Shown in pieces: positions 1 to 21,782 of a DNA stretch of 21,782 bases. The translations under genes and the position numbers were made by a program. The notes under the pieces were generated by a model. The model had not been told where the DNA came from. It did not search any database and saw only the letters and a program-made list of their open reading frames with translations. The DNA is taken from positions 1,443,147 to 1,464,928 of the forward strand of contig ML992505.1 of the NCBI GenBank assembly GCA_010093995.1, given 5' to 3'. The number at the start of each line of letters is the position of its first letter. Positions within the stretch are counted from its first letter, which is position 1. The stretch is from Elsinoe ampelina (lineage: Eukaryota).

Positions 1-2
1 TC

Positions 3-266
3 TGGGAGGATGGGGTGAAGTGGGCGGGGGCTTGGGCGTGGAATTTTGCGGATAATTGGGAGTTCGGGAGTTATGAGGCGCAATTTGGGGTGCAGACTGT
101 GAGCAGGACGACGATGGAGAGAGGGTATAAGAAGAACTTTTTGAGTTTGTGGTATTTGTTGAGGGCAGGAGGCAGAGGTAGAGGAAGGCGTGAGGTATTC
201 ATGCTATTTTGTAGAAGACAGGGCAGACATGGTGATAGGGGTTTTGCTCCTTGGGATGGATCTTGA
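3..266 (+). CDS. 3' end of a glycoside hydrolase family 1 beta-glucosidase (partial, runs in from the window edge). Probable 1-nt frameshift at T-run 138-142; the repaired stop would be 179-181.
   Basis: Frame 3 reads WEDGVKWAGAWAWNFADNWEFGSYEAQFGVQTVSRTTMERGYKKNF, matching the GH1 C-terminal signature (AW-S/N-x-x-DNWE-x-G-x-Y-x3-FG ... R-x2-K-x-S). As given, the frame runs into non-homologous-looking sequence until TGA at 264-266. Confidence 0.8.
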   Translation, partial: WEDGVKWAGAWAWNFADNWEFGSYEAQFGVQTVSRTTMERGYKKNFLSLWYLLRAGGRGRGRREVFMLFCRRQGRHGDRGFAPWDGS

Positions 267-563
267 GTGCTGGTGCTTGATGTGCATGAGGCTGATATGA
301 AACATGATAAAAACTCGCACCGTGTCTAGCACACTAGCGTTTGTTACGGAATATCGAGTGTCTTACGCTGGGTGTTTGTCATCGCTTAGGTTTGAGTATA
401 TCAGGTCTTCACCGCTTCGTCTGGGTATCGAGCGAGGTTTGAGTGAGTGGTTGACTCGAGCATCAAAACAGTGATGTCACCTTGCAGGTGATCATGCTTA
501 TATAGAGTTGCACCGGATTCATTCAAGCTTTGGCTAGCCGAGCGGGAGGCGCGTAAATTTGCC

Positions 564-571
564 AAAATTTT
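564..571. promoter_or_regulatory. RRPE-like element AAAATTTT upstream of TMA16
   Basis: AAAATTTT lies about 230 bp upstream of a ribosome-biogenesis gene, with a second A/T tract (AAAAAGTTTT) at 586-595. The motif is short, so support is weak. Confidence 0.3.
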
Positions 572-795
572 GACCTCGGGATATCAAAAAGTTTTGGACG
601 TGGGGGGTTGAAGATTGGTCAACACTTAACGTAGAGAAGACCATAACAGCACTACAGTACGGCGGTGATTGAATACCATCCGAAGAATAGCAAAATTCAC
701 TGGCAAACAGTCTCCGGTTCTATAGATACTTGGCCCGACAACTCTCCCTTTCCAGTTGCTGAGGATCCACACCGACATCGTGACAAGCGGCAAAC

Positions 796-1599
796 ATGCC
801 ATCAGCACTCAACAAAGTCCAGAAGCGGATATCGAAGAAGCGAACATCAAAGCTCGGCAAGTCTTCATCACTCAACGCACTGCACGAGAACAGCCGCGAC
901 GCACAACGAATCCGCAGAGCAGCAGCGAGAGACGAAAAAGTCATCCGCGGCGAACGAGAGCGAGAAAGGAAGAATGATCGATTCTGTAAGTGTCTTCACC
1001 ACTATCACAATCTTCCTGCTCCCTTCTTTTCCACCATGTTCCCAAGAACCAATATACTTCTTCCTCGCCACCATCCCAACCTTCCACCATTTGCCCCCCT
1101 CGCTTTCCACCACCACTAATCCACACCAGTAAAACGCCTCTCCCACATCCACGCCGCCCTCCGCCTCTCCCACCTCCAATCCCAAACCACCTCCCCTCCA
1201 ACCATGACCATCCCCGAACTCCACGCCCTCATCTCCTCCCTCCTCACAACCCACACCTCCGCCCTCGCAGCGCACATCTCCGCCCGCCGCCCAGGCCGCC
1301 CCAAGACCCGCGACCACGAGCGCGCCGAAGCCGAGCTCGCGGCCGAGGAAGCAGAGTATGAGAGTGGGTTTTGGATGGTGGATCTCCGGAAGGAGGAGAA
1401 TGTGAGGAGGTTTGAGAGGTGGGATGGGAAGTGGGAGGGGCTTGGAGGGGTGGAGTTTGTTAGGGTCAGGAGGAGGAGGGGAGGGGGAAAAGGAGAGGGG
1501 GGAGGGGAAGGGGGGATGGAGGGGGTGGAAGGAGGGGAGGGGGAGGGGTGGGAGGAGACGGTTGTGGGAAGTAGGTTTCCACCTACTGGGGCGGCTTGA
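796..1599 (+). CDS. TMA16: Translation machinery-associated protein 16. Exons 796-985, 1130-1599; 219 aa.
   Basis: MPSALNKVQKRISKK...LHENSRDAQRIRRAAARDEK joined through a GTAAGT...CTAAT...CAG intron (986-1129, phase 1) in frame to RRPGRP...EYESGFWMVDL...WDG, the typical fungal Tma16 motifs. Confidence 0.88.
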
Positions 1600-2197
1600 G
1601 GGGAGAGGGAATGTGGTCTTGCGCTGGAGAAATGGATGGGTGCGAGTGAGAGGGTGGGTGTGCTCTTGGGAGGATGGTTTCGGTGACAGGGCGCTAGCTA
1701 TCGCTGGTAGGAAGACGGTCTCGCGGGTGGTAGGATGTCATCGCTGGAAGAGTGGCATTGCTGATAGGACGACAGCGTTGTTGGTAGGATCAAGGCGGCT
1801 TGCATGCAATGGATTGACATGTTCGGAGAGACTAATTCAATTCAACGGCGCTATGACTACTACATTGCCCTTCCTTTGTATCTCGAGAGGCTTGAAAGGT
1901 ATAGCGAGAGGCGATGGGGTATTACTGGAGCTGCAAGGAGTGGTCTTGACAGGACTACGAGGAGGAGTCATAAAGAGGCTGCTCAGAGGAGCAAGATGAT
2001 CAGCAATGCATGGGTGACACGGTGGGAGAAGATCACGACTCAGCAGAGGAGAACAAATCGAGCAAGCAGTCCACACCAGCGCGGATGAAATCAGAGTGTC
2101 ATGTCATGGGTATCTTGCTGTCCCAAACGCCGGTGCCTTCCCTTCGCCTGTCCTCGTCCTGATACCCCACCGCCCCCCTCCCCTCCCCCTTCAACCT

Positions 2198-2993
2198 TCA
2201 CCTCCCCACCACCACGTCCATCTTCCTCCCCTTCATCCTCTGCCTCGCCTCCACCACATCCCTCGTCGCCAACTGCGACTCCCTGCACCCCGCCGCCTTC
2301 CCCTCCCTCGCCAGCTTCTCTCTAACCACCACCAGCAGCAACTCTCTTGCCACAATGGCCGACTCCTTGCTCTCCCTCGCGAGCCACGACAAGCCCTCCA
2401 CCAAGGTCGACGACCACTGGGACACATCCTCTTCCGGGATGATGCGGCATGCGTTGCACCCCAGCTCGGGCGCGCGGTGGGCGGCACAGACGTGCCATTT
2501 CTTGGGATGGAGCTCGGGCACCATGATCACCGATTTCCAGTCCATACCCCAGGCTTGTTCGATGTGGGCGAGGCTGGCGGCGATCCTGGGCTTGAGGGTG
2601 GGCGGACCGGAGGGGGCGGAGGGGGCGGAGGGGCTGTCGGTCATTACTACCAGGTGGTCAGCGTGATTTGATGAACTTGACGTGGATGTTGGATACCTTC
2701 GTCTTGTTGAGGTATTGGAGGCGGAGGTACTACCAGGTCTGTGAGTATGGTCTTGCGTGAGTCTAGCAGGTGAAAGGTCTTACGGTCGGCCAGCGGATTT
2801 GGTGGCATTGGGTAATCGGTCGGCTGATCTTCATCGTATGAATTCCCTGCCAGCAATGTCAGTCATTTGTCGTTGCGAGCTGTTCCTGACGAGTTGCTGG
2901 TAGTATTTTCGCCGTGGAACTACCAGGTCTGGCGTTTGGGATTGAGAACTCACAGTACAGGTTATTCATGTCTCGCTGGAAGGGGTGCGACAT
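2198..2993 (-). CDS. Orphan protein A, unknown family, paralogue of orphan B. Predicted exons 2993-2954, 2846-2784, 2729-2697, 2646-2198; 194 aa.
   Basis: Three phase-1 introns (GTGAGT..CTGAC..CAG, 107 nt; GTAAGA..CTCAC..CTGGTAG, 54 nt; GTATCC..CTGAC..CTGGTAG, 50 nt) join into one open frame: MSHPFQRDMNNLYWNSYDEDQPTDYPMPPNPLADLPPPPIPQQDEVMTDSP...HIEQAWGMDW...WSSTLVEGLSWLA...LATRDV. The C-terminal domain aligns to ORF 7432-7788. An alternative in-frame acceptor exists at 2739. Confidence 0.75.
2608..2633. repeat. Short 9-bp tandem repeat (CGGAGGGGG) x about 3, encoding PSA repeats in orphan A
   Basis: cggagggggcggagggggcggagggg read directly. Confidence 0.7.
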
Positions 2994-3168
2994 GGTGCAG
3001 GAGAAGATGCAATGGTCGATAATTGGTTGTTTGAAGGTGCGTGCTGGTAGTATCTTGCGACGAGTGACTTCGTGAATGTGGCCAGCGAAAAGGTGAGAGG
3101 TGAGGTCGAAAATGAGATTGAAAGAAATGCCAAAATATAAAGTGCAGAATCGCCTGAAGTACTACCAG
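2647..3168. repeat. Dispersed heptamer cluster 1 (CTACCAG/CTGGTAG, 6 exact copies)
   Basis: CTACCAG at 2647, 2730, 2920, 3162; CTGGTAG at 2897, 3044. All six extend to ACTACCAG/CTGGTAGT. Confidence 0.9.
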
Positions 3169-4087
3169 GCACCCATCGTCCCTACGCCCTCTATTGTCAA
3201 GCCGCCTCCAACTATTGTTACCACAGTGACAATACAGGGGAGCATGTGATAGCACGTGAGAGCCAGGAATCGCAGGAAAAAAAGTGCAAAAATGAATGGC
3301 ACATGTTCGGAATCGCACATCGACGTTTGTGGTGACAGAGAGAATAGTCTCGAATATGAGAGTAAACCCGTTGAGTGAGAGCACGGTGTCGGAGAAAGGA
3401 ACGCTTGAGCTACAGGGGCGTTCATCTCGTGGATTCATTTGGGAAACCAGCGGCAAACAATAAATATATACCTTTCCATCTGCTCTGTGAGCCCACCCGT
3501 GCGCTTGACAAGTCCTCATCACATTGCACACTTCGAAACGTCATATCATACTTCTGAGTCGTCGGTCGATTGACATGATCATGATCAACAAGGAAATATG
3601 GAGAGTCTCTAACCTTCAGCGATTCTGGAACAGAATTCGCCACAGATTGTGTCACAAGGCAATTGGGCTAGTTTCGTATTGTCACAATTGATTTCATGAA
3701 GCAAGCACTGTCGATAATCAGTCTATTGAACATGGATGGTATTGTGCACTAGTCAATCGAGGGTATGCATGCTCCGGCAGTGACCAGCCCACATGTCTCT
3801 CGAACGAGTGCAACAATCGGCACATGTCACATGAGTCGGAAGCTAGTCGTTTTCACTTCTCCAGGATCTGAAGCATGGCGATTTGAGAATGCCAGATGGG
3901 ATCTTGGTGATTCTGCCGGATCGTGATGCAACGAAAGGATGGAGAGTTTGGCAGACGTCTGGCCAAGCACAAACCCCAACTCTGACAGAGCCGCATGCAA
4001 ACGTGCTGACTCAGCTTTGAGGCTTTCAATAACCTTGAATATAATTCTAATGTCTCTACAATCACACATCGACAACACTATGTAATC

Positions 4088-4873
4088 ATGCCACAAATCG
4101 AGGAGCTTCAGACCTCCGCAAAGGCGAATGCGCCCGGCTGGTCGTATGTGGTCGACACGGGCTATGACCCCAGCAAAGTCGCCATCAATCCAACAAATCG
4201 CAAACGACTACGAACAGGCCAAGCAGAGTCCGCCTCAGACCTCACACTCCGACAGCAGACTGCGATTAATCGCTACCTCGCCGAGCTGGACAAGGACTCG
4301 CATCGCGAAGTCCAGATCGCCGTACCCAAGCCGATCAGCAACAAAAAGCAGACAACCAATGCGAAAAGGATTCTGGGGTCGGGAAAAACATTCCAGCACT
4401 ACTTGGAAGAAGAGGAGGCACGTCTTGCGCTGAAGGGTGGAGCAGAGACTGTACCACAAGGTCCGAAAGAGCAGCGACCCAGCAAGACGCCAATCGCTAG
4501 GAGGAAGAGTGCGCTTGCGAACGCAGAGAGCGCAGAGGCTAGCCCTGCACCATCCAGCCAAGGAGGAAAGTCAACACCGAAGCCAGTCCAGCAACCACCG
4601 CCATCTTCATATCCACAAGACTCAATACTGGCTATACCGCCGGCGGTCGGCATTACCGAAGAGGAGATCGAGAAATTGCTGGACCAGCCCATGCTCACTT
4701 ACAATGCGGCCAAATCAGCACCACCGAAGATGGATGGGAGGAAACCCCAGGTCTTCTGCGAGATCTGCGGATACTGGGGACGAGCGAAGTGCATGAAATG
4801 CGGCGCAAGAATCTGCGGCCTCGAATGCAGGGATACCCACGATGAGAGCAGGTGCCTGAAGTTCTACGCCTGA
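4088..4873 (+). CDS. VPS71: SWR1 complex subunit Vps71/Swc6 (zf-HIT protein); intronless, 261 aa
   Basis: N-terminal APGWSYV, ELDKDSHREVQI and RILGSGKTFQHYLEEE motifs; C-terminal HIT zinc finger FCEICGYWG..KCMKCGARICGLECRDTHDESRCLKFYA. Confidence 0.9.
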   Translation: MPQIEELQTSAKANAPGWSYVVDTGYDPSKVAINPTNRKRLRTGQAESASDLTLRQQTAINRYLAELDKDSHREVQIAVPKPISNKKQTTNAKRILGSGKTFQHYLEEEEARLALKGGAETVPQGPKEQRPSKTPIARRKSALANAESAEASPAPSSQGGKSTPKPVQQPPPSSYPQDSILAIPPAVGITEEEIEKLLDQPMLTYNAAKSAPPKMDGRKPQVFCEICGYWGRAKCMKCGARICGLECRDTHDESRCLKFYA

Positions 4874-4900
4874 TACACGACTATTTACGACTTCCACGAA

Positions 4901-5790
4901 TCACAACTGTACACCATTACACAACGCCCCGTCCACCACAAAATTCGCACCACTCGTAAACGAGCTCTTCGAACTCGCCAGAAACACCACAGCAGCAGCA
5001 ATCTCCTCCGCCTTCCCCATCCTCCCCATCGGATTCTTTCCCATTTGGCTCTTGAACAAATCCGGCATATCCCTCTCAACATTCCCCCACACCCCATCAG
5101 CAATGTATATATTCCCGGGACTCACCGTATTCGCCCTCATACCCTTTCCCGCCCACGCATGCGCCAACTGCGACGTATAGTGCACAATCGCCGCCTTCAA
5201 CGCCGCATACGGTCCCGGCGCAGTGAAATCCACATCCCGCCCCGACACCGAGGAGATGGTCACCAGATTGCCCTTGGACTTCTCCAGATACGGCTCCGCT
5301 ACGCTAGCCATGGTGTACAGCGCCTTCATGTCGGCGGCGTAAGCGGCGTCCCAGTTTTCCGGGGTGTTCTCGATGGCCAGCGCGGAGACGTTGGAGACGA
5401 TGACGTCGATGGAGGAGTGGGTGGTGACGATGTCTTGGATCCATTGGGTTAGGGAAGGCGTGGAGGTGATGTCGACTTTTGTGAAGGTGATCTTGACGGA
5501 GGGGTAGGTTTTTTGGAGGGACGAGGAGGTGGTGGTGCTGGCGTCTGAGGAGCGGGCGCAGAAGTGAACGTTGGCGCCTTCTTGGGCGCTGAGGGGGTCA
5601 GCGATGCACGAAAGTAGCATGGATAAACAGCAGCAGCTGGGTGCTTGGGGGGTAAGCATACAATGCCTCCACGATGGCTTTTCCAATGCCTTTGCTCCCA
5701 CCTGGTGTGTGTCAGTGCTGTACAGTGAGTTCGGAATTGTTTTCACGTGCCTGTGACTAGCACATTTTTGCCCTCAAGACCTAGCTTCAT
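4901..5790 (-). CDS. Classical short-chain dehydrogenase/reductase (FabG-like). Exons 5790-5751, 5701-5662, 5588-4901; 255 aa.
   Basis: Splicing restores [39 protein letters not shown] (Rossmann TGxxxGIG). Catalytic S...YAALK, NTVSPG and terminal VVDGA are present. Intron 1 is GC-AG (49 nt); intron 2 is GTATGC..CTGAC..CAG (73 nt). Confidence 0.92.
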
Positions 5791-6865
5791 GATGAGCAAT
5801 TATCCTGTAGACTTTACGATCGCGCTGCTTGCGAGAGCTGCTTATCTTGAGTTGTCAACAGTGACCTGAGACGTCATGGCATTGTGTGAGAGGTGTGGGG
5901 CGCACCAGAAGCGGGGGAGCGGCCTGGTGGAACTTTCAGCTTCGACTTCATCCTTCCTTCATTCTCGCCACAATAGTCAAATATGGATCACAGGCAATAT
6001 GAAGGACTGAATTTTCTGTGAGCGGACATGTATGGTGATATCGTGATAGTTTTGATGATTTTTGTGGTGCTTCGATGTGATTGTGGCGTGCTGTGATGTC
6101 TCGTGTCCGCAGCAGGTTTGTGCTCATCTTCTCTTTGAACGCAATGAAATGGTTACCATCTCCTTCAGAGACATGGTGATAGAGCATCGAATAGACGAAT
6201 GGAACTGACATGGCCACTACACTGCAGAGTGTCTGCGCCCACGCCCGCATGGGCTGTCGGGCGCATGATGCCAAGTGTCGTCACATGTCAGTGAAGGTAT
6301 ATATATTTTATTAATTTATCTGATCTCCAAGAGAGGCGCGAATAGGGCTATGGAGCCTGAAAGTGCGGGTGAATGGTCTAGTGGGAACCAGCAGCACCAA
6401 TTGTGCGTGTACGGCTGTACCACCAAGACCCCGGGGTATTCACTCGTAGCATTTCACTGCGGTCGCAGCCGAAGCAGTCTCAAGAAAGCACCACCCATAG
6501 AGGTACCGCAGACGAGATTGTCCAAGCCAACACCGCGTCGATTCGTGGAGATGAGATCATTGCGCGCGGATGATCGACTCGAAGCTGACTTGTCGGCACA
6601 TGCGCCTCTCTTTTTTTGTCCGGTTCGACTCACGGACTGTCCTTCTTTTTGGGCATGTCACTTCACATATTGTGGACAGGAGGGGTAAGTTGACATGTGA
6701 CAGCACGCGTGAACCCGTGAAGCAGGCTACCAGCCACTCGCATTTTTGGTGGTGCGCACGGCATATTGTGAGTTCGCACTTGCGAGATTCTCTTCACCTT
6801 CCTCTCAGCATACCGACCATCCTCGCCTCCTAGATTACTACCAGAATCAATCAAATACTACCAGG

Positions 6866-7788
6866 ATGCCGAATCCTGTCTACCAAGATGCGCGCAATGC
6901 GTTGCGTAAGATGCACTGCACCTGGAGAAGCCGCGATGTGAGATCTGATTTTTCACACAGTCAACGGTCTGGCCTCCGGGTCAAAGAGGAAGAGGGAGGA
7001 AGAGCCTCCGGCTGCTGGTAGTTACAACGGCTCTATTCCTACCAGGCGCGGCTGGTCTGACTAGTATAGCAGTATCTGAGGGAGAGGGAGAGGCCGGCGG
7101 CCCCCCTGCAGAAGAAGGTAATACACCATCACGTCTGCAGATATCCTACCACGATGCTGACGACCTGGTAGTTTCTACTGGTGAGGAAGAGGCTGGCGGG
7201 TCCGCCTCCACAGAACAAGGTATGGCACCACCAATTTCACATTGTCGATCAACCTACCAGAATGCTGACGACCTGGTAGTACCCGAGGCCGAGGGTGGCG
7301 CTGGCGCCCCCTCCAACGAGCCCGCAGACGACGGTATTGCTCACCCCTTCTCATAATCATCCTACCAGCATACTGACGGCCTGGTAGTTTCCGGCGCGCC
7401 AAGCTCGAAGAAGCAGCGCAAAGACAACCGCGTGGTCGCAATGGACCACCTCCGTACCAACTGGGGAGAAGACTGGGTCGAGAAGGTCATGGACGACGAG
7501 ATCCTTCCGTGGGTGGCGACCGGCCCGGAGGTACTTGCTGGTAGGACCAGCGAGGGCAAATCCTACCAGACGGGCATTCGTTTGCTGAGGAATCCAGAGG
7601 AGTGGTCGACCTCCCTGGTAGTTGAGATGGCTTGGCTGGCGAAGAAGACGCCTGGGGAGCAGGAGAAGGTCAAGGGGATGCTCAAGAAGCAGTTGGGTGG
7701 CAAGCTGGAGGCGGAGGGATTCAAGGGTGGTGCTGGGTTGGTTTTGCTGGCTCCCAGAGATGTCAAGGCGGTGGTTGCTATGCTGTAA
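6866..7788 (+). CDS. Orphan protein B, unknown family, paralogue of orphan A, probably nuclear. Predicted exons 6866-6905, 6961-7017, 7073(or 7070)-7117, 7172-7219, 7280-7333, 7388-7788; about 214 aa.
   Basis: Five phase-1 GT-AG introns of 52-60 nt, each with a CTGAY branch site, give one open frame: MPNPVYQDARNALLNGLASGSKRKREEEPPAA-VSEGEGEAGGPPAEE-VSTGEEEAGGSASTEQ-VPEAEGGAGAPSNEPADD-VSGAPSSKKQRKDNRVVAMDHLRTNWGEDW...WSTSLVVEMAWLA...LAPRDV. KRKR and KKQRK are NLS-like. Confidence 0.8.
7073..7387 (+). repeat. Three degenerate tandem exon+intron units of about 100-108 bp inside orphan B
   Basis: Units 7073-7171, 7172-7279 and 7280-7387 each comprise an acidic/Gly exon ending GAAG/CAAG/GACG, a GTA donor, and an intron tail cctacca(c/g)-xat(g/a)ctgacg(a/g)c-ctggtag. 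Confidence 0.85.
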
Positions 7789-8103
7789 TTTGTGGTAGTT
7801 CATGAGCGAGAAATACTACCAGAGAACATGCCGGCGGGCTGTCGATTGTTGAAGACTCTACATACCATCCTTGCTATGTGCAGTGATTACTACCAGGACA
7901 CGAGAACTTCATGACAAGATCCGGGTCATTGGCCATCTTTCTGGTAGTACCAGGCGGAAACATCCTACCAGGCAAGTGACATGGTCTAGCACCAGTGACA
8001 TGAGATGGCTCATGAAATTAAGAAGTGACGGAGACTTCTGGTAATAACAGACGTGGCAATCCTACTAGGCCAGCTTCGGAGGAAGGGCAAGAACATATGT
8101 GCA

Positions 8104-8960
8104 TTATGGACCAACTCGTTGTCCCATACCACGCATCTGTATACCGCTCCCCAACGTCGAATTCCTCTGCCCGGACACACTCGGCAGCACGCCATACCTC
8201 CCATAGGTCTTCTGATCCACCGAAACATAATGTGGCAGCCTTCCCAGTAAATTCAGCTTACCCTCCACCCACCTCAGTATCCTCTCCGACGGGACCAAGA
8301 ACTTGATATACCCAAGACCCCAAAGATATCCAATCAGCAAGCCGCAAACATGCCCAGTAAAGCTCGAAGCCGGTATCAGTGCCGATATCACCAGACATAC
8401 AGCGCAGGGATACGTCCAAGTCGGTATCTTCACACCTCCAATCTCGAAATTCGGATTCGCCTTCCAAGTCTTGATGGCCTCGCTCGCCATGAGCAGGAAT
8501 ATCCAGATGCTCGCACCTTGTACGCCGATATTGGAATGGAAGATGAACTTTTCTATCAACACATATAGACCACCGGGGAGAGTCGAGAAAGGACCGGTGA
8601 AGAGGGCGAGGGTGATGAGGGTGCCGAACTCTGCTTCGAAGCGTTCGAGGAGCGGGATCAGGGCGAGGATGTTGAGGAAGAAGTGGATGAAGCCGAGGTG
8701 GAGGAAGGGGTAGGTGTTGATTCTATGCACTGTGATGTGTTAGACCAAGTCGCCGAGCAGTCTTCGGGAGCCATACTGCTAGTCAAAGCCACCTCATTCG
8801 GTATTAATGCTGCCCATTTCGGGAACCACGGAAGTGTGAGACTGGCGATGAAGAATCCAACAGTGACCAGGCCGAGCAGTCGTGTGCATAGCGGCAGTCG
8901 TACTATATAAGACCGGGCTCGCTTCGCATCGCATTGGAAGAATGGCGACGTCGACGCCAT
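8104..8960 (-). CDS. RBD2: Rhomboid-type intramembrane serine protease 2. Exons 8960-8777, 8729-8104; 269 aa.
   Basis: RLPLCTR...; 47-nt intron GTATGG..CTAAC..CAG; MHRINTYPFLHLGFIHFFLN, ERFEAEFGT, catalytic GAS and GH(V)CG; C-terminal LPHYVSVDQKTYGRYGVLP typical of Pezizomycotina Rbd2. Confidence 0.92.
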
Positions 8961-9160
8961 GACTGTGGCACTCAATGCATGTTTCGCAGGTGGGAAAGTT
9001 CAGGAGATGAAGTCAAGACACGTCGCAAACGTCAAAGCTGCTGCGGCGCGTTTCTCCCGGCGGGGACTTGGGCTCTTTGTTGCGAGTGCCACCATCACGA
9101 GACCATCAACATTGGTGATGGGAGTCCAATAACACTAGCGATTGATCCAAAAGTGCTGCC

Positions 9161-11151
9161 ATGGCAAGATTGATATGTGAGTAATTTGCATTTGGCCCAG
9201 GACGTGGCTAATATCACTCAGCTGGGCTGTTGAGCCTGCGGCGAGACCCCCGACTCATAAAGCTGCCACCGTATCTATCGATCCTCCTGATTCTTGTCGG
9301 AATAGTTTGGCTATTAGTTCTGCCACTCGATGAATACTCGAGGAATACCTATGTCTCGGAAAATGCTCTTCTGCCAGGCCAGGTCCACACCTATTTTGGT
9401 GGCAGCGAGCACAATATCTTCCGAGCATATCGACAAGAAGTCGCTGCTCTTGCTGGAATGAGCGAACGAGAGTCAGTGCTGCTTTGTTGTGTTTGACTAG
9501 CCATCTGACGTTCTATAGTCGCACCGATGGACTTCTCAAGATACTTCAGTCACAAGGACTAAAGGCAGCCAGCCAAGACTACCACTTCTCTCGAGCTGGG
9601 CAATGGAAGAATGGTACCAACGTCTATGGTGTCATTCAAGGGCCTCGAGCAGATGCGACGGAGGCGATGGTGCTCATCGGCGCATGGTATAACTCAGAGG
9701 GCAAGATCAACTACAGCGGCGTTGCTCTCGTCCTCACACTGGCTCGATATTTCAAGCGCTGGTCACTCTGGTCAAAGGACATCATCGTCCTCCTCACTCC
9801 AGACAGCACATTCGGACCTCAAGCATGGGTCGATGCGTATCACGAATCACAAGACACTTCGGCAGTCGAGCCGCTATCGATCAAGTCCGGAGCACTGCAA
9901 GGAGCTGTAGCAGTTGACTATCCTGCTGGACCTTGGGGCCAACGCTTCGAGAAGCTGCATATTGTGTACGATGGCATCAATGGACAATTGCCGAACCTTG
10001 ACCTCATCAACACTGCTATCAACATTGCAAACAATCAGATCGGCATTGGCTGCACGATACAGAAGATGTGGCAACACGAGAACAAGTACAAGGAACGACT
10101 TCTGACCATCGCCCGTGGTATGCTCAGCCAAGCTGTCGGCCACTCAAGCGGACCTCATAGCAGCTTCATACCATACCACGTTGATGCAATTACGATCCAG
10201 ACTGTCGGAGATGGGTGGCACGACGAAATGTCACTGGGCAGATCGGTGGAAGGACTGTTCCGCAGTCTCAACAATCTGCTAGAGCACTTGCATCAAAGCT
10301 TCTTCTTCTACCTCTTGATGCACTCCAACCGATTCGTCAGTATCGGCACCTATCTACCCAGCGCCATGTTGATCGCCGGGAGCTTCACGATCACCGCAAT
10401 CCTCCTCTGGTTTCTGAGTGGTCGGCCTGGCACAAGGTCTTCCAATCCTCCGAAAGCATCCGCTTTGGACAAAAAGGAGCCTGTTGCCCTTGTCAAGAGC
10501 GGAGATAGTGTAGCTGTAGTGCCAGCGCAGGATTTGGAGACAGTGGAGCGGGATCTCAATTTGCCCTTATTGGTGGTCTTCGGTGCACATGCGGCTGGAG
10601 TGGTGCCTTTCTACATCATCAACCATGCGCCACAGTCATCACTCGACATGCTCGGACCCGTCCTCGGAGCCGCATCTATCCTCACACCTGTGATTGCATC
10701 TGCGGCAGTATCACGAAGCATGGAAGTCACTGTGCAACAACTCATGCTCATCCAATGCTTCTCACTTCTCGTACTCGGAGCCGCGCTCTCCACTCTAGCA
10801 ACCATCAACTTCGCACAAGCATTTATCATCGGCATCGCAGCGAGCCCCTTGTCATTCGTCCGACCTCTCTCACCCCGAATGCCTCTCCAACCACGAGCAG
10901 AATTCACCCTCGTCGGCATGGTGATACTCAGCGCCATCGCTCCCATGACGCTCCTCTGGGGCGGCAGCTACTACTTCCACCAACCCCTCCGCGACGTCCT
11001 CAGCGCAGCGGCATGGGCATGGCGGGTAGAAAGAGTATGGACGGGCGTGACAGTTTGGCTGGTATGGTGGCCAGCATGGGCGTGCAGCGTCTTTGCATGG
11101 ACAAGTGGGGTGTTCCAGACGACCCCTTCTCCCAGGGTCAGAAAAAGCTAG
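9161..11151 (+). CDS. GAA1: GPI transamidase component Gaa1. Exons 9161-9176, 9222-9471, 9519-11151; 632 aa.
   Basis: N-terminal TM followed by RNTYVSENALLPGQ; PRADATEA, WSKDII, GINGQLPNLDLIN, RSLNNLLEHLHQSFFFYL and FVSIGTYLP motifs; C-terminal TM helices. Two canonical introns (45 and 47 nt) keep frame. Confidence 0.95.
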
Positions 11152-11281
11152 TCAATTCGTATGCTCGTATACTACCATCTCATGGACTCCAGTCCAGTCC
11201 ACTTCCATCCGCTAATCACGACCCCTCTTCCTTCCCTCTCCCCATCCCTCTCCCCGGCCCCCTGGCCCCTCTCCATCCCCC

Positions 11282-11825
11282 TCACATCTTCGCCTTCAAC
11301 TCCTCCGCCAACTTCGCCAGTCTCCCCTTGTCCGCCTCCTGCATCGGCCAACCCACCCCCAACCCCTCCTCCTCATTCGGCTTCGGGATGAAATGGAAAT
11401 GAACGTGGTCCACCTGCTGATGCGCCAGTCGCCCGTTGTTCTGCAGGATATTATAGTTCTCCGCGCCCGAGGCTTTGGCGATGCGTCGTGTGACCGAGAG
11501 GACCTCGGAGAGAGACTCGTCGGGCACGTCGGTGAGTTTGGCGCCGTGGTGTTTGGGGATGATGAGCTGGAGGGCAGAGAGGTTAGTCGATGGAGGGAAG
11601 GGGGGATGGAGGGATTGGGTGGGGGAAAGGGGTACCCTGATGGGCGGGAAGAGGACATACTGCGTGGCCGTAGCTTAGCGGGTTGATGTCGAGAAAGGCA
11701 AAGGTTTTGTCGGATTCGAAGAGTTTCATCGAGGGGATGTCGCCTGGGGGGTTTATTAGAGGGGGGATGAGGGGAGGGGATGGACACGGACCTTTGATGA
11801 TTTTGCAGAAGATGCAGGCTGCCAT
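11282..11825 (-). CDS. HNT1: HIT-family protein Hnt1 (adenosine 5'-monophosphoramidase). Exons 11825-11792, 11743-11661, 11566-11282; 133 aa.
   Basis: MAACIFCKIIKGDIPS...FAFLDINPLSYGHALIIPKHHG...YNILQNNGRLAHQQVDHVHFHFIPKP with the histidine triad HxHxH. Canonical introns of 48 and 94 nt. An in-frame ATG also exists at 11834. Confidence 0.95.
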
Positions 11826-12271
11826 TTTGGACATTCGGGTGGTGGCAATTGAGTTTCTGTGGTGGGTTTGCTGCTGTTGATGCCACTGGGAGCTGTCAAT
11901 TGAGGTGTCGGCCCAAACAACGTTAGATGCGGGGCAATTCTTGCTCTGAAACAAGCTCCGACCTGGCAGCTCCAGAATCTGCTGGTGGTGCCGTGAGTGA
12001 GTGCGTCGTCGGGGCCAAGGGTTCAATGGTTCAGCTCGACCTGGGCCGGATCATCCGCGTGGCCCGGCTCAGCGATTGGGGATCTTCAGGTTCACATGCG
12101 GTTTCATGGTCTGATTTGGTTGTTGGTATTTTTTGTTTGTCACGGCACGACACCACGACGCGAAAATCCCGACGGTCGACGAGTATCCTTACCGGACATC
12201 CTGGGCATGGTGAGATGGTGGTAGAGACTCCTTATCTGGACATGGCATGAGAGCATTCGATCGGCGTAATC

Positions 12272-13982
12272 ATGTCTGGGAATCCGTTTCGCAAGCAGCA
12301 GCCTGCAGGAGGAGATGCTGGGCAGAATGGAGAGAAGAAGAGTATGCCTCTCCCTGCCACCCTACCTCGTCATAGAACTGACTTGCATCTCAGAAAAGGT
12401 AAAGAAGGTCCAATTCGTTTCGCCTGTCGCGTCACCGCAAGAACCGCCTTCCCACCCTCGATTCCCTTCCCTGGAGGAACTGGATGACGCGCCCAAATCA
12501 CCTCCGCCGAAAGGACACGAGTTTGATAGCATAGATACCGCGGCTCTACTGAGAGGAGACCTTACCGCTGGAGGTACTATCGACCTACAAGCTCACGATA
12601 AGCAAGAGGAAGCATCAGCTGCAAACACACCTGTCTCACCTGTGCCGCCCGTCCCTCAGCTAAGAAATCCGCCGCCTGGGAGACGAGGACCGCCTGCAAA
12701 TCCGTTTACAAGAACGCTGGCGACCATGGAGCCGAACGGGACAGGCAAGGACGGTGGAGACGCCGCGAAGAAGCCTGCCATGGATGTCGACGCCTTCAAG
12801 AGGCTGCTGCTTACTGGTAAAGCGGATGGCCCGGTAGAGCAACCGAAGCTGGACACTGGTAGTCTCACGGACGCCTCATCTGTATCAAGGCAGTCGCTCT
12901 CCGACGGTAGCAAGGAAGCGCAGCCAGAGTCCCCGGCGTCCTCATTGGAAGATGCCAGCACTGAAGAGGAGGAATCAGATTCAGAGGATGAGGCAGTCGA
13001 AGACCCCGTGCCGGAACAGACAACCACGGCTATCGAAAGGACAACTTCGGGCAATGGTCCACAAACTGTTTCTTTCGACGACTTCGACAAGGACTTGGAA
13101 AGCGTGCAATCTGAATTGCCCCAGGAAGCTATCCCTACACCACAATTACCTCGAGAAAGATCGACATCTGACCTCAATAAGCCGCTTCCAGCTTCTCCGA
13201 CCACTGCACCTATTGGTCTAGAAGTGCCTGTGTCGCAAGCACAGGTCAATGAAGCAAAGTCGCCAGCAAAGAAGGCTGGTCTACCACCTCCGCCCCCAAC
13301 ATCACGGCGAGGCTTCAAACCCGCGAGCCGGAGCCGAAGCAGCTCAAATGTGGACCCGCCTGCACCAGCCACACCAGAGTCAGAATCGGTGACAGCTCCA
13401 TCGGCCGGCAAACCCAAACCACCGCCACCTCGAGCTCCTCCGCCGCGAGTAGCGAGCAGAGAGACGAAGCGACTGTCAAGTCTCCAAGATCATGCCAATT
13501 CGTCATCAGATTCTGTACCGACCGTGTCGACACCGGATGCAGAGTTGACATCGTCAGCAAAACTCAGACCACCACCTCCACCAAGTCGCTCATCACACAA
13601 GCAGTCCCAATCTCAAGATCTTAAGCGTACACCATCATCTAGCTCTTCCATCAAACAATCAGTCCGGAAAGTGTCACCGGCCACAGGTGGAGCGGCGGCT
13701 CCGCCTCCTCCACCCCGACCACGGAGAGGCGACAAGCGCTCTTCCATCGATGGCACGCAGGCTGGTCTCAATGGTGATACCAGCGACACCAGACGATCGA
13801 GTGGCATGAGTTTTGATAGGAGAGATTCCGTTTCGTCGCTCCAGCGAGTGACCGAAGACGAGGCGGCTCAAGCGGCAAAGGCCGAGGCGGAACAGAAGGC
13901 GACAAATGATATGCTTGCTGATCTGGATGCTTTTCAACGGGAAGTAGATGCCTTGAGGGCGAAGGCCTTACGAGGCAAGTGA
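12272..13982 (+). CDS. Pro/Ser-rich, largely disordered hypothetical protein. Exons 12272-12341, 12394-13982; 552 aa.
   Basis: Long ORF plus a 52-nt GTATGC..CTGAC..CAG intron. Two NPF motifs, MDVDAFKRLLLTG, several PPPPPxxR motifs and a C-terminal helix DMLADLDAFQREVDALR. Confidence 0.85.
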
Positions 13983-14744
13983 GACAATATCATGTTGTCG
14001 AAGAAGCGACAGAGGACTCCAACGGCCAGGTCAGAGTACGACGTACTTATGATCGTTGTTCAGGAGTTTCCTTCATCACCTCCAACCACGCCATCAATAT
14101 ACGAACAGCCCGCGACCTAGAAGAAGCAGTGCTGGCTGTCGTATGATCATTCTGGTACTCGGAGAGAATTGCTCAAGATGATGGCCCACCAGTGTCCTGC
14201 TCGGACACTCCGTCGTACAAGACTGACAAGGATGAAAAGTCAGAAGGCTGCCTGCAGCTCAGCTACCTCCCAGGTCCACTGCTTTGTGCGTCTCCTGACA
14301 CTTTACACGATATTCATTTGGTTGTCATCAACTCCAGTGAAGGGGGTTGGGCATGAGGAGATGTATTGATAGGGATGGTCATCTGCAATAGAGGTATGGG
14401 ACGTGGTGCTGATCGATAGAAGGTAGTAGATAGGACAGGCCCGCCGGGGCAGCATGGCATGATTCATCCCGGGATCGGTCCTCAGTGCCTTCTGCTTCGG
14501 AGCCGTCTCGACGTCCGCGACTAGATTGTTCAGCCTTAAAGCTCGCCATCGGATTCTGTGTGACTCTGTCGCCGCAGTCTGTCCAGAGCACAAGTCACGT
14601 TGGCATTGTCGGGGGATAGACACTTAAGAGGACATGCCAACAAGCAAAGCAAATCACCTTCGCTACCAGATATTATTACCGGCCAACCCTCCTCAGTGAC
14701 TAAAGAGACTGAAACTCATCACTCACACACTCCCGCCCCGCCCC

Positions 14745-15788
14745 TCACTGCCCACAAAACTCCGCCGGCGTAGTACACCTATTATTCCTCACCACATTCC
14801 CCTCCCCCTGCGACCCCACAAAAATATCCACATCATTCCCCGTCAACACATTCCCCCTGACCAAATTATCCCTGGCCACGACCCCAAACTGCGTCGCATC
14901 CACCAACCCAATCCCCGCCGCCTGCCCACCCGCCCTCTGATCCCGGACCTTATTCCGCGCCACCGTGGTCCCGTTCGCACCGAAGATCAAAATCCCCGTG
15001 ACGAACCCAAAAGCCGTCAGACAATCCGGGTTATTCGGCCCGATGTCGTTCCCGACGACGCGCGCCGAGATGCCGGGGTCGATGAAGGCGCCGGCGCACG
15101 CGTCGACGACTTTATTGTCCTCGTAGACGGCGCCGTTGGTCTGCACGCAGAGACCGATGCCGTACCCTGCTACGGAATTGGAGGCGACGCGCGAGGGCCC
15201 GTTGTCGTCTGTGCAGATGCCGATGAAGCTCAGCACGGGGGTGGTGATGGTGTTGCTTTTCACGAGGGTGGAGGTGGAGAAGTGCGAGAGGATGCCGTAC
15301 GAGCTGGCGTTGAGGAGGGTGTTGGAGCGGAGGGTGGTGGTGTCTGTGCCGAGCGTGGCGATGTTGAGGGCGAAGTTGGCGATGGTGAAGCCTGTGATGG
15401 TGATGTCGCGGGTGGGGCGCGAGATGGAGAGGACGTCGCGGTGTTCGCTGCCAGGGTAGGGGCCGGGGACGACGTCTTTGCCGGTGATGCAGATGCCGGC
15501 GTTGGTGCCGGGGCCGGCGAGGTCGGTGCAGGTGTTGTTGGTCAAGGTGGAGGGGGGCAGGAGGGTGGCTTCTTTGCCTACCAGGGTGATGCCGTTCTTG
15601 GTGATGAGGAGTTGTTCGCGGTAGGTGCCCTTCTGGACGACGATGCGGGTGTTGGGCTTCGCGTTGTTGATGGCTTTTTGGATGGATTGACCTTGCTTAA
15701 CAGTGACGTCCCCTCCTCGGGCGGCGACTGCAGGAGTCGAGGCCACAAGGAAGGGCAGGCTCAATGTAAGAAGTAGTGGGAAATGCAT
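14745..15788 (-). CDS. Secreted right-handed parallel beta-helix protein (pectin lyase-like/NosD-like fold); intronless, 347 aa
   Basis: Signal peptide MHFPLLLTLSLPFLVA; VKQGQSIQKAINNAKP...GTYREQL start typical of beta-helix proteins; repeated Asn-ladder units (xxNxI/V, GI). Substrate not assignable. Confidence 0.85.
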   Translation of the reverse strand: MHFPLLLTLSLPFLVASTPAVAARGGDVTVKQGQSIQKAINNAKPNTRIVVQKGTYREQLLITKNGITLVGKEATLLPPSTLTNNTCTDLAGPGTNAGICITGKDVVPGPYPGSEHRDVLSISRPTRDITITGFTIANFALNIATLGTDTTTLRSNTLLNASSYGILSHFSTSTLVKSNTITTPVLSFIGICTDDNGPSRVASNSVAGYGIGLCVQTNGAVYEDNKVVDACAGAFIDPGISARVVGNDIGPNNPDCLTAFGFVTGILIFGANGTTVARNKVRDQRAGGQAAGIGLVDATQFGVVARDNLVRGNVLTGNDVDIFVGSQGEGNVVRNNRCTTPAEFCGQ

Positions 15789-17675
15789 TTTGATAGATGC
15801 GTCAAGCTTGTAATGATCTGGGAGGGCAAGTGAAGGATGAACGGGATGAAGACCTACGAACTTGGTTCTCCTCCTCGGTTTACTTATACCTTGCCTGCTG
15901 TCGACATGTGTTCCGACCGTTTTGTGCTCAAATGATGCTGACTCTGATGCAGGACCATGCTCATGCTGGAGCGGAATGCCAAGTCAAGAGCACATCAACG
16001 ATTGGTCGTTGAAAAGGAGGCGTCGAGCGGAGGCGTTGCCAAGACGCCGGGGTGAACAGGTTCATGGACCCTCGACTGGTTTTGTGGCGCTGCGCAGGGT
16101 AAGGGATACGCACGTAAGAATTTGTTTTTAAGTCGAACCAGGTCAAGACGCTCCCGATTTGGCTCTCGGTGTAACCACTCGTTACACATATCCTATCAGA
16201 GGTCTTCACTGCTGTCATGGGCATTCCAGGTCTGGGCTAGTGGAACGCCATGTGCTCAATTGCTGGGACGATAGGGTCCATCCTTCTGGTCGGACAATTG
16301 TCTGTCGACAGCCCTGCGAAACGTCTGCTTTTCTCGTGGCGTCCTATTCGCTACACATGTCCCAACAGAAGCAGACTACCGTATGTGGCAGCACAAAAAT
16401 AGTCTAGCCTGAGTGCGAATTGTTGTTTATAGACAAAACGGTGCGATTAGAGAAACACCGGTATGATTGTGATCGGGCGCTTGATTCATCTGACCTGTTC
16501 AGACCAGGTAGAGTGGCGGTGTCTGGGCAAGACCATGGTCTATCCTATTCAAGCACGCGACCATATTCGGGCAATGCTGATGTGGTCCAGCCTGGACGAG
16601 CTAGGGTGCTGCGACCTGGATCGCGCATCTTCCTCGAATAAGTCCATTGGCGAAAGCCACCGCGAGTCAGTGAATCAGTGATACTCAGCAAGTACCGTGC
16701 GTCGGCAAAACACTGTTCAGCAGATCCGACATCCGACGAACAGGCAGTGCAACCTGCAGAAAGTTGGCGGTCCATGTGTCTACAAGCGACCGGGCACCAT
16801 GGATGGAAGTCACAAGCTGGGTAATAGACTGTCACCCGCACTTTTGTCTGTGCTCGGGTCATGGCAACGTGGCACGTGAGACATCAGCGACGAGCATAGA
16901 ATCCAGCTACCGCCTATGACTGTCAGCATTCACGTGGGGCCCGTCGTAAGCGAATGCTTACAAAATCGTTAATTCGATGTTTTCACAGTTGCTGACTTCC
17001 TGGAAACCGTGGGAAGCAGAGCTGGGCCGTGATCGTCTTGACATAGCGTTCGTGCGACTCTGTACTCTTCAGATGCATCACATCCAACGCGTATGGTCTG
17101 CAACCAACATACGTCCGCGCAGATCTTCTGCCTTTGCTTCAACTCTAGCATGCACTTTCATGGCAAACCTCAGGCAGCCATTACCTCCGCTGCCGAGAGT
17201 TCCGCAGCCCGTTGAGAGCGAGACGGAAAGGATGACGAATTCTTGTAGTGACCCCAAAGCCACTTGTGGAACGTATCTCCCTCTAGATGCATTGGGCGTG
17301 ATGAAGGCTGTACAACTAGCCGAGTGTTGCAACGTACGCCCTATGGGCATGTTTGAGAGGGCGGATGCGCGATTGGATAAGTAGAGCATCAACCGCTCGC
17401 GGTGTGATAGCCATCGCTGGTAGTAGTATGCGTCAATTGGTCGAGATCATGGTCGCGAAGAAGTAAAGTGTGACGAAGAAATGTATGGACATTGACTCAC
17501 CTTGCCATAGCTTGCTACGTTCATGACAAGTCATTCGTGACACCCTCATGCGGTGATACACGTAGAGGGACTTACACGACCGCGTCTTTCAGATCATACC
17601 ATCGATACCTCTTGACACGTCAGGATGCAGTGACTACCAATAGCTGAGCCCGACGAAATTATAAAGAGACGTTCT

Positions 17676-17765
17676 CGGGGATTTTCGGGACGACCTCGGA
17701 GAAGCTGGGGAAGCTCTTGGCGTGTGCGGAAAAGTGTGGGGTGAACTCCCGGGGTGCGGAATAAT
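17676..17765. promoter_or_regulatory. Cluster of CreA-type SYGGRG sites and CGG triplets upstream of the MFS gene
   Basis: CTGGGG 17705, GTGGGG 17736, CCGGGG 17749 and several CGG(A/G) half-sites, including GTGCGGAA twice, 450-540 bp upstream of ATG 18218. Confidence 0.35.
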
Positions 17766-18217
17766 TTCCACGTCGAGACGGCTGGTCGATTTTGCATCTT
17801 GTCATATCATGCACTCTACGGCCCATCGTGTTCTTTAAATACATTAATGAGGATGAATTTCAACCATTTTCGTCCACTCGCCGATTTTAAGACATGCCCC
17901 GATTGTCAAGCTGCATACAAGCATCATTGCCGCAAATTGAGAAGCTTGAACCGGGCGTCAATCTTGACCTCATGCATGACAAGCGTGAAGCGGGGTTGAG
18001 ATCGTCGGCGGTTGAACGACTGTGATCCTGCACGGCGAATGTCCCCAGATTGAATCCTGCATGAATGCGGAACCTGGCCGTCGGGGATCACTACATCTGT
18101 TGCAGGTAGGCCATCTCTCTTTCTCTCTCGCGACGTTGATAGCAAGTGCATCAACCTTGAATCTACTTCTGCTTGGTCCGGGATCGCTTGTGCTGTTACT
18201 CTGCCTCGACATTCAGC

Positions 18218-19929
18218 ATGGCTGTCCATGTGGATGAGAAGGACCATTCCCCATCACACCTTGAGCGCCGGCTATCAGAGACTTCTTCACCCAAGGTCTT
18301 GTCTGAGGATGATGACTACCAGATTGACCCAGTTGCTGAGAAGCGTATGCTTCGCAAGATTGACTTCCGTCTTATCCCGGCCCTCTTCCTGCTATTCCTA
18401 CTGGCCTTCCTGGACCGAAGCAATATCGGCAACGCCAGGATCCAAGGCATGACCGAAGACCTCAAGATGACAGGAAGGGACTATAATATTGCACTCTTCA
18501 TCTTTTTCCCGCCTTACATATTGTTCGAAGGTAAAAAGTTTAGAGTGTAACTACCGAGATACTGCTGACGGCAGATCAGTCCCTTGCAATATCTTGATCA
18601 AGAGGATGAAGCCATCCACATTCCTGAGCGTGATCATGGTACTTTGGGGCATAGCAACGACAGCACAAGGATTCGTAAAGAATACCGCAGGGCTCGCGGG
18701 ATGCCGATTCCTGCTAGGCCTATTTGAAGCTGGCTTCTTCCCAGGTAGATCGAGTGACGTATCACTTTACCTTCCAGTTCTCTGACAACCTTACCAGGTT
18801 GCGTATACCTCATCAGCATGTACTACAAACGCTACGAACTCCAACGCCGCTTCACCTTCTTCTTCTCCGCCAGCATCATCTCCGGCAGCTTCTCCGGCTT
18901 CCTTGCCTACGCCATTGCGAACATGAGTGGCGTTGGAGGCTACGGCGGCTGGCGCTGGATCTTCATCCTCGAAGGCCTATTCACCGTCCTTGTCGGCATC
19001 GCTAGTAAATGGTTTGTAGCAGACTGGCCTGAGCAAGCCAAGTTCCTCAACGAAGACGAGAGACGCATGCTTCGTGTTCGACTCAAGCAGGACGGTGGCG
19101 ACATTCGTATGGATCGTCTCGACAAGGCTGCAAGAAAGCGGGTGTTCTCCGACTGGAAGATCTACTGCGGCATCGTCATGTATCTCGGCGTGGTAAGTCC
19201 CTCTTCCCCCATTCTGCCACCTCTCCACCAACCACATCTGCTCCCCGAAAATCCCACCATCCCCTCCTATCTCCCCCACCATCTCCACTCCCTCTCCACT
19301 AACACCCCCCCAAGGTCAACTGCTCCTACTCCACCTCCTTCTTCGTCCCCACCATCATCCAAGAACTCGGCTTCACCGCCGCAGCCGCCCAAGTCCGCTC
19401 CATCCCGGTCTACGTCTGCGCCACCCTCGGCGCCATCCTCACCGCGTTCCTGACAGACCACTTCCGGCACCGCTACGCCTTCTGCATCATCGGCATCCTC
19501 ATCGCCAGCGTGGGCGAGATCCTGCTCCTGGTCGGCGCCTCCGTCTCCGTGGGCGTGCGCTATTTCGCTGTCTTTGCGGTCACGACGGGGACGTACGTCA
19601 CGCAGCCCGTGACGTTGACGTGGATGCAGAATAATATGGGGGGTCATTATAAGCGGAGTATCAGTAGTGCGATGATGGTGGGGTTTGGGAATGTCGGGGG
19701 CATTGTGGCGAGTAATATCTTTTTGGTCGAGGAGAGGCCGAGGTATCCGACGGGGTATGGGGTGAGTTTGGGGTTGTTGTGGGTTTGTACAGGGGCGTGT
19801 ACGGTTTTGTTGTGGGGTTTGAGGAGGGAGAATAGGAAGAGGGAGAGAGGTGAGAGGGATTATAGGTTTGAGAGTAGGGAGAGGGATAATTTGGGGGATG
19901 ATTTTCCGACTTTTAGGTATATCTACTAA
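18218..19929 (+). CDS. MFS transporter, anion:cation symporter (Dal5/Tna1-like) family. Exons 18218-18530, 18580-18744, 18798-19192, 19315-19929; 495 aa.
   Basis: EKRMLRKIDFRLIP, FLDRSNIGNARIQG, RFLLGLFEAGFFPG, YYKRYELQRR, GWRWIFILEG, RRENRKR and terminal DxxPTFRY motifs. Three introns restore frame; the third uses an AAG acceptor after CTAAC. Confidence 0.93.
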
Positions 19930-20302
19930 CAGCGGCCGGTGTACTATGACTATCAATGCAGTCCGATCAGGCGCTCTGTGCCTTAGATTCGCTTGTGCTG
20001 TCGTGATCCTTGGCAGTGGCCGGTTCTCACACATTGCGCCTCACAAGGGAGTGAGGAAGCTAAAGAAAGTTTCTGGGTCTTAGAAGCTTGGATGAGCTTG
20101 ATTGCAGAACTTGGCGAGCTTGAGGGGTTCCATGATCGGTCACGTGACGCTCGACGGAATATCCGAAAGATAAGGTATCATGTAGAAGATGGAAGAATAT
20201 CGTAAGCCACGCTGCTTTCCTTCACCCATACCTGTCTTCATTTCGGGTCCTGAGATGATCCTGGCTCTGACCTCGTCTGCAGGATAGCGAGGTCGATCTG
20301 CT

Positions 20303-21079
20303 TCAGAGATGTGCTGACGTCTTGATGGCACCCTCCTGCAACACCTTACCAGTCTGGAGTTGATCAGTCGAAGTAATAACGATGATGATATTGTACTCAC
20401 CTTGAGATAGTAGTCGTCCTCTCCCCTATCCGTCACTGCCAACCACAGACCGTCATCCATGATATCGACCATCACCCTCTGCCCCTTGTGTAGCCCGTAG
20501 TCAACCGTCGCAATCACCCCATAGATGTCCGGCTTCTCCATGACCACATCATCCACCATGTCCTGACCAACAATGTCGAAGTGATCGCTGACGACCATAC
20601 AGTCGTCCGTCAAGCCCGCCTGCTGCATCACTGCTTTAGCGATCATACCCCGGTTCTCCACCGCTGCATTCTCGATGCTGTAGCCCCAAGACACCAGTAC
20701 TCGACAGGTCTTCTTGGAGCCGGTGGCGCACATCCGGATTGCACACACCTTCGCAAACTCTTGCCCGCTCATCTTGCCCTCTTGGTATCGGACGAGGACC
20801 CAGTCTCCGACATGAATGCTGCGGATGACCGTGATCCGCTGGCCTCTAGCCTTGGTCGGATCAGTCTGTGAGATTGCTGAAGCATCAAGCCAGCTGACTG
20901 TTGGAGGTCAGTGATGGGTCTGGAAAGGGCAAGAGGGTGATACCTTCAGCAAAGTCTAGCTTCTCACCTCGTTGCCATTGATGAGCTTCTGATGCTGGTT
21001 GACCTGTATTGACGACGGACCAACCAACGTCTCCTTCGTGATTAAGTCTTGGAATGATTGTGAGACCTGCTCGAGACAT
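20303..21079 (-). CDS. Hypothetical protein with a probable divergent BAH domain. Exons 21079-20944, 20897-20401, 20353-20303; about 227 aa.
   Basis: Introns GTATCA..CTGAC..CAG (46 nt) and GTGAGT..CTGAT..CAG (47 nt) join three frames. The sequence IHVGDWVLVR..FAKVCAIR..VLVSWGYS..MVVSDHFDIV follows the BAH pattern (vGDxV, akI, vxWfY, SdhxDxi). Start codon uncertain; an in-frame ATG exists at 21214. Confidence 0.65.
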
Positions 21080-21644
21080 GCTTGCTGAATAGTAAATCTT
21101 TGGACTGCCAGTCGTAGAAGATGTGAAAGTGATGAGTGGTGGTGAGGTTGAGGGCGTAGATTTTGTGTGGTGTCGACTGGTCGTTCTTTCCACATCTGAA
21201 TGCACGGGATGCAATTGTTACCGCGTGAGTGTGATGCTTGCTGAAAGTGAAATGGACAATCGTCACGTGTGAGACAGATGCCAATCGGTGATGTGAATAC
21301 TAGTGCTTGACAATCGGCAAACATGTGATACTTGTCAAGAAGGAGCTGGCCATCGAATGTCACTGGAAAGCGGGCATGGCAACACCACGCAAATAGACCG
21401 CCACATCCGCTGGAGTCATCGCGATGAGTAGGATGTGGTGGTGAGTAAGTCATTGGATTGTAGTCGAAGTCCGGTAGTAGAAGGGGTGGGCCAAACCTTA
21501 ATTTCGACATCACTTGTGTTGTAATGGAAGGCTGGTACAGCTTCTCTGGTACTGAAGAACTGGTACTGATGAGTCAGCGCACGCACAGTAGATAAATCGG
21601 TTATTGTAACTCTCTGAATAAAACACACGTCTCTCGATCCGATT

Positions 21645-21782
21645 TGCTAGTTATAACAGGTTATAAGCCCGGCGCTTCTACAAAAGCACTTAAAGCTATA
21701 GCAAATTAAGCGTGTTATTATTAAAAGGATTACTAAGCCGCCTATACTAAATTCTGGACTAGCTATATTAAGACAAACACTT
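21645..21782. repeat. Start of an AT-rich, RIP-like tract (probable inactivated repeat continuing beyond the window)
   Basis: In 21651-21782 I count about 21 TpA against about 11 ApT, only 2 TpG and about 6 CpA, an abrupt change from upstream composition. No element identity is readable. Confidence 0.55.

Follow-up and report, generated by a model that had tools for sequence, protein, structure and literature searches.

Short RNA hairpins that mark the transcripts of one gene family are well described: histone mRNAs carry a 3' stem-loop that is read by SLBP, and the 3' untranslated region (UTR) of the transferrin-receptor mRNA contains an array of five iron-responsive elements. In the exon 6 cluster of insect Dscam, RNA pairing chooses among tandem exons, with docking and selector sites that form competing pairings; we know of no fungal case in which splicing is controlled by competing RNA structures. 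The micro-exon genes of schistosomes are lineage-specific, have short symmetric exons and encode secreted proteins, and to our knowledge no shared self-complementary splice-site word has been described for them. Introner-like elements are described as whole introns that are longer than regular ones (PMC3609843), and they are present in hundreds of copies in unrelated genes of Dothideomycetes (PMC3609843, PMC4457414).

Here, we analyzed a stretch of 21,782 nt from Elsinoe ampelina (hereafter, the window) and found two loci, A and B, in which a single self-complementary word, CTGGTAG/CTACCAG, recurs as the main building block. It has the look of a control signal private to an Elsinoe gene family, with the family's own proteins as one candidate reader.

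Gene models and family

Gene A (2198..2993, minus strand) has exons at 2993-2954, 2846-2784, 2729-2697, and 2646-2198, and encodes a protein of 194 aa with MSHPFQRD as its N-terminal motif, Pro/acidic microexons, and a ~125-aa domain at the C-terminus. Its last exon shares 99% identity with the E. ampelina protein P0002 (“hypothetical protein, partial”), and RNA contigs lie on the gene at 2257-2653 and 2275-2638; the upstream exons were modeled from sequence signals and the shared N-terminal motif. Gene B (6866..7788, plus strand) has exons at 6866-6905, 6961-7017, 7070-7117, 7172-7219, 7280-7333, and 7388-7788, and encodes 215 aa with an MPNPVYQD motif, a basic patch (KRKREEE), a set of three similar acidic Gly/Pro microexons, and, at the C-terminus, the domain of the family. 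A search of the public collection gave no protein identical to B. The B model and the annotated E. batatas protein P0001 are collinear, with 124 of 216 aligned columns identical, and this orthologue, as annotated, contains all three B-type microexons. The only RNA contig on B spans 7621-7793, and 6807-7607 has no contig coverage; the contigs, which extend over little of A and B, showed no isoform, intron retention, or exon skipping.

The two models share their architecture. The first exon is 40 nt long in both and encodes M-x2-P-x3-D-x2-N, and all eight introns are phase 1 and GT..AG, with CTGAC- or CTCAC-like branch sites and lengths of 50-60 nt in seven cases and 107 nt in one. The internal exons are all multiples of three, so that skipping any one of them between phase-1 introns leaves the reading frame intact, as in the micro-exon genes of schistosomes. 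The first exon, the exclusive use of phase-1 introns, and the acidic/Pro microexons had all been named in the original prediction for this DNA, and each is present in the checked models.

The same prediction had proposed that A and B share a C-terminal domain, and had left the significance of the alignment to a shuffle test. Inspection of the translations by eye confirmed an H-x4-WG-x-DW-x4-M-x2-E-x2-P block with 8 of 21 positions identical and a 54-aa block with 18 identical; BLASTP of the last exons gave 35 of 126 identical residues (E 2e-10), and the Smith-Waterman score was 105 as compared to 30.1 +/- 5.0 in 2000 shuffles, none of which reached it. With 28% protein identity, A and B are diverged paralogues in a small gene family that is restricted to Elsinoe: all named relatives are Elsinoe proteins, and a third E. 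ampelina paralogue, P0006, lies outside the window. Each of the two proteins combines a short conserved N-terminal peptide, NLS-like basic patches, acidic Gly/Pro microexons, and, at the C-terminus, a helical domain of ~125 aa, which is mildly basic in A, B, P0001, and P0003 (pI 8.5-10.2) and acidic in P0004 and P0005 (pI 5.1-5.2). The first reading had recognized neither the domain nor the heptamer, and our searches agree on both. With the domain, there was no Pfam hit above threshold, no sequence match in PDB, and a best Foldseek E of 0.54, while the two best VIA matches, with Z of 4.7 (rmsd 3.1, 77 aligned) and 4.9 (rmsd 3.4, 81 aligned), were both AAA+ lid domains below the stated noise level of the tool. 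No DNA-binding or RNA-binding family or fold was assignable to A or B by these Pfam, PDB-sequence, and fold searches.

Distribution of the heptamer

Both strands of the window together hold 29 copies of CTACCAG/CTGGTAG, whereas dinucleotide shuffles averaged 2.08 and never exceeded 6 (0 of 100 shuffles gave 29). CTACCAG is the top heptamer of the window in frequency as well as in clustering, with 17 copies within 1.3 kb, and 23 of the 29 exact copies fall in the two loci: six in locus A (2198-3173; 6.1 per kb) and 17 in locus B (6720-8070; 12.6 per kb). The remaining 19,455 nt hold six copies, or 0.31 per kb where a Markov-1 model predicts 0.09 (Poisson P 0.009), and a scan of the window found no comparable density in the 3.5 kb separating A from B or in the other genes. 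The proposal that a gene family is coupled to a cis-element thus stands within the window, where both paralogues bear the motif and nothing comparable occurs elsewhere, on a basis of two loci. That these are the only two dense clusters is true of the exact word; a candidate third, degenerate array at 1704..1789 (plus strand) qualifies it. This array comprises five copies similar to TGGTAGGA (1704, 1727, 1744, 1761, and 1781; spacing 17-23 nt), of which one is exact, and lies 15-100 nt 5' of the start codon of a small ORF (1804-2088) and 410-490 nt past the stop of A, in a region covered by RNA contigs (1433-2067). It is possibly part of the same system, as a candidate only.

The cluster of locus A (2647..3168) consists of two copies that form 3' splice sites (2647 for intron 3 and 2730 for intron 2), an inverted pair within intron 1 (2897 and 2920), and two copies 5' of the ATG (3044 and 3162), which are covered by an RNA contig at 3037-3173. 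In the cluster of locus B (6727..7971), three copies lie upstream of the ATG (at 133, 22, and 2 nt), one at the 5' splice site of intron 2, one in the interior of that intron, five in introns 3-5 (three of them at 3' splice sites), three in coding exon 6, and four past the stop (at 28-177 nt). Just 5' of the B ATG, a direct array with a spacing of about 20 nt (6838, 6858, and 6880) has the look of promoter sites, as does the array at 1704-1789. Read in gene sense, the two loci contain 12 CTACCAG and 11 CTGGTAG and show no orientation bias, and centre-to-centre spacings of 19-25 nt recur. Close inverted pairs number six as compared to 2.1 expected from random placement at equal density (P 0.018).

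Splice sites and the triplicated module of B

Five of the eight A and B introns end in CCTGGTAG, and intron 2 of B begins at CTG:GTAG (the colon marking the 5' splice site), which places the heptamer exactly on 6 of the 16 splice junctions. The three introns of neighboring genes verified by RNA joints (two in the dehydrogenase and one in the rhomboid gene; 47-73 nt) carry no copy.

An exon-intron module of 108 nt is present in tandem triplicate in B and accounts for five exact and one near copy of the heptamer. The three intron 3' ends (7146-7171, 7254-7279, and 7362-7387, plus strand) read CCTACCAG/C-N12-CCTGGTAG, ending at the splice junction, and repeat with the microexons at the 108-nt period. 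The partner CCTACCAG lies 12 nt 5' of CCTGGTAG in introns 3-5, which would put the CTGAC branch site in a 12-nt loop and the 3' splice site in the stem; the predicted folds of these ends range from -5.8 to -8.9 kcal/mol. As in Dscam, tandem paralogous exons that are frame-compatible (three modules, phase 1-1) each follow a conserved intronic element that is complementary to the other copies in the pre-mRNA. Unlike in Dscam, each B intron has its own local partner in place of a single common docking site, and all three exons are present in the E. batatas orthologue as annotated.

By position, the last introns of A and B are homologous, and the similarity between A and B introns is confined to the last ~18 nt, where 17 of 18 positions are identical at the intron 3' end, or to a 31-nt unit. 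Overall, the non-coding elements of A and B share 77-94% identity over 18-31 nt, while the best stretch of coding DNA reaches 33 of 48 (69%). This better conservation of non-coding than of coding DNA argues for constraint or recent spread. Introner-like elements resemble this arrangement in being from the same fungal class, in the recurrence of intron sequence between genes, and in predicted secondary structure. They differ in that A and B share only pieces of 18-31 nt, have introns of 50-107 nt, and are two paralogues, the only carriers in this window. The A and B introns are not longer than regular ones such as those of their neighbors, which speaks against an assignment to this class.

Hairpin units

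What the original prediction had called a cloud of heptamers proved to be structured: the copies form splice sites, duplicated intron ends, and hairpin units whose loops are homologous. An oriented unit of ~31 nt (CTGGTAG-N16-18-CTACCAG) occurs six times across the A and B loci, with similar loops, in introns, coding sequence, and 3' flank, and at positions that are not homologous (intron 1 of A, intron 2 and a coding exon of B, and three in the B 3' flank). The units are 63-83% alike; both 7-nt arms are exact in four of the six, and an imperfect arm is found in those starting at 7792 and 8038.

The unit in A intron 1 (2897..2926, minus strand) consists of CTGGTAG, a 16-nt loop, and CTACCAG, is identical to B units at 25/30, 25/31, and 24/31 positions, and has a predicted fold of -10 kcal/mol (z -2.68); its loop fits the B loops in gene-sense orientation only. 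The unit at the start of B intron 2 (7015..7045, plus strand) has the 5' splice site CTG:GTAGTT in its first arm. The unit in B coding exon 6 (7538..7569, plus strand) encodes ..AGRTSEGKSYQ.. within the domain's variable beta-hairpin, in a reading frame that runs through it collinear with P0001; its stem extends to 9 + 4 bp, and its predicted fold of -19.9 kcal/mol (z -4.02) was equaled by none of 200 shuffles. The E. batatas orthologue has REG at the position of AGR, so the first arm cannot exist there, and the coding-exon hairpin, at least, is without cross-species conservation. Four nucleotides past the B stop, the unit at 7792..7822 (plus strand) has a first arm, GTGGTAG, with one mismatch, is identical to the A unit at 25 of 30 positions, and folds with a z of -3.42. 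Further into the 3' flank, the unit at 7941..7971 (plus strand) starts with the 13-nt palindrome CTGGTAGTACCAG, and a degenerate unit at 8038..8068 (plus strand; CTGGTAA..CTACTAG) retains 74% identity with the reference copy; it differs by two changes, the first of which still permits a G-U pair, and the second adjoins the loop.

The six loops gave a mean pairwise score of 1.4 as compared to -4.4 +/- 0.7 for shuffled loops (0 of 2000 shuffles reached 1.4), and all six units fit one another better in gene sense than in the reverse orientation; this holds also for the A unit, which lies on the other DNA strand. Among the nine hairpins predicted from inverted pairs, four have z <= -2.6, while five, with z from -0.5 to -1.5, are not clearly more stable than shuffles. 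No unit was found in the 19.5 kb of the window outside the A and B loci. Downstream of B, an mRNA contig of the convergent rhomboid gene (7856-8989) places the heptamer copies from 7890 on inside the 3' UTR of that gene, and it passes unspliced through two units, including 7941..7971.

Conserved hairpins that mark the transcripts of one family, possibly in several copies per transcript, are what the histone and iron-responsive stem-loops have in common with the A and B units, whose stem and loop are conserved over all six units at the two loci examined. The units differ from both in lying also in introns and coding sequence, in a stem word that doubles as a splice site, and in a long loop (16-18 nt, about 60-80% conserved), and here the hairpins are predicted and the reader is a candidate. 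REP- and MITE-like repeats are likewise short palindromes in local repetition, and the 7-nt arms form terminal inverted repeats as in MITE or foldback elements; the A and B units are distinct in lying in the genes of one family and on splice sites. The 4-nt flanks of the six units (e.g., GCTG/GCGC, CTTG/ACGG, CTTT/GCAA) are not direct repeats and thus provide no target-site duplication, which speaks against membership in this class.

Discussion

We tentatively favor, at somewhat less than even probability, a family-specific RNA hairpin and splice-site code. The heptamer would work at the transcript level, where complementary copies may pair in the pre-mRNA or mRNA. Stems of 7 to 9 bp could mask or present the splice sites of frame-neutral (phase 1-1) microexons, and the 31-nt stem-loops with their conserved loop could offer a trans-acting factor repeated landing sites, candidate readers including the family's own, probably nuclear, proteins. 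Together, pairing and landing sites might govern how the transcripts of this family alone are spliced, which isoform is made, or how stable they are, in the manner of a private RNA regulon. The consistent gene-sense orientation of the units points to RNA, and the heptamers exactly on splice signals, the extreme enrichment limited to two paralogous loci, the excess of inverted pairs with predicted hairpins, the similar loops, the non-coding elements that are better conserved than coding DNA, the internal exons that can be skipped in frame, and the G-U pair kept in the degenerate unit all speak for such a code. Against it are the short stems and the unremarkable stability of most hairpins, the coding-exon hairpin that is not shared with E. 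batatas, the direct arrays that resemble promoter sites, the copies that lie in the 3' UTR of another gene, and the common orientation of the five B units, which could stem from local direct duplication. A further elaboration, in which orphan proteins or a co-evolved partner would read the stem-loops in a self-referential, genus-specific system and competing pairings would act as a docking/selector code for inclusion of the acidic microexons, seems to us quite doubtful.

Both orientations and the fixed spacings would equally suit a dimeric DNA-binding protein, which counts against the RNA code and leads to an alternative that is possible, if on the unlikely side. The heptamer would then be the half-site of a probably dimeric factor, possibly the A and B proteins themselves, and dense homotypic arrays that extend from the promoter through the gene body into the 3' flank would provide private transcriptional or chromatin control, with the overlap with splice sites being secondary. 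The unbiased orientations, the spacings of about two helical turns, and the direct arrays just 5' of the B ATG and at 1704-1789 are consistent with this, as are the NLS-like basic patches, the activator-like acidic stretches, and the mildly basic C-terminal domains of four members; the excess in the rest of the window (six copies versus ~1.75 expected) would fit a factor with further targets. However, the domains of P0004 and P0005 are acidic, three copies lie within coding sequence, and such a factor would need neither conserved, strand-oriented loops nor exact placement on splice junctions. The original options of a nuclear protein that binds arrays of its own site and of a locus-marking signal stay conjectural; the Pfam, PDB-sequence, and fold searches assigned A and B to no DNA-binding fold or family.

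We regard as unlikely that the units are a selfish or neutral palindromic mini-repeat, that is, footprints of foldback, MITE-like, or introner-like elements or of template-switch repair, some of which were co-opted as splice sites without a dedicated function. Similar units at non-homologous positions are what such a repeat would leave, GT..AG can be read on both strands of each unit, and the units turn over, one arm of the coding-exon unit being probably absent from the E. batatas orthologue; introner-like elements have, moreover, been described in other Dothideomycetes (PMC3609843, PMC4457414). Nevertheless, the other 19.5 kb of the window and the other introns hold no unit, and a dispersing element would not by chance pick two paralogues 4 kb apart. 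That A and B have their 3' splice sites in the same context suggests retention rather than decay. The units are also not mini-introns, because the rhomboid mRNA runs unspliced through two of them, and the short introns of A and B contrast with introner-like elements, which are described as longer than regular introns. The earlier suggestion of a mobile element, relic or domesticated, finds no support within the window in target-site duplications or dispersed copies. Duplication history alone, with an ancestral intron-end motif multiplied by exon-intron duplication and the other copies due to chance or composition, would explain the triplication copies and the homologous last introns but is very improbable, since without the triplication B keeps 12 exact copies and A 6 (versus <0.2 expected per locus), since paralogues this diverged should have randomized introns and flanks if unconstrained, yet their short non-coding elements stay similar, and since the loops resemble one another beyond all shuffles.

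Should the word prove common elsewhere, the finding would shrink to a repeat of local extent beside two paralogues of the ordinary, fast-evolving kind. If the coupling of family and word extends across the genome, one seven-letter word would be splice site, hairpin stem, and repeated landing site at once, and it would offer a handle on how orphan genes gain regulation, on whether RNA pairing steers the splicing of symmetric microexons in filamentous fungi, and on the function of Elsinoe-restricted proteins, one of them unannotated. The docking/selector reading, if true, would be the first fungal case that we know of, and a gene family with a private splice-site dialect. If the coupling holds genome-wide, the two loci would represent a compact natural case of a young gene family and a cis-acting code arising together.

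Results

The heptamer CTACCAG, counted together with its reverse complement CTGGTAG, is found 29 times in the window of 21,782 nt, compared with a mean of 2.08 in dinucleotide-preserving shuffles, none of which (0 of 100) reached 29, and it is the most frequent and most clustered heptamer of the whole window. Six copies lie at the orphan gene A (locus 2198-3173) and 17 at its paralogue B (locus 6720-8070), which bears out the claimed clustering at both paralogues (23 copies versus 6 elsewhere); the six copies in the remaining 19,455 nt exceed the Markov-1 expectation about 3.4-fold (P = 0.009). The heptamer is absent from the 3.5 kb separating the two loci, an interval with two genes, one for a HIT-zinc-finger protein and one for a short-chain dehydrogenase. 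The original prediction described each cluster as a cloud; the clusters stand, and their arrangement at splice sites, in intron-end hairpins, and in 31-nt units is more ordered than that word conveys. Within the two loci available, the results support the proposed coupling of a gene family to a cis-element.

Gene models were derived from the sequence and verified by script. A lies on the minus strand with four exons (2993-2954, 2846-2784, 2729-2697, and 2646-2198) encoding 194 residues, and B on the plus strand with six exons (6866-6905, 6961-7017, 7070-7117, 7172-7219, 7280-7333, and 7388-7788) encoding 215 residues. All eight introns are bounded by GT..AG and every internal exon has a length divisible by three. 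The checked models also uphold two features that had been read by eye, namely a 40-nt first exon encoding M-x2-P-x3-D-x2-N in both genes and introns exclusively in phase 1 (8 of 8). The last exons share 35 of 126 residues (E = 2e-10), and the proposed paralogy withstands a shuffle test (Smith-Waterman z = 14.9; none of 2000 shuffles reached the score). For A, the last exon shows 99% identity to the Elsinoe ampelina entry P0002 (hypothetical protein, partial); the top match of B is its E. batatas orthologue, P0001 (55% identity), with which the model is collinear from end to end (124 of 216 aligned columns identical). Since no identical protein was found for B in a collection of 5.8 billion clusters and its best match is only the E. 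batatas orthologue, B seems to be missing from the public E. ampelina gene annotation.

RNA contigs cover A only at 2257-2653, 2275-2638, and 3037-3173, so sequence signals, together with the N-terminal motif that A has in common with B and P0001, are the basis for its upstream exons. In the four runs, contigs cover B only at 7621-7793, 6807-7607 being outside the cover, and the introns of neighbouring genes are confirmed by spliced joints. In B, introns 3 and 4 (54 and 60 nt; region 7118-7279) have lengths divisible by three and no stop in the frame of the exons (ORF 6949-7356), such that their retention would add 18 and 20 residues, respectively; intron 5 (54 nt) contains an in-frame stop. 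One RNA contig omits 84 nt at 2173-2256 with the non-canonical ends CC..CA (plus strand), and P0002, the public annotation of A, has the same junction and hence a different C-terminus. Because this length equals two 42-nt tandem repeats, the omission may reflect variation in repeat number, or an artefact, instead of an intron. Without it, the A protein ends in RDVVEARQRM.., a sequence that can be aligned with RDVKAVVAML at the C-terminus of the family.

When 1.84 billion representative proteins were searched with a profile, five were recovered at E <= 0.001, all from Elsinoe, and a further search added P0006, a third E. ampelina paralogue located outside the window on the same 1.9-Mb contig; within the window, a family HMM run against 530 six-frame ORFs recovered A and B only. 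AlphaFold2 predicts with confidence that the C-terminal domain consists of five helices and a long beta-hairpin (pLDDT 85, pTM 0.74). As originally judged, the domain resembles nothing recognised: it has no match in Pfam, PDB sequences, or solved folds, the best Foldseek hit has an E of 0.54, two VIA-align searches reach at best Z 4.7-4.9 with AAA+ lid domains, under the stated noise level of the tool, and the best ESM Atlas score (0.81) belongs to unnamed bacterial clusters and offers nothing usable.

The word coincides with splicing signals in both genes. CCTGGTAG forms the 3' end of introns 2 and 3 of A and of introns 3-5 of B, five of eight in all, and the 5' splice site of B intron 2 reads CTG|GTAGTT. 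The splice-site copies of B introns 3-5 are each preceded, at a distance of 12 nt, by a partner, CCTACCAG (or CCTACCAC in the case of intron 3), and the predicted hairpins place the CTGAC branch site within the loop and the 3' splice site within the stem. Together with their microexons, the three intron ends constitute a 108-nt tandem triplication, a period detected by repeat search and not reported by TRF. Single copies of a longer consensus, TACTACCAGG, precede the start codons of A and B and also follow the stop codon of B. Close inverted pairs of the heptamer number 6, compared with 2.1 under random placement at equal density (P = 0.018). CTGGTAGTA and TACTACCAG may resemble GUAGUA, the branch-binding sequence of U2 snRNA, and UACUAAC, the branch consensus of yeast.

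Six copies of a 31-nt unit, CTGGTAG-N16-18-CTACCAG, were identified: in A intron 1 (2926-2897), at the 5' end of B intron 2 (7015), in B coding exon 6 (7538), 4 nt past the B stop (7792), and downstream of B (7941 and a degenerate copy at 8038). Their loops are alike, with a mean pairwise score of 1.4 versus -4.4 +/- 0.7 for shuffled loops (none of 2000 shuffles reached 1.4), and each of the six fits the others better in the gene sense than when flipped; this holds also for the A unit, which is on the opposite DNA strand. Hairpins are predicted at the units and intron ends with energies of -5.8 to -19.9 kcal/mol, the degenerate unit excepted, and four of nine fold clearly better than shuffles.

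Between the two loci, blastn aligns a single coding stretch (33 of 48 nt identical). The A unit matches three of the B units, with 24-25 identical positions out of 30-31, and the final 18 nt of A intron 3 share 17 with B intron 4. As the A and B proteins are only 28% identical, unconstrained non-coding sequence should have randomised, and the shared elements are thus either constrained or recently spread. The E. batatas orthologue keeps SYQ and LVV, which are word-encoded in B, and carries REG in place of AGR at the first arm of the coding-exon unit; the 108-nt triplication by itself accounts for five exact B copies. Both the REG/AGR change and the triplication-derived copies argue against the view that every copy is deeply conserved.

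A and B are oriented head to head with two housekeeping genes between them, and their neighbours are ordinary housekeeping genes: Tma16 (796-1599), the HIT-zinc-finger protein (4088-4873), the short-chain dehydrogenase (4901-5838), a rhomboid protease (8104-8989), and the GPI transamidase subunit Gaa1 (9334-11151). The region is neither repeat-rich nor transposon-rich. Transcribed from the minus strand, the abundant mRNA of the rhomboid gene reaches at least 7856, so its 3' UTR overlaps the 3' flank of B and takes in both the degenerate unit (8038-8068) and the heptamers of 7890-7971; the two convergent genes probably overlap. At 8121-8969, contigs of three runs carry 15-17 differences from the window, and the spacing of those in rhomboid coding sequence, mostly in multiples of three, points to a diverged strain or sister lineage under the same organism code in public runs; the cover of these contigs excludes A and B. 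At 1704-2088, five TGGTAGGA-like copies, 17-23 nt apart, lie 15-100 nt upstream of an ATG at 1804 that opens a 94-codon ORF (to 2088) without a Pfam match. This stretch is inside RNA contigs 1433-2067, and the depth of one run peaks here (94.8). The peptide ISNAWVTRW in the ORF resembles the family hallmark [LI]xxAWGxDW; hhalign of the ORF against the family profile gives a probability of 0.2%, which is not significant. The ORF may be the relic of a third family member, or the array may be part of the far 3' end of A.

Discussion

We tentatively favour the view that the word works in transcripts, as a putative private post-transcriptional control of the A/B family, given its position on splicing signals, its pairing tendency, the strand-consistent loops, and a G-U-compatible change in the degenerate unit. 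The main rival, which we regard as doubtful, is an array of DNA sites for a factor that acts as a dimer and might be the A/B proteins; the roughly 20-nt spacing of copies, the direct arrays adjoining start codons, and the activator-like composition of the proteins can be cited for it. To our knowledge, no fungal transcription-factor site fits the heptamer. A selfish palindromic mini-repeat is unlikely: no target-site duplications were found at the units, the window holds no copies of the unit elsewhere, and an abundant mRNA contig passes uninterrupted through two units. Duplication history alone is very improbable, as it leaves 18 further copies unaccounted for.

Several other candidates were rejected: mini-introns, because two units remain unspliced in the mRNA contig; intron-encoded snoRNAs, because the introns are too short and Rfam lends no support (a single lncRNA match at chance level, E = 0.31); and relics of YYQ/LVV coding repeats, because the copies are spread over all three frames. 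A tRNA search returned none. Introner-like elements, in the portions of the two reports available (PMC3609843, PMC4457414), are whole, long introns in hundreds of copies, whereas A and B share only pieces of 18-31 nt in short introns and on that description do not qualify; the available portion of PMC4457414 yielded no consensus for comparison. Among the papers listed for the heptamer and four octamer extensions, none gave a relevant context, the covered passages of the E. fawcettii near-T2T genome paper (PMC12941528) name no motif or MITE, and titles and abstracts on Dothideomycetes MITEs and introns contained nothing relevant.

Under transcript-level control, complementary heptamer copies would pair with one another and thereby hide or expose the splice sites of microexons that are neutral to the reading frame, and the oriented 31-nt stem-loops would serve as repeated landing sites for a putative factor. 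Among known systems, this might work most like family-specific mRNA stem-loops or docking/selector RNA pairings. The A/B system is best read as a candidate family-specific code of cis-acting hairpins and splice sites, seen at two loci of E. ampelina.

Follow-up and report, generated by a model that had tools for sequence, protein, structure and literature searches.

The heptamer CTACCAG/CTGGTAG was found to be the commonest 7-mer of the analyzed window, a 21,782-nt stretch of Elsinoe ampelina DNA, and its copies were gathered in three patches at two paralogous orphan genes, A and B. We proposed, with a probability of about 0.4, that the word forms a selected cluster of candidate binding sites for a sequence-specific DNA-binding factor controlling both paralogs, and that some of the sites are also used by the spliceosome.

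Results

Gene Models and Proteins of Orphans A and B

The five introns of orphan B were 55, 55, 54, 60 and 54 nt long, every one in phase 1, and the stop codon was located at 7786-7788 (Table 1). The spliced translation was open and collinear with P0005 of Elsinoe batatas (125 identical residues in 216 columns), a related annotated protein that retains all the tandem units described below. The three introns of orphan A (107, 54 and 50 nt) were likewise all in phase 1. Its protein was identical to E. batatas P0009 in 179 of 194 residues, and its last exon was equal to P0004, named by its source as from Elsinoe ampelina. The two proteins were paralogous (BLASTP E = 1e-11, 29% identity) and were the sole members, within the window, of a family restricted to Elsinoe, a genus of plant-pathogenic fungi. 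Other members are P0005, P0007 and P0009 of E. batatas and P0006 and P0008 of E. fawcettii.

Neither A nor B matched Pfam, and a word-index protein search with the last exon of orphan B as the query gave no match. The best score of an Atlas search with the orphan proteins was 0.81, which was under the useful level, and Foldseek returned no match in the PDB at E ≤ 0.001. The confidently modeled domain (pLDDT 85) had no known fold. In a wide VIA-align search the best Z, 4.8, was obtained for the lid domains of AAA+ ATPases, and ParB/SopB/VirB-type DNA-binding domains reached Z of 3.5-4.2 at an rmsd of 4.8-5.5, both results being in the chance range for helical models. A metagenome scan with A as the single-protein query produced 596 pattern matches and 0 relatives. 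Basic stretches, KRKR and KKQRK, were noticed by eye in the B protein. A protein-level repeat was ruled out as the source of the word, since the copies occupied all three frames.

Table 1. Positions of the orphan genes, the word copies and the structures built from them.
Feature	Position	Strand	Description
Orphan A	2198..2993	-	Four exons, 194 aa; paralog of orphan B
Orphan A exons	2993-2954, 2846-2784, 2729-2697, 2646-2198		
Orphan B	6866..7788	+	Six exons, 214 aa
Orphan B exons	6866-6905, 6961-7017, 7073-7117, 7172-7219, 7280-7333, 7388-7788		
Small patch	1704..1789	-	Four direct TCCTACCAN copies, 3' flank of orphan A
Word cluster A	2647..3168	.	Six exact copies
Word cluster B	6727..8068	.	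17 exact CTACCAG/CTGGTAG copies and five one-off variants
CTACCAG, cluster B	6838, 6858, 7039, 7254, 7362, 7563, 7816, 7890, 7965	+	
CTACCAG, cluster B	7015, 7165, 7273, 7381, 7538, 7615, 7941	-	
One-off variants, cluster B	7146, 7792, 7947, 8038, 8062		Starts of the cores
Tandem triplication	7118..7387	+	108-bp exon+intron unit; introns 3-5 with exons 4-5
Inverted pair	2897..2926	-	Within intron 1 of A; fold z = -1.89
Inverted pair	7015..7045	+	CTGGTAGTT-N-TCCTACCAG; left arm serves as B intron 2 donor (CTG/GTAGTT)
Inverted pair	7538..7569	+	Inside the last coding exon; predicted 13-bp RNA hairpin
Inverted pair	7792..7822	+	Just past the stop codon; left arm variant GTGGTAG; fold z = -2.82
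Inverted pair	7941..7971	+	3' flank of B; includes the palindrome CTGGTAGTACCAG (7941-7953)
Inverted pair, degenerate	8038..8068	+	CTGGTAA ... CTACTAG; within the high-depth rhomboid transcript stretch

Enrichment and Extent of the Word

With both strands counted, the whole window contained 29 exact copies of CTACCAG, when dinucleotide-preserving shuffles (n = 100) gave a mean of 2.08, a standard deviation of 1.32 and a maximum of 6. A preliminary description of this DNA had reported 16 copies between 6838 and 7971, nine in one orientation and seven in the other, and a listing of exact copies returned the same sites on the same strands. Window-trained Markov models of orders 0 to 4 predicted 0.146, 0.102, 0.128, 0.253 and 0.377 copies, respectively, in these 1134 bp, so that the enrichment was 42- to 156-fold. 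The order-0 values (0.146 copies, 109-fold) agreed with the 0.14 copies and roughly 100-fold enrichment estimated earlier, and the comparison with a Markov background, proposed there as a check, gave enrichment at all five orders. When the four copies added by a tandem triplication were dropped, 12 remained in 918 bp (Poisson P of 1e-15 to 2e-22). The six copies of cluster A were also enriched (P of 3e-8 to 1e-11). The other 18,975 bp of the window held five copies against 1.7-6.3 expected, and one exact 9-mer was found there.

A frequency matrix of 24 exact copies revealed that the true unit was longer than the heptamer and read T[A/C]CTACCAG[not T]. The core was intact (7/7) in these 24 copies, and the informative flanking positions were -2 (T in 17 of 24), -1 (A in 16, C in 7) and +1 (no T), with at most 0.45 bit at positions further out.

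Location of the Copies

Of the 16 copies between 6838 and 7971, two preceded the ATG (6866), four followed the stop codon and three were inside the last exon, the other seven being in or at introns. This assignment to gene parts had been made in the preliminary description and was upheld by the gene model checked against the related Elsinoe protein; the palindrome CTGGTA-G-TACCAG reported in the 3' flank was also found. The earlier description had missed the copy at 6727, and the copy at 1704, which it regarded as scattered, turned out to belong to a third patch of four degenerate copies, one exact and three with a one-base difference.

Both orientations were present at orphan A as well. Here intron 3 had the copy at 2647 as its acceptor and intron 2 the one at 2730, those at 2897 and 2920 formed an inverted pair in intron 1, and those at 3044 and 3162 lay upstream of the ATG. 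The introns and flanks of the other genes in the window contained no copy, and the word was the dominant noncoding element common to the two orphans. A second common element, CATGTGAYAGCACG, was marginal.

Use of the Word at Splice Junctions

Six copies over both genes were splice junctions under the gene models, five of them acceptors (CTGGTAG/T, the slash marking the junction) and one a donor (CTG/GTAGTT), four of these being among the 16 copies of 6838-7971. Five of the eight introns of A and B thus ended in the word and one began with it. The homologous last introns of the two genes had the acceptor module GCTGAC-NAC-CTGGTAG in common. Two introns of the neighboring dehydrogenase gene, placed by joints in run X5, ended in ...CCCCTCAG and ...ACACACCAG and lacked the word. 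A species-wide acceptor consensus was ruled out, as other introns ended in a C-rich CAG. The word contains both GT and AG, and copies just 3' of a branch site were therefore used as acceptors. Since these copies are splice junctions, part of the word pattern is certainly read as RNA.

Tandem Triplication and Independent Copies

The only head-to-tail units of constant period were the three 108-bp units of orphan B, with which the repeat families D2-D4, spaced 108 nt, coincide in period; the copies were otherwise unexplained by such units. The introns of the triplication ended in (C)CTACCA(G/C)-N11, with CTGAC as the branch site, followed by CTGGTAG/T. Two copies were multiplied in this way, which added four of the 16. 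Downstream flanks identical at 16-19 of 20 positions were found only among the triplication copies, whereas the flanks of 31 copies were at background (4.88 of 18 positions alike where the null was 4.54; 5.27 of 20 where it was 5.02). Departures from background were confined to the tandem triple, the acceptor module that A intron 3 has in common with B introns 3-4 and, at the threshold, the isolated pairs 7941/8038 (upstream) and 1727/7015 (downstream). Tandem Repeats Finder detected no array spanning the clusters and only two tiny G/A-rich runs in 6838-7971.

Outside the triplication only the 9-10 nt word was common to the copies and their flanks were random-like, so the copies were not those of a decayed minisatellite, the origin that the preliminary description had named as speaking against its reading. 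A conserved core amid unconserved flanks argues for selection on the word itself. The earlier claim that neither splicing nor tandem duplication alone suffices also held, since four copies were junctions, four came from the triplication and the rest shared the word only.

Spacing, Inverted Pairs and Predicted Folds

The spacing, previously described as irregular, showed a preference for neighbor gaps of 18-25 nt, seven of which were observed against 1.6 simulated with duplicates collapsed (P = 0.00025). These were inverted pairs and three direct pairs (20, 23 and 20 nt). Nine neighboring inverted pairs with loops of 11-18 nt were found, and inspection by eye, with no formal test, revealed no complementarity beyond the word. 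Their interiors were not conserved, and no target-site duplications were visible by eye beside the inverted units, six of which were 30-32 nt long with word arms and GT...AG ends.

The minimum-energy fold paired the arms in six of the eight folded segments that held both. Two of the 11 folded segments reached z ≤ -2.8 (-4.23 and -2.82), the stronger being 7530-7575 at -21 kcal/mol, and nine had z above -2. In the predicted hairpins of B introns 4 and 5 the loop held the branch site and the stem the acceptor. Neither cluster matched Rfam, and the two weak hits obtained in all (E 0.011 and 0.98) were to lncRNA families and far under the gathering scores.

Read Coverage and Comparison with a Relative

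The read evidence consisted of contigs (runs X3, X4 and X5), the uncovered parts of A and B being uninformative. A low-depth contig of X3, a probable RNA run, spanned 7621-7793 of orphan B. Record 7 of the same run covered 7856-8400 at a depth of 298 and represented the transcript of a convergent rhomboid gene; six word copies lay in this stretch, at about 70 times the depth of orphan B. Low-depth X3 contigs had six ends within the clusters, of which five were at most 7 nt from a copy (P = 0.013, post hoc). No splice isoforms were observed, the RNA-like data being low-depth contigs only. In the contigs of X4, a relative about 95% identical, the copies 7538 and 7563 were the only ones within a scorable contig interior, and their arms were unchanged when the 14-nt loop between them carried four changes (Fisher P = 0.014, post hoc).

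Discussion

The orientation-independent copies in the promoter, introns, coding exon and 3' flank are best explained, as a single cause, by a reader acting at the DNA level. The preliminary description had interpreted the word as such a signal, which agrees with this, although the six splice-junction copies are certainly read as RNA, and a DNA reading therefore requires dual use of the word. It is proposed that T[A/C]CTACCAG is a selected cis-element recognized on double-stranded DNA by a putative sequence-specific factor, whose binding is probably cooperative at sites spaced by about two turns of the helix. Through dense arrays over the promoter, introns and 3' flank of both genes, A and B, anciently diverged paralogs of the Elsinoe-specific orphan family, would come under common control. 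The positions of the copies may turn over as their number remains high; copies 3' of branch sites would have been taken as acceptors in five introns and one as a donor, and the 108-bp triplication would have multiplied two copies later. We infer protein binding and the DNA-level reading from the sequence pattern, and the direction of regulation from the low read depth of A and B beside highly covered neighbors, which is a hint of repression or gating.

The presence of clusters at both paralogs, with the rest of the window near expectation, indicates specificity for the family and supports a DNA-binding factor, as do, weakly, the unchanged arms and changed loop in X4. Inverted pairs lacking complementarity beyond the word point to a reader of sequence rather than of structure. 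About 22 sites in 1.3 kb of gene body and 3' flank are, however, unusually dense for a fungal transcription factor. The hairpin-capable inverted pairs also count against a DNA reading, as their arrangement fits RNA hairpins too, and the contig ends near copies in X3 point to a transcript-level event. A full-text literature search outside subscription journals and motif databases found no named motif matching the word or its extensions and only primers or unrelated uses. A possible likeness of the word to the "GGTAG" sites of plant Myb factors, to the Reb1 site of yeast or to the U1 snRNA 5' end was considered and set aside. No pointer to a recombination or base-modification mark was found in this analysis.

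The splice junctions and hairpins could be accounted for at the RNA level, the main alternative, which we regard as possible but rather unlikely. CUGGUAG, which is donor- and acceptor-like, would pair with its complement CUACCAG in the pre-mRNA, so that splice sites would be masked or presented and branch sites looped, and the splicing of the short phase-1 introns, the inclusion of the tandem mini-exons or transcript stability would be set thereby. Consistent with this are the word-ended introns of A and B beside the different dehydrogenase introns, the nine inverted pairs with arms paired in most folds, the two stable segments, and the looped branch sites with stem-borne acceptors. The common phase and the 54, 60 and 54 nt of three introns mean that skipping or retention would keep the frame; the acceptor module was kept in the last introns of A and B despite 29% protein identity; and the X4 substitutions and the X3 contig ends fit pairing as well. 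A structure, however, needs complementarity rather than one word in every stem, and most hairpins were weak. Moreover, three close pairs are direct, a dozen copies, including both acceptors of A, have no nearby partner, six lie in the rhomboid transcript stretch, and the low-depth contigs contained no splice isoform.

An origin of functionless copies as a neutral by-product of short-unit duplications, a decayed minisatellite or template switching is highly unlikely and was largely refuted in this analysis. The 108-bp triplication is a real instance of such copying, and four 38-nt units (7013, 7790, 7939 and 8036) were 63-74% alike, shared arms included. Neutral decay would, however, erode core and flanks alike, when only the flanks were at background; no cluster-spanning array was detected, and the same word filled paralogous loci at 29% protein identity. 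Transposon excision footprints were also set aside, as they are not known to give a matching end and target pattern. There is only a very slight chance that the copies are remnants of a mobile or intron-spreading element of about 31 nt with inverted ends CTGGTAGT...ACTACCAG, foldback, MITE-like or introner-like, whose ends on either strand are donor-like on the left and acceptor-like on the right. The six GT...AG units, one of which supplies the donor of B intron 2, and the placement of the host in Dothideomycetes, the class for which introner-like elements are described in PMC4457414, agree with this. Against it, no unit is long enough to be spliced on its own or has a branch site, the introns and flanks of the other genes in the window are free of copies, and near-identical whole introns over unrelated genes were not seen, intron likeness being confined to the tandem triple. 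Inverted arms are present as in MITE or foldback elements, but the spacers are unconserved and flanking duplications were not visible by eye.

The word may instead be the recognition site of the family's own proteins A and B, which would then form a self-marking, self-regulating gene family, and this is improbable. Nuclear entry of the proteins, suggested by the basic stretches of B, would be followed by binding to the arrays on their own and each other's genes, and the modeled domain would be a new DNA- or RNA-binding fold. Such binding would explain why the word is restricted to two family members in the window.

The proposed binding-site array resembles homotypic clusters of transcription factor sites in its short fixed core, degenerate flanks, strong local over-representation and both orientations, as well as in the positions turned over between paralogs and the preferred neighbor spacing. 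It differs from the usual clusters in having about one site per 60 bp over the whole transcription unit and 3' flank, coding exon included, and in the six sites doubling as splice junctions. In the DSR hexamer clusters of fission-yeast meiotic mRNAs, bound by Mmi1, a short word likewise recurs many times in the introns, UTRs and coding sequence of a small set of co-regulated genes. These clusters are read in RNA and are strand-specific, whereas the orientations here were balanced at B and both occurred at A, rather than the sense one only. In insect Dscam, RNA pairing between a docking site and selector sequences chooses among tandem exons. The tandem exons of orphan B are likewise similar in length and share a phase, and the complement of the upstream-donor word stands ahead of each (donor word at 7015; complements at 7037, 7144, 7252 and 7360). 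Unlike in Dscam, all units are retained in P0005, and further copies of the word are present in the promoter and 3' flank as well as in a paralog without tandem exons. Bacterial REP/BIME palindromes are likewise clustered units of about 31-38 nt in either orientation, with loops that vary between conserved inverted arms. The units found here, however, occur in a eukaryotic host and at one gene family in the window, with no evident cognate transposase, and many copies are single arms. The introner-like elements of Dothideomycetes (PMC4457414) are whole introns, nearly identical, that occur in unrelated genes; the main text of that paper mentions neither "Elsinoe" nor "Myriangiales". Both cases concern this fungal class and short introns that multiplied; here, however, the introns multiplied through the 108-bp triplication, the shared sequence is no more than the 9-10 nt word, and introns hold the minority of the copies.

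The locus displays a putative regulatory word used as both splice acceptor and donor, intron gain through tandem duplication of an exon+intron unit, and a high copy number in both paralogs at differing positions, with proteins of 29% identity. If the word acts by RNA pairing, the locus would be an example, rare among fungi, of tandem exons surrounded by a pairing code. If it is a binding site instead, the regulation of a lineage-restricted gene family could be approached directly in a grapevine pathogen, as the word would serve as a ready probe for isolating the factor and could be used to search the whole genome for co-regulated genes.

Word Enrichment and the Extended Unit

In the 21,782 bases of the window, 29 copies of one heptamer (the word: CTACCAG or, as its complement, CTGGTAG) were counted, compared with 2.08 ± 1.32 copies (maximum 6) in 100 dinucleotide-preserving shuffles of the window. 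It was the most frequent 7-mer of the entire window, above every low-complexity word. The preliminary description had listed 16 copies at 6838-7971 and an enrichment of about 100-fold. All 16 were recovered at their positions (9 on the + strand, 7 on the − strand), and Markov models of orders 0-4 predicted 0.10-0.38 copies, so that the claimed enrichment was a fair one (109-fold at order 0, 42- to 156-fold across orders). The copy at 6727 had been overlooked, and the one at 1704, described as scattered, belonged to a small patch 3' of orphan A. Outside the three patches, 5 heptamers were found in 18,975 bp where 1.7-6.3 were expected, which was not significant, and only one exact 9-mer, at 17417.

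The oriented flanks of 24 exact cluster copies gave the consensus T[A/C]CTACCAG followed by any base except T, and every outer position carried 0.45 bit or less. A scan for the 9-mer W-M-CTACCAG that tolerated one mismatch gave 46 sites where 11.4 ± 3.3 were expected; the three patches held 31 of them. Over all 465 pairs of 31 copies, 4.88 of 18 upstream bases (null 4.54) and 5.27 of 20 downstream bases (null 5.02) were shared; the pairs above the 99.9th percentile came from the tandem triple, the A-intron-3 module and two isolated threshold pairs. Since the core was kept at 7/7 bases while the flanks were mutually random, the data suggest that the word is under selection or subject to a process specific to it. 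CTGGTAC, which differs from the word by one letter, stood in three copies close to the window's right end.

Neighbouring copies tended to start 18-25 nt apart: cluster B had 9 such gaps where simulation gave 2.0, and 7 against 1.6 (P = 0.00025) once the tandem copies were collapsed. Nine neighbours at this spacing were inverted; three of these pairs, in reverse order, were the tandem introns. In RNA folding the arms were paired in 6 of the 8 segments containing both arms, and only 2 of 11 folded segments were clearly better than shuffles. As judged by eye, complementarity past the word was no commoner than its flank preferences predict.

Coordinates of the features in the window
Feature	Position	Strand	Remark
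Orphan A	2198-2993	−	4 exons, 194 aa
Orphan B	6866-7788	+	6 exons, 214 aa
Cluster A	2647-3168		
Cluster B	6727-8068		
Small patch	1704-1789		four direct, partly degenerate copies
Inverted pairs CTGGTAGT-N15-18-WMCTACCAG	2897, 7015, 7538, 7792 (variant), 7941, 8038 (variant)		
Direct close neighbours	6838/6858, 1704/1727, 1761/1781		
Isolated threshold flank pairs	7941/8038; 1727/7015		upstream flank; downstream flank
Folded segment	7530-7575		-21 kcal/mol, z = -4.23
Folded segment	7785-7828		z = -2.82
108-bp tandem repeat, 3 units	7118-7387		B introns 3-5 with exons 4-5
Upstream element CATGTGAYAGCACG	3241-3254, 6694-6707	+	13/14 identical
Weaker copy of CATGTGAYAGCACG	7983-7996		
Low-complexity tandem runs	1235-1557, 2608-2633		GGAGGGG-type, periods 9-23
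CTGGTAC copies	21532-21565		14 nt spacing (ggCTGGTACagcttctCTGGTACtgaagaaCTGGTACtga)
X3 contig ends near copies	2653, 3037, 3173, 7621, 7793		
X4 contig spans	7359-7648, 7694-7848		
84-nt join	2173-2256		

The Orphan Family and Its Surroundings

A and B were paralogous (BLASTP E = 1e-11, 29% identity). A profile of both, searched against 1.84 billion representative proteins, retrieved five proteins at E <= 0.001, all labelled hypothetical proteins of Elsinoe species by their sources; the family was found only in Elsinoe among these representatives and had no match in Pfam. P0004 of Elsinoe ampelina equals the last exon of A save for the spliced C-terminal end, in E. batatas A corresponds to P0009 and B to P0005, and P0006-P0008 are remoter members from E. 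fawcettii and E. batatas. A was 92% identical to its counterpart (179 of 194 residues), and B just 58% to its nearest relative (125 of 216 columns aligned with P0005). A six-frame profile search found A and B to be the sole family members in the window, hence both members and no other gene there carried a word cluster. The neighbouring genes were ordinary, coding for Gaa1, a rhomboid, a short-chain dehydrogenase and a zf-HIT protein.

The C-terminal domain of B was modeled confidently by AlphaFold (pLDDT 85, pTM 0.74) as helices with a beta hairpin. Foldseek returned no match to the model at E <= 0.001 and the top VIA-align Z was 4.8; the predicted domain does not convincingly resemble any solved fold.

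A second element, CATGTGAYAGCACG, was common to the upstream regions of both paralogs and lay on the same strand despite their opposite directions. The chance expectation for the pair was ~0.03 over two 300-bp regions by a rough hand estimate; it is a possible promoter element of the E-box-like kind. Purine-/pyrimidine-rich runs flanked A, one of them encoding the Ser/Ala/Pro repeat that opens its last exon.

Splice Junctions and the Tandem Triplication

The gene models were guided by related proteins and checked by script; all 8 introns of A and B were of phase 1. Six copies of the word served as splice junctions, since five introns (the second and third of A; the third, fourth and fifth of B) had the acceptor CTGGTAG|T(A/T), and B intron 2 had the donor CTG|GTAGTT. 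The two exonic bases 3' of each such acceptor are part of the 9-mer. The word was not a general acceptor of the species, because two introns of the dehydrogenase gene, placed by joints in sequencing run X5, had C-rich ...CAG ends without it. A and B agreed in the position and phase of their last introns, which had GCTGAC-NAC-CTGGTAG in common, a striking conservation at only 29% protein identity. B intron 1 had no copy; the homologous A intron 1 had a pair.

Each unit of the tandem repeat in B comprised a short phase-1 exon and a 54-60 nt intron, and carried the acceptor CTGGTAG besides an inner CTACCA(G/C). The valine-initiated units of P0005 equal those of B in number. The repeat is a clear instance of intron gain through tandem duplication of exon plus intron. 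As two of the three introns were open in frame, their retention would merely extend an acidic, glycine-rich linker. The triplication contributed 4 additional exact copies, beyond which duplication accounts for nothing.

Read Coverage

Run X3 was probably RNA by the guess of the tool; its cover varied greatly, from 0 to 298, with adapter sequence at fragment ends. Its depth was 4-5 over A and B against ~290 over the neighbours. Within the clusters 5 of 6 contig ends lay within 7 nt of a copy (31% of positions qualify; P = 0.013, post hoc). Transcripts may start, stop or be cleaved at the word, or the ends may be chance breaks at low cover. One piece across the last exon of A stopped precisely at 2653, where the acceptor word begins, which fits the P0004 annotation, marked partial and beginning at the next ATG. 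At 7856-8400 the depth reached 298, ~70 times that of B, and six copies lay at 7888-8068. The convergent rhomboid gene (CDS from ~8104, − strand) probably has its 3' UTR here, and therefore the B and rhomboid transcripts may overlap tail to tail.

Contigs of run X4, from a ~95% identical relative, held two copies (7538 and 7563) in their scorable interior, the other four in the span being too close to contig ends. Both were unchanged and the intervening 14 nt had 4 changes (Fisher P = 0.014 for arms versus loop, post hoc). As a whole, the read evidence on the word copies was weak.

Near the 3' end of A an X3 contig omitted 84 nt with non-canonical ends (GT..GG at best). P0004 follows this join and P0009 reads through; the skip may reflect a non-canonical intron, a variant with a deletion, or an artefact, the sequence there being G-rich.

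Interpretation

The word feature is real and highly non-random. It is partly due to one tandem triplication and to splice-site use, and the rest is unexplained by known repeat classes. An origin of all copies from one decayed minisatellite, considered in the preliminary description, disagreed with the near-null flanks and with Tandem Repeats Finder, which gave no array across the clusters. For a MITE, for a strand-specific RNA word cluster and for introner-like elements of Dothideomycetes (PMC4457414), a defining feature was likewise looked for and was absent. Among known kinds, homotypic clusters of transcription-factor sites come nearest, and the present case differs from them in that the density extends over the whole transcription unit and the copies double as splice signals. 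No published motif matching the word was found in a search limited to openly accessible full-text articles.

The pattern calls for a reader of a specific 9-10 nt word in either orientation, at two loci that are otherwise little alike. We proposed, as the simplest reading and at a probability of roughly 0.4, that the clusters are candidate sites of a sequence-specific DNA-binding factor. It is favoured because the copies would work in either orientation, the core is fixed, the clusters are limited to family members, copy positions differ between the paralogs, and the two-turn spacing applies to direct and inverted pairs alike. The splice-site overlap would then follow from the letters of the word: as the spliceosome uses the first AG 3' of the branch site, a CTGGTAG retained towards the 3' end of an intron would become its acceptor.

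The main rival, pairing of the word with its complement within the pre-mRNA, would account for hairpins whose loops enclose branch sites and whose stems contain acceptors, for a B intron 2 donor complementary to the words before every tandem exon, for introns that preserve frame, for arms kept and a loop varied in the relative, and for the X3 contig ends. However, identical letters in every stem, direct pairs and single copies, and copies inside the transcript of the neighbour are poorly accounted for, and pairing was judged rather unlikely. Mechanisms other than those considered take a somewhat smaller share of the probability. Two further readings were a bad fit to the data: neutral duplication, held improbable, and a very small element of mobile or introner type, held very improbable.

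Follow-up and report, generated by a model that had tools for sequence, protein, structure and literature searches.

The window, that is, the whole stretch of 21,782 bp of Elsinoe ampelina contig ML992505.1 that was analysed, carries a small predicted gene on the forward strand, here called gene B, and a paralogue on the reverse strand, here called paralogue A. In what follows, F denotes the heptamer CTACCAG and R its reverse complement CTGGTAG, both read on the + strand. The genes and predicted introns are the following:

6866..7788, + strand: gene B, a six-exon model of 215 aa with predicted splicing, collinear with the E. batatas protein P0007
6866-6905, 6961-7017, 7070-7117, 7172-7219, 7280-7333 and 7388-7788, + strand: exons of gene B
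7018..7069, + strand: predicted intron 2, with its donor GTAGTT inside a CTGGTAG copy and holding an R-N17-F pair (7015/7039)
7118..7171, + strand: predicted intron 3, 54 nt, in frame and stop-free, ending in CTACCAC-N12-CTGGTAG
7220..7279, + strand: predicted intron 4, 60 nt, in frame and stop-free, ending in CTACCAG-N12-CTGGTAG (7254-7279)
7334..7387, + strand: predicted intron 5, 54 nt, with an in-frame stop, ending in CTACCAG-N12-CTGGTAG (7362-7387)
7018..7387, + strand: tandem exon-intron duplication, unit of about 101-114 bp (~108 bp), from a four-unit alignment
2198..3168, - strand: paralogue A, 28% identical to B (E 2e-10), on a basis that includes P0008

The 215-aa frame of gene B is open, and its product can be aligned over the full length with a protein of 210 aa predicted in E. 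batatas, which has no intron peptides (55% identity is listed for the last exon beside this collinearity), a comparison of one prediction with another that supports the proposed introns, of which 3 to 5 were modelled as GT..AG introns. Intron 2 has a tandem acceptor, TAG CAG, at 7069/7072, and the frame is kept with either. Contigs assembled from four runs, guessed to be RNA, include one that spans 7621-7793 and leave 6840-7373 uncovered, being uninformative on expression or splicing. The predicted protein has acidic repeats and a C-terminal helical domain, without a match in Pfam. For the domain encoded by the last exon a confident fold was predicted (pLDDT 85.6), which found nothing in the PDB at E 0.001, reached a best Z of 4.7 and, in the Atlas, had only matches scoring under 0.9 or with a TM under 0.5. 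Made with the product of gene B in mind as a candidate binder of the heptamer, these comparisons gave no clear structural match. A search for longer forms of the protein found none, which is weak evidence. Relatives are few (at E 0.001 there are 9 representatives, and those with a name belong to Elsinoe and Rhizodiscina), and judging from these homologs gene B is a small Elsinoe-centred gene. It has two paralogues inside 30 kb, so that an uncharacterised family with a W-G-x-D-W helical domain has three members there (2198-3000 and 6866-7788 of the window, and L018:1462-2295), interleaved with the conserved genes TMA16, HIT finger, rhomboid and GAA1; the HIT-finger protein near gene B groups with proteins of E. 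batatas and E. fawcettii.

Predicted introns 3, 4 and 5 of gene B had been described as ending in CTACCAC, CTACCAG and CTACCAG, respectively, each followed by 12 nt and CTGGTAG, and this was confirmed at 7146-7171, 7254-7279 and 7362-7387, with a CTGAC present in every one of the 12-nt spacers. The centres of the intron 3 arms lie 21 bp apart. The exact form CTACCAG-N12-CTGGTAG has two matches in the window, a number reached by none of 100 shuffles. The claim of a spacer of exactly 12 nt in three introns is true to the letter, but it describes a single event, the spacers being nearly identical and the introns tandem copies: introns 2-5 with their exons align as four copies of one unit, with a mean column identity of 59%. 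The three intron ends are thus copies of one exon-intron unit and are counted here once, as one evolutionary event. Compared with the genome, the region 6700-8100 matched itself only, in a search that may miss short or simple matches.

The word is by no means restricted to these introns, as 17 exact copies on both strands occupy positions 6727-7971, in both flanks of the gene as well as in introns and the last exon. The sites are distributed as follows (entries without strand hold sites in both orientations or have none assigned):

6727..8068: whole site array of gene B, 17 exact and 5 near-exact copies
6838..6886, + strand: three direct copies, CTACCAG, CTACCAG and CTACCAA, around the start codon, with centres 20 and 22 bp apart
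7538..7621: sites of the last coding exon, an R-N18-F pair at 7538/7563 (23 bp) and an R at 7615, 54 bp further
7792..8068: sites of the 3' flank, R-N17-F pairs at 7792/7816, 7941/7965 and 8038/8062, and an F at 7890

Two of the three R-N17-F pairs in the 3' flank include words with one mismatch. Counting neighbours along the array, 10 of the 21 gaps measure 20-23 bp, in all three orientations, and the other 11 measure at least 53 bp; five one-mismatch words were added by hand for this count, and 6 of the 10 short gaps involve exact words only. Paralogue A holds 6 exact copies, with one R-N16-F pair (2897/2920), and CTGGTAG ends two of its predicted introns, where the exact 5' arm is absent.

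Across the genome, the heptamer shows a modest excess in number (3505 + 3626 copies, against 2520 + 2606 for the reversed control) and is clustered, with a variance-to-mean ratio of 3.6, compared to about 1 for four control 7-mers. Close pairs far exceed expectation in every orientation: 199 R-N5-30-F pairs (11.7 expected), 71 F-N0-30-R pairs (13.9 expected), 52 of which have spacers of 10-14, and 128 F-N0-30-F pairs (27.9 expected). Clustering alone does not explain this excess, because the equally wide band R-N31-56-F holds 17 pairs only. Spacers of 16-17 were found in 36 among the first 50 of the 199 RF pairs, and spacers of 11-14 in 52 among the first 100 of the 128 FF pairs. Taking the middle of the 9-mer TACTACCAG as the centre of a site, the median centre-to-centre distance is 22 bp for RF, 21 bp for FR and 20 bp for FF pairs (first 50 of 199, 50 of 71 and 100 of 128 pairs, respectively), that is, two helical turns whatever the orientation. 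The flanks of paired words show fixed base preferences, as in a weight matrix, and extend the putative site to a consensus of about W-R-D-W-M-CTACCA-S-V. Around long ORFs the strands are balanced (47/43 inside, 21/19 downstream), and a single word is clustered above chance and without strand bias, as in homotypic clusters of binding sites. Selected loci had given the impression of clusters located at 5' ends, but contiguous blocks did not bear this out and showed no 5' enrichment around long ORFs; the word is therefore not an ordinary promoter element. Its clusters frequently overlap ORFs that belong to no Pfam family.

Longer gaps follow the same helical rule. Beyond the main peak, neighbour gaps gather at 53 and at 73-76 bp, and a set of 102 gaps between 27 and 135 bp long, taken from 45 clusters, gave a best period of 10.7 bp (Rayleigh Z 14.9, matched by none of 2000 jitter nulls), with a phase near zero at 10.6 bp and agreement in phase among the orientations (FF Z 6.7, FR Z 4.4, RF Z 3.5). 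These values come from a selected sample: four blocks totalling 600 kb, three of which were placed so as to take in the window or clusters already known, and 33 further loci included for their close pairs. It is within this sample that whole-helical-turn spacing holds for all orientations. When one gap per cluster was kept, Z fell to 4.9 (p about 0.007), and the removal of tandem arrays and of the window led likewise to 4.9 (p about 0.007).

The word is also carried by mobile elements. A first MITE-like family (~250 bp, inverted ends of ~31 bp, 37 genome matches; L109-L120, G000:C2:173290-173640 and relatives) has an R-N17-F pair near each end, at a similar distance, in 9 of 12 aligned copies, the sequence between being different. 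A second one (~250 bp, CC..GG ends, 28 genome matches; L121-L132, G000:C2:360150-360480 and relatives), with inverted ends unrelated to those of the first, carries a single R-N19-F pair at its centre in 9 of 12 copies, and several of its copies show apparent 2-bp target duplications, judged by eye. Both pair counts used a loose pattern that permits C-to-T variants. Together, the two families hold 10 among the first 50 RF pairs; these 10 are not independent, and the other 40 lie outside both families. In addition, the word recurs in almost all units of unrelated tandem arrays with periods of about 18, 42, 72-75, 108 and 118 bp. In two of these, unrelated to each other (L047:6781-7809, ~118 bp period, and L055:807-1387, 72-75 bp), each unit has F-N7-15-R, and at L108:3583-4183 (G000:C2, about 2639.6-2640.2 kb), upstream of an IML1 gene, there are tandem exon-intron-like units in which R-N17-F forms the intron ends, mirroring the layout of gene B. 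Introner-like elements are near-identical introns spread through unrelated genes; this class was rejected for gene B, as the region matched only itself in the genome search, which may miss short or simple matches, and the copies are local tandem duplicates.

Taken together, the pattern points to a putative DNA-binding protein and not to an RNA splicing switch. Judging from the arrangement of the sites, the arms are probably sites for a candidate sequence-specific factor that would bind the word on double-stranded DNA cooperatively and on one face of the helix, fitted into introns. Such a factor could be an oligomer whose DNA-binding heads are flexible, or a reader of rotationally positioned nucleosomal DNA. 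In gene B, a site pair would have been fitted into an intron 3' end, with CTGGTAG doubling as the YAG acceptor and the branch point lying in the spacer; the word suits intron ends because both its strands end in YAG, so that either strand can act as an acceptor. Duplication of the exon-intron unit in tandem would then have tripled the pair. The effect of the factor would most likely be to control young genes and element ends, either by stage or through chromatin. That young genes, intron ends and two transposon families all use the word suggests a host factor exploited by mobile elements. The word, its clustering, strand symmetry, spacing and phasing, and the duplication were observed directly, whereas protein binding, the nature of the protein and its effect are what we infer from these sites. 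A bolder version has a candidate chromatin factor polymerise on the phased word, mark young lineage-specific genes and unrelated transposon ends, and couple to RNA processing or DNA breakage, and we give it a rather small chance. If true, splice sites would be built within the sites of the factor and exon-intron units duplicated around them, in a sequence-encoded system to control and generate new genes.

The preliminary description had instead put forward a 6-7 bp pre-mRNA hairpin that displays the branch-point A and hides the acceptor AG, as a possible splicing switch. The stem itself is the predicted fold for intron 4, where the 7 bp have a pairing probability of ~0.99 (range 0.93-0.99), and partly for intron 5 (~0.6), but its probability in pre-mRNA context is 0 in intron 3, whose stem has 6 bp because its first arm reads CTACCAC; the z-scores for whole-intron folding are unremarkable (-1.4, -0.2, -0.6). 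A hairpin side effect on the splicing of gene B is possible according to these folding models, and the frame would be kept if intron 3 or 4 were retained. Some tie to splicing remains, since 10 of 48 RF pairs resemble intron ends with branch point and donor (background ~5%; several are MITE or tandem copies), and two loci, L008 and L108, show a mirrored layout of R, 16-17 nt with a branch-point-like word, and F giving a CAG acceptor. As the reason for the pattern, however, the switch found no support. The whole genome offers 6 instances of the layout F(S)..CTRAY..R, 3 of which belong to gene B; only 3 of 30 FR pairs resemble intron ends; and in genome blocks the rate at which the word looks like an acceptor does not exceed that of YAG in general (9 of 207 versus 4.4%; 5 of 207 versus 2.5%). 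The arms show no extra complementarity in their flanks that would extend the stem, either in 40 RF pairs (180 matches, 192 expected) or in 24 FR pairs (103 matches, 113 expected), in a test that compared loci of one genome, and CTACCAC, the partner variant seen most often (12 of 45), breaks one base pair. Conservation of pairing rather than of sequence, which would mark a regulatory RNA stem, was thus not observed among these loci. Moreover, direct repeats, which are unable to pair, show the same centre spacing as inverted pairs, and RNA pairing can yield neither direct repeats nor helical phasing. We consider the switch very unlikely. Its stated alternative, a palindromic operator for a dimeric protein, fared better in kind, as a protein site on DNA is what the data favour, but not in form: the words occur in three orientations and are helix-phased without a fixed palindrome, and in place of the one orientation and one spacer of a rigid dimer, spacers are 16-17 for RF, 10-14 for FR and 11-14 for FF pairs.

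Subterminal repeats bound by a transposase, or sites of a domesticated one, would make the gene arrays relics or co-opted copies. Short words in element ends are known from the subterminal transposase-binding repeats of En/Spm and hAT, which occur in mixed orientation, and from the inner IR/DR sites of Tc1, and the first MITE-like family resembles them, with words placed symmetrically within both ends at a similar distance and differing sequence in between. In contrast to those systems, the Elsinoe word is found in two element families with unrelated ends and mostly outside them, as 40 among the first 50 RF pairs are, and the genome search described above met the gene B region nowhere else. 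Because unrelated elements and genes have the word in common, a host factor fits better than one transposase, and we regard the transposase as unlikely. Alternatively, the word could mark sites of DNA breakage or recombination, comparable to minisatellite cores or PRDM9 sites, and promote local tandem duplications, from which repeated exon-intron units and young genes would arise. Its presence in nearly every unit of unrelated arrays and over ORFs without a Pfam family would agree with this; on the other hand, motifs of this sort are expected to erode, and selection for more sites explains the growth of arrays equally. The arms also share no flank beyond the word, because of which they are not templated copies of each other, and copying of this kind was rejected. 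A breakage motif is, in our view, quite unlikely. Finally, one intron end could have arisen by chance and been duplicated, the splice signals conserving its 3' half, in agreement with three introns that are tandem duplicates with near-identical spacers. This would not account for the presence of a 5' arm, for 14 further exact copies in gene B, or for the genome-wide pair excess and phasing; such a neutral by-product is largely refuted by the genome-wide counts and seems extremely improbable. Roles as an A-to-I editing context, in U2 pairing, or of Chi- or REP-like kind were dropped, the word being strand-symmetric and helically phased.

In filamentous fungi, few sequence words are known through which chromatin or stage-specific regulation is exerted across an entire gene body. 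A search of the literature for the word or its spacing grammar, with subscription journals mostly outside its reach, found no paper describing it, and the phased DNA word is apparently undescribed. A scan of metagenomes for a triple pattern returned 9 loci, none of which resembled a fungal cluster of this kind. The nearest likeness is the Nanog motif, copies of which occur at about 10.5-bp periodicity in all orientations, ascribed there to cooperative protein contacts or to binding of nucleosomal DNA (bioRxiv 10.1101/737981). Both systems have helically periodic copies in every orientation, whereas the Elsinoe word is stricter, its pairs two turns apart predominate over the few that are one turn apart, and its arrays, which lie on fungal genes, extend over introns, flanks and coding exons. 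Grainyhead/CP2 factors occur in fungi and have sites AACCGGTT or CTGG-N6-CTGG (PMC3348937, bioRxiv 10.64898/2026.04.16.719077). They share with our word the CTGG core and helically phased paired sites, but the word is non-palindromic, and a Grainyhead/CP2 site was rejected since no flank preference completes the palindrome AACCGGTT and the 10-bp direct spacing was seen in 1 of the 100 FF pairs listed. The intronic RNA stems described by Raker et al. 2009 (PMC2724269) mask splice sites, are locus-specific, at least 9 nt long and conserved across species, and had their pairs confirmed by compensatory mutation; the likeness lies in a complementary pair able to cover an acceptor, and the difference in that the Elsinoe word is a fixed 7-mer found genome-wide, on both strands and mostly off splice sites. 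The palindromes reported for MoIsw2 (PMC11481914) could be identical to our word.

A strict word with a spacing rule that is legible from the genome sequence alone offers a bait for capturing the putative factor. The case also calls for caution, as inverted repeats at intron ends may be DNA sites and not RNA switches.

Two further observations concern the rest of the window. Upstream of paralogue A, 70 bases at 3375-3444 are matched by another contig with 8 differences and unrelated flanks, in all four runs, and are possibly a dispersed repeat; Rfam gave no match over the whole window, these bases included. At the end of the window, the sequence at 21640-21782 becomes A+T-rich and TA-rich, which we take to resemble the edge of a RIP-mutated repeat.
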